The translations under genes were made by a program, and so were the position numbers. This document shows positions 1 through 64,000 of a DNA stretch of 64,000 bases, piece after piece. A model generated the notes under the pieces. That model saw only the letters and a program-made list of their open reading frames with translations, was not told the DNA's origin and did no database searches. Source of the stretch: a virus; the IMG/VR virus record IMGVR_UViG_3300030104_005320, positions 32,001 through 96,000 of that record; one strand, given 5' to 3'. The first letter of the stretch is position 1. Every line of letters begins with the position of its first letter.

Positions 1-83
1 TAAGGTATATGGGCAACAAGCCCGGAGTTGTTTTAAAATCAAAAGATTTTCACAATTGGTTTGAAGAAAGAGACTGGTCGTGA
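1..83 (+). CDS. 3' end of a gene truncated by the window edge (...RYMGNKPGVVLKSKDFHNWFEERDWS*)
   Basis: Open frame from the window start to TGA at 81-83. Confidence 0.4.
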   Translation, partial: RYMGNKPGVVLKSKDFHNWFEERDWS

Positions 84-154
84 AAACAACAAAAGTAAAC
101 AAAGTTCACTTTGACAAAGCTGTATAATGTGTATTAGAAATAGAAAGGTTATAC

Positions 155-466
155 GTGCTTAATTCAGAAAGTGGCGAGATGGAGAAAACAAAATTACTAA
201 AAGCTATAAACTCTACATATGAACACAATATGGAAGAGGACCATATATGGGATTGTTATTGTGCTTTCTTGGGTCTTTTCTTAGAAGATGATATAATAAC
301 CACAAATTACCTTATAAACCTAATAGAATTAACTAGAGGCCAAAGACTTGTCTATAGAAATAAATTAGCGGAAATGGGCTTTGAATTAACCCCTAATGAA
401 CTAAATCAATACATATTCTTGCTTTTAATAGCTTTAAATGAATACATGGATTCTATAGACGTATAG
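155..466 (+). CDS. hypothetical protein
   Basis: 103-aa ORF; AGAAAGG RBS-like sequence upstream. Confidence 0.7.
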   Translation: MLNSESGEMEKTKLLKAINSTYEHNMEEDHIWDCYCAFLGLFLEDDIITTNYLINLIELTRGQRLVYRNKLAEMGFELTPNELNQYIFLLLIALNEYMDSIDV

Positions 467-483
467 ACTACAGGAGAGGAAAA

Positions 484-2139
484 TTGGCAAGACCTTGTAA
501 ATGTTGTAGAGGAGAGATTAGCTCGGTAAGTGTAAGTACGGTATCTGCTAGTAGTCCGTCTATATCTTCTGTTTCCGGCTCTAGCTCTAGTGCATCCGGT
601 TCCTCGTCTTCTTCCTCGTCTTCTTCTTCCTCTTCTTCAAGTCGTCCTAGTAGTAGCGAGCCTAGTAGTAGTCGGCCCAGTAGTAGTGAACCGAGTAGCA
701 GCCAGCCCAGCAGTAGCGATATAAGTAGCTCATCGTCTGACCCCTTGAAGTGTTGTCAAATAAAACTTAATTTCTTACCATCTTGCGGTTGCGATTTTTC
801 TTGCAGTTATCTCGATCCAAGATGTCCTGACGGTAGAATAATGTGTCGAGATGAACCAGTGGTTGAGTCTGATCCATGTTGCCCTGCACCTTACGATACA
901 TATCGTCAAATCTCTCGCTATGGGCCAGATGCGGGCTATTGCTGTTATGTTGGAATGGGTGCTGGCTGTAGTCAAGTAACTTGGAGACTTCTTGATTATG
1001 AATATGATTGCAGTAGTGGAGCTTTTACTGTAGAGGTAGAAAACTGTCCTTGGTTTTTCTTGTCGGGCGGTGCGATAAGTTTACCTGCGTATCCTTCTTT
1101 TGACAGATTTCCTAAACTTTTCGGCATGAACGCTAATGTTAGTTCGAATTTGACTGTCTCACTAGAAGGAGGAGGAACCGACCCACAGGCTTCTCCTTGT
1201 AACTACACTTCTTATAATGACCCCGTTGTAGCCATAGGGGGAGCACCCCCCAACGCATACACTCATGGGGCATGTATCGTAAATTTAAAATGGGAAGGCA
1301 CAACCACACCGCCTACAAAAGCTAACTGTGGGCGTGTTTGCGATTGTTCGATTGGAACAGGTTCGTCCCCAAGAAAGGTGTGCAGAAATGTTTATGGAGC
1401 ACAGTATGGTTGGCCTCTTGAGGATTGCGGCTATGAAGCCTGTGGATGGTTTTTCGGGATGCTTCCCGGCAGTCAGGACATAGACTATTATCAGCCTTTT
1501 GTCGATTTTGAACCGGGGCCAATTCCTCCCGAAACAAGTCCCGATCCACCAGATCCCTTTTACGCTACCTGCATGTCTCCTCGTTTCAGAACTGCCCACA
1601 CCCGCACCGGAAGATTTACTTGTGGTATAGAGGCTGCGGAGTGGGCTTATATTCACTGGAATTTTACCAGTGCAGAAATTTGCGATCCAGACGTGGAGTG
1701 CGGCGGATCGTCGATCGGACGAAATCTATTAGAGTTGCCGATTAGTAGTGCATTTTGTCAACAGGGATGTCAAGATGCAATGGGGTCATCAAACGAGGGC
1801 GGGACTGGTCCCGGTGGAGGCTTCGGCCAATGGCCACCAGAAGCCTACTCTTCTAATAGAGTTGAAGATTTTTTTGTATTAAGCTCATACGGCGAGCAAC
1901 TCAACAAAAAAAGATCGACAGGCTCAATAAGTAGTAATAGAATGAGTAAGGCAAAAAGAACTGATTGCGATCAGGGATCTTGTGTTTGGGAATGTGTTCA
2001 AGACGGCGACCAAACAAGTTACTCGCTACTGCTGGACGATAGCGACTGCCTAAGCAAAAACCAGCCCTGTGGATGTGGAGATACAGGCCCATGCGGTCCA
2101 TGTAACCCCGGAGACATAATTTTTACGGAGTGTATTTAA
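484..2139 (+). CDS. Ser-rich, Cys-rich protein (possible virion decoration or fibre protein)
   Basis: TTG start after GGAGAGGA; N-terminal PCKCC, long poly-Ser tract, about 40 Cys in 551 aa. Confidence 0.7.
   Translation: MARPCKCCRGEISSVSVSTVSASSPSISSVSGSSSSASGSSSSSSSSSSSSSSRPSSSEPSSSRPSSSEPSSSQPSSSDISSSSSDPLKCCQIKLNFLPSCGCDFSCSYLDPRCPDGRIMCRDEPVVESDPCCPAPYDTYRQISRYGPDAGYCCYVGMGAGCSQVTWRLLDYEYDCSSGAFTVEVENCPWFFLSGGAISLPAYPSFDRFPKLFGMNANVSSNLTVSLEGGGTDPQASPCNYTSYNDPVVAIGGAPPNAYTHGACIVNLKWEGTTTPPTKANCGRVCDCSIGTGSSPRKVCRNVYGAQYGWPLEDCGYEACGWFFGMLPGSQDIDYYQPFVDFEPGPIPPETSPDPPDPFYATCMSPRFRTAHTRTGRFTCGIEAAEWAYIHWNFTSAEICDPDVECGGSSIGRNLLELPISSAFCQQGCQDAMGSSNEGGTGPGGGFGQWPPEAYSSNRVEDFFVLSSYGEQLNKKRSTGSISSNRMSKAKRTDCDQGSCVWECVQDGDQTSYSLLLDDSDCLSKNQPCGCGDTGPCGPCNPGDIIFTECI
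643..717 (+). repeat. Five 15-nt units encoding (R/E/Q)PSSS, following a poly-Ser tract
   Basis: cgtcctagtagtagc gagcctagtagtagt cggcccagtagtagt gaaccgagtagcagc cagcccagcagtagc. Confidence 0.85.
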
Positions 2140-3476
2140 TGAACAAAATAATAGGAAATAAAGATTGGACTTTTGACGATGTTACTTGCGAGCATTTAGA
2201 CGAGAACAAGCACTGTAGAGTAGCCTCTAAAATGGCCAGATCGCCGGTAAGAACTACCCCATACAGTTGTTCGGTTTGCCTCAGTCGTGCCGACGCAAAA
2301 ACAGAACTTTGTCCAGCGATTCAAAAACTCGCAATCGTGGAAAAAAGAAGACAAAGAGAAAAAAGTATCGTAACCATAGAAGATAAACTAGGAACGGGGG
2401 TAGGTACTGAGCTTCATAAAATAATACCAACATTCCTAGAAAGAAAAAACTGTAGCTGCAACAGCTTCGCAAAAAAAATGAATGTCTGGGGGCCAGACAT
2501 GTGTGAAAAAAACAGAGAACATATCATTCAACATCTGGTTAACGAATCTAAAAAAAGATCCCTGTTCTCTTGGGTTCCTGAGACGGCAACAAAACTGGTC
2601 GCAGAAAAACTCTTGAACACAGCAATAACAAAGGCTAAATTCAAAGCCAAAAAAACACAAGACTCAGACGAAAAATGGTTCTGTGCTGTAACAACTGCAC
2701 CCAGAGAAATACCTACAATCAAAACATGCCTAGAGTCTTTACAAATAGCTGGATTTGAACCGTTTGTATTTGCCGAACCCGGAAGCCCCGATCTACCATT
2801 GGAGTTTAAAGAAACCACAATAAGAAACAAAAAGAAAAAGGGAGTATGGCATAATTGGCTTGATAGTATTCGTTATGCACTTAACAATAGTGATGCAAAC
2901 ATAATAATGACGGTGCAGGACGATTCTCTTTTTCACCCAGACTCTAAATCGTTTACTGAAAGTATTTTATGGCCACACAAAAAGGTAGGATTTGTTTCAC
3001 TTTATACACCCAAACATTATAACATCAAGCCACACAAAAAAACAGCATTGCGTGACTGTGGAATCAATAGAGTTATAACTAAATCTTTATGGGGTGCATG
3101 TGCTTTGGTTTGGCCTAGAAAGGTTTTGGAAGAATTGCTCGAACAAGACCTGACTAAAAATTGGGAGGGAGCACCAACAAAAACTAAAAACTCTACGGTA
3201 ATGCAAAAACGAAGAGAAGACCCGTCGTTAGTTCAGAACAGCGATACAGCTATAGGAAAACTAATGAACCGAATGGGTAGAACAATGTGGTTTATGGACC
3301 CATCGCCCGTAAATCATTTTGCTACAACTTCAGCAGCTAGTCACGGAGGCAACAAAGGTAGAAGAAATTGCGGAAGATGTGCAGAGTGGAGCAAGTCTCT
3401 TGAAGATCAAATACCGCTACTTACCAACGGTCAAGAGTTGCCAGAAAAAGTTTCTTACAAAAATATAATACCATAA
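2130..3476 (+). CDS. Cys-containing N-terminal domain fused to a GT-A-like (glycosyltransferase-like) C-terminal domain
   Basis: C-terminal AVTTAPRE..TIKTCLESL, VQDD motif and LWGACALVW pattern resemble a GT-A fold. Confidence 0.5.
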   Translation: MYLMNKIIGNKDWTFDDVTCEHLDENKHCRVASKMARSPVRTTPYSCSVCLSRADAKTELCPAIQKLAIVEKRRQREKSIVTIEDKLGTGVGTELHKIIPTFLERKNCSCNSFAKKMNVWGPDMCEKNREHIIQHLVNESKKRSLFSWVPETATKLVAEKLLNTAITKAKFKAKKTQDSDEKWFCAVTTAPREIPTIKTCLESLQIAGFEPFVFAEPGSPDLPLEFKETTIRNKKKKGVWHNWLDSIRYALNNSDANIIMTVQDDSLFHPDSKSFTESILWPHKKVGFVSLYTPKHYNIKPHKKTALRDCGINRVITKSLWGACALVWPRKVLEELLEQDLTKNWEGAPTKTKNSTVMQKRREDPSLVQNSDTAIGKLMNRMGRTMWFMDPSPVNHFATTSAASHGGNKGRRNCGRCAEWSKSLEDQIPLLTNGQELPEKVSYKNIIP

Positions 3477-3485
3477 GGATTTCGT

Positions 3486-5483
3486 ATGAACATCTCAATC
3501 GATCAACAGTGGCTAGACGAAAACAAACAAGAATGGGGCGGCTGGATACTGGGCGAGGAGGGTGCTACATACATTCTTGAAACAAATGTGACTGCCCCTA
3601 GAACAGCATTTGCTCTTGGTGCGGACAACATAACACTAGACATACAAGACAAGACAATAAAATTTGGCTGTGAGTCTGAGATAATAGTTCCTAATTTTGA
3701 TTTTGAAAATCGAATAAGGGGCTGGAGAAATTTTTCAGGTGAGTCTCCAACATGGCAGACTAATTGCGAATATATTAAACAGGAATGTCAAACTGGAGAT
3801 TCGGCAGCAACAATCCCAGTAGTAGAGCCCGGAAAAGAATACGCAATAAAGTCAAACAAATACTTTGACCTCAAAGCTGGACACACATACGCCCTAGCAC
3901 ACTGGGATATAAGAAGGCCAGCAGGCACAAAGCTTCCCAAGTGTCTTGTGAGAACACAAATCGGCGATCTAGATCCCGCAAGAGGCCCAAGAAAAGATAA
4001 GCCCGGAACAACAAACTATTCCATCTTTATGCCAGAAGAAGATATGTCGGGTCCGATAAAGTTTTTTATATCAATACCTGAAGACGAAGAAGAATCTGGC
4101 TTCTATAGAATGGATAACGTGCTTTTGTCTTATAGTCGTTGTCACGGAATAACGGGCAGGGGCAGTAACTACCATTGGAATAACGCTGCTCCAGACTTAC
4201 CGATCACCAACGAATACAAAAGAGCTTTGTATGGATTTACCTTAAAGTCTGGCAGGCGTAGTAGAATTGTTCAGGGTGGTGCTGGATTTGGTGGATGCTG
4301 CATAAATCTTAAATCATCCAAGCAATGCAATATAAGTGGTGTTGTATACATGGCGACACATCCCAGAAGCGTCAACGAAGAAATGGGAAAGTGTATAATG
4401 AGCCAATATGCTACAGATCTAACAATAGATCCAAGAGTTAGATTAAACAATAGGGCCATAGCTAACACTAGTAGACAGGGCCACTATGGGTACAATCATC
4501 ATGGAGGCACTATGCAGGGCAATTGTGATATTGGAGTCAACTCACTGGGTGGAAACCAAGGTGCTGCCAGTCTTGGACTAAAAAAAGATAGTGATGGAAC
4601 ATTAACTGTAAGCGGAAAAGGAAAGGTTCAAACAAGGTTTACTAACGGTTTCTTTCTCATGATTCAAGAGGGCGGCCCTTTCAGTAGTACAATTGTCGAA
4701 AATATAAATGTTGATAATATGCAAAATGGTTTTGGTGGCAGGGGTGTGCATTGGAAGGGATATAGTCACGAGGCTTCTGGTGTTAATACTTTGAGAAACT
4801 GCAACATATCCACTAAAGGTCTGCCTTTAAATCAAGAATACGGAACCAACAATAATGGATACAGCCTTGGAGGTTGTTATGGAATACAAGTCGAGCAAAT
4901 CGCAAGTAATCTTGTTATAGAAAATAATTTTGTTTCTGTTAAGGGTCTAAGTGAATCTGCCGCATACAGACTTTCTACCCATAAAGATCATAAGTATCCG
5001 CTGGTATGTACTACTGTAAACAATACGTTTGAGGCACTGCATGACAATCCCGCCAATATGGAAGAATATATTGGTGGTAAAAGGGCAGCGGTCTTTAAGC
5101 CTTATGGCATAATAGGAGAGAATCTTGGTCCACAAAAAGGAAATAAATTTGTATTTAATGATTGCTTAATTAATTTCGAGGGCTATAATAGTGGTATAAT
5201 ATTATTTGAAGATACTACTATTGAATATGTAGACGAAAAATCTCCCCATGCTAGTGCTTATCAAGTATCCTACGCGGGAGGTGGAACCGTAGAGTTTAAA
5301 AACACAACCTTTGTAGGATCTGGAACTTGGGAAAGATTAACTGCACAGGTAGACTTAGAGCCAAACCTTAACCATGCTAAACAAGACATCATAGTTAAAT
5401 ATACAGACGTGAACGGTCAATTGTTATACATGGTTTCCGGAAACCACATAACTAAACAGACACACCATATATTCCCAACTTAA
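3486..5483 (+). CDS. right-handed beta-helix (pectin lyase-like) protein with a possible carbohydrate-binding insertion
   Basis: YILETNV..FALGADNITLDI helix cap; repeated N/I/G-rich rungs (LVIENNFV, TVNNTFE, FKNTTF); NFDFE..GW CBM-like segment. Confidence 0.55.
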   Translation: MNISIDQQWLDENKQEWGGWILGEEGATYILETNVTAPRTAFALGADNITLDIQDKTIKFGCESEIIVPNFDFENRIRGWRNFSGESPTWQTNCEYIKQECQTGDSAATIPVVEPGKEYAIKSNKYFDLKAGHTYALAHWDIRRPAGTKLPKCLVRTQIGDLDPARGPRKDKPGTTNYSIFMPEEDMSGPIKFFISIPEDEEESGFYRMDNVLLSYSRCHGITGRGSNYHWNNAAPDLPITNEYKRALYGFTLKSGRRSRIVQGGAGFGGCCINLKSSKQCNISGVVYMATHPRSVNEEMGKCIMSQYATDLTIDPRVRLNNRAIANTSRQGHYGYNHHGGTMQGNCDIGVNSLGGNQGAASLGLKKDSDGTLTVSGKGKVQTRFTNGFFLMIQEGGPFSSTIVENINVDNMQNGFGGRGVHWKGYSHEASGVNTLRNCNISTKGLPLNQEYGTNNNGYSLGGCYGIQVEQIASNLVIENNFVSVKGLSESAAYRLSTHKDHKYPLVCTTVNNTFEALHDNPANMEEYIGGKRAAVFKPYGIIGENLGPQKGNKFVFNDCLINFEGYNSGIILFEDTTIEYVDEKSPHASAYQVSYAGGGTVEFKNTTFVGSGTWERLTAQVDLEPNLNHAKQDIIVKYTDVNGQLLYMVSGNHITKQTHHIFPT

Positions 5484-5492
5484 ATGAATAAA

Positions 5493-5503
5493 TTGTGTAT
5501 GTA
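5493..5503 (+). promoter_or_regulatory. TGTGTAT(A/G) motif copy (putative phage-specific promoter)
   Basis: TTGTGTATGTA in intergenic DNA about 40 nt upstream of ORF 5544. Confidence 0.45.
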
Positions 5504-5543
5504 ATGGCGTTAAACCTAACCTTATTTTAATACAGGAAAAACA

Positions 5544-5753
5544 ATGTTACGACGAGACTCTGGATTGACAGACAGTCAGTTCATGGAGGCACAAAAAATG
5601 GTTCACGGAAGACATAAAAAAATATCTCAAGAATACGAAGATAGTATAAAAAAGACTAATGAAAAAATATTAAAGGAGAGGCTTGAAAGCAAATCTACTC
5701 AACCTCAAAACAAGACTTCACTATGGGACATGGTAACAGGATTATTTAAATGA
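5544..5753 (+). CDS. hypothetical protein
   Basis: 69-aa ORF with AGGA RBS; overlaps the next start (ATGA). Confidence 0.6.
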   Translation: MLRRDSGLTDSQFMEAQKMVHGRHKKISQEYEDSIKKTNEKILKERLESKSTQPQNKTSLWDMVTGLFK

Positions 5754-6124
5754 AAGTAATTATTGCTGGTGGTAGCACGTTTGAAGATTTAAACTTTATG
5801 CTAGACTCTATTCAACATGAGCTTGACGATATAAACATCATCGTTTCTGGAAGAAGTTTTGGTGCAGACGCAATAGCAGAAAAGCTGGCTAGTAGTTATG
5901 CTAAAGACTTAGAACTTTTCCCTGCTAACTGGGGCAAGTATGGAGAAAATGCCGGATACGACAGATGGCTCAAAGTTTTTAAAACGCAGGACATCGATAA
6001 GGTTATATTATTTTGGAATGGGAAAAGCTTGGGTACTAAAACTCTAAAAATTTTAGCTAGAGAGTTTGACATTCCCTGTGACGTGTATTATTATGAAGAA
6101 CGACAAAGCGGATATCCCGCTTGA
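5750..6124 (+). CDS. SLOG-superfamily (YspA/DUF2493-like) protein
   Basis: MKVIIAGG..F.D, IVSG..GAD, FPANWGKYG..AG, FWNGKSLGT motifs. Confidence 0.8.
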   Translation: MKVIIAGGSTFEDLNFMLDSIQHELDDINIIVSGRSFGADAIAEKLASSYAKDLELFPANWGKYGENAGYDRWLKVFKTQDIDKVILFWNGKSLGTKTLKILAREFDIPCDVYYYEERQSGYPA

Positions 6125-6134
6125 AGGATAACTA

Positions 6135-7052
6135 ATGATAAAAATAAAGCCAGTAAATAACAGAGAAAGTGATGTAACCGACCTTAGCAATATTCAATAT
6201 CATCTCGATGTACTTTCTAGATCGGCTAAAGAAAAAAATAAAAATGAAACACTAGTCTTACAGGATGGCGTATACTATTTAAACGGTCCCTTGACGATAT
6301 CTGGCCATGTCAGCCTAGTTAGCGAAGGCAGGGGCAGGAGATCGGTTAGATTGGTCTTTACTGATCCGCAAAGCGATACGGCCTTGGTTACAGTAAAAAA
6401 CTGCAACGGTATTGTCTTTGATGGTATAAACATAAAAGCTTTTGGCGATGCCAACAGAGTCATTGGGCTTTTAAGCGAAAGTAATTCCTCTGCCACATTT
6501 AGTAATTTTGATATACAACTACAGTTAGGATTTGATTGTGTTGGCCTCAAGCATCGGCGTAATAAAATATGGGGAGAATCTTGCATCTATGAGAAGTTTG
6601 ACATAAGATCAGATGGTTCGTGTGTCGAAATACAAGGAGGAGACAATAATCAGTTTAGAGATTTTGATTGTACCGCCGGAACAAAAGTTCATCAGATGAT
6701 ATCTTCTGTATTTAAGTTTGCTGACAATTCTGTTCCGCACAATATTGTTATTGGCCCCGGAACTGGACAAAAGGGAGATCACGCTTACTACTGCAACTCT
6801 GTTTCCGATTCTATTTCAGGTGGCTTGATTACCTTTAGAGATTATAGATGGGAACAGCCTTCGTCTAAAGATACTGTAGCCTTCCTGCACACACCAAAAA
6901 GAAAAGACGGCAAACCGGGACATGTCACAGAAAGAGTTAATTTTATAGGGTGTAGAAACTCTAGAGTTAATCAGGCAGTTAAAATTGAAAACACTTTAAG
7001 AACTAGAATTATCGGCTGCTTTTTAGATGGTCAAAAGGATTTAGGTAAATGA
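6135..7052 (+). CDS. pectin lyase-fold beta-helix protein
   Basis: LVLQDGVYYLNGPLTISGHVSLVSEG is a typical beta-helix N-cap; repeated strand rungs follow. Confidence 0.6.
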   Translation: MIKIKPVNNRESDVTDLSNIQYHLDVLSRSAKEKNKNETLVLQDGVYYLNGPLTISGHVSLVSEGRGRRSVRLVFTDPQSDTALVTVKNCNGIVFDGINIKAFGDANRVIGLLSESNSSATFSNFDIQLQLGFDCVGLKHRRNKIWGESCIYEKFDIRSDGSCVEIQGGDNNQFRDFDCTAGTKVHQMISSVFKFADNSVPHNIVIGPGTGQKGDHAYYCNSVSDSISGGLITFRDYRWEQPSSKDTVAFLHTPKRKDGKPGHVTERVNFIGCRNSRVNQAVKIENTLRTRIIGCFLDGQKDLGK

Positions 7053-7519
7053 TAGATAAAAAAGATGCGTGGCATATGCTTTCTGTATGGGCCGCAGTAA
7101 AAATTGTTATAGCTATTGTAGTGCTATCGGTTATATTTTATTTCAACATGCCCACACAGACAGATGAAATATTCGGTGCTCCACGACATGGAACCGAGAG
7201 ATATTGGCAAGATGTAATTCACGAAGAACTTTCACAAAGAGACGGGTGGGGTTCTATCGAAAAAGAATACCGGCTAGACGATGGGACTAGGGTTGATTTG
7301 CTTCTCGAAAATGAGGCATGTGAGATTGACTGGGCCGATAAGTGGGCCGAAGGCGTAGGTCAATCAATTTATTATGGACTAAAAACCCGTAGAGGGCCGC
7401 TGGTTATTTTGCTTGCCAAGAAAGATGGCTGGGAAAAATACAGAGACAGGGTTGAATACTGCGGGGTAAATTGTTGGGTTTATGACACTAGAATAGAAGA
7501 TTGGGTTGACAAAGAATGA
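7049..7519 (+). CDS. membrane-anchored PD-(D/E)XK restriction-endonuclease-like protein
   Basis: N-terminal hydrophobic helix; EYRLDDGTRVDLL...EIDW....EGVGQSIYY core. Confidence 0.6.
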   Translation: MIDKKDAWHMLSVWAAVKIVIAIVVLSVIFYFNMPTQTDEIFGAPRHGTERYWQDVIHEELSQRDGWGSIEKEYRLDDGTRVDLLLENEACEIDWADKWAEGVGQSIYYGLKTRRGPLVILLAKKDGWEKYRDRVEYCGVNCWVYDTRIEDWVDKE

Positions 7520-7632
7520 TTACTGTTTTATCATGTGGACAATGCTGGCTTGGTATATCCCAGATATTAACCTTAGCCTTGATTTTTAGCGGGTCTGCTG
7601 TATATTGGATTAAAGAATTTTTTAAAAAGTAG
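7516..7632 (+). CDS. small membrane protein (MITVLSCGQCWLGISQILTLALIFSGSAVYWIKEFFKK), not in the ORF track
   Basis: ATGA overlap with the upstream stop; CxxC plus hydrophobic helix and basic tail; TAG at 7630-7632. Confidence 0.45.
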   Translation: MITVLSCGQCWLGISQILTLALIFSGSAVYWIKEFFKK

Positions 7633-7900
7633 CATGGCAGTTTGCCTGCCTAAACATGTAGATGTTATTATTGATGTTGTGACGGACGCGGGGGCAGTAC
7701 CCGCCACCTCCACTTCCCAGTCAAACGCTAGGGGGGTGAAACAGATTCGACGTGCGGCGTGATATAATAATTGCATGTGTTGGTTGATCTAAGGGCCAAC
7801 TAAAAAATAGATCAAAACTTTTAAATGCTGAACCTTGTTTAGCTTTGGCTGCGTAAAAACAGTCCGGGGGGTTGCCCGCCCTTGCTATCCAAACGGGCTT
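7633..7900 (+). ncRNA. ssrA: circularly permuted (two-piece) tmRNA; tag (A)AEPCLALAA; outer boundaries approximate
   Basis: Acceptor piece comes first: TAAACATGTAG, T-arm GCGGG-GGCAGTA-CCCGC (7688-7704), acceptor strand CACCTCC-A (7705-7712). A 19-nt spacer follows, then the coding piece GGGGGTG-AAACAGATTCGAC (from 7732) with a G3.U70 pair, helix 2, pseudoknot 1, and tag ORF 7827-7856. Confidence 0.93.
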
Positions 7901-8149
7901 TTATTCACATATTGAGAGGTTTGTTATAATGCTTCCGTTTTTGTCAAATTCTACAGGATTATCCAACACCCATTGATCTACACATTCTTTATGAAGAAAT
8001 GTCTCACCGGACAGTATAGACAGCATCCTAGCCACTAGAGGCTCGCTATACACCATTTTTTGCTCGCACTGGATACAGTTCGGGCTTGATTTAATCAAGA
8101 ATAACAAGCATACTACAGCAATAACTATATAGACCATGTATTTTTTCAT
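7901..8149 (-). CDS. small membrane protein with CxxC and HxxC (possible Zn binding)
   Basis: Only convincing minus-strand gene; GAGGAG RBS at 8156-8161 on the minus strand; N-terminal TM helix. Confidence 0.7.
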   Translation of the reverse strand: MKKYMVYIVIAVVCLLFLIKSSPNCIQCEQKMVYSEPLVARMLSILSGETFLHKECVDQWVLDNPVEFDKNGSIITNLSICE

Positions 8150-8176
8150 TTTCGTCTCCTCGTTGGTTGGCTACGA

Positions 8177-8187
8177 TATATACACAA
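8177..8187 (-). promoter_or_regulatory. TTGTGTATATA motif copy upstream of the minus-strand gene
   Basis: tatatacacaa on + reads TTGTGTATATA on -, oriented with gene 7901-8149. Confidence 0.5.
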
Positions 8188-8242
8188 CACGCCCCCTAAA
8201 TACGGTTAAGATAAAATTAATTTATTTTTTTTAAAGAATATG

Positions 8243-8271
8243 TTGGCAATTTGACGATATTGATATATAAT
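8243..8271 (+). promoter_or_regulatory. sigma70-type promoter
   Basis: TTGGCA-N17-TATAAT preceded by an AT-rich UP-like tract. Confidence 0.6.
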
Positions 8272-8275
8272 CATT

Positions 8276-8713
8276 GTGAAGGAAGCAAATCAAAGACTTG
8301 GAGTAGAAATGAAAACAGCACCATCAAAAAACTGCCCATCTTGCAACGCAAGAGTCCACGTTAGAAAATCTGAATGTTCCTGTGGACACTTATTTTATGA
8401 GAGAAAAAACAAAGTCATAACTAACTGGAAATCTTTAAAGGCTGGTGATACAATAAGATCTGTTTATGGCAATGGCCCATATTGGCAAGATCCCGAAACT
8501 AAAGAGAAAACATACATGGGTTCTTACGGTAAGTTTGTCGTTAATTATGTCGGCGACAACTACATAAGATGTACCGAGAAAGGTAGGAACCGTATGTCTG
8601 GCACTGTCATCTTGTACATGGGTGATGGTAAAAAATCGTTGTTGTGTGATAATTTGTATAAGTATCCACACAAATTAATTCGTGTTTCTTTGAAAAGAAA
8701 AGGAGAGTCTTAA
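8276..8713 (+). CDS. zinc-ribbon-containing hypothetical protein
   Basis: KNCPSC..........CSCGH; real start probably the ATG after GGAG (MKTAPSK). Confidence 0.6.
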   Translation: MKEANQRLGVEMKTAPSKNCPSCNARVHVRKSECSCGHLFYERKNKVITNWKSLKAGDTIRSVYGNGPYWQDPETKEKTYMGSYGKFVVNYVGDNYIRCTEKGRNRMSGTVILYMGDGKKSLLCDNLYKYPHKLIRVSLKRKGES

Positions 8714-8932
8714 ATGACTACAGATTGGTCCTCGCTTCTTAGTACGAAGCGAAATGTTATGGTCGTTTCTAATTTTGCAAAAGGTAATATTTCTGGTCGC
8801 CAGTTTTATTCTATGTTTGCAAACACAACAAATGGCGGAGCCGCCAGAACTTTGTTGCGTGAGCATGGTGTGACACAAGCACGATCTCTTGCCCGCAAAG
8901 CGTTGTCTCGCCGGTCGCTTACAAATATCTAG
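8714..8932 (+). CDS. hypothetical basic protein
   Basis: 72-aa ORF with AGGAGAG RBS. Confidence 0.65.
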   Translation: MTTDWSSLLSTKRNVMVVSNFAKGNISGRQFYSMFANTTNGGAARTLLREHGVTQARSLARKALSRRSLTNI

Positions 8933-8942
8933 GAGTTTTTAA

Positions 8943-9317
8943 ATGTTGAACAATAGAGTTATTCTAAAGGGAAATCTAACTAAAGATCCCGAATACAAAA
9001 ATGTATCAGAAAAACATCTTGTTACGTTTCGGATTGCTGTTAATGAATCAATCGGAAACGGACGAGAAGAAACTGTTTATCTAGATGTTGATGGGTGGGG
9101 TAGTCATGCAGATTATGCCCAGAACGTTTCGCTTGTCAAAGGTGATCGCGTTATCGTAGATGGCCGATTGCGTCAGCGTAACTGGGAAGACAAGAACGGT
9201 GTCAATAGAACTTCGTATACCGTCCTTCCTAGTACGTTTTCTAAGGTTGTCAAGCCTTCGCGTTCTGAGTCGCAGGGTACTGGCTTTGCCATGAACAAAG
9301 CCGAAGTGACAGTCTAG
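8943..9317 (+). CDS. ssb: single-stranded DNA-binding protein
   Basis: LNNRVILKGNLTKDPE, KGDRVIVDGRLRQRNWEDKNG OB-fold signature. Confidence 0.92.
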   Translation: MLNNRVILKGNLTKDPEYKNVSEKHLVTFRIAVNESIGNGREETVYLDVDGWGSHADYAQNVSLVKGDRVIVDGRLRQRNWEDKNGVNRTSYTVLPSTFSKVVKPSRSESQGTGFAMNKAEVTV

Positions 9318-9359
9318 CCCGCTTTTGACCTGAGCAAGTCCTAAAACTGCTTTTTTATT

Positions 9360-9536
9360 ATGAATAGACAAACAATCATATCACAGATAAGAGAAGTGGA
9401 AGAGAGAATACAAAATCTTTCTGAAAGACTTTACAATCCGGATATAAATAATTCCGAGATGAAAGAAATAACAAAACGCAAAAAGAAACTCATCAAGACT
9501 AAAAATAAACTTTCAAAAAAACTAGACATGCGTTAA
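9360..9536 (+). CDS. small coiled-coil, Lys-rich protein (58 aa), not in the ORF track
   Basis: ATG 9360 to TAA 9536: MNRQTIISQIREVEERIQNL...KKLDMR. Confidence 0.55.
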   Translation: MNRQTIISQIREVEERIQNLSERLYNPDINNSEMKEITKRKKKLIKTKNKLSKKLDMR

Positions 9537-9558
9537 TGTCTAAGCTATAGTAATAGGA

Positions 9559-9786
9559 TTGAAGATGACCAAACCTAAAAAAATGCAATCAGCTAAACAG
9601 CTAAAAAGAACCAAGCAGAAAGAAAAGGCTAAAAAACAAAGGGCTAAACTAAAGTCTTTAAAATCAAAAGCCTACAACAGAGAAGAAAAAAAGATAAAGA
9701 AAGAAACGATGCTTCTTGAAAAAGAGATCAAGAAGCTGCAAAAAAACACCACAACTTACAGAAAGCCTGTTGAATTAGGAGAATAA
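9559..9786 (+). CDS. Lys-rich hypothetical protein
   Basis: 75-aa basic coiled-coil ORF. Confidence 0.55.
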   Translation: MKMTKPKKMQSAKQLKRTKQKEKAKKQRAKLKSLKSKAYNREEKKIKKETMLLEKEIKKLQKNTTTYRKPVELGE

Positions 9787-9788
9787 GC

Positions 9789-10262
9789 GTGCAACCCACA
9801 AATACAGAATTACTAGACGGTGTAAATTTTGAATACGGATTATTATTTGCTTTCTTTTTTACTTTGCCTATGGCTTTGATATTTGCCAGACATCTTGTGT
9901 TGGCGTTTAAAGCACAAAAAATAGTCTATGTTCCGGTAGAAGTGGAAGTAGAAAAGCCACAAAAAACAAAGATTGAATACCGATATATAACCAAATACAA
10001 AACACCCTCTAAAAGCTCCGCAAAACCTAAAAACAAAACAAAACCAAGAAAACAAAAGAGACATATTGAAAATAGTAAGAAACGCACACCTGCTAAAACT
10101 CTCAACGTTCGAATGATTAGCGATGCGGCAGATGGTCTTAAGAACATTGGAATACCCAAAAGACAGGGTGTAGAACTGGCTAAAAAATTGTATATGAGCA
10201 AAACTTACAATTCTACAGAAAAACTATTTGAAGACTGTCTATCTGAGCTAAAAAAATCCTAA
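9789..10262 (+). CDS. membrane protein with Lys-rich linker and RuvA C-terminal-like three-helix domain
   Basis: N-terminal TM helix; DAADGLKNIGIPKRQGVEL...STEKLFEDCL resembles RuvA domain III. Confidence 0.5.
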   Translation: MQPTNTELLDGVNFEYGLLFAFFFTLPMALIFARHLVLAFKAQKIVYVPVEVEVEKPQKTKIEYRYITKYKTPSKSSAKPKNKTKPRKQKRHIENSKKRTPAKTLNVRMISDAADGLKNIGIPKRQGVELAKKLYMSKTYNSTEKLFEDCLSELKKS

Positions 10263-10263
10263 G

Positions 10264-10274
10264 TTGTGTATATA
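10264..10274 (+). promoter_or_regulatory. TTGTGTATATA motif copy
   Basis: Intergenic, about 30 nt upstream of ORF 10304. Confidence 0.5.
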
Positions 10275-10303
10275 CTTTATATATAATCTTACAAGGGGAT
10301 AAA

Positions 10304-10984
10304 ATGCCAGAAGGAAAAATTTCAAAAATGACGAACACGGTAAGTCAAGAAGTGTCTGAAAAGATAAACCAATTGAAGTACACCGATTTTGACACTGACT
10401 ATAAGAAAAAAGATCACAATGTATCTGACAAAATGACGATAGATTGGAAAAATGTCTTACCTAAACCTCAGTCTAATACCTCAAAAGAAACGTCAAAAGA
10501 ATTAAGATATCTGTCCCAGCTTACTAACAACTTGTCTCCACAACAGATCGATCTAATAAACTTAGTAGATACTGAACCCCTAGATCTGTTTACCCCAATA
10601 CTCAGAAAAAACGGCTTGTCTCTGGATAAGAGTGTTTTTAACAAAATATGGAGCATGACTGAGCCTATCGTTATGTCTCTGAAAGACAAGTACGACAGAC
10701 CTAGACCGTATCAGATTGCTGATTTATTTGGTTTAAAAATAAAAGTTACAGAATCAAATACGCACCACACTCCTGCGTATCCATCGGGACATACTGCCTA
10801 CGCTGCTATGGCTGCTTTATATTTAGACGAACTATACCCAGATCTTGCCGACCAGTTTTTTCATCAGGTGGGTATGGCTGGATATGCTAGAATACTCCAA
10901 GGCGTGCATTATCCCTCAGACAACAGGGCTTCAATGGTAATAACCGGAGCAATTTGGGAAGATATAAGGCCGTTTTTTATATAG
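10304..10984 (+). CDS. PAP2-superfamily phosphatase / vanadium haloperoxidase-like protein
   Basis: K....RPRP, YPSGH and RILQGVHYPSD catalytic motifs. Confidence 0.88.
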   Translation: MPEGKISKMTNTVSQEVSEKINQLKYTDFDTDYKKKDHNVSDKMTIDWKNVLPKPQSNTSKETSKELRYLSQLTNNLSPQQIDLINLVDTEPLDLFTPILRKNGLSLDKSVFNKIWSMTEPIVMSLKDKYDRPRPYQIADLFGLKIKVTESNTHHTPAYPSGHTAYAAMAALYLDELYPDLADQFFHQVGMAGYARILQGVHYPSDNRASMVITGAIWEDIRPFFI

Positions 10985-10990
10985 ATCGAA

Positions 10991-11737
10991 ATGGGATACA
11001 AAAACTATACAATCAGAGGAAAAACAGACGGATTTGGATGTCAGTACAACGCCATACTTTCCGGCATAGCTTTTTGTACGAACTCTAATGGTAGATACAG
11101 ATATATACATACTCCATTTTCGAGAGTTTCTCACGGATGGGAGTCGCGTACAAAAGAATTAAGTGATTTTATAGGGGTTCCAGACAACAGACATGGAAAA
11201 AAAATACACGTAGCACAAAGGTACAACAAGGCTGTACATTTAGATCAAAGTCCTAGCAACTGGTACAACAAGGAAGTTTTAGATTTAATAAAAAACTACT
11301 ACTGGAGCACAGAAAAACCAGAAAAAATACAAGATGAAATAGTTGTACATATAAGAAGAGGAGATGTTCAGCCACATAGAGGCGGCGATAGAAAAGCTAG
11401 ACATATGAAAAACAAATGGTATAACGGAAGAATACCATGGCTTGCCGATAGATATCCGGATCACTACAAGATCACGATACATTCCGAAGGAGACATGTCT
11501 GAATTTCAAAGTATAATGGACGGATGGCCGGAAGAAATAAAGTCTAGAACGACTTGGAAGTTAAATGCGTGCCTTAAGGAAGCCTTTAATGATATGGTTA
11601 CTGCAAAGGTTTTTTTTCAAAGTAAGAGCGGACTTTCTTATACGGCTGGGATACTTTCGGATGGCGAAGTTTATTTTAAGATGGGCAGTAGTGCCAGAGG
11701 TCAAAAATATCCATTGCAAAATTGGATAGTTATTTAA
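10991..11737 (+). CDS. fucosyltransferase-like (GT11-like) protein
   Basis: DGFGCQY start, VHIRRGD motif, SKSGLSY..G motif. Confidence 0.6.
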   Translation: MGYKNYTIRGKTDGFGCQYNAILSGIAFCTNSNGRYRYIHTPFSRVSHGWESRTKELSDFIGVPDNRHGKKIHVAQRYNKAVHLDQSPSNWYNKEVLDLIKNYYWSTEKPEKIQDEIVVHIRRGDVQPHRGGDRKARHMKNKWYNGRIPWLADRYPDHYKITIHSEGDMSEFQSIMDGWPEEIKSRTTWKLNACLKEAFNDMVTAKVFFQSKSGLSYTAGILSDGEVYFKMGSSARGQKYPLQNWIVI

Positions 11738-11751
11738 TTAGGGAGACGAAC

Positions 11752-11916
11752 ATGAAAGATTTTTGGTTGGGGTTTTCAGTAGCGACTTGTATTTGTCTGG
11801 CGGGATTTATAGCTTGGGAATATGTGAGATATGTTCCTGTTGTTGTTAAACCTGTTCCCGTTCCTGTTTCTAACGGCTCCAAGGTTCCCGAATTGTCCCC
11901 CGTTATTACAGAATAA
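11752..11916 (+). CDS. small membrane protein
   Basis: ATG 11752 after GGGAG; single TM helix. Confidence 0.55.
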   Translation: MKDFWLGFSVATCICLAGFIAWEYVRYVPVVVKPVPVPVSNGSKVPELSPVITE

Positions 11917-12800
11917 TGAAATTAGCAATAACTCCTAGTAATCAAGATTTAACTTTAGTTTTATTTGATACCGAAACACAAAAAACAAAATTTATAAAAT
12001 CTGAAAAGGATCAGTTTAATAAAAACGCAGACGACTCAAGACCTTTACATAGACCTTTCGGGATTACTTGGAACAAGGAGAAGATATTTATAGCCAGCAG
12101 AAAAAACCTACTGGTATTTGACAATAGATTAAACTATATAGGAAAGCACGAGAATATACTAGACGAGAACACACATCAAATAACTTACTACGATGGCAAA
12201 ATAATTGCCACTATGACTAGAAAAGATTGTGTGTTATTTATTAATCTCGAAAAAAATAAGCAAGAATTATATCATCCGATAAAAGGCTGGATTACAAGTT
12301 GTGAATCGCTATCGCATGAAAACGAACAGTTTCACATAAATTCTTTAAATGTAACAGATGGATTTTTATATGTCATGCTCCACAATAGAGGGGTAAAAAA
12401 TAGTGAAATATTAGTTTTAGATATGCGGTTAAAGTCTCTAGTAAAGATCATAAACATGAAAGCAAAAAGGGCACACGGCATATATGCTAAAAAAGAAGTC
12501 TTAGGCACGCTAAACACAAACGACAATAACATAGTGATTAAAAACAAAATAATAGATATAAGCATACCAAAAAATCATTTTCTTAGAGGCATGGCTGGAG
12601 ATGATAATGAAATATGCTTTGCTCATTTTAAAGAAAATCTAAGAAGTTATAGAGGCGAAGGCGGCTCCTACATAAAAACCTTATCAGGTAAAAGTGGATA
12701 TATTGATGGTATAGGTTCAGTCAATGACATGAGAAGAATAGATGGAGTTGATCTTTGCCACAATAATAAATACAAGTTTCCATATGTGGGTAGTTTTTAA
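11916..12800 (+). CDS. beta-propeller-like hypothetical protein
   Basis: Repeated blade-like motifs PFGITW, THQI, HINSL, AHGI, FLRGM. Confidence 0.5.
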   Translation: MKLAITPSNQDLTLVLFDTETQKTKFIKSEKDQFNKNADDSRPLHRPFGITWNKEKIFIASRKNLLVFDNRLNYIGKHENILDENTHQITYYDGKIIATMTRKDCVLFINLEKNKQELYHPIKGWITSCESLSHENEQFHINSLNVTDGFLYVMLHNRGVKNSEILVLDMRLKSLVKIINMKAKRAHGIYAKKEVLGTLNTNDNNIVIKNKIIDISIPKNHFLRGMAGDDNEICFAHFKENLRSYRGEGGSYIKTLSGKSGYIDGIGSVNDMRRIDGVDLCHNNKYKFPYVGSF

Positions 12801-13366
12801 TGATTTTAACAACCAAGCACATAGATAGCGATATAATAGAAGAAGGGTTTTCAAAGTTTGTAGAAATGTCTAAAGATGTATCTAGTCTAAATAGTGACTT
12901 TTGGGACTGCAATAAAAAATTTAGAGCTGAATCGCTATGGGAAATGTGTAAAAAGGATAAGGCGGACGAAGATTCTAGCAGATATAGACTAGGAGAATAT
13001 TCAGATCATATAGAATATATGGAATATGTAGCTAGAAAGTTTTTGCTAGAACAAGAAATTATAAATAAAAATGACTCTATAACAAGAAGCGGAGAAGGCG
13101 TTTATCCTCCGGGCGGTTATATGGGGTGGCACACAAATAGAAATCGTGCTGGTATTAGGTGTTATTTTAATTGGGCATCTGAATCTGGTAAATCAGGTTT
13201 AAAATACTGGTACGAAGGGACAGATAAAATAATTAGAGATTCTATAGATCAAATTGGCTGGCAACTCAGAATGTTTTCTACCGATTATTCGAAACCATTT
13301 TGGCACGCTGTTTGGTCTGACTGCACGAGATTATCAATAGGCTTTAGAATAATAAAAGGAAAATAA
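12800..13366 (+). CDS. 2OG-Fe(II) oxygenase / cupin-like protein
   Basis: YPPGGYMGWHTN ... FWHAV ... RLSIGF. Confidence 0.65.
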   Translation: MILTTKHIDSDIIEEGFSKFVEMSKDVSSLNSDFWDCNKKFRAESLWEMCKKDKADEDSSRYRLGEYSDHIEYMEYVARKFLLEQEIINKNDSITRSGEGVYPPGGYMGWHTNRNRAGIRCYFNWASESGKSGLKYWYEGTDKIIRDSIDQIGWQLRMFSTDYSKPFWHAVWSDCTRLSIGFRIIKGK

Positions 13367-13367
13367 T

Positions 13368-14030
<663 letters not shown>

Positions 14031-14051
14031 TAAGATATTAGGAGAACAGCT

Positions 14052-15245
14052 ATGCCCCTGCCAAAAAAAGGCGAAAAAGAATCAAGAGAGCAGTTCATGT
14101 CTAGGTGCATGTCTGATAAAGATAGTAAAAAAGAGTTTCCCGATAACCAACAAAGAGTAGCAGTGTGTCTCAGCAACGCAGGTGCCTCTGCAATCGAAGC
14201 CGCTGATTTCATCTATCACATGGAAACATATGGATACACAGAAGACGTGAATGAGAACAACTTATATATTCCGACGCAGGAGGAATATGTAGATTTTGAC
14301 GAGCAGACCGAGGAATGGGACGTATCAATCGCAAAACCGGGACTCTGGGAGAACATACGGAAAAAGAAAGAACGCGAAGGCAAAAAATACCGACCAGCAC
14401 AACCGGGAGATCCAGATCGTCCCACGCAAGACCAAATTAAAAGAGCACAATCCGAGGCAGAAGCTTACGGCGTTCCGCCGAAAGAATCAGACGGTCTACA
14501 ATACGGCAAGCCAAAAAAGAACGATCCAAGAAAAACTCCCGCACCAAAGAAAGATCAAAAGAGAGGCTCAAAGAAAAACAAACCAGACAGTGCTAAAAAT
14601 CCCAGCGGGAAAATAACCTTTAGCAAAAAAGTATTGGACCAGTTAAAGAGCAAGGTTTCGGAGCACAACGCTAAAGACAAAGGATCTAAAGCAACTCTTG
14701 GCCAACTGAAAGCTGTATATAGAAGGGGTGCAGGAGCGTACTCAACTAGCCATGCTCCAAAGATGAGCCGACACGGATGGGCAATTGCTAGAGTTAATGC
14801 GTTTCTATATCTTCTGAGAAACGGAAGACCTAGCAACCCTAACTATAAACAAGACAACGACCTTCTGCCAAAGGGCCATCCAAGAAAATCAAAAGCTGCA
14901 TACCTTTATGAAAATCCCAAGACTGGGGAATTGCTTACTTACACCAGACAGGGAGTCTACAAGAAGGATGGAGTATTTTTAGTATACAAAGGGAAAGCTG
15001 CTGAATATCAAGGAAGAAAGGTAACTCTTAATAAACCATTTAGAACTCCTGATGGTCCTAAGAAATTTGCCGTCTACACTAAAAACGAAAAAGGCACAGT
15101 TGTGATTGTTAGATTTGGAGATCCTAATATGGAAATCAAAAGAGACAATCCCGCCAGAAGGAAAAGTTTTAGAGCTAGACATAAGTGTGATACGGCACCG
15201 GGACCAAAATGGAAAGCAAGATACTGGTCTTGCAGAATGTGGTAA
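14052..15245 (+). CDS. basic multi-module phage protein (C-terminal DUF6321-like module)
   Basis: Modules QFMSRCM..QRVAVC, PGLWENIRKK, RRGAGAY..WAIARVNAFL, and VRFGDPNM....RRKSFRARHKC..ARYWSC. Confidence 0.6.
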   Translation: MPLPKKGEKESREQFMSRCMSDKDSKKEFPDNQQRVAVCLSNAGASAIEAADFIYHMETYGYTEDVNENNLYIPTQEEYVDFDEQTEEWDVSIAKPGLWENIRKKKEREGKKYRPAQPGDPDRPTQDQIKRAQSEAEAYGVPPKESDGLQYGKPKKNDPRKTPAPKKDQKRGSKKNKPDSAKNPSGKITFSKKVLDQLKSKVSEHNAKDKGSKATLGQLKAVYRRGAGAYSTSHAPKMSRHGWAIARVNAFLYLLRNGRPSNPNYKQDNDLLPKGHPRKSKAAYLYENPKTGELLTYTRQGVYKKDGVFLVYKGKAAEYQGRKVTLNKPFRTPDGPKKFAVYTKNEKGTVVIVRFGDPNMEIKRDNPARRKSFRARHKCDTAPGPKWKARYWSCRMW

Positions 15246-15481
15246 TTGTGTTAAGATATTCTCTATGGACGATAGCGACTCTACTATTTATATTGCTTTT
15301 AATTAGCTTTGTAAAAGTAGATCGCTACTGTCATATATGTAATAAAAAATGTTTTGAAGAACCCCTGATTACTAACTTCACGGGTGCTGGCGACATTAAT
15401 TATGAACATGCCGAATGTTCTGGTCATTGGGGTTGGAAATTTCCTATGAAATGGCCAACAGCTAGAAAGGTAACAAAATGA
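15209..15481 (+). CDS. hypothetical membrane protein
   Basis: TM helix plus CHIC...HAEC; start uncertain. Confidence 0.45.
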   Translation: MESKILVLQNVVIVLRYSLWTIATLLFILLLISFVKVDRYCHICNKKCFEEPLITNFTGAGDINYEHAECSGHWGWKFPMKWPTARKVTK

Positions 15482-15723
15482 ATATGCTTCCATCCGGTAA
15501 GTACACTAAGGTTATAGAGCTTAGAATCGAGAGAGACAAGCTTATAAACGAAAGGCACCATCTAAAGAGTAGGATCGGACTCTGCGAGGGCCAAGAAAAG
15601 ATATGGAAAGAGCAAAGGCGTAAATTCGCACAAGAACTAAAGGGAGTAAATGAAGAAATAATTGAGCACAACGCAAACATTAAAATTGAAATGCAAAACA
15701 TCAATGGTAGTGGAATAAAGTAA
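15478..15723 (+). CDS. coiled-coil hypothetical protein
   Basis: 81-aa ORF coupled to the upstream stop. Confidence 0.55.
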   Translation: MNMLPSGKYTKVIELRIERDKLINERHHLKSRIGLCEGQEKIWKEQRRKFAQELKGVNEEIIEHNANIKIEMQNINGSGIK

Positions 15724-15761
15724 TTTAACTAATAATTGAAGACGTAACAAAGAGGAATAAA

Positions 15762-16805
15762 TTGATAAACTTAACTACGCCTATAAACAATTTAGGATAT
15801 GGGGTTGCTGGATACAATATTTATAAAGAGATATATAAACTTCATCCGTCCACAGCCCTTTATCCTATATCTCAACCCGAATTTACAAATGAATCTATTG
15901 CTTCGGGTATTGACAATCAAGGTAAGAATAATTACCCTTCTGTTAAAATATGGCATCAAAACGACCTACATTCTCACGTTGGAAAAGTTAAACATATTGG
16001 ATTTCCTATATTTGAATTAACCGAGTTCAGCAAAATTGAAAAGAGAAGCATGGAGCACTGCGACTCCATATTCGTATGCTCTAAATGGGCAAAAGATATA
16101 GTAGTAAACCAAACTTCTTTTACAAGTGATAAAGTCCATGTCGTGCCATTAGGAGTTGATATTGATTTGTTTACTCCTAAACAACTAAAGCGTCCAAACA
16201 CAGTCTTTTTTAATTGTGGAAAATGGGAAAAAAGAAAAGGCCACGATATACTCCTAGAGTGTTTTAATAGAGCTTTTTCACCCGGAGATAATGTTGAATT
16301 ATGGATGATGTGCGAAAACCCGTTTATTGGAGAGATGAATAAGCAATGGATAGATCTATATAAAAGTTCTCCACTTGGAGATAAGATTAGAATTATTCCA
16401 AGACAGAAGACCCATAAAGATGTGTATAGTATAATGGCTCAAGCAGATTGTGGCGTTTTCCCCGCTAGAGCGGAAGGCTGGAATCTAGAGCTACTAGAAA
16501 TGATGGCGTGCGGCAAGGCTGTTATAGCTACGAATTACTCAGCACACACTGAATTTTGCGATAAAGACAACTCTTTTTTAATAGAGATTGACAGCCTTGA
16601 AAACGCTAGTGATGGAGTTTTCTTTTCTGGTTCACATGGAGAATGGGCTAGTTTACTGGAGCCACAAAAGTGTCAATTAATTGAACACATGAGGGATTTT
16701 CACAAAAGGAAAAATGACGGGTGGACTCAGAATACTGCCGGTATAGATACTGCTAATAAATTTACTTGGGAAAACTCAGCAAAGGAGTTATTAAATGGAC
16801 TCTAA
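15762..16805 (+). CDS. GT4 (GT-B) glycosyltransferase
   Basis: VVPLGVD, GKWEKRKG, PARAEGWNLELLEMMACGKAVIATN (EX7E motif). Confidence 0.9.
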   Translation: MINLTTPINNLGYGVAGYNIYKEIYKLHPSTALYPISQPEFTNESIASGIDNQGKNNYPSVKIWHQNDLHSHVGKVKHIGFPIFELTEFSKIEKRSMEHCDSIFVCSKWAKDIVVNQTSFTSDKVHVVPLGVDIDLFTPKQLKRPNTVFFNCGKWEKRKGHDILLECFNRAFSPGDNVELWMMCENPFIGEMNKQWIDLYKSSPLGDKIRIIPRQKTHKDVYSIMAQADCGVFPARAEGWNLELLEMMACGKAVIATNYSAHTEFCDKDNSFLIEIDSLENASDGVFFSGSHGEWASLLEPQKCQLIEHMRDFHKRKNDGWTQNTAGIDTANKFTWENSAKELLNGL

Positions 16806-17721
16806 TTTTAAAACGCCAAGAAAAATATTGAACCATTATCGGGATGGTTTTGTTGGCTCTGTGTGCGATCCGGAAGATGTGTCTAGGTTGATGGGTGAAT
16901 TACCCATGCCTGTTTTTGGAGCAGCGGCCTATAGTCTGTATGGAGACGGAGAAGGAAAACTAAGCTTACCTTTTAAATCTCTGTTGAAGTTTGATCCTGC
17001 GTTTGGTCCTTATGAAAGACAAACCACAGGAGATTGTGTGTCCCACGCCACAAGAAACGCGATTGATATCACTAGAGCCGTAGAAATAGACATCAAAGGC
17101 GAAAATGAAGAATTCAGAAAAAGAGGTGCTTGCGAGGCGATATATCAATCCAGAGGCCACAGAGGACAAGGAATGACATGCACCCAAGCTGCTAGATATG
17201 TTAATAAGACAGGAGGGCTGCTGATAAGAAAAGATTACGGATCTGTTGATCTTTCTAAATATAACTCCTCTTTAGGTGCTAATCTAAGTATACCTGAGAG
17301 TATTTATAAAGACGAAGCGAATAAACATCCGATAAAAACTATATCAAATATAAGAACTATAGAAGAGGCAAGAGACGCTCTGGCCAATGGATATTCTATA
17401 TCGGTTTGCTCTGGGTATGGATTTTCAAGTCGTAGAGATTCAAAAGGAATAGCTGCAAAAGGTAAGGGCTGGTCACATGCTATGGCATGGATTGGCTGTG
17501 ACGACACTAGAAAAAGATACAACGAAACTTTATTTTTAATACAAAATAGTTGGGGCAACTGGAATTCTGGACCAAAAGTCCACGATCAGCCAGACGGAAG
17601 TTTCTGGGTTAGAGAAAGAGATGCTAGAGGGATGCTCTCTGGTGGTGGTGCTTGGGTTTTTAGCAATGTAGAAGGCTTTCCCTCGCGTAAAATAGAGTGG
17701 AGTATAGGAGATGTTTTCTAA
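16795..17721 (+). CDS. papain-like (C1) cysteine peptidase
   Basis: QTTGDCVSHA (Q...C), SHAMAWIG (H), IQNSWG (N). Confidence 0.85.
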   Translation: MDSNFKTPRKILNHYRDGFVGSVCDPEDVSRLMGELPMPVFGAAAYSLYGDGEGKLSLPFKSLLKFDPAFGPYERQTTGDCVSHATRNAIDITRAVEIDIKGENEEFRKRGACEAIYQSRGHRGQGMTCTQAARYVNKTGGLLIRKDYGSVDLSKYNSSLGANLSIPESIYKDEANKHPIKTISNIRTIEEARDALANGYSISVCSGYGFSSRRDSKGIAAKGKGWSHAMAWIGCDDTRKRYNETLFLIQNSWGNWNSGPKVHDQPDGSFWVRERDARGMLSGGGAWVFSNVEGFPSRKIEWSIGDVF

Positions 17722-18101
17722 TGAAAATACAACAAAAGGCCATCATAGGCATTATAGTCATAATTGGCTTCATATTTTTTTCAGCTAAATCTACAAACGG
17801 GTTGACAAATGATGAAGTCAATAAGATAATAAGTACAGTAAAAGAGTCTTTTGATAAAGCAGAAAGTATAGTGTTTGATCAAAAGCCAGACGTTCCAGAC
17901 GACGGACCTACCGGTCCTGATCCAGATCCTGAAAAGTGCATCTGCGAAGGTACTGGAAAAATAATACAGGGAGATGGCCATGTAACGCCATGTCCTTACC
18001 ATAGCGAGGATTCTAAGTCGGAAGAAGTACCTTCCTTTGAGAGTCCTACTATTTATAGAGTAATACCTAGAAGAAGAATCTTTGGAAACTTCTTCAGGTG
18101 A
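17721..18101 (+). CDS. membrane or secreted protein with CICEGTG..CPYH Zn-like motif
   Basis: ATG at 17721 overlaps the upstream TAA; N-terminal signal or TM segment. Confidence 0.6.
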   Translation: MKIQQKAIIGIIVIIGFIFFSAKSTNGLTNDEVNKIISTVKESFDKAESIVFDQKPDVPDDGPTGPDPDPEKCICEGTGKIIQGDGHVTPCPYHSEDSKSEEVPSFESPTIYRVIPRRRIFGNFFR

Positions 18102-18113
18102 CTAACATTTAAC

Positions 18114-18135
18114 GGGAACAGTTGTTCCCATTTTT
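18114..18135 (+). terminator. possible intrinsic terminator
   Basis: GGGAAC-AGTT-GTTCCC followed by ATTTTT. Confidence 0.45.
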
Positions 18136-18158
18136 AACCTTTTTTGGAGAGTTTAGTT

Positions 18159-18335
18159 ATGAGTAAATGGAAATCTTTGTTGACTTCTAGACGTTTTTGG
18201 GTTTCTGCCGTTGGGCTAGCTGCGGTTTGTGCTAGCGATCTGTTTGGAATCACCCTAAATCAAGAACAAATGGTTGGCGTTATCACTATTGTTGTCGCTT
18301 GGGTTATTGGAGATACTGTAAGAGAAACCAAGTGA
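18159..18335 (+). CDS. holin-like two-TM protein
   Basis: SLLTSRRFWVS pattern plus two hydrophobic helices; GGAGAG RBS. Confidence 0.55.
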   Translation: MSKWKSLLTSRRFWVSAVGLAAVCASDLFGITLNQEQMVGVITIVVAWVIGDTVRETK

Positions 18336-18356
18336 TACTACTTTGAGGACTTTTAA

Positions 18357-18680
18357 ATGTTGGAATTTTTTAAGCAGCTAAGTGTTTTTCAGTGGATTTT
18401 AATTGGGTGCGGTTTATTTTTGTTATTGCCCAATGTGGTTGATCTTTTCAAAAGGATACCGATGCCAAAAATTAATAACACACCTAAAGACAGTAGCTCA
18501 CACGCTCTAACGAACATAGTTTGCGAGTGGGAGTGTCTTTACGAGTCTTGCAAGAGTAAAAATCTCTTAGATGCTTGCGATCAACTTGAAAAAGTTTTTC
18601 CCTTACTGGTAAAGGTTAGGGAAGATAATAATAATCCAAAAACTTATACGGAGGAGAATACGTGCAAATCAGAACTATAA
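18357..18680 (+). CDS. membrane-anchored hypothetical protein
   Basis: N-terminal TM helix. Confidence 0.6.
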   Translation: MLEFFKQLSVFQWILIGCGLFLLLPNVVDLFKRIPMPKINNTPKDSSSHALTNIVCEWECLYESCKSKNLLDACDQLEKVFPLLVKVREDNNNPKTYTEENTCKSEL

Positions 18681-19114
18681 TAGGCGTGATAGTTGTTGTA
18701 GTTGGATTATTTTGGGTACAGATTCAGGAAGGGATTCCTGATATCGTTCCTGATGTTAGACCGGCTGTAGAGATAAACATAGACGAACCGACTCCTGAAA
18801 TAAAAGAAAAAGTATTAAGTATTGCCTCTCTTGTTACCGATACTAAAGATAGGTTAAATCTTTGTATCTTTAACAAAATTTTTTCAGAGAGAGTTCGAGA
18901 CTACCCAGCAGATGCCCAACAATTAAACGATGTATACACTGAGGCCGCAAAGATATTTTTTGGGGAGACTCTGAGGGGCAAGTATACTGGGTATTCAGAA
19001 GGTATTCAAAAGCTTATGTCTGACATAGTTGGTCAGGAGAATCATGAGCTAACACAAGAAGAAAAAAATAAACTAGCACAAGTTTTTAATGGTTTAGCTT
19101 GGGCACTGAAATAA
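18662..19114 (+). CDS. membrane-anchored or secreted helical protein
   Basis: GGAGGAG RBS, GTG start, N-terminal TM helix. Confidence 0.65.
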   Translation: MQIRTIIGVIVVVVGLFWVQIQEGIPDIVPDVRPAVEINIDEPTPEIKEKVLSIASLVTDTKDRLNLCIFNKIFSERVRDYPADAQQLNDVYTEAAKIFFGETLRGKYTGYSEGIQKLMSDIVGQENHELTQEEKNKLAQVFNGLAWALK

Positions 19115-19124
19115 GGATTTTTAT

Positions 19125-19370
19125 ATGGAAATATTAAAAGCTGTAATTAGCTCTGTACAATCTGAAATTGACTTAGCTTCATTTGAGATGAATATGATAC
19201 TAAATGACCAAACACAACCTGATGCTATAAGTAAATTTAAAAAAGCACTTGCCGCCCATAGTAAGGCCAAATCGCAAATGCAAATTTTAGATTCGATTAG
19301 AGAGCAGATACAACAAAATATTGAGAAAAACAATGAAAGTAAAAATAACCCTACTACTGACTCAGATTAA
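19125..19370 (+). CDS. hypothetical coiled-coil protein
   Basis: 81-aa ORF with AAGGA RBS. Confidence 0.6.
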   Translation: MEILKAVISSVQSEIDLASFEMNMILNDQTQPDAISKFKKALAAHSKAKSQMQILDSIREQIQQNIEKNNESKNNPTTDSD

Positions 19371-19704
19371 TACATTAGCGAATCCTATGTCAGACGATTT
19401 TATGCGTCTTTTTTTAGATGACGATGGAAATTTACCTAATAGATATGTGACCACCAAGACGATAAAAGAAACACTACAAGATCTTTATAATCAATTTTCA
19501 AGTTTAGAAGTGGATTGGGCCACTCCTACCCTAGAAGACTTTAGACACGTTTCCCAGTCTACAGAGTGTGAAGCCTTGTATTTTGTTAGAATACCTCAAA
19601 TAGATGGGTTTAATAAAAACGGCACTCTCGTTAGCCTTAATAATGTAGAATTAGAGGATTTTTATGAACAAGCCATCATCAGACAGCCAAGAAGCATATA
19701 TTAA
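19321..19704 (+). CDS. hypothetical protein
   Basis: ORF in operon context. Confidence 0.55.
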   Translation: MRKTMKVKITLLLTQINTLANPMSDDFMRLFLDDDGNLPNRYVTTKTIKETLQDLYNQFSSLEVDWATPTLEDFRHVSQSTECEALYFVRIPQIDGFNKNGTLVSLNNVELEDFYEQAIIRQPRSIY

Positions 19705-20011
19705 TTCAGAAGAAGAAATAGCGGCAAAACTTTCCGTGTTTGTAGACAACGAAGGCGAGATAATGTACAACTGCGATTGGGAGCCAACACAAGAAGGTTT
19801 GATTGGTATAGCTTCTATTTTTTATAAACTTTTAATAGATGATTTATCCGATCAAATTTTTGAGGAAGTGAAAGCACAATGCGTATCAAATAATACGGAG
19901 GAAGACTTCATGGCTATCGATAATCTAATTAAAGCTTATTCTTCTACACAAACGGCAACTAATTCAAACGATGAACTAGTCGTTCCTCCTGATAGAATTA
20001 TGAATATATAA
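19664..20011 (+). CDS. acidic hypothetical protein
   Basis: ORF with GAGGA RBS. Confidence 0.6.
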   Translation: MNKPSSDSQEAYINSEEEIAAKLSVFVDNEGEIMYNCDWEPTQEGLIGIASIFYKLLIDDLSDQIFEEVKAQCVSNNTEEDFMAIDNLIKAYSSTQTATNSNDELVVPPDRIMNI

Positions 20012-20038
20012 GACGCTTTATAAAAACGGAGAGCGGAT

Positions 20039-20674
20039 ATGTTTACGCACAAAAAAATAGCTTGGCAAAGCTGGAATGCGTTGGTTCATCAATCTTTAGC
20101 GGAAGAACAAGAAATGCTAAAAGAGCTTGAAGAAGAGATGCAATCAGGGGGCGGCGTCCCTCCAGAGGGAGCTTCTTTTCTTCCGGTTGAATCTTTTCAA
20201 CAAAGGGTTTTACATACTCCGGTGGGCATTTATCCCATGGATTCTTTGTTTAAACCCTCTGACAGATGGGACTGCTGGATCGGGCACACTAACTTTGACA
20301 TAACCCATGCTGTAAAAAATGATCTATCAAAAGTGGCTGGAGTTGAGGCTGTAAGAATTTTAGGAAGATATACATTTTTTATTGGAATTGCAAAGCTTTT
20401 CGACATTAAAGATGTTAGGATGAATATTGAAAAACAATTATGCGTCTATACAGAACGAGAAGTTTTGTCTGACGAACAAACACAAGCGACTGTAGATATG
20501 GTCAAAGAACAACTAAAGACTAAAAAATATTGGTCCATATTAGTGGCCCCTACCGGAAAGGTCGATTATGTTGTCTCAGACGATCTAGATAAAGCTTACT
20601 TAGACGGTTTGAATGAACTATTGGAACTTAAACAATTACTAGGCGGAATTATTTTAAGAGGAGATTATGGATAA
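20039..20674 (+). CDS. hypothetical protein
   Basis: 211-aa ORF with GGAGAG RBS, coupled to the sigma gene. Confidence 0.7.
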   Translation: MFTHKKIAWQSWNALVHQSLAEEQEMLKELEEEMQSGGGVPPEGASFLPVESFQQRVLHTPVGIYPMDSLFKPSDRWDCWIGHTNFDITHAVKNDLSKVAGVEAVRILGRYTFFIGIAKLFDIKDVRMNIEKQLCVYTEREVLSDEQTQATVDMVKEQLKTKKYWSILVAPTGKVDYVVSDDLDKAYLDGLNELLELKQLLGGIILRGDYG

Positions 20675-21131
20675 AATTTTTGAAGACCACTGGAATAAAA
20701 TTGACATACAAAATATCATGAACAAAGTTGCTGGCAGATATAAAACAGCAATAGATTTTGACGATATAGAGTCCATCAAAATGCAAACATTATGGAAATG
20801 TATTCAAAAGTACGATAAAACTAGAGGATCTAAATTTACGTCTTATCTTTATCAGCAGCTTTCTTTTGCATTTAAGAACAGACTAAAATCTAAAAAAATG
20901 GAGTTTGCTAATTCCGATATAGAAAAACAAGACTTCAATACAGGAAATAAGTATGAGATCATAGATATATTAACCGGCTTAGATCCTGAGCTAAAAGAGG
21001 TAATAAATCAAAGATTTTATCACAATATGACCATGGTAGAAATCGGACACGCCAATGGGTATAGCAGAGAAACGGCTAGAAGGCGTTTAAAAAAGGCTAT
21101 AAAAACATGCAAAAAAAACTGCATTTCTTAA
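20667..21131 (+). CDS. phage-encoded sigma70-family sigma factor (regions 2 and 4)
   Basis: LWKCIQKYDKTRGSKFTSYLY (region 2); L....KEVINQRFYHNMTMVEIGHANGYSRETARRRLKKA (region 4 HTH). Confidence 0.85.
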   Translation: MDKIFEDHWNKIDIQNIMNKVAGRYKTAIDFDDIESIKMQTLWKCIQKYDKTRGSKFTSYLYQQLSFAFKNRLKSKKMEFANSDIEKQDFNTGNKYEIIDILTGLDPELKEVINQRFYHNMTMVEIGHANGYSRETARRRLKKAIKTCKKNCIS

Positions 21132-21138
21132 CGTAAAT

Positions 21139-21149
21139 TTGTGTATATC
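21139..21149 (+). promoter_or_regulatory. TTGTGTATATC motif copy
   Basis: Intergenic, upstream of structural-type gene 21235. Confidence 0.5.
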
Positions 21150-21234
21150 TTATTTAGGAACTGGATCTCTTTTTGGAAAAATTGGAAATATGAAAATTTT
21201 ACATTCTATTAAATTTTAGAAGGAGATTCTAATT

Positions 21235-21906
21235 ATGGCAGTTCCCGGCAACACGGCTGATTACCTGAAGAATACCACCGGTGGTGCGTTTGTTCAAACC
21301 AACGAAGGTGGTACTATTCTAGGTAACACTTCGACAGGCACAGCTATCACTAAAGCATTAGCTTTAAAAGATAACGCAACAGATTTTCCAAGATCGCCAA
21401 TTCCGGTTAATAAGGCCAACGGTCTTATCGGAAATCACAAACCTCTTACTGCGGGCACGTTCGCTTACGAGGCAGAAGGCAATTACACCATCGCCGCTTC
21501 AAGCACTACCATCTCTGGTGTTGCTAGTACAAAGGTGTTGATTACTAGTGCTTCTCCACGAGAAGCTATTCATCGCTTCATGCACTCCTTTGGTGCTAAA
21601 ACTGTCACAGCATTTCGTGCTGGCCGCTTTAGCTGGACATCTACCAAGCGTACTGGTGCGGCTCTTGCCGCCAGAATTAACTGGCTCAATATCGCTTCTG
21701 GCGGTATGGACACTGCGTCTGCTCCAGCCGCTCTCAATGAGAACATGTGGGACCCAAGTGCTGGCTCTGTTTCGGCTAACAGCGACGTTGCTGCTAACCC
21801 AACAAGAGCGGTTCCGGGTTCGCTTGTTATGAAAGTTGACTTTGTTGACTTGGACGAAGCCACTGGTGGTGACTTCTTCGTTTACAAAGCAATTACAGGT
21901 ATGTAA
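21235..21906 (+). CDS. putative virion structural protein
   Basis: A/G/T-rich 223 aa, strong AAGGAG RBS, own terminator. Confidence 0.55.
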   Translation: MAVPGNTADYLKNTTGGAFVQTNEGGTILGNTSTGTAITKALALKDNATDFPRSPIPVNKANGLIGNHKPLTAGTFAYEAEGNYTIAASSTTISGVASTKVLITSASPREAIHRFMHSFGAKTVTAFRAGRFSWTSTKRTGAALAARINWLNIASGGMDTASAPAALNENMWDPSAGSVSANSDVAANPTRAVPGSLVMKVDFVDLDEATGGDFFVYKAITGM

Positions 21907-21918
21907 ACCTAAAACTCT

Positions 21919-21943
21919 GGGGCCGTTAATTCGGCCCTCTTTT
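21919..21943 (+). terminator. intrinsic terminator
   Basis: GGGCCG-TTAATT-CGGCCC followed by TCTTTT. Confidence 0.75.
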
Positions 21944-21974
21944 CTATTTTTAACATTACATACTGGGTATCAAA

Positions 21975-22295
21975 ATGAACGAAGCTTGGAGTCTAGCAAA
22001 CGATATAGCGGGGGTCATAGGCATGTTTTTAGTTCCCATCACCGGATGGGTTCTGTGGACTATAGTGACTCACGGGAAACAAATAATAGTATTGGAGCAG
22101 CGTGTGAACGATTCTTTAAACCAACGTATGAGATCTATAGAAAAAAGAGTAGCAGGAGTGGAAGAAAAAGTTGACGAGATTAGCGAAAATGTAACGGAGT
22201 GCAAGATCGTTATCAATGACAACAAAGCACTTCATACTCAGATCAACAGCAAGTTCGACACTCTCATAGACAAGATGAATGATATGAATTATTAA
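21975..22295 (+). CDS. TM plus coiled-coil protein (holin-like)
   Basis: N-terminal TM helix followed by heptad repeats. Confidence 0.5.
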   Translation: MNEAWSLANDIAGVIGMFLVPITGWVLWTIVTHGKQIIVLEQRVNDSLNQRMRSIEKRVAGVEEKVDEISENVTECKIVINDNKALHTQINSKFDTLIDKMNDMNY

Positions 22296-22317
22296 TTATT
22301 TTTTTTATCATTTTTAG

Positions 22318-22352
22318 AAACCGTTTGTGCGTATGTATAAACGGTTTTTTTT
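22318..22352 (+). terminator. intrinsic terminator
   Basis: AAACCGTTTGTGC-GTAT-GTATAAACGGTTT followed by a T run. Confidence 0.7.
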
Positions 22353-22361
22353 GTTTTTCAG

Positions 22362-22391
22362 TTGGCAAATGCTCGTTGCTAGTAGTATAAT
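22362..22391 (+). promoter_or_regulatory. sigma70-type promoter for the nrd operon
   Basis: TTGGCA-N18-TATAAT; same -35 hexamer as at 8243. Confidence 0.55.
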
Positions 22392-22441
22392 AACTTGTAA
22401 CAAACGCCATTCATAATATATCAACACATAAAGAGGACACG

Positions 22442-24670
22442 ATGCAAGTCGCAAAAAGAGACGGAGACAAAGAAGAGTTCTCCGTAGAGAAGATTCATAA
22501 AGTAGTGGAGTGGGCTACAAACGGTATAAATGGAGTGTCCTTTTCAGATATCGAAATGAACGCCAATCTATCTTTATATGATGGCATATCTACTACAGAA
22601 ATTCATCAGATACTTATTAAGTCCGCCAACGATCTTATATCAACATCGACTCCCAACTATCAATATGTTGCAGCTAGACTTTTAAATATGCAATTGAGAA
22701 AACAGGTATGGGGCTGTGGAGACGAGGCTACGCCCTTTGCTTTGTTTCTAGAGAGAAATGTTGATAACGGAATATACGATCCTTCGGTTCTGGAAAAATG
22801 GACCGCTGAAGATGTTGAAGTGTTTTGCAATTACATTAATCACGAACGGGACGATTTGTTTACATATGCTGGGTTACAGCAGATGATAGATAAATACTTG
22901 GTAAAAAACAGAAGCACTGGCAGGATATATGAAACACCACAATTTGCTTATATGTGTATAGCCATGTGTTTATTCGAAACTACTTCAGAAGTAAAGAACG
23001 CATATGACTGCTACTCCACGTTTCAAATCAATCTGCCCACCCCGATTATGGCGGGCGTTAGAACTAACATACGGCAGTTTGCTTCTTGTGTTCTTGTTGA
23101 TGTTGATGATAACTTGGATGGTATTTTTAGTAGTATACACGCCGTTGGAAAATACACTGCAAGGCGGGCGGGGATCGGGCTCAACATCGGAAGAATGAGG
23201 CCAATCAATTCGCCCATCAGAGGCGGCGAGGTTATCCACACTGGCCTCATACCATATCTTAAAAACTTTGAGTCCGCTGTAAAGTCAACAAGCCAAAACG
23301 GCTTACGTGGCGGTTCGGCCACTGTTCATGTTCCTTTCTGGCATTATGAAATTGAAGATATTATGGTTCTCAAAAACAATGCGGGCACAGACGATAATAG
23401 AGTAAGAAAGCTTGACTACTCTATACAGTTTTGTAAGTTGTTTTACGAAAGGCTTGTTGCCAATGAAGACATAACGCTGTTCAGCCCCAACGAAGCCAAG
23501 GGTCTTTATGAAGCCTTTGGAGACAATGAAAAGTTTGAAGAGCTTTATCTTAAATACGAAGAATCTAAAAGTCTTAAGTTTAGAAAAAAGATTTCCGCTA
23601 GGAAGTTGGCCGAGATTTTTGCGAGGGAAAGATTGGAGACGGGACGAATATACTCTATGAACATTGACACCGCAAATGAACACGGATCTTGGGATGTTCC
23701 TTGTTATATGTCTAATTTATGTCAAGAGATCATACATCCAACAGTACCAATTAAATCTATAGACGATCCAAATGGCGAGATTGGAATATGTATTCTTTCT
23801 GCTTTGAATTTGCTAGAATTATCAACCGAGAAAGATATACAAAAAGCATGTCGAATGGCTGTCAGAACTTTAGAGTCTGTTATAGATTATCAAGACTATC
23901 CAGTTATAGCGGGAGAAAACTTTACTAAAAATAGAAGGTCTTTAGGGATTGGTATTACTAATCTAGCTGGCTTCCTAGCTAAAAACAAACTAAAGTACGG
24001 AGATAAGGAAGCACTTGAATTAGTTCATGAAACGATGGAGCAGATTCAATGGAACCTCCTCAATGCCAGTTGTGATCTAGCAAAAGAAAAGGGTGCATGT
24101 GCTAAGTTCCACGAGACAAAATACGCAAGAGGATTGCTGCCGGTTGACTGGTACAAAAAGACTGTTGATGAATTGGTTAAGCCAAACTACAACATGGACT
24201 GGGAGAGCTTAAGAAAGAGAATAGAAAAATATGGACTAAGACATTCTACTCTGTCGGCAATCATGCCTTGTGAGTCCTCTAGCGTCATTCAGAACAGCAC
24301 AAACGGCATTGAGCCTGTACGTAGCTTGCTTTTATACAAGAAGGCTAAAAACGGAATATTGAAACAATTAGTGCCAAATTATCATATGAGAAAAAAATAC
24401 TACACTATGGCTTGGGAAATGACCGATAACAAAGGTATGATGGACACAGCCGCTGTAATACAGAAGTTTGTAGACATGAGTATGAGCACTAATTTGTACT
24501 ACAACTATTCGCACCATGAAGATGGCAATGTTCCCTTGAGCACGTTGATTAGAGATCAAATATACGGATATAAATACGGATTGAAAAATTTCTATTACGC
24601 CAATACTCCAGATGGAGATGGCGATACAGAAAAAGAAATGAATTGTGAATCAGGAGCCTGTGCGATATAA
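22442..24670 (+). CDS. nrdA: class Ia ribonucleotide reductase alpha subunit
   Basis: ATP cone (VAKRDG), QFASCVL, SNLCQEI, GICILS, YY, C-terminal CESGAC. Confidence 0.97.
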   Translation: MQVAKRDGDKEEFSVEKIHKVVEWATNGINGVSFSDIEMNANLSLYDGISTTEIHQILIKSANDLISTSTPNYQYVAARLLNMQLRKQVWGCGDEATPFALFLERNVDNGIYDPSVLEKWTAEDVEVFCNYINHERDDLFTYAGLQQMIDKYLVKNRSTGRIYETPQFAYMCIAMCLFETTSEVKNAYDCYSTFQINLPTPIMAGVRTNIRQFASCVLVDVDDNLDGIFSSIHAVGKYTARRAGIGLNIGRMRPINSPIRGGEVIHTGLIPYLKNFESAVKSTSQNGLRGGSATVHVPFWHYEIEDIMVLKNNAGTDDNRVRKLDYSIQFCKLFYERLVANEDITLFSPNEAKGLYEAFGDNEKFEELYLKYEESKSLKFRKKISARKLAEIFARERLETGRIYSMNIDTANEHGSWDVPCYMSNLCQEIIHPTVPIKSIDDPNGEIGICILSALNLLELSTEKDIQKACRMAVRTLESVIDYQDYPVIAGENFTKNRRSLGIGITNLAGFLAKNKLKYGDKEALELVHETMEQIQWNLLNASCDLAKEKGACAKFHETKYARGLLPVDWYKKTVDELVKPNYNMDWESLRKRIEKYGLRHSTLSAIMPCESSSVIQNSTNGIEPVRSLLLYKKAKNGILKQLVPNYHMRKKYYTMAWEMTDNKGMMDTAAVIQKFVDMSMSTNLYYNYSHHEDGNVPLSTLIRDQIYGYKYGLKNFYYANTPDGDGDTEKEMNCESGACAI

Positions 24671-26238
24671 TGTGCGGTATAGCAGCATACGTTGGTAAAG
24701 ATAACGCATTTGATTTTATATCTAAAGCGTTGATCAAAATGGAATACCGTGGCTATGACAGCTACGGTATGCTTATAGAGAACGAAGAACATAAAGCTCT
24801 TGGTGCTCCGTCTGAAAGTATGCCAAAATTCATAGAAGGAAATAGAGGAATAGGGCACACACGATGGGCCACTCATGGCGAAGTAAGTATCAAAAACTGC
24901 CACCCTGTTACTTATCTTGGTTGTCATGTTGTTCATAACGGCACAGTCGCAAATGAAAAGTACCACCGAACTAGACAGAGAGCTGACTATAACACCGAAA
25001 CAGACACAGAAATAATCGCTTGCGAGCTTTATAGAAGTATTAAGCTACATAAGGCAATTGAAAATCTAGATAGTATAGGAAGTTTTGTGGCTATGGTTGA
25101 TTCAGTTTCTGGCCTAGCCGTCTATAGAGGGTCTAGTCCTCTTTATTATCAGGATGGAAAAATAGCTAGTGACTTAAGAGCCTTTGAGGGAAAAGTTTGT
25201 GTCATACCAGAAAATACATTCTGCATGATCGACGACAGGTTTAGCCCTCCTGAATCGTGGGCAACCGTTGAAGTCGAGAAAGAGATCGAAGGCCATATAG
25301 AATGTCATATGAAACACGAGATTTTATCTCAGTCGTCAATTATGAAAAATTTACAATTAACAAACACTAGAATCTTAGCGGGCAATCCTAGAGTAAAGCT
25401 GGTCGCTTGTGGCAGTAGTTATTATGCTGCTATGATGGCGGCACATTTTATGAACACCCAAGGGGGCTATGATGCAACTGCGGTATATGCCACAGAGTTT
25501 GTGTTCACGGGCCATGAAGGCACTATAATATTTATTAGCCAGAGCGGAGAAACCAAAGACGTTATAGACGCACTAAAATCAGTCTTGGACAGCCCCAAGT
25601 CTTGGAAGTCTTCTATTGATCCGGGCGGTTATGAAAAACTACCAATACATATTTTACAAAACAAAAAAGAATCTACACTGTCACAGTTGTGCGACCATTG
25701 CAAAGTGGTAAACATTGGTGTGGGCTTAGAGGTTGGAGTAGCGGCCACAAAGACATTTACATCTACTGTTCTACAGCTATCATCAATGGCTGGAATGGAA
25801 GTGGATTTGAATAGTGTATCTTCTTCGTTAAATTGGCACGATGAAGAACGGCAAAGTTATCTCGCACAAACCGTGAGCAAATATAAAAATGCTCTTATAT
25901 TAGGCTCTGGAGAATTTTATCCTATAGCCTTAGAGGCGGCCCTGAAGCTAAAAGAAGTTGCATACCTGCACGCAGAAGCCATACCAGCAGACGAGATCAA
26001 ACATGGCCCTATTGCTTTGATAGATGAAAATACAATTTCTATTGTTATTGGAGATATTGATGATAGAATTGAAAACAACGTTAAACAAATAGAGTCTCGT
26101 GGAGGTAAAGTCATAAGACTTAACAATGGCCTCTGGGAAACTCTAGTAGAATTGCAATATCTTTCCTGCGATGTAGCGTTGCTTCGTGGGATAAATCCTG
26201 ACAGACCAAGAAACTTAGCGAAAACGGTAACAGTATGA
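24670..26238 (+). CDS. glmS: glutamine--fructose-6-phosphate aminotransferase (compact)
   Basis: MCGI (Cys1), EYRGYDS, GHTRWATHG, HNG, TDTE, SQSGET, VAATKTFT, ALKLKE, KHGP, PRNLAKTVTV. Confidence 0.95.
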   Translation: MCGIAAYVGKDNAFDFISKALIKMEYRGYDSYGMLIENEEHKALGAPSESMPKFIEGNRGIGHTRWATHGEVSIKNCHPVTYLGCHVVHNGTVANEKYHRTRQRADYNTETDTEIIACELYRSIKLHKAIENLDSIGSFVAMVDSVSGLAVYRGSSPLYYQDGKIASDLRAFEGKVCVIPENTFCMIDDRFSPPESWATVEVEKEIEGHIECHMKHEILSQSSIMKNLQLTNTRILAGNPRVKLVACGSSYYAAMMAAHFMNTQGGYDATAVYATEFVFTGHEGTIIFISQSGETKDVIDALKSVLDSPKSWKSSIDPGGYEKLPIHILQNKKESTLSQLCDHCKVVNIGVGLEVGVAATKTFTSTVLQLSSMAGMEVDLNSVSSSLNWHDEERQSYLAQTVSKYKNALILGSGEFYPIALEAALKLKEVAYLHAEAIPADEIKHGPIALIDENTISIVIGDIDDRIENNVKQIESRGGKVIRLNNGLWETLVELQYLSCDVALLRGINPDRPRNLAKTVTV

Positions 26239-27305
26239 AAACTATTTTTAACACTAAAAATGTAGATCCAATGAGCCAGCCCCTCTTTCTAGGAAAAGAT
26301 TTGGGTGTTCAGCGATATGATATTATAAAGTATCCTGTGTTTAAAGGTCTTGATAGTAAGCAAATGATGAACTTTTGGAGACCAGAAGAAATCGAACTCA
26401 AGAAAGACCGAGGCGATTTTAAAGAGATGTCTGACAATGAGAAGTTTATCTTTACATCCAATCTCAAATACCAAACGATGCTTGATAGCGTCATCTGTCG
26501 CGGCGTTCCAACTCTTCTAGAGTACGTAACAAATACAGAACTAGAAGCCTGCATGATGACTTGGCAGTTCTTTGAGAAGATTCACAGCCAGTCTTACTCG
26601 TACATTATCCAGAACGTATATGCAGATAGCTCAGAAGTATTCGGAGGGATATACGAAGACAAAGAGATTATGAAAAGGGCAAAGAGTGCCATGGATGATT
26701 ACAATAATCTTATGGGGATGGCTTGCGAGTCAACTAAACTGACAGACCTGAAAAAGCAGATCTATATGACTATTGTAAGCATTAACATATTAGAAGCCGT
26801 TAGATTTTATGTGTCGTTTATTTGCTCCTTTGCCTTTGCAGAAAACAAAAAGATGGCCGGAAATGCCGACATCATAAAGCTAATCAAAAGAGATGAAGCG
26901 TTACACCTAGCTAACACTCAAGAGATATTGAAAATATTACACAAAGAAGATAGCGAAGGTTTTGTGAAGGTGGCCCGACAATGCCAAGATGCAGCTTGTG
27001 AAATGTTTGAAAACGCCGCACACGAAGAGAAGCAGTGGGCATCTTATTTGTTTAAGGATGGTTCTATTCTAGGGCTAAACGAGACAGTCTTACACCAGTA
27101 CATTGACTGGCTTTGCATGTCTAGAAGAAAGGCTATCGGTTTGCCATATGAAAGCGTAGGTAAAAATCCAATCGCTGGCTGGACCGGTCCTTGGATGAGC
27201 AGTGAGTCTGTTCAGGTTGCACCACAAGAGCATGAAATTACTAGCTACAAGATTGGAGCCAGCAGAAACGATTTAGAAGATGTGGACTTTGCAGGACTTT
27301 TATAG
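26235..27305 (+). CDS. nrdB: class Ia ribonucleotide reductase beta subunit
   Basis: FWRPEE, QTMLDS, EKIHSQSY, LEAVRFYVSF, RDEALH, VAPQE. Confidence 0.97.
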   Translation: MKTIFNTKNVDPMSQPLFLGKDLGVQRYDIIKYPVFKGLDSKQMMNFWRPEEIELKKDRGDFKEMSDNEKFIFTSNLKYQTMLDSVICRGVPTLLEYVTNTELEACMMTWQFFEKIHSQSYSYIIQNVYADSSEVFGGIYEDKEIMKRAKSAMDDYNNLMGMACESTKLTDLKKQIYMTIVSINILEAVRFYVSFICSFAFAENKKMAGNADIIKLIKRDEALHLANTQEILKILHKEDSEGFVKVARQCQDAACEMFENAAHEEKQWASYLFKDGSILGLNETVLHQYIDWLCMSRRKAIGLPYESVGKNPIAGWTGPWMSSESVQVAPQEHEITSYKIGASRNDLEDVDFAGLL

Positions 27306-27317
27306 TGGAGAACCGTT

Positions 27318-27674
27318 ATGGAAATGAAAAGAACTAGCGTAAATCTTTTTACATTCACGGAAAAGGGAAAAGGCAAACTAGAAATGGTGGTTCTTTCAAA
27401 TAAAAAAGGATACTATGGAATTATAGAAAACGTGTTTGTTGAGCAAGAGTTCAGAAGGAGAGGCATAGCCGCTAAACTTATTAACGAGGCTAAATGTTTA
27501 GCCGAAACTCTAAAGCTTTATAAAATTGTTTTGACATGCAGTAAGGACTTAATTGAGTTTTACGAAAATTGTGGGTTTGAATGGCAGCAAGACGGTCAAG
27601 CATACTGCATGAGATCTGACTTCAAACAAAATATAAATGTTCCAATAAGGAAAACAAATGAAGAACAAAGTTGA
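27318..27674 (+). CDS. GNAT acetyltransferase, glucosamine-6-phosphate N-acetyltransferase (GNA1)-like
   Basis: GIIENVFV...RRRGIA..LI.........YKIVLTC....IEFYENCGF matches the GNA1 pattern (IED..V ... YKI.L.C ... FYEKCGF). Confidence 0.75.
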   Translation: MEMKRTSVNLFTFTEKGKGKLEMVVLSNKKGYYGIIENVFVEQEFRRRGIAAKLINEAKCLAETLKLYKIVLTCSKDLIEFYENCGFEWQQDGQAYCMRSDFKQNINVPIRKTNEEQS

Positions 27675-28326
27675 ACTGCTAGGATATTACGGATCAGATG
27701 AGACTATAGCTTGTAGTGCTTGGACTAGCACTAGTCGTGATTTAACAGACGATAAAAAAGCAAGAATCCCCAAACTGATTGATATGCTATGGAGCAACGG
27801 CCATGAAACACCATTCGAGAAGGGTACTGTTCATTTTCTTGTTGATACTGATATTGCCACTCATATACACCTACTTAAGCATAGAGTTTCTTCGCTTAAT
27901 GCTGAATCAGCTAGATATAAAGAATTAAAAGAAGACAAATTTTATCTACCTCTAGACTGGGGGGAAACTAGAGTCGGATCTTCTTCAATACCAAGGCTCG
28001 CAATAACCGGAGAGCATAGGTGGGTAGATATACTTGCCCAATACACAAACATAGGAAACGAGCTTTATCACAAATGTATTGATGATCTAACTCCGGTAGT
28101 TGGAAGAAAAAGAGCTAAAGAATCTGCAAGATTTTTCAAAACATATAACTCGCAAATTCAGGCTGACGTTATGTTTAACATGAGAAGTTTTGCAAACTTT
28201 CAAAAATTAAGAAATCACAAAGACGCACAGTTAGAAATTAGGGATATAGCTGTTGGGATGTTGGAACTGGTAAAAAACATAGAAGGACAACCATTCAAAC
28301 ATACTTTAAAATCTTGGAATTATTAG
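27658..28326 (+). CDS. thyX: flavin-dependent thymidylate synthase
   Basis: HETPFE, KHR.SS....SARY, NMRSF.NF..LR....AQLEIR. Confidence 0.92.
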   Translation: MKNKVELLGYYGSDETIACSAWTSTSRDLTDDKKARIPKLIDMLWSNGHETPFEKGTVHFLVDTDIATHIHLLKHRVSSLNAESARYKELKEDKFYLPLDWGETRVGSSSIPRLAITGEHRWVDILAQYTNIGNELYHKCIDDLTPVVGRKRAKESARFFKTYNSQIQADVMFNMRSFANFQKLRNHKDAQLEIRDIAVGMLELVKNIEGQPFKHTLKSWNY

Positions 28327-28514
28327 CCATGAATATAAACATATTAAAACAAAATCTAAGAACACTAAAGAAGGACTCTCAAAAAATACAAGAGCTGACG
28401 GGCAAAGAACCATCTGAAGATGGATATCTTATGCTAGGTATCAAAAATCTAGAACTAATCATAGGGAATATTATATTTAAAGACGCCATAAAGGAGTCTA
28501 ACCCCAACAAATAA
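28314..28514 (+). CDS. hypothetical protein
   Basis: Short ORF; likely starts at the internal ATG (MNINILKQ). Confidence 0.5.
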   Translation: MELLAMNINILKQNLRTLKKDSQKIQELTGKEPSEDGYLMLGIKNLELIIGNIIFKDAIKESNPNK

Positions 28515-28539
28515 GACTGAAGAAAGGAAACGTGATATT

Positions 28540-28935
28540 ATGACAAACGACCACATAGCTAGAATGAACATGAGAGAAAAATTCATCAAACAAAAAAAAT
28601 GCGAAAAATCAAATTGCTGTAGAACCACAACACGAGAAACGCTTCAAACCTACATTAGACTAGTGACTCAGTGGCATAAAGACAGAAATCTTATAGAAGG
28701 CAGCACAGATAAAGACCAAACTCTTAAATTAATGCAAGAACTTGGTGAACTTTCTGACTCCGTGTGTAAAAATAAAGACGTAAAAGACGACATTGGAGAC
28801 ATGTTGGTTGTTATGATAAATATAGCCGAAAGAAACGGCATTTCTTTAACGGACTGCCTAGAAACAGCTTGGAACGACATCAAGGACAGAAAAGGCAGGA
28901 TGGTTGATGGTATTTTCGTCAAAGAAGGCGATTAA
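28540..28935 (+). CDS. MazG-like nucleotide pyrophosphohydrolase
   Basis: KLMQELGEL...DDIGD......AWNDIKDRKG. Confidence 0.85.
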   Translation: MTNDHIARMNMREKFIKQKKCEKSNCCRTTTRETLQTYIRLVTQWHKDRNLIEGSTDKDQTLKLMQELGELSDSVCKNKDVKDDIGDMLVVMINIAERNGISLTDCLETAWNDIKDRKGRMVDGIFVKEGD

Positions 28936-28983
28936 AATGTGTACATAATAATGTCCCGATGTATTATTTATCAGGAGATTAAA

Positions 28984-29124
28984 ATGCCTATTCTAAAAGG
29001 CCGAATTGCAAGTTGGGTAAGAGAGCGAAAGCTCGTCAGACGTACCGCTTTAGTTGGTGGTATTGTCGTTGGGATTTACTATATTGGAGTCGCTGCTGGT
29101 TGGTGGCCCAATTTTCTTGCATAA
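28984..29124 (+). CDS. small membrane protein
   Basis: ATG 28984 after AGGAG; basic N-terminus plus TM helix. Confidence 0.55.
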   Translation: MPILKGRIASWVRERKLVRRTALVGGIVVGIYYIGVAAGWWPNFLA

Positions 29125-29169
29125 ATCAAAACCAAAAGGGAAAGGACTCCCTTACTTTAAGGACTTTGT

Positions 29170-30441
29170 ATGACCTCGATCTTTTCTGTTCCTAATGATA
29201 GAGTTTTCTACGCCTGTATAGGTGTCTTCTTTAGAGAAAGACAAACCACACAAACCGGAGGAGACAGCAATCTAAGCGGAACTATTTTTTTGGACGGTGT
29301 TCAATCTGTTGGAATAGATTCTTCATTTCCTAAAACTAGCTATTTAGACATTGGAAGAGCACAAAGAGTCCACTCTTCGTATGATAAACAAGAATTTACT
29401 ATAAATATTGAAAGAAATATACCATACGAAACCGGCAGGGCGGACGACGAGAATACTGGCACTTTCTACACTTCTGCCGGAACCAGCTATGAAGCTACCC
29501 ACATACTAAACGATGACAACATAGGATCTGCCGGTTTTGAAAACTCACTAAGAAACTATGACATAGTTTTAGTTTACGCACCAGACAGAATAGATACTTT
29601 GGGCGGAGGAACCTCTGGAAGCGATGTAGACAAGAATAAATTCATGGCAACTATTTATAGATGTTGTCTTCTAACCTCAATGTCATATAATATTGCTGTA
29701 AATGGCCCAGTAACAGAAACGCTAACATTTACTACAAGAGTTGCCAACCAGATTGATGCAAGCAGTTTAAACTGGTCAACTCTCTCACTACCAGATAATG
29801 GTGCCGCCGTTACTGGTAAAGTTCTTAAAAGAGATCATATAGATACTACAAATTCTGTTTTGCCAACAGAAGTTACTAGAATGTTTAATTTAGGAACATC
29901 TGACAAGGGGCTGCCGGTTTTAGGTCTCCAGAATATAGAGATAGCCGCTTCAATCAATTACAGCGACATGCTTGACGTGGGACAATGGAGAGGTTCTAAC
30001 TTGTCCGGGGGCTCTCTGTCTAAAGCTCTTACTAGTAATCCCGCCAAAACGATAACTGAATCCGCAGGCAGCGATGCCAAACGAGCGGAGGAAAATTTAT
30101 ATCGTCAAGTAATACTTCCCGTGGAAGTTACGGCTTCTTTTACCGGAGTAGCTAGAACACAATACAGAGCCGGTGGCTATCAAGATTTTGAGTTAGACAA
30201 CGACACATTTAGTGATACAGAAATAGCTATTGCGACATTGGCTCTAGCTGACGGAGGAACAAAAAGAGTGCAATGGAATTTAGGAAAAAAGAACTATTTA
30301 ACAGACATTAGTTATACAGGAGGAGACACAGGAGGAGGAAATGTGGAAGCGACATTATCTTTTCAAAATGACAGAAGCGATTTTGTCGTTTTAGAAAACG
30401 CAAGCGTTTTATCAATCGACCCCGGCTCTACAGTTTATTAA
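29170..30441 (+). CDS. putative tail tube-like structural protein with internal duplication
   Basis: Two related halves: GVQSVGI..S....LDIG / GLQNIEI..S....LDVG and LTSMSY....G.V.ETLTF / LTDISY......GNVEATLSF. Confidence 0.5.
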   Translation: MTSIFSVPNDRVFYACIGVFFRERQTTQTGGDSNLSGTIFLDGVQSVGIDSSFPKTSYLDIGRAQRVHSSYDKQEFTINIERNIPYETGRADDENTGTFYTSAGTSYEATHILNDDNIGSAGFENSLRNYDIVLVYAPDRIDTLGGGTSGSDVDKNKFMATIYRCCLLTSMSYNIAVNGPVTETLTFTTRVANQIDASSLNWSTLSLPDNGAAVTGKVLKRDHIDTTNSVLPTEVTRMFNLGTSDKGLPVLGLQNIEIAASINYSDMLDVGQWRGSNLSGGSLSKALTSNPAKTITESAGSDAKRAEENLYRQVILPVEVTASFTGVARTQYRAGGYQDFELDNDTFSDTEIAIATLALADGGTKRVQWNLGKKNYLTDISYTGGDTGGGNVEATLSFQNDRSDFVVLENASVLSIDPGSTVY

Positions 30442-30450
30442 AGGAATGAA

Positions 30451-31125
30451 ATGGCTAGAAAGCAAAAAAGAACAACTAGCAAAAAATCTCCAATTCGACC
30501 TTCTCGCAAAAAATTAAAACCTAAAACAGAAAACCAAGAAGAATATATCAGATCAATGGTTGAGTCAGATGTTACATTCTGCTCCGGCCCAGCGGGATCT
30601 GGTAAAACGGCAGTAGCTGTTGGACTGGCTTGTGAATACATGCTAGAAAACAAGATAGAAAAAATAATAATCACAAGACCCGTTGTAGAATCTGGTAGAG
30701 GTCTTGGCTTTTTACCCGGAACATTAACTGAAAAAGTGCAACCGTATCTTGTGCCTATAACTGAAGAAATGAAGCTATATTTAGGCAGAGACACATACAA
30801 CTCAATGAGGTCAATAAACGCTATTGAAATTTGTCCTCTTGAATATATGAGAGGTAGAAACTTTCATAACTCTTTTATGATATTAGACGAAGCTCAAAAC
30901 GCGACTTTCGAGCAAATAAAAATGTTCTTAACGAGAATAGGGCTTGGATCAAAGGCTGTAATCAACGGAGACCTAGATCAAACAGACCTACGCGGGGAAT
31001 CTGGCGGCCTAGACTGCTGTATGTCTAGATTGTCCGGCCTAAGAGGGCTGGCCATATGTGAACTAGACCAGTCTGATATCGTTCGCAACGGAATAATATC
31101 TAGTATTTTAGACAGACTTCGCTAA
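30451..31125 (+). CDS. phoH: PhoH-family ATPase
   Basis: GPAGSGKT, LGFLPG, YMRGRNF, DEAQN, GDLDQTDL. Confidence 0.95.
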   Translation: MARKQKRTTSKKSPIRPSRKKLKPKTENQEEYIRSMVESDVTFCSGPAGSGKTAVAVGLACEYMLENKIEKIIITRPVVESGRGLGFLPGTLTEKVQPYLVPITEEMKLYLGRDTYNSMRSINAIEICPLEYMRGRNFHNSFMILDEAQNATFEQIKMFLTRIGLGSKAVINGDLDQTDLRGESGGLDCCMSRLSGLRGLAICELDQSDIVRNGIISSILDRLR

Positions 31126-31224
31126 ATTTTAGTGCGATAAAAGGTCTTATTTGATATAATAAATACAACTATGGAGCTAGGGGTTTGGTTCTTAGCTCCA
31201 TTATTTAAATTTGAAAGGAAAACA

Positions 31225-31572
31225 ATGCCTCTTTATGATTTTGAGTGCGAGCCTTGTGCCTATTACACAGAAATAAGACAGTCTATGGAAGGCCCAAGCA
31301 GTCTTGAATGCCCGGTCTGCGGACAAGAAACTTTAAAAAAAGTTTTTATAAACGCTCCTCATTGTTATGTTAGAGGAGAGTCCGCGACAATAGGACAAAT
31401 AGCAGACAGAAACACAGAAAAAATGGGCCTATATGAAAAACAAGAAAAGACCGCAAAAGACAAAAATGGAAAAGGCTTAACTACAGAACAAAAAGAAAAA
31501 AGAAAACAGCACCAAAAAATTGTATCTATGACCCCAGAACAAAAGATGAAGTGGATAAGAGAGGGTGATTAA
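31225..31572 (+). CDS. FmdB-family zinc ribbon protein
   Basis: MPLYDFECEPC...CPVCG; ATG 31225 after GAAAGGA. Confidence 0.85.
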   Translation: MPLYDFECEPCAYYTEIRQSMEGPSSLECPVCGQETLKKVFINAPHCYVRGESATIGQIADRNTEKMGLYEKQEKTAKDKNGKGLTTEQKEKRKQHQKIVSMTPEQKMKWIREGD

Positions 31573-31835
31573 TGGCTAATAGACCTAAAATTATAGACAG
31601 GCAGCACAGCTCTACAAGCGTAGAAAGAAGTAAAAAGCCGCACATAGCGATAGTGACCATGAAAATAGATATTAGAGCGATGGAGTCAGATGGAACGCTA
31701 GACAACTATGTAATGGGAGAAAAGGAACTCAGAAAATATGGAATGTCCACAAAGGCACAGATAGCAATAAACGGCAAAGATGAAGCCGTATGTATTAAAA
31801 AACTAAAAGAATTATTGGAGAGATTAAATGGGTAG
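31572..31835 (+). CDS. hypothetical protein
   Basis: Coupled ORF. Confidence 0.6.
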   Translation: MANRPKIIDRQHSSTSVERSKKPHIAIVTMKIDIRAMESDGTLDNYVMGEKELRKYGMSTKAQIAINGKDEAVCIKKLKELLERLNG

Positions 31836-32181
31836 AGGAGAAAGAGAAGATATTTCAGGTCTTAATTTGCCAGATCCGGAAAAACCTGACATTATTTTTC
31901 TTGGCCTAAAAGGGGAGCAAACAGAAGAAAAAAAAGCTCTAGCGAAATGTGTCACAGTAAACAATGGATATGATAATACTTCAGTACAGTGCTTTATCAG
32001 AATGGGAAGAGGAGAAATAATCGACCCTTATGAGATAGACTTTGGATATACCAACAAAAAGCTAGCGTCGTTGAAGTTTAAGAAGGTTTCAAAAAAAGCA
32101 TTTGATAATTATACAAAATATTTAAAGTGCAAAAACAGATTATATTTTACTAAAGCCAGAAGGCTTGCAATGGAGTATTGA
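31828..32181 (+). CDS. hypothetical protein
   Basis: Coupled ORF with GGAGAG RBS. Confidence 0.65.
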   Translation: MGRGEREDISGLNLPDPEKPDIIFLGLKGEQTEEKKALAKCVTVNNGYDNTSVQCFIRMGRGEIIDPYEIDFGYTNKKLASLKFKKVSKKAFDNYTKYLKCKNRLYFTKARRLAMEY

Positions 32182-32518
32182 TATGAAGAAAACTAAAAAA
32201 GGACCGCTGTCCAAAAAAGAAAAAGCGTTTATTCAAAAAAATATAAAATTAAACACTATAGATGAACTAGCAGAGTCGATCTCTAGATCTAGCTCTGTTG
32301 TAGAAAAATTTGCAAAAACTTTACCGTCTGCGGTGACTACGAATACAAAAAATGATGACGGACCAACTGCGTCTAATCTCTATGCAAAAAATGAGGAACG
32401 AGGAGTTACTGTAATGACTGAAACGGCTTCGATGGCCGCAGATGAAAGCAAAAGAAAAAGAAAAAGCGGTCAAAGCCCAGAACGATACACTAAATGCATT
32501 CATAAGATTAAAGAATAA
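32165..32518 (+). CDS. hypothetical protein, possible HTH
   Basis: LSKKEKAFI...TIDELAESISRSSSVV HTH-like segment. Confidence 0.55.
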   Translation: MQWSIDMKKTKKGPLSKKEKAFIQKNIKLNTIDELAESISRSSSVVEKFAKTLPSAVTTNTKNDDGPTASNLYAKNEERGVTVMTETASMAADESKRKRKSGQSPERYTKCIHKIKE

Positions 32519-33024
32519 TGATTTGTACTAATTTTGATGGATATATGAAAGAGCTATGTCATCGAGATTTGATGATTAGCTGGAAGATAACATTAACAGA
32601 TAACACCATTGTGTATGGCGACTACGATAGGCCAGACCATGAAAACGCTTGGTTTAGACTAAAAGAACACTGTGAACAAAATGACGTTGTTCCAAAAAAA
32701 GTTGAGCTTTACATGTTTGGTGCTGAACATAAAGTTTTTTTTGAAGATGCTGACGGTCTTGACGGGATATGTGTTTTAAGAGGATTGGCTAAAGAGCAGA
32801 CAATGGACGGCGGCCATTCACAATCCTACCAAACTTTGACTGTCTTGCATCTAAATAAATCGTGCGAAGAAATTAACGTTGCCAAATATACTTGGCCAGA
32901 TAATGAATTTGAACAAAAAAGCTCTGTCAGAGGGCTATCTTATCAAAATTTGAAGAATATGATTTTTAAAAATGAATCAAAAAAACTCAAACATCCGAAA
33001 GTACAAGAGCATCTCAACGGGTAG
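32518..33024 (+). CDS. hypothetical protein
   Basis: Coupled ORF. Confidence 0.65.
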   Translation: MICTNFDGYMKELCHRDLMISWKITLTDNTIVYGDYDRPDHENAWFRLKEHCEQNDVVPKKVELYMFGAEHKVFFEDADGLDGICVLRGLAKEQTMDGGHSQSYQTLTVLHLNKSCEEINVAKYTWPDNEFEQKSSVRGLSYQNLKNMIFKNESKKLKHPKVQEHLNG

Positions 33025-33457
33025 TGATTGCACTGCTTCTCAGTATATTGCAGAACTAGTATGCATGAGACACGCCGAAAAAGAAAACAAAGGCAGTCTT
33101 GAATACAAATTTTGGAACAACTCTAAAAATGAATACTACACTACACAAGTAAGAGTAGCTTCTAAGCTAATAAAAAAATACGGAGAGGAAGCGGTTCTAC
33201 ATTATCTAAAAAGCCCCGGCGGAAAAAATGTTTATTCGCTAGGGTTTTTGCATAGTTCTAAAAAATTTGTTTTAACTTTGAAATTTGTTGAGCAGGGAAT
33301 AAAAAAATCAAAGACAATAGTAGACAAAGAAAAGGCAAAGCCTAAAAAAGTAATTGAAGTGCAGAAAGATCTTGAATACAAACCGCGAAAATCCAAAGCA
33401 CCGAATTCATTAATGTCAAAATTGAGGAAGCTAGATGGCAAAGAAAAAAACAAATAA
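32972..33457 (+). CDS. hypothetical basic protein
   Basis: ORF in the replication operon. Confidence 0.65.
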   Translation: MNQKNSNIRKYKSISTGSDCTASQYIAELVCMRHAEKENKGSLEYKFWNNSKNEYYTTQVRVASKLIKKYGEEAVLHYLKSPGGKNVYSLGFLHSSKKFVLTLKFVEQGIKKSKTIVDKEKAKPKKVIEVQKDLEYKPRKSKAPNSLMSKLRKLDGKEKNK

Positions 33458-34523
33458 CTCTAAATCGATTGATCAGCTTTTTGATAAATACTCTGAGCTA
33501 ATTCATACAGGCACTGAAATATTAAAACAACGTAGCAATTTCAAAATTATTTCAGTTAGTCCAGCAATAGATCTAGCTTTGGGGGGCGGCATCAGAGAAG
33601 GTAGTTGGCTAACACTCACGGGCGATCCCAAAAGCGGCAAAACCACCACCGCGATGCAAATAGCGGCAAACTGCCAAAAAGAAGGGAGAAAAGTTATATA
33701 TCTAGACGTAGAAGGACGACTCAAAGGTATGAACTTTGAAGTGCCCGACCTAAATCCTGACATGATGACCGTCGTGGCACCAGAAAATGAACCTATATCA
33801 GCAGAGTCATTTTTGAAAATAGCCTACGAGATGATGACCCATAAAGACTACGAGGGTGCAGTCCTCATTATAGATTCTATATCTTCTCTCATGCCAGAAA
33901 AAGAATTAGATGGGGATTTTAGTCCCGGTAGAGCCGGTCTACCCAAGATCTTGTCTATCTTTACAAAAAAGATTGGACAATTGCTGCCACGACAGAAAGG
34001 GCTTGTCATAGCTATTACCCACTACATAGCCAATACTGCCGGTTTTGGTAAAGCCAAGCTTTCAGACGGTGGCAATAAAATTCAATATCAAGCAGACACT
34101 AGAATGGAGATAGCGGGAGGCGGCGAAAAAGTTTCTGCGGTAACACCTTGGACGAACAGTGCAAAGACCGAACGCATCGGCCAAATCGTCAATTGGAAAA
34201 TCATATGCTCGTCTCTTGGGGCACCGGGAGGACAGGTGCAGAGCTATATTCGCTATGGACATGGCATTGACAAGGTTCAGGAACTTCTAATGCTTTCATG
34301 CGACTTAGGGTTAATCGATCCTCGCGGATCTTGGTTTAGTCTTCCGTTTATGAATATGTGCAAGGATGTAGCGAAAGAAATAAAACCAGAGCTAAATACA
34401 GACGATGACGATGTTGTTACGGCTGCGTTTAAATTTCAAGGACAAGATAAAGTATACAACTTCTTAAATGACAATCCAAAGCTTATCGGCTTTCTAGAGA
34501 AGTCTATAAAGGAAATGCTGTGA
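33435..34523 (+). CDS. recA: RecA/UvsX-like recombinase
   Basis: SPAIDLALGGG, GDPKSGKTT (Walker A), YLDVEG, IIDSIS, GGNKIQY..D. Confidence 0.85.
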   Translation: MAKKKTNNSKSIDQLFDKYSELIHTGTEILKQRSNFKIISVSPAIDLALGGGIREGSWLTLTGDPKSGKTTTAMQIAANCQKEGRKVIYLDVEGRLKGMNFEVPDLNPDMMTVVAPENEPISAESFLKIAYEMMTHKDYEGAVLIIDSISSLMPEKELDGDFSPGRAGLPKILSIFTKKIGQLLPRQKGLVIAITHYIANTAGFGKAKLSDGGNKIQYQADTRMEIAGGGEKVSAVTPWTNSAKTERIGQIVNWKIICSSLGAPGGQVQSYIRYGHGIDKVQELLMLSCDLGLIDPRGSWFSLPFMNMCKDVAKEIKPELNTDDDDVVTAAFKFQGQDKVYNFLNDNPKLIGFLEKSIKEML

Positions 34524-34927
34524 AGATAACTGGATTAGATGGCAGAGAGTACAGTTGGAACCCTTCTGCCAAACAATCTAAAACTAATAACAGATCAAAT
34601 CTTCATGTTAAAGCTAGAGATTTGTTGAAACAGGTCTTTCCTTATGATAGAATCTTAGAAGAGGTCACTTTAGTAGGAACGAATAACGGCACAAGAAAGG
34701 GAACTTTGCGTGCAGATTTTTTTATTCCTAACAGGAACTTGATTATAGAAGTTCATGGAGAGCAGCACTTTAAGTTTAATGGATTTTTCTTCAAGGATAA
34801 ACTTTCTTTTTTCAGGGCCAAGGCTAGAGACAGAGACAAAAAACAATGGTGTGCTATTAACGAAATAAACATTATAGAATTTAATTATGACGAGGATATA
34901 GATGAGTGGCGAACAAAAATTGAATGA
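34520..34927 (+). CDS. PD-(D/E)XK endonuclease (DUF559/Vsr-like)
   Basis: LRADFFIP...IEVHGEQHF....RDRDKKQWC. Confidence 0.8.
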   Translation: MKITGLDGREYSWNPSAKQSKTNNRSNLHVKARDLLKQVFPYDRILEEVTLVGTNNGTRKGTLRADFFIPNRNLIIEVHGEQHFKFNGFFFKDKLSFFRAKARDRDKKQWCAINEINIIEFNYDEDIDEWRTKIE

Positions 34928-35363
34928 GTTTCTTGAGGCTGTAGATAGCTGGATAAACTCAAAGACACTAGCCCAAATAGATCCTCCTGATAATATTAGC
35001 AGTATTTTAAATTTAAGATCTGAAGATATGAAAAGGCTAAGTAGCCAAGATTGTATATGCTATGCTTACGAACTATATGCTTATGCTGAATATGTCGAAG
35101 GAGAAAAGGTTAAAGAAAATATAATATTAGATTGGGCAGAATCTAGTATTTGGTATATAATATCTACAGCGTTGCCTCAATACGGAGACAAGTACACAAA
35201 GTGGCAAGAAAAATATTATGCGGCAGTAAAAGAAAACCCTCTAGCAAGCGATATATTTAAAATAAAAAATCATGCTGAAGCTAGAGTCAATATTTTAAAA
35301 AATAGATGCAAAACAATTCATAGCATGGCAGAATTATTGAATAACCTATCCAGAAGGAGATAA
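34902..35363 (+). CDS. helical hypothetical protein (possible recombination mediator)
   Basis: All-helical 153 aa near recA; function inferred only from context. Confidence 0.5.
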   Translation: MSGEQKLNEFLEAVDSWINSKTLAQIDPPDNISSILNLRSEDMKRLSSQDCICYAYELYAYAEYVEGEKVKENIILDWAESSIWYIISTALPQYGDKYTKWQEKYYAAVKENPLASDIFKIKNHAEARVNILKNRCKTIHSMAELLNNLSRRR

Positions 35364-35364
35364 A

Positions 35365-35820
35365 ATGTCTAAAGAAGATGTTAAGAATCTTTTGAAAGAG
35401 ATTATAAAAACCCAAGATCCAGATCTAATTAAACTGGCCACAGAGATGCTTATGTCTTCACAAGATGACAAAGGGCCAAAAGCTCCAGAGGCCCAGTATG
35501 GAGACTCACCTCCTCCTGACGCTACGACATATTCGAGATCGGATGACTCTGAATTTCTTTCTAAAATAAAGAAAGAGAAAACAAATGGAGAAGTGGCGGG
35601 TGTTCCTGTTAATAAAATGCCAAGAGAAAACAAATTCGTAGACCATGGCACAGAACACAAAGACGATCAAAATTCAACTCCTAAAGTAGAACTAACAGAG
35701 AGAAAGCGTCCAGCGTTTAAGAAGATAAAACAAACATGTACAAGATGTGGTGAAACTTTTGAAACTCACCCGCAATTCAAACGAGACTTTTATATTTGTG
35801 ACCGATGCCTAAAAAGATAA
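35365..35820 (+). CDS. hypothetical protein with C-terminal Zn ribbon
   Basis: CTRCG...YICDRC. Confidence 0.65.
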   Translation: MSKEDVKNLLKEIIKTQDPDLIKLATEMLMSSQDDKGPKAPEAQYGDSPPPDATTYSRSDDSEFLSKIKKEKTNGEVAGVPVNKMPRENKFVDHGTEHKDDQNSTPKVELTERKRPAFKKIKQTCTRCGETFETHPQFKRDFYICDRCLKR

Positions 35821-37292
35821 AAAGACAATTAGAAGACCTAGCTGCCGAAAGAGCCGTTCTTTCTGCTTTGTGTCAACACGGACTAGACGCATATCTAGAA
35901 ATAGATTTTGTTGATTCTTCGCATTTCACGGATGCTATGAATCAGCTCATATTTGAATGTGTATACAGGTCTATTTCAGAAAATACAAAGGTAGAGCTTT
36001 CATCTATTCTATCTGCCGCAAATGATCTTGGTGTTTCCGACCAAATAAACACTAAAGATGAAATAGGATTTATCAGATCTCTTTTTAACTTTCCTATACA
36101 CAAAGAAAATGTAGGCACGCACGCAGCCAAAATAGCCAAATTAAAATTAGCTAGAGACCTGAAAAAGACTTTAAAGATATGTGAAAAAGATCTAGATTCT
36201 ATCACCGGAGACGAGGATGTGATGGATCTTGTTGCTAAGATTGAAGAGCCTTTACTAGAGGCAACAGGAGATGTTTACCAGTCTTCTAGTAAAAAAACAG
36301 AGCTTATTGGAGAAGACATCGATGGCTATGTGGAACATCTTTGCGAGAACGTGTCTGATTTTGCCGGAATCCCAAGTGGTTTTGACAGATTTGATATAGC
36401 AATTGGCGGTGGCTTAAGAAGAAAATGTGTGGACCTAGTGGCGGCTAGACCAAAGGTGGGTAAGTCCATGTTCGGAGATGCGGTTGCTATGCATGTTTCT
36501 GGCCAACTGGACATACCAGTCTTAATGCTAGATACCGAGATGTCAAAAGAAGACCATCTACATAGAATATTGGCGAATCTATCCGGTGTAGAGATTAACA
36601 AAATATCAACCGGCAAGTTTTCAGAAAACGCTATAGAGCTAGAAAAAATAAACGAAGCCAAAGAAAAACTTAAAGACATTCCATATCACTATATTAGTAT
36701 CGCTGGAGAATCTTTTGAAAACATTCTAAGCCAGATGAGAAAGTGGATATATCAACATGTAGGATTTGACGAAAATGGACAGACTAAAGACTGTCTCATT
36801 GTATACGATTACTTAAAGCTGATGGGATCTGAAGGTATAAATGCTTCTATGCAAGAGTATCAAGTGCTTGGTTTTCAAATAACTAAACTGCACAACTTTT
36901 GTGTTAAGTACGATGTTCCTTGTTTATCTTTTGTGCAGCTTAACAGGGACGGAATCACAAAAGAATCTACAGATGTTGTTTCGGGTTCTGACAGGCTGAT
37001 TTGGCTTTGCACAAGCTTTTCAATTTTTAAACTTAAATCAGAAGAAGAGATAATTACCGATGGTGCGGATCATGGAAATAGAAAATTAGTTCCCGTCGTG
37101 GCTAGGCATGGAGAAGGGCTGGACGATGGCGATTACGTTAGTATGAAAATGTTTGGTAAATATGGGAGAATCGTCGAGGGAAACACCCGAAACGAAATAC
37201 ACAACAATGCAAGATCAAGAGAAGAAGGATTTGAAACCGATGAAGACATTGGAACAGAATCAGATATCAGCAATATGCAACGAGATGCTTGA
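35805..37292 (+). CDS. dnaB: DnaB-like replicative helicase
   Basis: AERAVLS, GIPSGF..FD, AARPKVGKS, DTEM, VYDYL, VQLNR. Confidence 0.92.
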   Translation: MPKKIKRQLEDLAAERAVLSALCQHGLDAYLEIDFVDSSHFTDAMNQLIFECVYRSISENTKVELSSILSAANDLGVSDQINTKDEIGFIRSLFNFPIHKENVGTHAAKIAKLKLARDLKKTLKICEKDLDSITGDEDVMDLVAKIEEPLLEATGDVYQSSSKKTELIGEDIDGYVEHLCENVSDFAGIPSGFDRFDIAIGGGLRRKCVDLVAARPKVGKSMFGDAVAMHVSGQLDIPVLMLDTEMSKEDHLHRILANLSGVEINKISTGKFSENAIELEKINEAKEKLKDIPYHYISIAGESFENILSQMRKWIYQHVGFDENGQTKDCLIVYDYLKLMGSEGINASMQEYQVLGFQITKLHNFCVKYDVPCLSFVQLNRDGITKESTDVVSGSDRLIWLCTSFSIFKLKSEEEIITDGADHGNRKLVPVVARHGEGLDDGDYVSMKMFGKYGRIVEGNTRNEIHNNARSREEGFETDEDIGTESDISNMQRDA

Positions 37293-38274
37293 CAAGCTGC
37301 CGTCTATACTGGCCTACTTTGATATAGATTATGTTGAGTATCCTAATAGATATGCGTTTGCTTGTCCGGTTCACGGTGGAGACAATCCAGAAGCTTGTTG
37401 TATTTTTACAGACGGGATGACAAATAAAGGAAACTGGTCTTGTTGGACACAGCACTGTGAAGAAGAGTTTGCAAATAACTTATTCGGATTTGTGAGAGGG
37501 TGTCTTTCTCAAAAAAGAGATAAAATCGTTTCCATGAATGAGACTGCTGCGTTTTGTTCTAATTTTTTGAATAAATCTATTGATGATATAGAGTATTCAG
37601 AATCCAAAAAACCAAAATTAAAAGCGATTGAAGTATTCAATAGAAAACTAGAAAGAAAGCCCGGACAAATAAGCCGAGGCGACATAAGAAACAAAATTCA
37701 AATACCAGCAGAATACTATATCAACAGAGGGTATACAAAAGAGGTTTTAGATTTGTTTGATGTAGGAAAATGTTTTTCTAAAAATCAACCAATGTCAGGA
37801 AGAATTGTGGTTCCTGTATACGATGAAGACTATAACTATGTAGGATGTGTTGGCAGGTCTACACAAGAGTCAATGAAGCCTAAATGGCTGCACAGCAAAG
37901 GATTTAAAAAATCTGTATTATACGGACTAAACATTGCAAAAAATCACATTTTAGAAACCTCCACCGCGATGCTGGTCGAAGGACAAGGAGATGTGTGGAG
38001 AATGCATGAAGCCGGAATTAAAAACTGTGTTGGGATTTTTGGTGCTAGTATAAACGAAGATCAATTAATGCTACTAGAGCAGTCAGGAGCGTTAAACTTG
38101 GTGATATTAACAGATTCTGACGAAGCGGGAAACAAGGCTTACGATCAAATAATTAAAATATGCGGAAGAAGATTTAATTACTATCGCCCCTCTATATCTA
38201 AAAAGGATGTTGGCGACATGACAATAGAACAAATAAAAGAAGAACTTTATCCTCAGTTGAAAGGAATTTTTTAA
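37240..38274 (+). CDS. dnaG: DNA primase (CHC2 Zn finger plus TOPRIM)
   Basis: CPVHGGDN...C....C, RIVVPV, VGR, LVEGQGDV, DSDEAG; start probably ATG 37240 rather than 37153. Confidence 0.88.
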   Translation: MKTLEQNQISAICNEMLDKLPSILAYFDIDYVEYPNRYAFACPVHGGDNPEACCIFTDGMTNKGNWSCWTQHCEEEFANNLFGFVRGCLSQKRDKIVSMNETAAFCSNFLNKSIDDIEYSESKKPKLKAIEVFNRKLERKPGQISRGDIRNKIQIPAEYYINRGYTKEVLDLFDVGKCFSKNQPMSGRIVVPVYDEDYNYVGCVGRSTQESMKPKWLHSKGFKKSVLYGLNIAKNHILETSTAMLVEGQGDVWRMHEAGIKNCVGIFGASINEDQLMLLEQSGALNLVILTDSDEAGNKAYDQIIKICGRRFNYYRPSISKKDVGDMTIEQIKEELYPQLKGIF

Positions 38275-39152
38275 TGAAGAGCAGAATACTGGCAATTGCC
38301 GGAAATAAACAATCAGGCAAAACAACATGTTCGAACTTTCTCCATGGATATCAATTGAGGTGCCACGCGATAATTGAAAACTTCAAAATTACTGAAGATG
38401 GACAGTTAATCGTTACCACACATATATTAAATGAAAATGGACAAGAAGAAAAAGCAGACGCGATGCTGGATGTAAACAGGAAAGATCTTTCTTTTGCTGA
38501 ATGGGCCATTTATAGTATGTGGCCATTCGTTAAAAGTTATTCGTTTTCGTCTCCTTTGAAAGAGATTGCAACTGGACTTTTCGGCCTAACCGAAGAACAG
38601 TGCCACGGCACAGACAAGCAAAAAAATACCACAACAAATATTAGGTGGGGAGATTTGCCGGGAGCCAACGCGAGTAAAAAAAACAAGAGAAAAAGATTGA
38701 CGGCAAGAGAGTTCTTACAGTATTTTGGAACTGACATATGTAGATCTATATACAGCGATGTATGGGCCGAAAGATGCATTAAAGATATTAACAATGAAGA
38801 TCCACTTCTTGCTATAATAGACGACTGTAGATTTCCTAACGAAGCGGAAGCTGTGCAAAAGGCCGGGGGCAAGGTTATACGACTAACTAGATCAGACCAC
38901 AAAGACCCACATAGCAGCGAATCGGCCCTAGAGGAATGGGATGATTATGACGCAGTTATCGACAATCAAAATCTAACCATTGCCGAAACAGTTAAAAGGG
39001 TAATAGGAGTTTTAGATGAGTGGGGATGGCTAGGAAAAGAAATAGCAAAACAAGAAATTAAACAACGCTTGGCAGAACAACTCAGTCAATCAGAACCAGC
39101 CCAAAAACCCGAACTAGTTGGCGGGATTCACACTATCAAGAAAGACGCTTAA
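38274..39152 (+). CDS. deoxynucleoside monophosphate kinase
   Basis: GNKQSGKT, FSSPLKE, REFLQYFGTD..R, IDDCRFPNE, HSSE. Confidence 0.85.
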   Translation: MKSRILAIAGNKQSGKTTCSNFLHGYQLRCHAIIENFKITEDGQLIVTTHILNENGQEEKADAMLDVNRKDLSFAEWAIYSMWPFVKSYSFSSPLKEIATGLFGLTEEQCHGTDKQKNTTTNIRWGDLPGANASKKNKRKRLTAREFLQYFGTDICRSIYSDVWAERCIKDINNEDPLLAIIDDCRFPNEAEAVQKAGGKVIRLTRSDHKDPHSSESALEEWDDYDAVIDNQNLTIAETVKRVIGVLDEWGWLGKEIAKQEIKQRLAEQLSQSEPAQKPELVGGIHTIKKDA

Positions 39153-40174
39153 TGATCGTAACATATATCAGAAGCTCCTCTTACAATAATTATGACTATT
39201 GCCAAATGCAATATTTTATAACGTATGTACTGGGACACAGGTCCACGTCTGGAAAAAAGGCTCAGTTGGGAACCATAGTCCATAAGGTAATGGAGGTATT
39301 AGCGTCATGTAAAAAAAAGCTACAAGACAATCCGGATAAAAAAAGCTTATACATAAAAGATGACGCCATAGGAAAAGTTAATTTTACTCCGCGTAGTCTT
39401 TTTACAAAAAAGTTTGTTTCAAAAATTTTAGACCGAAGTTACGAATATTACACCGAAAACTGTACCCACAAATATACTGGGGCCGATATAAAATTTTGTA
39501 GACTTTCTGTAGATACCGCCCTAGAGTACAACGATGGACAGTTTGACCCTAGAAAAAGAGACGTAGTAGACGCAGAGCCGCAGTTTGATATTCCTATTGA
39601 AGAGCCGTGGGCGAAATTCAAATATAAGATGCCAGACGGAGAAACAGTAGAAGGACAGCTAGCCATTAAAGGCACTATCGATCTTGTTACCAAGGTGGCA
39701 GATGATACGATAGAGGTGATAGATTGGAAAACCGGGAGAAGATTGAACTGGGCAACAGGCGAAGAAAAAACTTATGATAAATTACTTGAAGATCCTCAGT
39801 TGTTGTTGTATAACTACGCTATATCAAAACTATATCCTAACTACGCACAAGCGATCATGTCTATTTATTTTATTAGAGACGGTGGTCCTTTTAGTATGTG
39901 CTTTGATGAATCGGATCAAACTAAATTTCTTAAAATGCTTGAAAAAAGATTCAAACAAATTCAAAGAAATGAATACCCTATGCCGATATCTAGAAATAGA
40001 AAGAGTTTTAAATGTACAAAGCTTTGTCATTTTTACAAAAACAACTGGCCCGGAACTAACACATCAATGTGTCAGCACGTAGAAGAACATTTACAGGCTT
40101 TTGGAGAAGACGGCACAATAGAAAGATGTACCAGACAAGGACACAATATTGGATATTACGAGGCACCCGGATAA
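39152..40174 (+). CDS. Cas4/AddB-like PD-(D/E)XK exonuclease with Fe-S cysteines
   Basis: S.Y..YC, GTIVH, GTIDLV, IDWKTG, QLLLY, CTKLC...C. Confidence 0.85.
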   Translation: MIVTYIRSSSYNNYDYCQMQYFITYVLGHRSTSGKKAQLGTIVHKVMEVLASCKKKLQDNPDKKSLYIKDDAIGKVNFTPRSLFTKKFVSKILDRSYEYYTENCTHKYTGADIKFCRLSVDTALEYNDGQFDPRKRDVVDAEPQFDIPIEEPWAKFKYKMPDGETVEGQLAIKGTIDLVTKVADDTIEVIDWKTGRRLNWATGEEKTYDKLLEDPQLLLYNYAISKLYPNYAQAIMSIYFIRDGGPFSMCFDESDQTKFLKMLEKRFKQIQRNEYPMPISRNRKSFKCTKLCHFYKNNWPGTNTSMCQHVEEHLQAFGEDGTIERCTRQGHNIGYYEAPG

Positions 40175-40178
40175 ATAA

Positions 40179-41771
40179 ATGAATAATTTTATACCTTTAA
40201 ATTGCAAGACTCACTACAGTTTACAAAAGGGCTTCTGTAGAAACCATTTACTGGCAAAGAAATGCAAAGAATATGGATACTCTGCCTGTGGAATCGCAGA
40301 TATCAGAACGCTTTCAGGGGCCGTTGACTTTCACCAGCAGTGCAAGAAAAATGGTATCAAGCCATTGATAGGATGTGATTTTGATGACTACATATTGTTC
40401 GCAAAAAACAAACAAGGATGGTTTGATTTAATAAAATATGTTTCAGACCAGACGCTAGAAGTTTTGAAATCTGTTGCAAAAAAAGGCAATCTACTATGCG
40501 TTTCTAAGAAGTCGAACGGTTTTAAAAAGCTTTTCAAAAGCAATCATTTTCAATACAACTATGATAAAAACAGCGTTTATTACGTCACTGAGGATGAAGC
40601 GGATTGTCATAGAATTTTACTTTGCTCTGGCATGAAGACAACAATGAAGAAGGTTGCTAAACTATTAAATCAAAAAGAAGACATTCAAAATAAAGAGTTT
40701 TTTCAAAAGTCCAACTTTTATCTGCCAACCCCAGAAGATATTGGCGATAACGATTATAAGACGCTTAACGAAATAGCAGACATGTGTGAAGACTATGAAG
40801 TTGCAGAGAAGCCAATGCTTCCCACTTTTGATTGTCCTGAAGGGACCGACGAAGACGAGTATTTGACCCAGCTTTGTAGAGTTGGCTGGAAGGAAAGGCT
40901 CATAGATAGCGGCAAAGTAGATAAAGAAGAAATTAAAAACGAATACGCCGAACGAGTTAAAAGCGAACTTAAAGTTATAATTAAGGCGGAGCTTTCTGGA
41001 TATTTTTTAATCGTTCAAGATATTATTAATTTTGTTAAGAGAAAAGGATGGCTTGCCGGACCCGGAAGAGGATCTGCCGCTGGCTGTCTAGTCTCATATT
41101 TGATGGGGATTACTGAGGTAGATCCAATTGAATATGGTTTGATTTTCGAAAGATTTTACAATGAGGGAAGAAATACAGAGGATCATGTTTCTCTCCCTGA
41201 TATCGATATGGATGTTCCAGCAGAATACAGAGACGATGTTATAGATTATATTAAAGAAAAATACGGCGAAGAAAATGTGGCACAAATGATTACATTTGGC
41301 AGACTCCAAGGCAGGGCAGCAGTCAAAGAAGTTTTGAGAATTAATGAGGCCGTGTCTTTTTCTGAAATGAACGCTATAACTGAAAGTATACCGGATGAAG
41401 CCAGAATCTCAGATCAGCTTGAGCTAATGGAAGAAAAATCAATTATTAAATGGACTTTAGAAAATGAGCCTGAGAATCTGAAAAACTGGTGTATAATGCA
41501 AGACGACGGAAGTTTAAGCGGCCCTCTTGCCAATCTGTTTGAACAAGCTATAAAAATTGAAGGAACAAATAAGTCACAAGGCAAACATCCCGCAGGAGTA
41601 ATTATTTCTAAAAATAGACTCGCAGACGTTTGCCCGATGACTACCGACAAGTCTGGAGATCCAGTGGCATCTTTAGATATGGGAGATTTAGAAACTTTAG
41701 GCCACGTAAAATTTGACGTTCTTGGAATCGATTTATTATCTAAAATAATGGAGATTGTAAAAAATGACTGA
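40179..41771 (+). CDS. dnaE: DNA polymerase III alpha, N-terminal part (degenerate PHP, palm and thumb)
   Basis: THYSL, GPGRGSAAG, FERFYN, PDIDMD, GKHPAGV, KFDVLG, then stop. Confidence 0.93.
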   Translation: MNNFIPLNCKTHYSLQKGFCRNHLLAKKCKEYGYSACGIADIRTLSGAVDFHQQCKKNGIKPLIGCDFDDYILFAKNKQGWFDLIKYVSDQTLEVLKSVAKKGNLLCVSKKSNGFKKLFKSNHFQYNYDKNSVYYVTEDEADCHRILLCSGMKTTMKKVAKLLNQKEDIQNKEFFQKSNFYLPTPEDIGDNDYKTLNEIADMCEDYEVAEKPMLPTFDCPEGTDEDEYLTQLCRVGWKERLIDSGKVDKEEIKNEYAERVKSELKVIIKAELSGYFLIVQDIINFVKRKGWLAGPGRGSAAGCLVSYLMGITEVDPIEYGLIFERFYNEGRNTEDHVSLPDIDMDVPAEYRDDVIDYIKEKYGEENVAQMITFGRLQGRAAVKEVLRINEAVSFSEMNAITESIPDEARISDQLELMEEKSIIKWTLENEPENLKNWCIMQDDGSLSGPLANLFEQAIKIEGTNKSQGKHPAGVIISKNRLADVCPMTTDKSGDPVASLDMGDLETLGHVKFDVLGIDLLSKIMEIVKND

Positions 41772-41997
41772 AGCTAGAAAGCAGGAATATAAATCTGTAG
41801 TTTTTGCTGGGTGCTCAATTGATAGCAATGGTGTGTCTGTTTGCAACTTGCAAAACTATATTAAAAATCCTCTTGGCGTACCAAAGGCAAAATACCAAGT
41901 GTGGTCAGACAGACACAGATGTTATGACTTATTTTACACTCTAGATGACGCTATTGAAAAGTTCATCCAATTGAAAAACAAAACAATCTATAAATAA
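41764..41997 (+). CDS. hypothetical protein between the dnaE halves
   Basis: 77-aa ORF coupled to the dnaE-N stop. Confidence 0.6.
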   Translation: MTEARKQEYKSVVFAGCSIDSNGVSVCNLQNYIKNPLGVPKAKYQVWSDRHRCYDLFYTLDDAIEKFIQLKNKTIYK

Positions 41998-42008
41998 AGG
42001 AGATAGCT

Positions 42009-42692
42009 ATTAATTATCGAGATATCATAGTATTTGACTTCGAGACGACTGGCTCTAACCCCCACGGATGTCAACCCACACAGATAGCCGCCGTGGCACT
42101 GCATCCGAGAAAACTCACGGTACAACCGGGAGGATATTTTGAAAGCAAGATAAGATGCATAAATAATGACGACAAAGCTGTCGCGGCTGGTTTTGATCCA
42201 ATTGAAGAAAAGGCACTTGAAGTCACTGGAAGGACCAGAAAAGATATAGGCACAGGCCCGCTACCGAAAACTGTATGGAAAAAGTTCGCCCAGTTCTGTG
42301 ATAAGTTTAACTTTAAAGGCACACAGTGGACCGCACCGGTGGCTGCTGGATATAATATTAATGGCTTTGATATGCCCATCGTAGAACGTATGTGCAAAAT
42401 GTACGGGCCAATTGACGAAAAAAGGGGCAGACAGAAAATCTTTAATCAAATTTTTACAATGGATTTAATGCCACACGTTTATTGCTGGTTTGAGAACAAT
42501 CAAGACGTAAAGGGATACAGTATGGACTACCTACGTGATTACTTTGGAATCTCTAAAGAAAACGCTCACGACGCTCTACAGGACGTTAAAGATACAGCTA
42601 ATATACTTATCAAGTTTCTTCTGCTGCAAAGAAATTTATCTAAAAAAATAAGATTTGAAAAGGCTTTTGCTAATGGCGAGTTGTATGTTTGA
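42009..42692 (+). CDS. DEDDh 3'-5' exonuclease (DnaQ-like), apparent ATT start
   Basis: Frame extended upstream of 42093 gives VFDFETTG (ExoI); then YNINGFD (ExoII) and HDALQD (ExoIII). Confidence 0.85.
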   Translation: MNYRDIIVFDFETTGSNPHGCQPTQIAAVALHPRKLTVQPGGYFESKIRCINNDDKAVAAGFDPIEEKALEVTGRTRKDIGTGPLPKTVWKKFAQFCDKFNFKGTQWTAPVAAGYNINGFDMPIVERMCKMYGPIDEKRGRQKIFNQIFTMDLMPHVYCWFENNQDVKGYSMDYLRDYFGISKENAHDALQDVKDTANILIKFLLLQRNLSKKIRFEKAFANGELYV

Positions 42693-44238
42693 TATTAATA
42701 ATTTTGAAGATAGCAACGTCTGGGACTTAATTTGCGAAGGAAACACTAAAGGTGTCTTTCAGCTTGAGTCTAGCTTGGGTCGTCACTGGGCCAAGAAAAC
42801 CAAGCCAAGAAGCATTAACGAACTAGCCGCTCTTATTTCTCTCATACGTCCGGGCGTTTTAAAGGCCAAGGTAGATGGCAAATCTATGGCTGATCATTAT
42901 GTTGATCGCAAAGAAAACAAAGATCCGGTAACTTATCCCCACGATTCTCTAGAACCGATTCTCAGTGAGACTTTTGGCGTTCTTGTTTATCAAGAGCAGT
43001 CTATGAAGATTGCACAGGTTTTAGCTGGCTTCGATCTAAAAGAAGCAGACGCACTAAGAAAAGCTATCGGTAAAAAGAAAGCAGACTTAATGGAGAAGGT
43101 TAAGACCAAATTCTTGCAGGGCACAAAAAAACAAGGCATCGTGACAGACGATGTAGCTGATGAAATTTTTTCTTGGATTGAAAAGTCTAACAGATATGCT
43201 TTCAATAAATCTCACGCTGTTTCTTACGCTATTGATGCGTTTTGGAGTGCTTATTGTAAAACATACAGACTCAAAAAGTTTTATAATACATATCTAGGTA
43301 GAGCAGATAAGAAGCCAAAGCCAGACATTGAAAAAAAAGAACTGATAATGGATGCTAGGCGTTCAAATATAGATATCCTTCCTCCAAGACTACAGCATCT
43401 TTTTACAGATTTTACTATGGATAATGAAAAAAATGTAATCTATTATGGATTACGCCATGTTAAAAACGTAGGAATCAAAGAATGCGAAAAATTAGAAAAG
43501 ATTAAAACATCTACAGATATATCTGGATATAATTGGCTAGACTGTCTAATCAATATTATTTACAAATGCAACCTGAATAAAAGATCGGTTATTTCTCTTA
43601 TATCGGTTGGAGCATTTAATGGCGTTAATAATACTGTTAGTAGAGCGAAAATGCTTTACGAATTTGATAGCTGGAAACAGTTGTCAGCCAGAGAGCAAGA
43701 GTACATATCAACCATATACAAAGATAAAAAAGACTTAGCAGATTGTATTCGCTTTACTCTTGAGTCTTCAGACATTAAAATTAATAGCCGTAGAAATCCC
43801 ACTGTTGTAGATATAAAAAATTCATTAGAGAACCCATTTTATAATCTGGACGATACACCTCACACAATATCCACAGAAGAAGAAAAATATATGAGTTGTT
43901 CTTTGACTTGTAACAAAATCGACGGAATTGATTTAAATATATCAACTTCCGTGTGCAAAGATATATCTAATGAGTCGATAACAGGTAAAGTAAATCTAGC
44001 TGCTCAGATAAATTCTGTCAGAATATATAAAACTAAAAGAGGGAAAAATCCCGGCCAAACTATGGCCTTCTTGTGTGTTGAGGATGGAAGCGGCTCCCTT
44101 GATTCTGTTACTGTATTTCCAGAGGCTTATGAGGAGAACCGAGATTTACTGATAGAAGGAAATACTGTACTAATAATTGGAGAGATATCTAAAAAAGACA
44201 AAAAATCTATTATTGTCAACAAGGTGTCGCAAATTTGA
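42685..44238 (+). CDS. dnaE: DNA polymerase III alpha, C-terminal part (fingers, HhH, OB)
   Basis: GVFQLES, LIRPG, VYQEQ, ADALRKAIGKKK, YAFNKSHA, GL..VKNVG, MAFLCVEDGSG; ATG 42685 overlaps the exonuclease end. Confidence 0.93.
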   Translation: MFDINNFEDSNVWDLICEGNTKGVFQLESSLGRHWAKKTKPRSINELAALISLIRPGVLKAKVDGKSMADHYVDRKENKDPVTYPHDSLEPILSETFGVLVYQEQSMKIAQVLAGFDLKEADALRKAIGKKKADLMEKVKTKFLQGTKKQGIVTDDVADEIFSWIEKSNRYAFNKSHAVSYAIDAFWSAYCKTYRLKKFYNTYLGRADKKPKPDIEKKELIMDARRSNIDILPPRLQHLFTDFTMDNEKNVIYYGLRHVKNVGIKECEKLEKIKTSTDISGYNWLDCLINIIYKCNLNKRSVISLISVGAFNGVNNTVSRAKMLYEFDSWKQLSAREQEYISTIYKDKKDLADCIRFTLESSDIKINSRRNPTVVDIKNSLENPFYNLDDTPHTISTEEEKYMSCSLTCNKIDGIDLNISTSVCKDISNESITGKVNLAAQINSVRIYKTKRGKNPGQTMAFLCVEDGSGSLDSVTVFPEAYEENRDLLIEGNTVLIIGEISKKDKKSIIVNKVSQI

Positions 44239-44537
44239 AAGGTTTAAAGTTGAACAAATGTCATTTTTTAGGGAAGGTAATAGAGCCTCCCCGCCTACAC
44301 GATGAGAACGGAACCTCTGTTGTGAGATTTGTTTTAGAAGTAGAAGAATACAGAAGAGACAAAAGTGGTGAAAAAAAACGCTCTGTGAATTATCTGGACT
44401 TTGAAGCTTGGGATAGTGCCGCGATAGCAATAGAAAGATACGCCTTTGACGGCTGCCTGATGGCCGTTGAATCCATAGCCAGAAGATATGAAGACATTGT
44501 TGTATTTAGAGTTACAAATTTTAAAATTTTGCACTGA
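44235..44537 (+). CDS. second SSB/PriB-like OB-fold protein lacking a C-terminal tail
   Basis: LNKCHFLGKV...P, VVRFVLEV, YLDFEAWD.AA. Confidence 0.7.
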   Translation: MKGLKLNKCHFLGKVIEPPRLHDENGTSVVRFVLEVEEYRRDKSGEKKRSVNYLDFEAWDSAAIAIERYAFDGCLMAVESIARRYEDIVVFRVTNFKILH

Positions 44538-44548
44538 TTGGTCTTACG

Positions 44549-46189
44549 ATGAGAAAAAAGAAAGTGCTATTTGTATCTGAGGCTTCGTGGAAAACAACCG
44601 GATATTCAGTATACACTAAAGAAGTATTGAGCAGGCTGAACCAAATAGACGAATTAGAAGTGGCTGAATTGTCCTGCTACGGATCTGCTTCCGATCCTGA
44701 AATAAAAGATATACCTTGGAAAGTTTTTCCAAACAAGCCAGATGGAAACTCAGAAGAGTTTAAGATATACAAAAGTAATCCCAGCAATACATTTGGCGAA
44801 TGGACATTTAATAATGTTTGTCTAAAGTTTCAGCCAGATATTGTTATGGATATTCGTGACTGGTGGATGTTTGAATATCAACAAAGATCTCCGTTTAGAG
44901 ATTTTTATCATTGGGCTATAATGCCGACAGTGGATGCGGCACCCCAAAATTCTCAGTGGGTAAACACATTTCAATCTGCTGACGCTGTATTCACTTATTC
45001 AGAATTTGGTAGAGACGTTTTACAGGGGCAGTGCGATAATCTTAATTTTTGTGGAATAGCACCTCCCGCCGCTAGTAAAAACTTTATTCCATTTCTTAAT
45101 AAATCACAGCACAAGGAAACGATGGGATTAGACCCGGATTCCATAATTATTGGCACCGTGATGCGAAACCAGCGAAGAAAGTTATATCCGGATTTATTTA
45201 AATCTTTTAGGATGTTGCTAGATGAAACAAAAAATGATAAACTCTTTCTGCATTGCCACAAATACTATCCAGACATTGGCTGGGACACTCCGAGTCTGTT
45301 AGATGAATTCGGCCTTAACAACAGAGTTCTTTTTTCATACCAATGTAAAGAGTGTAAAAATTTACAGGTAGAATTCTTTCAGGATTCAGTTACCTACTGT
45401 AAAAAATGTAACAAGCTTACACAACAGCTAGTAGGTATAGAAAATCCTATAGACGAAGTAAATCTTAATAAAATATACAATACATTTGACATATATGTTC
45501 AATACGCGAATAGTGAAGGCTTTGGAATGCCTCAGTTAGAGGCCGCATATGCTGGACTGCCCGTAATATCTACTTATTATTCAGCCATGGAATCTGTTAT
45601 AGATAACATAGGAGGCATCGGAATTAAGCCTTTAGAGTATTCTAGGGAGGCTGAAACAGGCTGCTATAGGGCGATTCCAGACAATAGAAAGTTTGTAGAC
45701 GTTCTTAAAAAGATGATAGACTCAAAACAAACATTACCAAAAATCGGGCAAAAAATAAATAAAACTGCCAGAAATCACTATAGCTGGGACAAAACCGCAG
45801 ACATATGGGCAGAGCATATAAAGTCAGTACCTATGAGAGATCTTAAAGAAACTTGGCTCTCTCCCGCAAACATAAAACAGCCAGCTTCATCTGTGCCGCA
45901 AAATATTGTAGATTTAGCGGACAAGGTTGATTTTATATTTACAGACATACTACATAAACCAGAGTGGATAGGTGGATACCTATGGACTAAAGTTCTTAAA
46001 GATTGTACGTTCAAGTATAGAGTACAAAGTTCTAATGAAGACTTTTACTTTAATGAATCTCATATCCAGTCTTACGATCAATTTTTACCCTTTAGCTTTG
46101 AGAAGGCGTGCGAAGAAATGGCAGCCTTCAGAAATCAACTTAATCAATGGGAGATGGCTAGAGTGCAGGCGATAGGGGGAAGTCAGTGA
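44549..46189 (+). CDS. GT4 (GT-B) glycosyltransferase with Zn-ribbon insertion
   Basis: TGYS.Y, RNQRRK, CKEC..CKKC insertion, SEGFGMPQLEA. Confidence 0.85.
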   Translation: MRKKKVLFVSEASWKTTGYSVYTKEVLSRLNQIDELEVAELSCYGSASDPEIKDIPWKVFPNKPDGNSEEFKIYKSNPSNTFGEWTFNNVCLKFQPDIVMDIRDWWMFEYQQRSPFRDFYHWAIMPTVDAAPQNSQWVNTFQSADAVFTYSEFGRDVLQGQCDNLNFCGIAPPAASKNFIPFLNKSQHKETMGLDPDSIIIGTVMRNQRRKLYPDLFKSFRMLLDETKNDKLFLHCHKYYPDIGWDTPSLLDEFGLNNRVLFSYQCKECKNLQVEFFQDSVTYCKKCNKLTQQLVGIENPIDEVNLNKIYNTFDIYVQYANSEGFGMPQLEAAYAGLPVISTYYSAMESVIDNIGGIGIKPLEYSREAETGCYRAIPDNRKFVDVLKKMIDSKQTLPKIGQKINKTARNHYSWDKTADIWAEHIKSVPMRDLKETWLSPANIKQPASSVPQNIVDLADKVDFIFTDILHKPEWIGGYLWTKVLKDCTFKYRVQSSNEDFYFNESHIQSYDQFLPFSFEKACEEMAAFRNQLNQWEMARVQAIGGSQ

Positions 46190-47274
46190 AGGTATTATAC
46201 ATAGGAAATTACAAAGACGGGACAGGATGGGCCAATGCTTGTTGTGGAAACATATTAGCCATGGACGCTGCCGGTATAGAAGTTGTGCCAAGGGCTATAA
46301 CTTTTGAAAAGCAAAGCAAGCCATATCCTAAAAGAATTAAAGAACTAGAAATTAAATACTCAAAGAAAAGCGACAACTACGATTGCGATGTTGTCGTACA
46401 ACACACACTACCGCATTTGTATTCTTACAATTCAAGATATAAAAACATTGGATTTTTTGATACTGAATCTTTCGATTTTGCTACAACCGGCTGGCAGCAT
46501 TATGCAAATATGATGGATGAGATCTGGGTTCCTAGTGAGCAAAATTTACAAGCCGCCAAAACCAGCGGTATAACTGTTCCGATAAAAATTATACCACACT
46601 CTATAGATATGTCTGAGTATGAAAATACAGACGGTGCAAAAATTCAAGAGATGCAAAACAATTTTACTTTTGGGTTTGTTGGAGAGTTTATAGAGAGAAA
46701 AAACTTGAAGGCATTAATCAAGGCTTTTCATATGGAATTTGACCCTAGAGAGCCTGTCAATCTTTTTATTAAAACTTCTAAATCGTCACTAGAGGATGTT
46801 CAAAAATTTTGTGGCCACATAAGAAGAGGGTTGAAACTTAGAAAAGAATACAAAGAAGAAATAGTAGTAGCCGGAATGCTAGAAAAGGTAGATTATGCTT
46901 CTGTGCTCAGTCAGGTTGATTGTTTTGTTATGCCTAGTCGTGGTGAAGCGTTTTGTATTCCCGCACTTGAAGCAATGGCACTTGGAATTCCCTCAATATA
47001 CACAGAATCAATTGGTATGGATTACTGTGTCGGAGAGGCTGTTCCCGCTAGAGTAGAGCCTTGTTTTGGAGCAATGCAGACTCTTCCAGACCTAGACACG
47101 GCAAGTAGCACATGGGCTGAGATAGATGTTCTGGAGCTATGCAAAGCAATGAGAAAGTGGTACAACAATAAAGATTTAAGTTCCTCAATTAAAGAAGAAT
47201 GTATTGAAACAGCCGCTGAGTATGACCACAAATATATTGGAATTGGCATAAAGGAGATTCTAAATGGCGGCTAG
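46186..47274 (+). CDS. GT4 glycosyltransferase
   Basis: GTGW, WVPS, ERKNL, PSRGEAFCIPALEAMALG. Confidence 0.88.
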   Translation: MKVLYIGNYKDGTGWANACCGNILAMDAAGIEVVPRAITFEKQSKPYPKRIKELEIKYSKKSDNYDCDVVVQHTLPHLYSYNSRYKNIGFFDTESFDFATTGWQHYANMMDEIWVPSEQNLQAAKTSGITVPIKIIPHSIDMSEYENTDGAKIQEMQNNFTFGFVGEFIERKNLKALIKAFHMEFDPREPVNLFIKTSKSSLEDVQKFCGHIRRGLKLRKEYKEEIVVAGMLEKVDYASVLSQVDCFVMPSRGEAFCIPALEAMALGIPSIYTESIGMDYCVGEAVPARVEPCFGAMQTLPDLDTASSTWAEIDVLELCKAMRKWYNNKDLSSSIKEECIETAAEYDHKYIGIGIKEILNGG

Positions 47275-48328
47275 TGCCACTGGTAGATCCGTTAGATCTA
47301 TAATGAGAAAAGTCAAAAGAGGGGACAAGCTTAATATATTAACTTTTCCCACGCATGAAAGGTACGAAGAAAACCTATGCAAAACAGGACATAATTTCTA
47401 CGCTATAAACTATGGTAAAACGTGGGAGAGGCTATACGCGGATATTCCCGAAAACTACCATATCGTGAATGAAATACCAATAGATGTAGATTTTGATTTA
47501 GTTTTAAGTCACACTAGTTGTGAACGGATCAGGCTTGCAATCAACCTGCTGTCTGAAACAGACGATATAACTAAAATGAATGTTCCCATACTTAGGCATT
47601 GCCACGTTTTGCCGAATCCCAAAATGCAAATTAGCCCAGAGATGCAGATGCAGCACTACAAAAGTGTTCCGGTGCAAAGGAACTCTTTTATATCTAGCTT
47701 CAACAGAAAGCAATGGGGCTACGATGATGACGCTTCAATAATTGAACACGGAATGGATACTGATTTTTGGAAGCCCGACGATTCTGTGAAGCGTGAAAAT
47801 TGGTGCTTATCTGTGGTTAATGACTGGCCTAATCGTGACTGGTGTTGCGGATTTGGGTTATGGTGTGCGACAGTCGGTCTAAATACTGAATACGAGATAC
47901 CTACAAGGGTTTATGGAAATAGTCCGGGATTTTCAGAAGCCGCCAAGGACACCAACCATCTAAGAGAGATATACCAATCTTCTAGCATCTTCTACAATAC
48001 ATCAATACATTCCCCCGTACCAACCGTTCTAATGGAGGCTATGGCTTGTGGTTGTGCTATTGTTTCTACCAACAACTGCATGATACCGGAGATAATTGAA
48101 CACGGCAAAAATGGACTACTGTCAAATGATCCTAATGAATTACGGCAGTTTCTTGAAATGCTTTTAAACAATCCAGAACTAGCTAGAAAGCTGGGAGATG
48201 AAGCAAGAAAAACTATTGTAGAAAAGTTTGGACTAGAAAGATTTATTGAAAATTGGAATGATCTTTTATATGACACTGTAGAAAATTATACATACACAAC
48301 GGAGAGAGTTGATGAAAGCATATCTTAG
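47264..48328 (+). CDS. GT4 glycosyltransferase
   Basis: HGMDTDFW, PTVLMEAMACGCAIVST, EIIEHGKNGLL. Confidence 0.88.
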   Translation: MAASATGRSVRSIMRKVKRGDKLNILTFPTHERYEENLCKTGHNFYAINYGKTWERLYADIPENYHIVNEIPIDVDFDLVLSHTSCERIRLAINLLSETDDITKMNVPILRHCHVLPNPKMQISPEMQMQHYKSVPVQRNSFISSFNRKQWGYDDDASIIEHGMDTDFWKPDDSVKRENWCLSVVNDWPNRDWCCGFGLWCATVGLNTEYEIPTRVYGNSPGFSEAAKDTNHLREIYQSSSIFYNTSIHSPVPTVLMEAMACGCAIVSTNNCMIPEIIEHGKNGLLSNDPNELRQFLEMLLNNPELARKLGDEARKTIVEKFGLERFIENWNDLLYDTVENYTYTTERVDESIS

Positions 48329-48734
48329 TTTCGTTCGCCCGGAAGACAATGCCTATAATTATTATAGAAACATAGGCAATTTTGCAAACGCAGTAATGGA
48401 CAGCGAGGCAAATGAAATAGTCTGTAAAGATTTCCTGTCTTCCTTTTCTTACGATGAAGTGCCCGCTCTTATGGACCTGATTTTAAAGAAAATGAGGATC
48501 AACTCCGAACTTACCATAGTTGAGCCTGATTTCTACCTTGCTTCAAAACATATATATAGAGGCGATATTCCTGTATCAGAGATTAATTCAAAACTTTTTG
48601 ACTCTAATTCGTTAAAATCAATTTTAACCATTTCAGATATTGAATCTCTCATAACTCCATCTTTTCAAGTTGTTTCAAAACACTTAGATGAAAACAGTTG
48701 TAGATTTGTTATAAAAGTTAGGAGATCTCAATGA
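48309..48734 (+). CDS. hypothetical protein (possible degenerate methyltransferase fold)
   Basis: EI...DFL.......LKKM...ELTIVEPD pattern; weak. Confidence 0.45.
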   Translation: MMKAYLSFVRPEDNAYNYYRNIGNFANAVMDSEANEIVCKDFLSSFSYDEVPALMDLILKKMRINSELTIVEPDFYLASKHIYRGDIPVSEINSKLFDSNSLKSILTISDIESLITPSFQVVSKHLDENSCRFVIKVRRSQ

Positions 48735-49531
48735 ACAAAGTAACAACAAAGTGTGAAGATTGTGTTTTCTCTAAGACAGAAAACGATAAACAAACCGGTT
48801 GCCAGCTAGGACGAGATGAGAAGTTGGGCGTGTCAGAGACGGCAGACGAGGGATATTTTATTCTAGAAAGATTTTGCAATACTTACCGGCCCGATCAATG
48901 GCTAGAAGATTTAAACTTTGAAGAGTCTATGGACACGAAGAAAACCGTGATGGACGAGATTGTTCCTAGAATTGGATTTTTTATACGTTTAGACACAGGA
49001 GATGAAACTCCAACCAATAGTGAACTAAATCATACCCTTCAGTCAATATCACAAATAGAACACGGGCCTCCAGCTTTTGTCGCCGTCATCAACGACAAAG
49101 TAGAATTTAATGAACTTATATGGTCTTTATTCTTAAAATATTTCGAAAACTCCACTACAAAATATCACATTGTTCAACTAAAAAACAAACCAGAAACAGA
49201 TATGAAGCATTTGGATGAAGCCTTTTCTCATGCTCAAAACGGATGGCTGTATTCGACAACCAGCGGAGAGTCTGTGCCAAAAGATGTTGTCAGCAAACTA
49301 CATAAAAATATAAACATAGACATGAAACAATTAATGTTGGTTGAGCCATATGATAACTACAACGGCCTCATGTTCCCTACATTTGTTTTTAAATTTTTAA
49401 AAGGGAATAGGTCTAAAATTTTTCAAGACGAGATGATGGATAGCCGTCCATTTTTAGAAAAAATGAAAGCCGCTGAAAAACGAGGAAATACAAAAACTAT
49501 TTTTAGCTGGGAGGAATTCAATGCTTCCTAA
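48731..49531 (+). CDS. hypothetical protein with N-terminal Cys cluster
   Basis: CEDCVF...GC...FC. Confidence 0.6.
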   Translation: MNKVTTKCEDCVFSKTENDKQTGCQLGRDEKLGVSETADEGYFILERFCNTYRPDQWLEDLNFEESMDTKKTVMDEIVPRIGFFIRLDTGDETPTNSELNHTLQSISQIEHGPPAFVAVINDKVEFNELIWSLFLKYFENSTTKYHIVQLKNKPETDMKHLDEAFSHAQNGWLYSTTSGESVPKDVVSKLHKNINIDMKQLMLVEPYDNYNGLMFPTFVFKFLKGNRSKIFQDEMMDSRPFLEKMKAAEKRGNTKTIFSWEEFNAS

Positions 49532-50258
49532 AGTAGCTATTATTTGTGCTAATTACAACTATGGAAATTTTGTCATAGACGCAGTAAAGAGTATTGAAAA
49601 TCAAACCTATAAAGGTCCAATAAGAATATATGTTGTAGATGACGGATCTTCGGACGACTCTTTGGAAAAACTGACATCATATTCTGAAGAAAAAAACGAC
49701 AAGGATAAGTATCACTTTATTAGAATAAAAAACTCTGGAGCAAGTGTCGCAAGGAATACAGCCATAAATGCGGCTTGGCACTGGGCAGATATTTTTGGTA
49801 TATTAGACTCGGACGACGCATATTACCCTGAAAAGATAGAAAAGCTAGTAGCCAAACTTGTCGAACATAAAGAAGTAGGAGTGGCATACGCTGACTACAA
49901 AAATGTATCTCCTGTTTTTTCTAAAAGAGAATTCAAAACCGCTTATGATAAAATAACCTTACTCCAAAGATGTATTGTTCACAGCAATTCGCTAATTAAA
50001 AAAGAATACTTAGAAAAAGTCAGACTACCAAACGGAGAGTTTTTTGACAGCAAGTTACACGGTCCAGCTAGCGAAGGGTTCATAGGATGCACAGAAGACT
50101 ATGATTTATGGCTTAGACTTTCTAATCATTGCATTATCACGCATGTTCCAGAATGTCTGGCTATAGCCAATCAACACGATAATAACCAGTCTAAAAAAAT
50201 GACTCCTGAAATATTCCAAAAAAACGCCCAAACCATAAGACAAAGAGCGGGTATTTAA
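49521..50258 (+). CDS. GT2 glycosyltransferase
   Basis: VVDDGSSD, NSGASVARN, LDSDD, EDYDLWLR. Confidence 0.92.
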   Translation: MLPKVAIICANYNYGNFVIDAVKSIENQTYKGPIRIYVVDDGSSDDSLEKLTSYSEEKNDKDKYHFIRIKNSGASVARNTAINAAWHWADIFGILDSDDAYYPEKIEKLVAKLVEHKEVGVAYADYKNVSPVFSKREFKTAYDKITLLQRCIVHSNSLIKKEYLEKVRLPNGEFFDSKLHGPASEGFIGCTEDYDLWLRLSNHCIITHVPECLAIANQHDNNQSKKMTPEIFQKNAQTIRQRAGI

Positions 50259-50968
50259 TGGCCAGATTTGTAACTAAAATAACAAACAAAAAAACACCGA
50301 CTTTTCTAAAGGGAGATCTGGCTGTTGCTATTCTTTCTGCCGGAAGTGGCAGCAGAATCAGATCTTACGAACCGAGAAGCCTACTTAAAATAGGAAACGA
50401 ATCTCTAATTGATCATCAAATTAAAACGGTCAATCAATGTTTTGAAGACCCTGAAATAATTAGTGTTATTGGCTGTCACGCAAAAAAAATAATAAAAAAG
50501 ACAAAAGGCAAAACACGTATAATAGAAAATCAACTACACGAAACTAGCAACTCTTCAGAGAGTTTGAGGCTAGCATTTAATAGCACGTTGAAAAAAAGTA
50601 TGCTTTTCATGCATGGAGATCTTTATTTCAACGAAGGCACACTAAAAACGCTAGACTACAGTAAGTCGTTTATTATAATAGATACCAAAAATCAAATGAA
50701 AGACAACGAAGTAGGTGTAACAATATCAGAGGGTAGTGCCGCAATAATGTCTTACGGCCTACCAACTAAATGGGCACAGATAGCCTTTTTGACAGGAAGA
50801 GAATATAAAATATTAAAAAATATTTTTAACAAATATGAAACGCATGATAAAAAGAAATTGTCTTTTGAGATTATAAATATGATTATTAACATGGGTGGCA
50901 AGTTTTCGTGTCACGAACCGGAAAAAATGTCTATAGTCGAAATAGACAGAATAAAGGATATTAAATGA
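50258..50968 (+). CDS. sugar/choline-phosphate nucleotidyltransferase (NTP_transf)
   Basis: ILSAGSGSRI...PRSLL, HGDL, EID...D. Confidence 0.75.
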   Translation: MARFVTKITNKKTPTFLKGDLAVAILSAGSGSRIRSYEPRSLLKIGNESLIDHQIKTVNQCFEDPEIISVIGCHAKKIIKKTKGKTRIIENQLHETSNSSESLRLAFNSTLKKSMLFMHGDLYFNEGTLKTLDYSKSFIIIDTKNQMKDNEVGVTISEGSAAIMSYGLPTKWAQIAFLTGREYKILKNIFNKYETHDKKKLSFEIINMIINMGGKFSCHEPEKMSIVEIDRIKDIK

Positions 50969-52002
50969 AAATACTGATTTCTAGTGATGGCCTACATGCA
51001 CACTTTTACCAAAGGTCAGCTTGGATAAATGCTTTTGAAGCGTGCGGCATACAGACTTATTTTTGGGACTGCAAACAAGTTCCTGCATTCGATGTTTTCG
51101 ACGCTTTCGAACCGGATTTGTTTTTAGGACAGTCTTACAACCTAACTCCCGATTTAATAAAGTGTATATACGAAAGACCGCATCTCAAAGTGGGCCTCCG
51201 TTCAGGAGACTGGGGAGATCAAGAAAAAGAAGTAGATAAAACCAAATACAATATACTATATTGCTCTGAACAAGAAAAGCAGATTTTAAAAAAGCTAAAA
51301 GAAGAGACTGGACAGCCAGAGTTTGTTCACATTCATTACAACGATGAAGAAATCCAAAGAACACACAATCATTTTGAAACTATAGGGATTAAGCCAGTGT
51401 CGATTATGATGTGTGCGGACACGACGATATATAACGATGCGGAGCCACAAGAAGATCTGAGGTGCGACATAGGATTTGTTGGCGGGTATTGGCCATATAA
51501 AGGTCAAGTTATAAATGAATATCTTTTTCCTATGCTTGATTCATTTAAGTACAAGGTTAAAATATTTGGCAACAGTCCTTGGCCAGCAAACCAATACTGC
51601 GGAGTGATCGATGACGACCAATTAAAAGATTTATTTGTATCGGCTAAAATATGTCCAAATTTAAGTGAGCCACATGCACAAAAATTTGGTATTGATGTAA
51701 ACGAAAGAATATTTAAAATACTCTGCTCTGGCGGATTCTGTATATCTGATTATGTTAAATCTTATGAGATGTTTGGAGACGGGGTTGTCCTAGCGAAAAC
51801 TCCAGAAGATTTTAGAGATAAAATAAAATACTACCTAGAAAACCATAATGAGCGTGTTATTATTAGCAAAAGAGGGCAACAATACGTAAGACAAAACCAC
51901 ACAGGATTTCACAGAGTTTCTAAGCTTCTAAAATCCTTTGGATATGAAGATCTGTCTAATAACATTATTGAAAAATACAAGGAATTGATTAATGAGAACT
52001 AA
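50965..52002 (+). CDS. GT-B glycosyltransferase (CgeB-like)
   Basis: DIGFVGG, KICPNL, NERIFKILCSGGFCISD, HT..HR. Confidence 0.8.
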   Translation: MKILISSDGLHAHFYQRSAWINAFEACGIQTYFWDCKQVPAFDVFDAFEPDLFLGQSYNLTPDLIKCIYERPHLKVGLRSGDWGDQEKEVDKTKYNILYCSEQEKQILKKLKEETGQPEFVHIHYNDEEIQRTHNHFETIGIKPVSIMMCADTTIYNDAEPQEDLRCDIGFVGGYWPYKGQVINEYLFPMLDSFKYKVKIFGNSPWPANQYCGVIDDDQLKDLFVSAKICPNLSEPHAQKFGIDVNERIFKILCSGGFCISDYVKSYEMFGDGVVLAKTPEDFRDKIKYYLENHNERVIISKRGQQYVRQNHTGFHRVSKLLKSFGYEDLSNNIIEKYKELINEN

Positions 52003-52960
52003 AGTTTTGGTCACTGGTGCTAATGGTTTTTTAGGCAAAGCCGTGTGTAAAAACATTAGAAACGTCAATAAGTATAAAGTGCTGCCCTTGCATGGTAAAT
52101 CTGAATGGGATTTGACAAAACAAAAATATGTAGACTATGCCCTTCAACAATATGAACCCGATGTTGTTGTTCATCTGGCCGCTACGGTAGGAGGCATAGG
52201 TGCAAATAAAGAAAATCCCGGCCTATTTATGTATGATAATTTGTGTATGGGTATGAATCTGATAGAATCCTGTAGAAAATATGGCAAGTTAAAAAAGTTT
52301 GTCATGGTTGGAACCGTATGTGCTTATCCAAAATTTACCCCAGTTCCATTTAAAGAGTCGGATCTTTGGAACGGCTACCCCGAAGAAACTAATGCACCTT
52401 ATGGTATTGCTAAAAAGGCTCTTATGGAACTACTGATAGCCTATAAGTCGCAATACAATTTCAATGCTGTTAATTTAATACCAGTAAATATGTATGGACC
52501 TAACGATAACTTCAATCCAGAAATAAGCCATGTCATACCGGCCTTGATTTTAAAAATAGATAGAGCTATGCATGTGGGCAAAAAAGAAATAGAGCTATGG
52601 GGAACGGGAGAAGCTAGTAGAGAATTTTTGTATGTTGACGATTGTGCGGAGGCGATTACCAAGTCTATAGAGGCGGAAGTTGATCCAAGCCCCATAAACA
52701 TAGGAACAGGAAAAGAAATCAAAATAAAAGATTTAATTACCAGACTTGCAAAACTCATGGGGTATGCAGGGGACATAAAATTTAATTCTGATCTTCCCGA
52801 TGGCCAGCCAAGAAGATGTTTAGACACTAAAAAAGCAACTGAAGAACTTGGATTTACTGCAAAGACAAGCCTTCATGAAGGATTAAAAAATACCGTAAGT
52901 TGGTACTACAATAACAAGGAACAGTATAAATTCAATGATTACTTCGATTATATTCAGTAA
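51992..52960 (+). CDS. fcl: GDP-L-fucose synthase
   Basis: TGANGFLG, AATVGGIGAN, VCAYPK, YGIAK, WGTGEASREFLYVDD, PDGQPRR. Confidence 0.93.
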   Translation: MRTKVLVTGANGFLGKAVCKNIRNVNKYKVLPLHGKSEWDLTKQKYVDYALQQYEPDVVVHLAATVGGIGANKENPGLFMYDNLCMGMNLIESCRKYGKLKKFVMVGTVCAYPKFTPVPFKESDLWNGYPEETNAPYGIAKKALMELLIAYKSQYNFNAVNLIPVNMYGPNDNFNPEISHVIPALILKIDRAMHVGKKEIELWGTGEASREFLYVDDCAEAITKSIEAEVDPSPINIGTGKEIKIKDLITRLAKLMGYAGDIKFNSDLPDGQPRRCLDTKKATEELGFTAKTSLHEGLKNTVSWYYNNKEQYKFNDYFDYIQ

Positions 52961-53774
52961 AGATAGACCTCTACAGCTAGATCTATGTTTAAAAAGTCTA
53001 AATAAAAATTTTCCTGATTCTGAAAACTTAGTCATTTATAATAACTCTTCTGAGTTTGTAGAGTCATATGAAATTCTAAAATCAGAGCATTCTCAGGTTG
53101 AATATTGGCCGCAGAGCAATTCTCTTTTTTCAGATATATACTTAGCGGCACAAAGCTCGGATAATGATTATATTTGCTTTTTTACAGACGATGATATCTT
53201 TTATAAAAAGTGTCTTCCTATAAGACAAGACATATTAGATAATAAAGATGTCATGTGTCTCTCATTAAGGATGGGGGCTAATATTAATCAAAGATCCCAT
53301 GAAGGTAATATTTTTCAAGACGTAGCCGCCGAGATGTATCAATTAGACGAAAACACGATATGCTGGAATAAAACTAGAAATGCCTATGGCTCCTATTGGT
53401 CGTATTCTTTGTCTGTAGACGGTCACATATTTAGGAAGCAAGACATCTTAGATATTTTTGACGAAATGAACTACCTGAACGAGAGATATAGATGGACACA
53501 AACCCCAAATACAATAGAGTCAATTATGCAAAGATTCTGGACAACTACTCCACCTATGATGGCTTCTTTTCCGCATAGCGTTGTTGTCAATAGTCCAAAT
53601 AACAGGGTGCAAGACAGCCATCTCGCCAATAAATCTGGCGAAGTTTACGACTATACATCAAAAGATCTTTTAGAAAAATACATGCAGGGATCAAGAATAA
53701 ATATTGACAATCTTGACTTTGGTGAAATAAAATGCCCACACACAGAAATTGATATTATCAAAGGATTAGAATGA
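52935..53774 (+). CDS. GT2-like glycosyltransferase
   Basis: IIFSKDRPLQLD, FTDDD. Confidence 0.7.
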   Translation: MITSIIFSKDRPLQLDLCLKSLNKNFPDSENLVIYNNSSEFVESYEILKSEHSQVEYWPQSNSLFSDIYLAAQSSDNDYICFFTDDDIFYKKCLPIRQDILDNKDVMCLSLRMGANINQRSHEGNIFQDVAAEMYQLDENTICWNKTRNAYGSYWSYSLSVDGHIFRKQDILDIFDEMNYLNERYRWTQTPNTIESIMQRFWTTTPPMMASFPHSVVVNSPNNRVQDSHLANKSGEVYDYTSKDLLEKYMQGSRINIDNLDFGEIKCPHTEIDIIKGLE

Positions 53775-54391
53775 TATTTAGTATTGCAAAAATAAATAAA
53801 GCGTTTCCAATCACTGGAGCAATTCATGTTGGTGCTTTTGCCGGAGAAGAACTTGGTCACTATAGAAGCTTAGGGCTTACAAACACTGTAATGTTTGAGC
53901 CGCAAAAAAATTTGTATGATCGACTTCTTCCAAAAATGATATTAGATGAAAAAATACACAACGTGGCACTTGGGTCTTCCTGTGGCACTATGGATATGTA
54001 CATATCTCACAGAGAGGGAGGCATAGAAATGGGATCTGGTGCCTCTAGTTCTTTGTTAAAACCTAAAGTGCATCTCCAAGAACATCCGGAAGTTACATTT
54101 CCAGAAGTACAAAAAGTAGAAGTTAAAACTCTAGACGAATATTATGACGAGAACTATAACTTTTTAAACATAGATGTTCAAGGTTATGAGCTAGAGGTTT
54201 TGAAGGGCGGTGTAAAAACCTTAAACAATATTCAAGCAATGGTGGTAGAGGTTAACAGAGATGAAGTATATGAAGGTTGTCCGCAATTAGAGGACATTAC
54301 CGAATTTCTATCTCCTCTTGGCTTTACAATGGTAGACATAGCATGGCAATCTAAAAGCTGGGGAGACGCTATATATGCAAAAACAAAATAA
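53771..54391 (+). CDS. FkbM-family methyltransferase
   Basis: IHVGAFAGEE, FEP, SSLL, IDVQGYELEVLKG, WGDA. Confidence 0.9.
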   Translation: MIFSIAKINKAFPITGAIHVGAFAGEELGHYRSLGLTNTVMFEPQKNLYDRLLPKMILDEKIHNVALGSSCGTMDMYISHREGGIEMGSGASSSLLKPKVHLQEHPEVTFPEVQKVEVKTLDEYYDENYNFLNIDVQGYELEVLKGGVKTLNNIQAMVVEVNRDEVYEGCPQLEDITEFLSPLGFTMVDIAWQSKSWGDAIYAKTK

Positions 54392-55133
54392 TATTAGTAT
54401 TGTGACTGGAACTCTTAACAGGGTTGAATATCTTGAAGCTCTTGTTGCCAACACCGTAGAGTCGGATAGCAGATTAGAGCTTGTATTGGTTGATGGAGGA
54501 AGCACAGACGGAACAATTGAGTTTATAGAGAATTTTATAAACCATCCAAGAATTAAACTTATTAAATATGGAAAGCGTAGCCCTTATCCCCATTATATGA
54601 ATCTGGGAATACAAAACGCATCGTGTGAATTGGTATGCCAGTGGAATGATGACGTTATTATGACTAGTCTTGGCTGGCAGAAAGTTTTTAACTCCATAGA
54701 CGATGAACACGACGCATATCTATTTAACTGGAAAGAGGGCAACTTTCCAGATACGATTGATGCTCAATGGCTAAAGTGCGACCACATGAGAGACAACGGA
54801 TGGATCATATGCAACAATGCCGACTACACATATCCACAAATGGTCGGAGAGCGAAGAGGCGAAGTTGTCATGAACTACGGCATTTATAAAAAGGACATAT
54901 TTAGAAAACATGGCCTATACGATAAAGGCTACCGCTATTACTGTGCAGACGGCGAAATGGCGATGCGTGCATACTATCAAGGCTGTAAATTTAAGTCGTT
55001 GATCGATGTCAAAGTTTGTGTGCTTCCGGCAGAGAAAAGAGCGATAATGTACAATGAAGATATACAAAGATACAATAAAGATTGTCAAAACTATGTTAAC
55101 GGAAAATTTGAAAAGGAATATGAATACCTATGA
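54375..55133 (+). CDS. GT2 glycosyltransferase
   Basis: LVDGGSTDGT, MNLG, NDD, YCADGE. Confidence 0.85.
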   Translation: MQKQNNISIVTGTLNRVEYLEALVANTVESDSRLELVLVDGGSTDGTIEFIENFINHPRIKLIKYGKRSPYPHYMNLGIQNASCELVCQWNDDVIMTSLGWQKVFNSIDDEHDAYLFNWKEGNFPDTIDAQWLKCDHMRDNGWIICNNADYTYPQMVGERRGEVVMNYGIYKKDIFRKHGLYDKGYRYYCADGEMAMRAYYQGCKFKSLIDVKVCVLPAEKRAIMYNEDIQRYNKDCQNYVNGKFEKEYEYL

Positions 55134-55852
55134 GAAAATACATTTCATTTACGCTATATGGAGACAACCCCAAATATGTAGAAGGGATGCACCGAAACAT
55201 AGAAATGAAAGATGAATTTTATCCAGATTGGGATATCATTATATTTCACGATGACAGCGTTGCACCGGAAGTTTTAGAAACACTTTCTCAAAATGCAGAA
55301 CTTAGAAACATGACAGACTCTGGAATTTTAGCTGCTAGCTGGAGGTTCTGTGTAATAGATGAACCGGATGTGGAAAGGTTTATTGTTAGAGATTCTGATT
55401 CTAGGTTTTCTGCTAGAGAAGCAGCAGCCGTTCAAGAATGGGAACAAGAAGACACTAGGCTGCACATCATGAGAGATCATCCCCATCATGGATATGTTAT
55501 TCTTGGAGGAATGTGGGGCGTAAAAGTAGACAGGGAATTCGAAAATGCCAACCTTAGAGATATTCTCCTATATTATCAAGGGGGAGCAGTTGAAGATATG
55601 ACTAATAGAGAGCATTGGTCAATGACAGATATGAATTTCTTGAGAGATGCGGTCTATCCTCACTCAGCTCTAGAAGAAGGAAACTCTACGATACATGCGG
55701 CTACAGATTATATGCACAAAGTTTCTTGGCAAAACGAACCTTGGTCAAAGGATTTTCCAACCCCTAGAAACGCCGATAAAAACTTTGTAGGAGAAATATT
55801 TGATTTTGTAAATGGAGAAGAAGTTAGAGGGCCGCAATATGCGGAGCTTTAG
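55130..55852 (+). CDS. glycosyltransferase-like protein
   Basis: ISFTLYG..PKY, WRF, RDSDSR, MRDHPHH..ILGGMWG. Confidence 0.6.
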   Translation: MRKYISFTLYGDNPKYVEGMHRNIEMKDEFYPDWDIIIFHDDSVAPEVLETLSQNAELRNMTDSGILAASWRFCVIDEPDVERFIVRDSDSRFSAREAAAVQEWEQEDTRLHIMRDHPHHGYVILGGMWGVKVDREFENANLRDILLYYQGGAVEDMTNREHWSMTDMNFLRDAVYPHSALEEGNSTIHAATDYMHKVSWQNEPWSKDFPTPRNADKNFVGEIFDFVNGEEVRGPQYAEL

Positions 55853-56296
55853 ATGAGATTAATAGCACACAGAGGGAACAGATGGGGTGCAGAGACACAT
55901 CTAGAAAACACGCCAGAGTATATAGAACAGGCAATAGATCAAGGCTTTGATGCGGAGATTGATATAAGCCTAACAGACTCTGGATTCGTGATCGGTCATG
56001 ACGACAAAAAAGTAGAAGTCGATATTAACTGGATACTGGACAACGCACGATATCTTTGGCTCCACTGCAAAAATCTAAAAGCACTTTTTGGCTTGCGTGG
56101 ATACCCTGATCTTAATTATTTTTGGCATCAAGAAGATGACTTCACGCTAACTAGCCAATCGATAATTTGGACTTATCCAAATAAACCAGTCACCAGTAAA
56201 AGCGTTATAGTTTGCGAAAGTCTCGCAGAATGTCAAAACTATATTTCAAAAAAGGCTTACGGTATTTGTTCGGATTATGTTGGACTTATTAAATGA
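55853..56296 (+). CDS. glycerophosphodiester phosphodiesterase-like protein (short)
   Basis: IAHRGN, ENT, EIDI, GHD, GICSD. Confidence 0.75.
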   Translation: MRLIAHRGNRWGAETHLENTPEYIEQAIDQGFDAEIDISLTDSGFVIGHDDKKVEVDINWILDNARYLWLHCKNLKALFGLRGYPDLNYFWHQEDDFTLTSQSIIWTYPNKPVTSKSVIVCESLAECQNYISKKAYGICSDYVGLIK

Positions 56297-57051
56297 AAAT
56301 ATTAGTAGTAGGCGATAGTTGTATAGATCAGTATGTATATGGAGAGTGCGAAAGGCTTTGTCCTGAAGGTCCGGTGCCCATCTTAGCAGAACAAGACCGA
56401 ACGGAAGCACCGGGGATGGCCGGAAACACACATAGAAATATGTTAGCGTTTTGTCCTGATGCGGAACTGATGTCTAATAATTATTTAGAAATTATAAAGA
56501 CTAGATTTGTTGACAGTAAAACAAATCAACTATTGCTCAGAGTAGATATTAACGACACTGCACAAAGAATATCCAAAGAAGATATTGAAGAAATATGCGA
56601 ACAGAATTATGATCTACTGGTTGTTTCCGACTACTGTAAAGGATTTTTACAAGATTCAGATCTAATTAAAATTACATGCAATTGCAAGCTCGCCGTTCTT
56701 GACACAAAGAGAAAACTGACTACCGAGATGTTGGATGCCTACGACTTTGTTAAAGTTAACGAGATTGAGTACGAAAGAAACAAAGATATCATAGAATCTC
56801 TCGCCGACAATTCAAAAATAATAATAACTTTAGGCGGCAAGGGGGTAAAGTTTATGGACAACATATTTCCTCCTCCGGCTGTTTTGCAAACGTTTGATGT
56901 GTCTGGTGCCGGAGATGTCTTCACCGCCTCCCTTGCTTACAAGCTATGTAGCCAAGAGCCTGTTGATGAATCTATAAGATTTGCACAGGAGTGCTGCAAT
57001 AAAGTGATACAAAAGAAAGGGACATGCATTTATGAAAAAGATATGGACTAA
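56293..57051 (+). CDS. heptose-7-phosphate kinase (HldE/RfaE domain I, PfkB family)
   Basis: VVGD..ID.Y.YG..RLCPEGPVP, KTRF, SDYCKG, DVSGAGD. Confidence 0.85.
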   Translation: MKILVVGDSCIDQYVYGECERLCPEGPVPILAEQDRTEAPGMAGNTHRNMLAFCPDAELMSNNYLEIIKTRFVDSKTNQLLLRVDINDTAQRISKEDIEEICEQNYDLLVVSDYCKGFLQDSDLIKITCNCKLAVLDTKRKLTTEMLDAYDFVKVNEIEYERNKDIIESLADNSKIIITLGGKGVKFMDNIFPPPAVLQTFDVSGAGDVFTASLAYKLCSQEPVDESIRFAQECCNKVIQKKGTCIYEKDMD

Positions 57052-57418
57052 TGGATGTTTTGACATACTGCATGTGGGACATATCGAACTTTTTAAATAC
57101 GCTAAATCTCTAGGCGAATATTTAACAGTTGGTATAGATTCAGACAAACGAGTCTCTGAGCTAAAGGGACAAAACAGACCTATAAATGATGAAAATTCCA
57201 GAAAAAAAATGTTATCTAGCATTAGGTGGGTTGATAATGTGGTAGTATTTAGTGATGAAAAAGAACTTTCTGATTCGGTTCAGAAACACGCAGACATAAT
57301 TGTAGTAGGCTCAGACTATAAGAACAAAAGAGTAATTGGTTCTGAATGGGCAGATGTTGTGTTTTTTGATAAAATAAAAGGCTACTCAACTACAAAAACT
57401 ATTGAAAGAATAAAATGA
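57032..57418 (+). CDS. heptose-1-phosphate adenylyltransferase (HldE/RfaE domain II)
   Basis: TNGCFDILHVGH, KGQNRPIN, GSDY, YSTT. Confidence 0.9.
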   Translation: MKKIWTNGCFDILHVGHIELFKYAKSLGEYLTVGIDSDKRVSELKGQNRPINDENSRKKMLSSIRWVDNVVVFSDEKELSDSVQKHADIIVVGSDYKNKRVIGSEWADVVFFDKIKGYSTTKTIERIK

Positions 57419-57777
57419 AGTTTGTTAATAAAGAATGGGGCTATGAAATTTGGATTGAAAACAATAAAGATTATTGTGGTAAACATCTTCATGTGTTACC
57501 CAAAAAATGGTGCTCGATACATTATCATATAAACAAAAAAGAAACCTTTTACATAATAAAGGGCGAACTATTGTTGGAATACGCACCCTTGGACTCCACG
57601 CTTAAAGACGACTGGGAAAAGGTTCGCAAAATCAAAATACTCAAAGAAGGCGAGTCCATGACACTGCCAACAGGAATAGTGCATACTTTTACAAGCAACA
57701 CATCTCGTCCTTGTGACTTCATAGAGGTTTCTACTTTCCACGAGGACTCTGATTCCATAAGGATAGGCAAAAAATGA
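57415..57777 (+). CDS. cupin sugar isomerase-like protein
   Basis: KEWGYE, SIHYH..KKETF, H.F, EVST. Confidence 0.75.
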   Translation: MKFVNKEWGYEIWIENNKDYCGKHLHVLPKKWCSIHYHINKKETFYIIKGELLLEYAPLDSTLKDDWEKVRKIKILKEGESMTLPTGIVHTFTSNTSRPCDFIEVSTFHEDSDSIRIGKK

Positions 57778-58433
57778 AAGATATTGTTTTTGTCGGTCAT
57801 TTAGGGCTTGGCGATCATATAATAACTCAGGGCATTATCAACCTGCTGGCCCCTAAGTACAAAAACATATGGATTCCTGTTAAGCAGCATAACATATCTT
57901 CAGTTGCACATATGTGCAGGGATTTAAAAAACATATCCTATATCCCCTGCTCTACGGATGAAGACTTAGATCATTTAGTGTTTTCTGGAGATTTGAAAGA
58001 AATACTTTGCGTCGGCCATAGGAACCCAACATGGCATCAAAGAGACACAGTGAATTTTGATAAATATTTTTATCGGCAAATAAATATAGACTTTAACGAA
58101 TCTTACAACTGGATTCCACAAGACGGTTTAGAGTGCGAAAAAATAAACAAACTAATTCCAGATGAGCCATTTTGCTTTGTTCACGACGATGAGTCTAGAA
58201 ATTATAAAATCAATCCAAGCACAAATTTAAAACAGATTAGAAACTCTGTAACTGCGGATACTATATTCGACTATCTTCCGCTGATAAGACAGGCGACAGA
58301 AATTCACTGCATGGATAGCTGTTTTGCTCTTATGATAGAGAGGGCGGGTATAGATTGTAAAAAATATATGTATTCCAATCTTCGTACTTCTGAGGTTCTT
58401 GCAACTTATAAAAATGGATGGGAATTTGTTTAA
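57774..58433 (+). CDS. glycosyltransferase-like protein
   Basis: HLGLGDHI, FVHDD, EIHCMDS. Confidence 0.5.
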   Translation: MKDIVFVGHLGLGDHIITQGIINLLAPKYKNIWIPVKQHNISSVAHMCRDLKNISYIPCSTDEDLDHLVFSGDLKEILCVGHRNPTWHQRDTVNFDKYFYRQINIDFNESYNWIPQDGLECEKINKLIPDEPFCFVHDDESRNYKINPSTNLKQIRNSVTADTIFDYLPLIRQATEIHCMDSCFALMIERAGIDCKKYMYSNLRTSEVLATYKNGWEFV

Positions 58434-58893
58434 ATTATTAATATTAGATATTGATGGAGTTATGACCAACGGCACTAAGCTTTATGACACGGAAGGCAAC
58501 GTTACTCACAAGTCCTTCTATGATCATGACTTTACTGCCATCAAAAGATTCATCATGGAGGGAGTAAATGTTTGTTTTTTATCTGGGGACGAAAGGGTCA
58601 ACCGACAAATGTCTAAACGTAGAAACATAGACTATTATCACAACCCAAAAGGCCACGATAAAAGCGAATATTTAGAACAGATATGTAAAAACTACGATTG
58701 TACACTTCAAGAGACGGCTTTTGTTGGAGATGATATATATGACCTACAGGCCATGAACGAAGTAGCGTATCCGTTCTGTCCTTGTGACGCAACAGAAGAT
58801 GTGTCTAATTTTTGTGGCCTAAATGGACATGTCTTGGAATCCAAAGGCGGCGAAGGTGTAGTTAAGGAACTTTATACGTATGTATACCAATAA
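58399..58893 (+). CDS. kdsC: KdsC-like HAD phosphatase
   Basis: LDIDGVMT.G, FVGDDIYD, GGEGVVKE. Confidence 0.8.
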   Translation: MQLIKMDGNLFKLLILDIDGVMTNGTKLYDTEGNVTHKSFYDHDFTAIKRFIMEGVNVCFLSGDERVNRQMSKRRNIDYYHNPKGHDKSEYLEQICKNYDCTLQETAFVGDDIYDLQAMNEVAYPFCPCDATEDVSNFCGLNGHVLESKGGEGVVKELYTYVYQ

Positions 58894-59596
58894 TAATATA
58901 AACTTACACTTAATCGGCAAGAAGTATTTAGATACATTGCTATATGTAGATAATCTTAATTTGTCAGAAACCAACGAGACTAAGCAAGTCAGGGAATGCT
59001 TGGGCGGTATTTATAACATAAAAGACTTGGATAGTGTATCCCCAATATATTCTCCCGTAGGAGAAAAAAGAGCGATAGTTATAAGCGAAAAGGAAAAGTC
59101 TAGAAGGACATCGATTGTAAGAGAAGTAAAATCAATCAAAGCAAAAGACAGCTACAATCTATGTAAAAATTTAGTAGTAAATTCTGATTGGACTCATGTG
59201 GCATATATCGATGATGTAGCACTGCCTCATACTTTGCAGCCAAACAGCGTTGATTTTTGCACCAGCAAAGATAGAAGGCGGTTTTCAAAAAAACTAAATA
59301 AATGCATACTTGCATTTGACTCTAGAGAAAGAAAGCATCTTTATAATGGCTTAGACCTAGATACAATTATTGTGTTGCATGACGAGCATGGCTGTGAAGC
59401 CATATTTAAAAATCTAGTTATATGCAAGTACGAAAACAATCCAGTGAAGAATTTACACGTAAATGGTGCTGGAGATATATTCGCGGCAGTGTTTATTAGA
59501 GAGTATTTAAAATCGAATTTAACAAGTGCCGTAAAATATAGTTGTGAAATAACAACACACATTTTAAAGAAAAGACAAACAAATGAAAAAGTATAA
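58880..59596 (+). CDS. PfkB-like sugar kinase (divergent)
   Basis: C-terminal VNGAGDIFAA signature. Confidence 0.6.
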   Translation: MYTNNNINLHLIGKKYLDTLLYVDNLNLSETNETKQVRECLGGIYNIKDLDSVSPIYSPVGEKRAIVISEKEKSRRTSIVREVKSIKAKDSYNLCKNLVVNSDWTHVAYIDDVALPHTLQPNSVDFCTSKDRRRFSKKLNKCILAFDSRERKHLYNGLDLDTIIVLHDEHGCEAIFKNLVICKYENNPVKNLHVNGAGDIFAAVFIREYLKSNLTSAVKYSCEITTHILKKRQTNEKV

Positions 59597-60743
59597 CCTA
59601 CTAATACCAATGGCCGGAAAGGCCCAGAGATTTGCCGACAAGGGCTATAAGATGCCCAAGCCATTAATAATGGCAAAGAACAAGCACGTCATAGACTGGG
59701 CCATGGACTCAATCGAAACAAAAGACTGTAATATAATTTTCCAAGTTAGGCTTGACCATATAAATAACTTTTCTATCGACAAGATACTTAAGAAAAAATT
59801 CGGAAATGATATTAGTATTGTGGTAGTTGACCACGACACAGAAGGCTCTGTCTGCACTTGTATGTTGGCTAGAGACCTGATAGATAATGATTTGCCATTA
59901 ATAATCTATACTCCAGATGTATATTTTGGCCCAAAATTCAACCCCAATGATATATCGGAAGAATTAGATGGCTTTCTGTTAACGTTTAAAGCGAACAGCC
60001 CCGCTCATAGTTATGTAGAGCTAAACGAAGAAGGATATGCGATTAAGACCGCTGAGAAGCAGGTTCTTAGTTCCAATGCCGCCGTTGGAGTTTACTACTA
60101 CAAGACAGGATCGCTGTTTGTTAAGCACGCAGAAGAAATGATAGCGGCTAATATAAAAACGAAGAACGAATTTTACATTTGTCCCATGTTTAATACTATA
60201 ATTAGAGATGGCGGCAAAGTGGGAATAAAAACAGTAGACAAGATGCACGTTCTAGGAACTCCGGGAGAGCTTGAGTTTTTTGTTAGAAATGTTTCTTGGA
60301 CATTTGGAGAGCGTCCTATAGCCTTGTGCGGAGATCATTCTGGATGGGATAAAAAAGAAGCGACAAAATTAATACTTGAAAATATGGGAATTGATTATAT
60401 CGATTTTGGGTGCTACGTACAAAAGGACTCAGACTATCCTGATTTTGTAACACAGGCGGCACAAGCCATACGAGATCAAATATGCGATTTTGGATTAGGC
60501 TTTTGTAGAACGGGACAGGGAGTCAATATGTGTGCAAATCATCACGGCTTAAGGTCTGCACTTGTGTTTAATGATTATACTGCCGAAATGGCGGTACGTC
60601 ACAACTGTGCCAATTTCTTTGGAATGTCCTCAAAGTATATCACCACAGAAGATATTAAGGTTATTATTAACACGATTAGAAGCCATTCATTTGATGGCGG
60701 TAGACATATGAGTAGGATGTCGGAGGTTCTAAATGATAGTTGA
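59583..60743 (+). CDS. sugar nucleotidyltransferase fused to ribose-5-phosphate isomerase B
   Basis: N: IPMAG...RF...PKPLI, NEFY, LGTP. C: GDHSG, DYPD, CRTGQG, RHNCAN, FDGGRH. Confidence 0.85.
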   Translation: MKKYNLLIPMAGKAQRFADKGYKMPKPLIMAKNKHVIDWAMDSIETKDCNIIFQVRLDHINNFSIDKILKKKFGNDISIVVVDHDTEGSVCTCMLARDLIDNDLPLIIYTPDVYFGPKFNPNDISEELDGFLLTFKANSPAHSYVELNEEGYAIKTAEKQVLSSNAAVGVYYYKTGSLFVKHAEEMIAANIKTKNEFYICPMFNTIIRDGGKVGIKTVDKMHVLGTPGELEFFVRNVSWTFGERPIALCGDHSGWDKKEATKLILENMGIDYIDFGCYVQKDSDYPDFVTQAAQAIRDQICDFGLGFCRTGQGVNMCANHHGLRSALVFNDYTAEMAVRHNCANFFGMSSKYITTEDIKVIINTIRSHSFDGGRHMSRMSEVLNDS

Positions 60744-61305
60744 TCACGACAGCAAGTTTATATTTGTAGCTGTCGCTAAAACCGCGTCTACATCGATACA
60801 CAGAAGCTTTGGATACACTCAAGACCCAGAGCCTAAAATATATCACATGCACTTAAAAGATATAATCAAAACAAATCCAGAAGCAAAGGATTATTTTAAA
60901 TTTGGCTTTGTTAGAAATCCATATGATAGACTTGTTAGTGCTTATCATGATTTCAAATATTCCAAACATCACCCATGGGCCTCTGCGATTTATCAATATT
61001 CTACATTTAAAGATTTTGCATTAAACTTGCATAATAGTCCTTGTAGGGATTTTATTCATTTAAGGCCGCAGTTCGAATATCTGGAACTCAACGGCGAATT
61101 GGGCGTTGATTTCGTTGGAAGGTTTGAACATCTGAACGATGACTTCAGGTTAGTACAGGAACTAATAAATATTGAAGATAGGTCTTTAGGTAGAGATAGA
61201 TTATCTTCTCATGAGGAATATACAACATACTACGACACAGAAACGAAAAATACTGTATATGAACTTTACAGAAAAGACTTTGAGGTATTTGGATATGAGA
61301 AATAA
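60733..61305 (+). CDS. sulfotransferase family 2 protein
   Basis: FIFVAVAKTASTS (5'-PSB), FVRNPYDRLVSAY (3'-PB). Confidence 0.85.
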   Translation: MIVDHDSKFIFVAVAKTASTSIHRSFGYTQDPEPKIYHMHLKDIIKTNPEAKDYFKFGFVRNPYDRLVSAYHDFKYSKHHPWASAIYQYSTFKDFALNLHNSPCRDFIHLRPQFEYLELNGELGVDFVGRFEHLNDDFRLVQELINIEDRSLGRDRLSSHEEYTTYYDTETKNTVYELYRKDFEVFGYEK

Positions 61306-62023
61306 ATTACTTCAACAGTGTGAAGCATCATATAAAAGATATGAAAAGAGCGTCAGAGATGTCAGCCCCCGCAATGGGTGTATGTTAAAGGCTGAAAACT
61401 TTTGTTTCTGCTGTATGTGTGAATTGTATTCAGTAGATGTGATTATAGAAACCGGTGTGTTTTTTGGAGCCTCGACAGAAATGTTCGCAAGATATTTTGA
61501 AGGATCTGAAACCGAAATACATGCTATAGATATATCTTGGCCAGATGGCCTGCAAGAAAAATTACAATCATACAAAAATATTAAAGAAACATATTGTGCA
61601 GATGGCACACAAAAGATTTTAGAGTTAATAACAAAATTTAAAGATAAAAAAATAGCGGTTTTTATAGACGGGCCAAAAGGCGAACAGCAACTATCTTTGG
61701 CTAAAAAAATAATAAATTCTGTAGAGTTTGTGGCACTTCATGACGTAGGTAGAGAATATTGTATGTATACAGCAGAACCACAAGTCGAAGTAGAAACGCA
61801 TGATAATTTCGTTGAGTGGGACCGGTCTATGTTTATCACAACTGAAGACTGGTTTGCCAATAAGTATTCACACATGAATATTGAACAGCTTAGATGGCTT
61901 CAGAAAAAAGACACGAGATGGGAAAAAAGAAACGATGGATACGACGAAAGTTTGTGGAATCCAATTTTAGATAAGATCACTCCTAACGGCTTTGGTCTTG
62001 GCATAGCAATGAAAGCAACTTGA
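61295..62023 (+). CDS. class I SAM-dependent methyltransferase-like protein
   Basis: IIETGVFFGAST, AID, FIDGPK, LHD; likely start ATG 61295. Confidence 0.65.
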   Translation: MRNKLLQQCEASYKRYEKSVRDVSPRNGCMLKAENFCFCCMCELYSVDVIIETGVFFGASTEMFARYFEGSETEIHAIDISWPDGLQEKLQSYKNIKETYCADGTQKILELITKFKDKKIAVFIDGPKGEQQLSLAKKIINSVEFVALHDVGREYCMYTAEPQVEVETHDNFVEWDRSMFITTEDWFANKYSHMNIEQLRWLQKKDTRWEKRNDGYDESLWNPILDKITPNGFGLGIAMKAT

Positions 62024-62649
62024 GTTCATTAAGTGGAATCATGATAATTAATCACAACAAAAGATTTATATTTGTGGCTGTAGCAAAAACTGCATGTACA
62101 TCAATACGTAGGAGTCTTGGATATACTAAAGATCCGCTACCCCTTAGATATCACATGAACTTAAAGGACATGATAAACCAAAACCCTGAAACTGAAAACT
62201 ACTTTAAATTTGGTTTTGTTAGAAATCCTTACTATAGGCTGGTTAGTGCTTTTTTTAATTTTAGAAATTCAAACACACATGGATCAATACCGCCATATTA
62301 CGTGCCTTTCTATGAATACAATAACTTTAGAGATTTTGTATTAGACCTAGATAAAATGGCTGAAAAAATCATACATCTAAAAACCCAATATGATTATTTA
62401 GAGTATAAGGGGGGTGTTGGCGTTGATTTTGTTGGAAGATTTGAGAATCTAAATGAAGATTTTGAAACTGTAAAATCTTTAATTGGTATAGAATCAGAGC
62501 CTCTTGGTATACACAGACAACATGTAAGCGGGCTCAATGGAGTCGCAAGAAAATCTGATAACTATATGGATGAGTATGACGAAGAAACAAAAGAAATAAC
62601 TTACCGGTTTTACAAAAAAGACTTTATGGAGTTTGGTTATGAAAAGTAA
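62020..62649 (+). CDS. sulfotransferase family 2 protein (paralog of 60733-61305)
   Basis: FIFVAVAKTACTS, FVRNPY.RLVSA, VDFVGRFE.LN.DF. Confidence 0.85.
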   Translation: MSSLSGIMIINHNKRFIFVAVAKTACTSIRRSLGYTKDPLPLRYHMNLKDMINQNPETENYFKFGFVRNPYYRLVSAFFNFRNSNTHGSIPPYYVPFYEYNNFRDFVLDLDKMAEKIIHLKTQYDYLEYKGGVGVDFVGRFENLNEDFETVKSLIGIESEPLGIHRQHVSGLNGVARKSDNYMDEYDEETKEITYRFYKKDFMEFGYEK

Positions 62650-63442
62650 AGCCTATCAAGACATAATAGACAATTTAACAATATCAATTATTGGCCCGAT
62701 TCACCAGCAGTCGCTAGACAACATAGAAAACTACAAAAAAATATGTAAAAATATTTTAGTTTTTGCTTGGTCTGATATCAATACTGAAACAATTGAAGTA
62801 TTTAGAGACAAAATCAGCGACGACGAAAGTGTTACACTTTACACTTACAAATCCCCTCCCTCACAAGATGTTAAGAATTGTATGTTTCAGCATTACAAAA
62901 CACTTCTTCCTCAAGTAAAAGGCATAATGATAGCCGCTACAAAATGTCAAACAAAGTATATGATACGAACCAGAGCCGACGAAAGTTTTAGCGATCTGTC
63001 TCCTATGGTAAAAAAGTTTTCAAACGATACAAACACTATCGTGTCTTCAAATATAGTTTGGAGAACTAATTGGGGCGGACGAAAAAAACATATGGGAGAT
63101 CACACTTTTATAGGCGACACACAAACAATACTAGATGTTTATAAAGAGTTTTATACTTCAGCTTTTGAAGGTTTTAAGGGTAGTGCGTTAAGTGAAGCGT
63201 TTTATAATGGCATAGAACATGGCTGTTGTGAAGAACATTTACATGACTACTTTATGAAACACGGAAAAACTCCAATACCGATCAATGTAGAAACTTTGGG
63301 TGAATATCTGGTGTCTATTGAAGGAAAGAAATATAGCAATAAAACAGGACTTAACAGTAAAGTTATGGAGTGTCCAGATATGCTTGTTGATTGGTTTAGT
63401 ATGGACACAAAGATGTGGAGATTCATGTATGAACAAGAATAG
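62633..63442 (+). CDS. WavE-like polysaccharide biosynthesis protein
   Basis: SIIGP, TKYMIRTRAD, DHTFIG pattern. Confidence 0.5.
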   Translation: MVMKSKAYQDIIDNLTISIIGPIHQQSLDNIENYKKICKNILVFAWSDINTETIEVFRDKISDDESVTLYTYKSPPSQDVKNCMFQHYKTLLPQVKGIMIAATKCQTKYMIRTRADESFSDLSPMVKKFSNDTNTIVSSNIVWRTNWGGRKKHMGDHTFIGDTQTILDVYKEFYTSAFEGFKGSALSEAFYNGIEHGCCEEHLHDYFMKHGKTPIPINVETLGEYLVSIEGKKYSNKTGLNSKVMECPDMLVDWFSMDTKMWRFMYEQE

Positions 63443-64000
63443 TAAAACGGGACTGATACTCTCGCATATATTCGTAAGAGAGAGAGAAGAGCACAAATGG
63501 GATTGGATTCAAAATTCCATAGATAAACATAGACAGCTTTACGATAACTTTTATATCGTCCTAAGTGGACACGGCATAGAAGTTCCTGAGCATATCAAAG
63601 ACCAGTTGGATAGTATCTATTGGGAAGAGCAGATCAGAGAACAGGATATAGGGCAAGGACATCCTCATTTTTGTATCAAAGGTTACGAAGCGTGTCTAGA
63701 GGCAAATTGTCAATACACTTTAAAAACAAGAGGATTTGACTGGCTAGAACATGATGAAGTCTTAAAAAACAACTTAGTGTTTTGCTCTACTAACACAGAC
63801 TTTTCTAAAAAACAACTAGGGGATCTTTTGATTTTTGGCGATACTAAAGATATGTTAGATCTTTGGTCATGTGTGCCTTGGGACTACACGCTAATCGACG
63901 GTTTAGAGAATTTATACAAAAACATGAAAAACAAGTGGGGCGAATCATGGCTGCAAGATAATGCCAAGTTTCTAAGCTCTCAACAGATGGGATGGATGAC
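63429..64000 (+). CDS. partial gene running off the window (MNKNSKTGLILSHIF...), probably glycan-related
   Basis: ATG 63429; frame stays open to the window end; not in the ORF track because it lacks a stop. Confidence 0.6.
   Translation, partial: MNKNSKTGLILSHIFVREREEHKWDWIQNSIDKHRQLYDNFYIVLSGHGIEVPEHIKDQLDSIYWEEQIREQDIGQGHPHFCIKGYEACLEANCQYTLKTRGFDWLEHDEVLKNNLVFCSTNTDFSKKQLGDLLIFGDTKDMLDLWSCVPWDYTLIDGLENLYKNMKNKWGESWLQDNAKFLSSQQMGWM

Follow-up and report, generated by a model that had tools for sequence, protein, structure and literature searches.

The stretch between positions 7636 and 7898 raises the question of whether a phage carries a working tmRNA gene whose two halves stand in permuted order and, if so, whether the RNA merely backs up trans-translation in its host or tunes it. 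The window, i.e., the whole stretch of 64,000 nucleotides that was analyzed, corresponds to bases 32001–96000 of a 115,903-bp IMG/VR virus record (IMGVR_UViG_3300030104_005320). Positions are those of the window unless a record or contig is named.

The phage and its gene content

The source record is ~75% complete (CheckV), with a complete phage genome estimated at ~155 kb. Its replication genes comprise RNR, a DnaB-like helicase, a UvsX-like recombinase, SSB, and a split DnaE-type polymerase; a head-maturation protease is encoded elsewhere in the record, which is assigned as viral. The polymerase is at best ≤36% identical to those of isolate phages, i.e., no isolated phage is close, while near-identical DNA is present in marine metagenomes from several studies. 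The carrier is an uncultured marine tailed phage. Its DnaE-type (Pol III alpha) polymerase is divided between ORFs 40179–41771 and 42655–44238 (plus strand), with other genes between them.

Searches by blastn with the tmRNA locus returned no match among 50,697 phage records at E ≤ 1e-5, and only T-arm matches or chance matches among isolate phages at E ≤ 10. The 305-aa upstream protein, used as a query for related loci in IMG/VR, retrieved none. No host could be assigned on the basis of the tmRNA; its T-arm by itself recurs in Saccharibacteria, Sphingomonadales, and others. Outside the window, the record holds three phage tRNA genes (record 27675–28270; Ile-UAU, Met-CAU, and Arg-UCU), none of which encodes CCA. 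These decode A-ending codons, which fits a phage more AT-rich than its host. A second tRNA-like element of the same phage, also outside the window, lies at record ~12700–12850. It has a T-arm GUAGGG-UUCGAUU-CCCUAC and an acceptor-like helix, ACUGGAG/CUCCAGU, whose strands stand ~120 nt apart and after which comes ACC; the element matched no Rfam family at E ≤ 1.

Identification of the permuted tmRNA gene

From sequence inspection alone, the first-pass annotation had proposed a phage-borne, permuted tmRNA with its own tag, and two independent programs uphold that proposal. Whether run on the window or on the full record, ARAGORN called a single tmRNA, flagged it as permuted, and read its tag as AEPCLALAA. 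Infernal with Rfam 15 matched RF04321 (tmRNA_permuted) at 89.2 bits (gathering score 47) along the entire model (positions 1–213 of 213), and RF01849 (alpha_tmRNA) at 73 bits against a gathering score of 50, in the latter case aligning only model positions 40–270 of 355. E-values were ~1e-16 to 1e-18, and no non-canonical pairs were flagged among the modeled pairs. Twelve helices were mapped by hand in the gene, and every pair is canonical. The features of the locus are as follows:

7516–7632, plus strand: 38-codon ORF (MITVLSCGQCW...KEFFKK), a hydrophobic, membrane-like peptide with CxxC; frame open in four syntenic relatives
7579–7606, plus strand: weak sigma-70-like site TTGATT-16-TATATT inside the 38-codon ORF; only the −10 is conserved
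7636–7712, plus strand: acceptor piece (normal 3' part of tmRNA), with hairpin, helix-2 5' strands, T-arm, acceptor 3' strand, and discriminator A
7636–7650, plus strand: 5' hairpin GGCAG/CUGCC, from Rfam and hand mapping; its equivalent in the family (helix 1) covaries
7654–60, 7665–71, 7676–80, and 7682–84, plus strand: helix 2, 5' strands; 22 pairs, all canonical, with covariation
7688–7704, plus strand: T-arm GCGGG/CCCGC with alpha-type loop GGCAGUA, pairs 7688–92/7700–04, from Rfam and hand mapping
7705–7712, plus strand: acceptor 3' strand CACCUCC and discriminator A7712; CUU comes next, CCA is not encoded
7705–11/7732–38, plus strand: acceptor stem, 7/7 pairs, with G7734·U7709 at position 3:70
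7713–7731, plus strand: intervening spacer of 19 nt, predicted to be excised in processing; its CACUUCCC mimics the acceptor 3' strand
7732–7898, plus strand: coding piece (normal 5' part), with acceptor 5' strand, D-loop analogue, helix-2 3' strands, pseudoknot 1 (PK1), tag, helix 5, and terminal pseudoknot
7751–53, 7754–58, 7764–70, and 7772–78, plus strand: helix 2, 3' strands, from hand mapping, with covariation
7779–7814, plus strand: PK1, stem 1 7779–84/7795–7800 and stem 2 7785–91/7808–14, all canonical
7827–7856, plus strand: tag frame AEPCLALAA, resume codon GCU 7827, stop UAA, called by ARAGORN
7847–7864, plus strand: helix 5 GGCUG/CAGUC, pairs 7847–51/7860–64, with the UAA stop codon in the loop
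7868–7898, plus strand: terminal H-type pseudoknot, stem 1 7868–71/7879–82 and stem 2 GCCCG/CGGGC 7874–78/7894–98

The gene order is thus permuted: the 3' half of the tRNA-like domain, with its acceptor 3' strand at 7705–7712, comes first, followed by the spacer (7713–7731) and only then by the 5' strand (7732–7738). The tRNA-like domain has a 7-bp acceptor stem with G3·U70, a discriminator A, and a 5-bp T-arm, and is without an anticodon arm. Helix 2 joins the two pieces through the pairings 7654–60/7772–78, 7665–71/7764–70, 7676–80/7754–58, and 7682–84/7751–53; its cognate duplex has an energy of −28.5 kcal/mol and ranks first among 24 homologues in both directions. Ahead of the resume codon stand U (−5) and A (−4).

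The anatomy given in the first-pass annotation is correct in all its coordinates. Its T-arm and T-loop, its acceptor strand CACCUCC-A followed by a 19-nt spacer and GGGGGUG at 7732, its fully paired acceptor stem with the 3:70 wobble, its helix 2 across both pieces, both stems of PK1, and its AEPCLALAA-UAA frame from 7827 all recur in our mapping, as does its remark that CCA is not fully encoded. It did miss helix 5, the terminal pseudoknot, and the abutting 38-codon ORF, and the compactness it noted, in an RNA it had otherwise identified correctly, is ordinary for compact alpha-type genes. Overall, we are highly confident that a phage-borne ssrA gene lies at 7636–7898 (plus strand), intact, circularly permuted, and alphaproteobacterial in architecture.

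Covariation evidence

RNAalifold, run on 13 compact homologues, independently recovered the hairpin, helix 2, the T-arm, and the acceptor stem. In this fold 16 of 35 pairs were compensatory, and the G·U was invariant among the 13 sequences. A covariance model from that alignment then served to realign 52 homologues of viral or alphaproteobacterial origin. Over the 51 distinct ones, pairing in the tRNA-like domain and helix 2 extended to 93.1% of cells, compared with 39–47% in a control in which the 3' partners were slid by 1–3 columns. Double changes occurred in 24 of 35 pairs, and the covariation score was 0.556, compared with 0.06–0.08 when slid; G3·U70 was kept in all but one of the 51 homologues (50/51). 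The window's own row forms 34 of the 35 pairs, and in 12 of these both bases differ from the commonest pair.

The coding piece behaves in the same way within the clade of relatives described below. PK1 stems 1 and 2, helix 5, and stem 2 of the terminal pseudoknot had 95.9% of cells paired (20–50% slid) and double changes in 12 of 22 pairs. By eye, PK1 occurs in six stem-1 versions and at least six stem-2 versions, all of them complementary. The fourth pair of helix 5 appears as U-A, A-U, G·U, and C-G, and terminal stem 2 as GCCCG/CGGGC, GCCAG/CUGGC, and GUUAU/AUAGC. Terminal stem 1, judged by eye only, varies at its third pair (G-C, U-A, and A-U). Plain MAFFT alignments were out of register by one base in the variable helices, which defeated column-wise covariation there, and two covariance-model alignments were used instead. 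As such alignments lean towards the pairing of their model, we relied on the slid-partner controls; these, together with the many distinct variants, argue that the covariation signal is real. Covariation among relatives, a line of evidence the first-pass annotation had pointed to, hence supports the tRNA-like domain, helix 2, and PK1 alike, and it supplies support for pseudoknots that Rfam does not model.

A marine clade and its conservation

Relatives were sought with the tag peptide, allowing synonymous freedom, and then independently of the tag with the helix-2 5' strand. Besides the window, the resulting clade comprises four IMG/VR contigs and 38 contigs from marine metagenomes (TARA and JGI), none of them from an isolate, and contains 23 distinct full genes. 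Two contigs matching the pattern GGGGGTGAAACAGATTCGACG were rejected as relatives; they carry short standard-tmRNA-like elements. Locus L043 was likewise set aside: it also lacks CCA, yet belongs to a different lineage.

Nine metagenome contigs are syntenic with the phage, their upstream proteins being 48–95% identical. In these syntenic relatives, the tmRNA pieces are 93–99% identical to the window, the flanking ORFs 79–91%, and the upstream small-ORF stretch 72–83%; the tmRNA is more conserved than the flanking genes. CCA is encoded in no clade member, and its absence both throughout the clade and from the phage's own tRNA genes points to reliance on a host CCA-adding enzyme and not to decay.

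One IMG/VR contig (L170; IMGVR_UViG_3300020189_000772) holds only the 3' part of a clade gene at 1325–1462 (minus strand), with the PK1 stem-2 3' strand, a tag AEPCFALAA, helix 5, and the terminal pseudoknot. Upstream of that stretch it has no recognizable tRNA-like domain, and its layout marks this copy as a truncated or rearranged clade gene.

The spacer of the window gene opens with CUUCCCAG, so that CACUUCCC repeats the acceptor 3' strand. In the minimum-free-energy fold of the precursor, the hairpin, helix 2, and the T-arm are kept, and the acceptor 5' strand pairs with the spacer's CACUUCCC. Where spacers start, CUUNCC is a recurrent motif in the clade. Spacer length ranges from 6 to 129 nt within the clade, and in locus L208 the spacer is ~440 nt. 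A further metagenome contig (L176; Ga0114901_1030741) carries, at 380–1300, a complete clade tmRNA gene followed by an ORF at 808–1090 and a second, orphan acceptor piece at 1099–1190, with no coding piece within ~800 nt; where the spacer of the orphan piece would be, an ORF starts. Judging from these arrangements, the spacers of permuted genes seem to tolerate insertions.

Transcription, processing, and proposed action

Immediately upstream, the stretch 7516–7632 is not intergenic, a reading that we rejected, but a conserved coding ORF. Its start overlaps the stop of ORF 7049–7519 (ATGA), it ends 3 nt before the tmRNA hairpin, and substitutions in relatives fall mostly at third codon positions; no PHROG match was found for it. 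No convincing dedicated tmRNA promoter was found at the locus. The sigma-70-like site at 7579–7606 is a possible internal promoter, on the strength of a hint only, and promoter-like sites at the locus are no commoner than in shuffles. In metatranscriptome X13, 19% of the words of the 2-kb stretch are present, with contigs covering only 8579–9287 (SSB region) and not the tmRNA; two RNA runs from a possible source sample gave no match to the stretch. At the 3' end, the run UUUUAUU after the terminal pseudoknot suggests that the pseudoknot may double as a terminator; an intrinsic-terminator scan of the tmRNA locus found none, because the stem-2 loop exceeds the length the scanner allows.

The steps of processing, charging, and tagging that we propose are taken from established tmRNA biology (PMC3985003, PMC3968760). 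A single precursor would be produced by read-through from the upstream operon or from the weak internal promoter. Host RNase P would cleave 5' of G7732, and the 3' end would be trimmed to A7712, to which the host CCA-adding enzyme would add CCA. The acceptor piece (~77 nt plus CCA) and the coding piece (~167 nt) would remain paired, be charged by host AlaRS, and be delivered to stalled ribosomes by host SmpB and EF-Tu. Translation would resume at GCU 7827 and append A-AEPCLALAA, of which the C-terminal LAA would direct degradation of the ClpXP type. The benefit for the phage could be that ribosome rescue keeps going in infection while host transcription and mRNA are disrupted. The roles put forward in the first-pass annotation, a return of trans-translation once defence systems have cleaved host tmRNA or tRNA, or a redirection of proteolysis, are speculative.

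Neither SmpB nor a CCA-adding enzyme is encoded anywhere in the 116-kb record (~75% complete). The first-pass annotation had seen no smpB in the window and expected reliance on the host protein or on a gene elsewhere; the whole record is in line with that, and with both factors absent from it, the function of the tmRNA would depend entirely on the host. Phage ClpP was considered as a partner in proteolysis and rejected, the ClpP-like gene being the head-maturation protease.

Relation to known systems

Among bacterial two-piece tmRNAs, the ssrA of Caulobacter was reportedly described by Keiler, Shapiro, and Williams in 2000. Compared with alphaproteobacterial tmRNA as represented by RF01849 and Caulobacter ssrA, the window gene has the same gene order, a GGCAGUA-type T-loop, G3·U70, and a long helix 2, and it shares with RF01849 the single PK1, helix 5 with the stop in its loop, and a terminal pseudoknot. 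It differs in its partial match to the model, its loop 3, its nine-codon tag without NDN, its lack of CCA, and its location in a phage. Loop 3 of the terminal pseudoknot reads UGCUAUCCAAA, whereas the strongly conserved alpha consensus is GGCAACAGAA, although the architecture is alike; the loop GGCAACAGAA and the NDN motif are typical of the RF01849 family without formally defining it.

The first-pass annotation had held phage tmRNAs to be one-piece, which is wrong. Buchholz et al. (2022) reported a two-piece tmRNA in the OM43 phage Melnitz, and their survey of 18,146 isolate phage genomes yielded 53 unique two-piece forms, of which 50 were marine or aquatic (PMC9004378). Those in its Table S1 include phiCbK-like Caulobacter phages, the Pelagibacter phages HTVC008M and Mosig, Roseobacter phage DSS3_MAL1, and cyanomyophages, and a 2025 paper on the tmRNA database puts the number of bacteriophage sequences at 79 (PMC11915505). 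As two-piece phage tmRNAs are already published, a claim of novelty for the class fails; the class is known, and nothing is overturned. The window phage resembles the published cases (PMC9004378) in being marine or aquatic, in carrying a complete permuted ssrA of the alphaproteobacterial type, and in that no phage SmpB is reported. It is unlike them in having a DnaE-type polymerase, in not being T4-like, and in its different tag family, and its tmRNA has no detectable sequence similarity to isolate phages beyond the T-arm. A glutamine (glnA-type) riboswitch, as found with the Melnitz ssrA, is absent: a permissive Rfam scan of 7000–8700 gave the two tmRNA models only.

Unannotated permuted alpha-type genes are also present in Erythrobacter phage vB_EliS-L02 (OL955261) and Mesorhizobium phage Cp1R7A-A1 (MT188704), scoring 83.7 and 112.2 bits with RF01849, respectively. 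Both share with the window gene the permuted alpha-type order, a large phage genome, and a similar T-arm, but they match the full model and have NDN tags of 15–17 residues and longer spacers; one of the two has its tmRNA inside a tRNA array, unlike the window gene. The tmRNAs of Bxz1-like mycobacteriophages and the DS6A RNA are alike in being phage-borne, tmRNA-like, and served by host SmpB, but they have the standard unpermuted order, and DS6A is without a tag frame. In a Marinovum MAG, alpha_tmRNA matched twice (283.9 and 116.9 bits; C105:54179–54516 and C85:60283–60614). The weaker match has lower GC and a viral-type T-arm; it probably stems from a phage or prophage whose copy ended up in the same bin as the genome.

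Function, tag, and the tRNA-like domain

A non-functional relic, i.e., a host ssrA fragment acquired by imprecise excision or an attP-type remnant now in decay, might explain the missing CCA, the atypical tag, the diverged loop 3, and the lack of SmpB in the record. However, both pieces are complete, every helix is intact with strong covariation, and the tmRNA is more conserved than its neighbors. The record, ~75% complete, contains no integrase, which speaks against an attP or prophage remnant, and the missing CCA is clade-wide and common to the phage tRNA genes in a clade that is widespread in marine metagenomes. This explanation is largely refuted, and we give it next to no probability. It is also highly unlikely that the RNA serves chiefly to hold back host trans-translation, as a decoy or inhibitor titrating SmpB, AlaRS, or EF-Tu, in the way reported for the mycobacteriophage DS6A RNA. 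A passage of the tmRNA database paper provides a precedent, in that a phage tRNA-like-domain RNA without a reading frame is reported to inhibit endogenous tmRNA in E. coli (PMC11915505), and the absence of a phage-encoded SmpB would suit such a role. A pure decoy, though, needs no tag frame, resume context, PK1, or helix 5, so that the conservation of all four (the context including U−5 and A−4) and the synonymous nature of the tag substitutions count against it. The phage two-piece tmRNA is real and intact and, as far as its sequence allows such a judgment, very probably functional.

What sets the clade apart is its tag. Tags retrieved tag-independently are AEPCLALAA, AEPCFALAA, and AEETLALAA, with single VEENFALAA-like and xEEKFALAA-like outliers; the clade tags have nine codons and the form x-E-(P/E)-x-(L/F)-ALAA. 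The motif NDN is said, in reports of 2007 by Lessner et al. and by Chien et al., to be the alphaproteobacterial SspB determinant, and it is absent from AEPCLALAA and from tags throughout the clade. A possible but rather doubtful interpretation is that the RNA is a working tmRNA whose short, NDN-less tag has been favored by selection in phages because it alters what becomes of tagged proteins, which would make the RNA a modified host system and not a spare copy; ClpXP might, for example, degrade such proteins independently of an SspB-type adaptor or with other kinetics. Such an origin would accord with the two parts of ssrA tags, an N-terminal SspB-binding (adaptor) part and a C-terminal ClpX degron (PMC8138137). 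In a comparison set of 63 other permuted tmRNAs (37 viral and 26 bacterial) that were chosen by a shared T-arm, NDN is present in 63/63 and tags have at least 11 residues, a contrast with the nine codons kept by the whole clade. Within clade tag groups, changes are synonymous in eight cases and a conservative L/F exchange in one, some of the sites also lying in helix 5. The clade tag pattern is found in none of 401 evenly drawn genomes, all from the single class Alphaproteobacteria, nor in isolate phages or the searchable literature. Against selection in phages, the host may itself use such a tag, and the selection of both the genomes and the comparison set limits what their uniformity can tell.

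The tRNA-like domain appears mosaic. T-loops of the alpha type (GGCAGUA) and of the tRNA type (UUCGAUU, UUCGACU, and UUCAACU) each occur with both AEPC and AEET tags, and this mixing of T-loop types across tag types fits exchange of the tRNA-like domain, which the permuted gene order makes one contiguous block of ~75 nt. The exact 29-nt T-arm/acceptor block of the window is identical in 39 further, otherwise unrelated IMG/VR contigs and in no genome of the bacterial species scanned, although the T-arm alone is common in bacteria. As the comparison sets were chosen by sequence patterns, the odd tag, the mosaic domain, and the distribution of the 29-mer are suggestive only. Tentatively, they could reflect a phage-specific lineage of two-piece tmRNA among marine phages that is not simply a copy from the host, in which the nine-residue, NDN-less tag would uncouple tagging from SspB-type adaptors and the tRNA-like block would be swapped as a cassette.

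New here are an undescribed marine clade and its tag, and their significance is modest. With the window gene, the ribosome-rescue RNAs known from phages gain a well-supported member along with an entire uncultured marine clade, and the odd tag together with the shuffled tRNA-like domains offers a way of asking whether trans-translation is tuned by phages or simply backed up.
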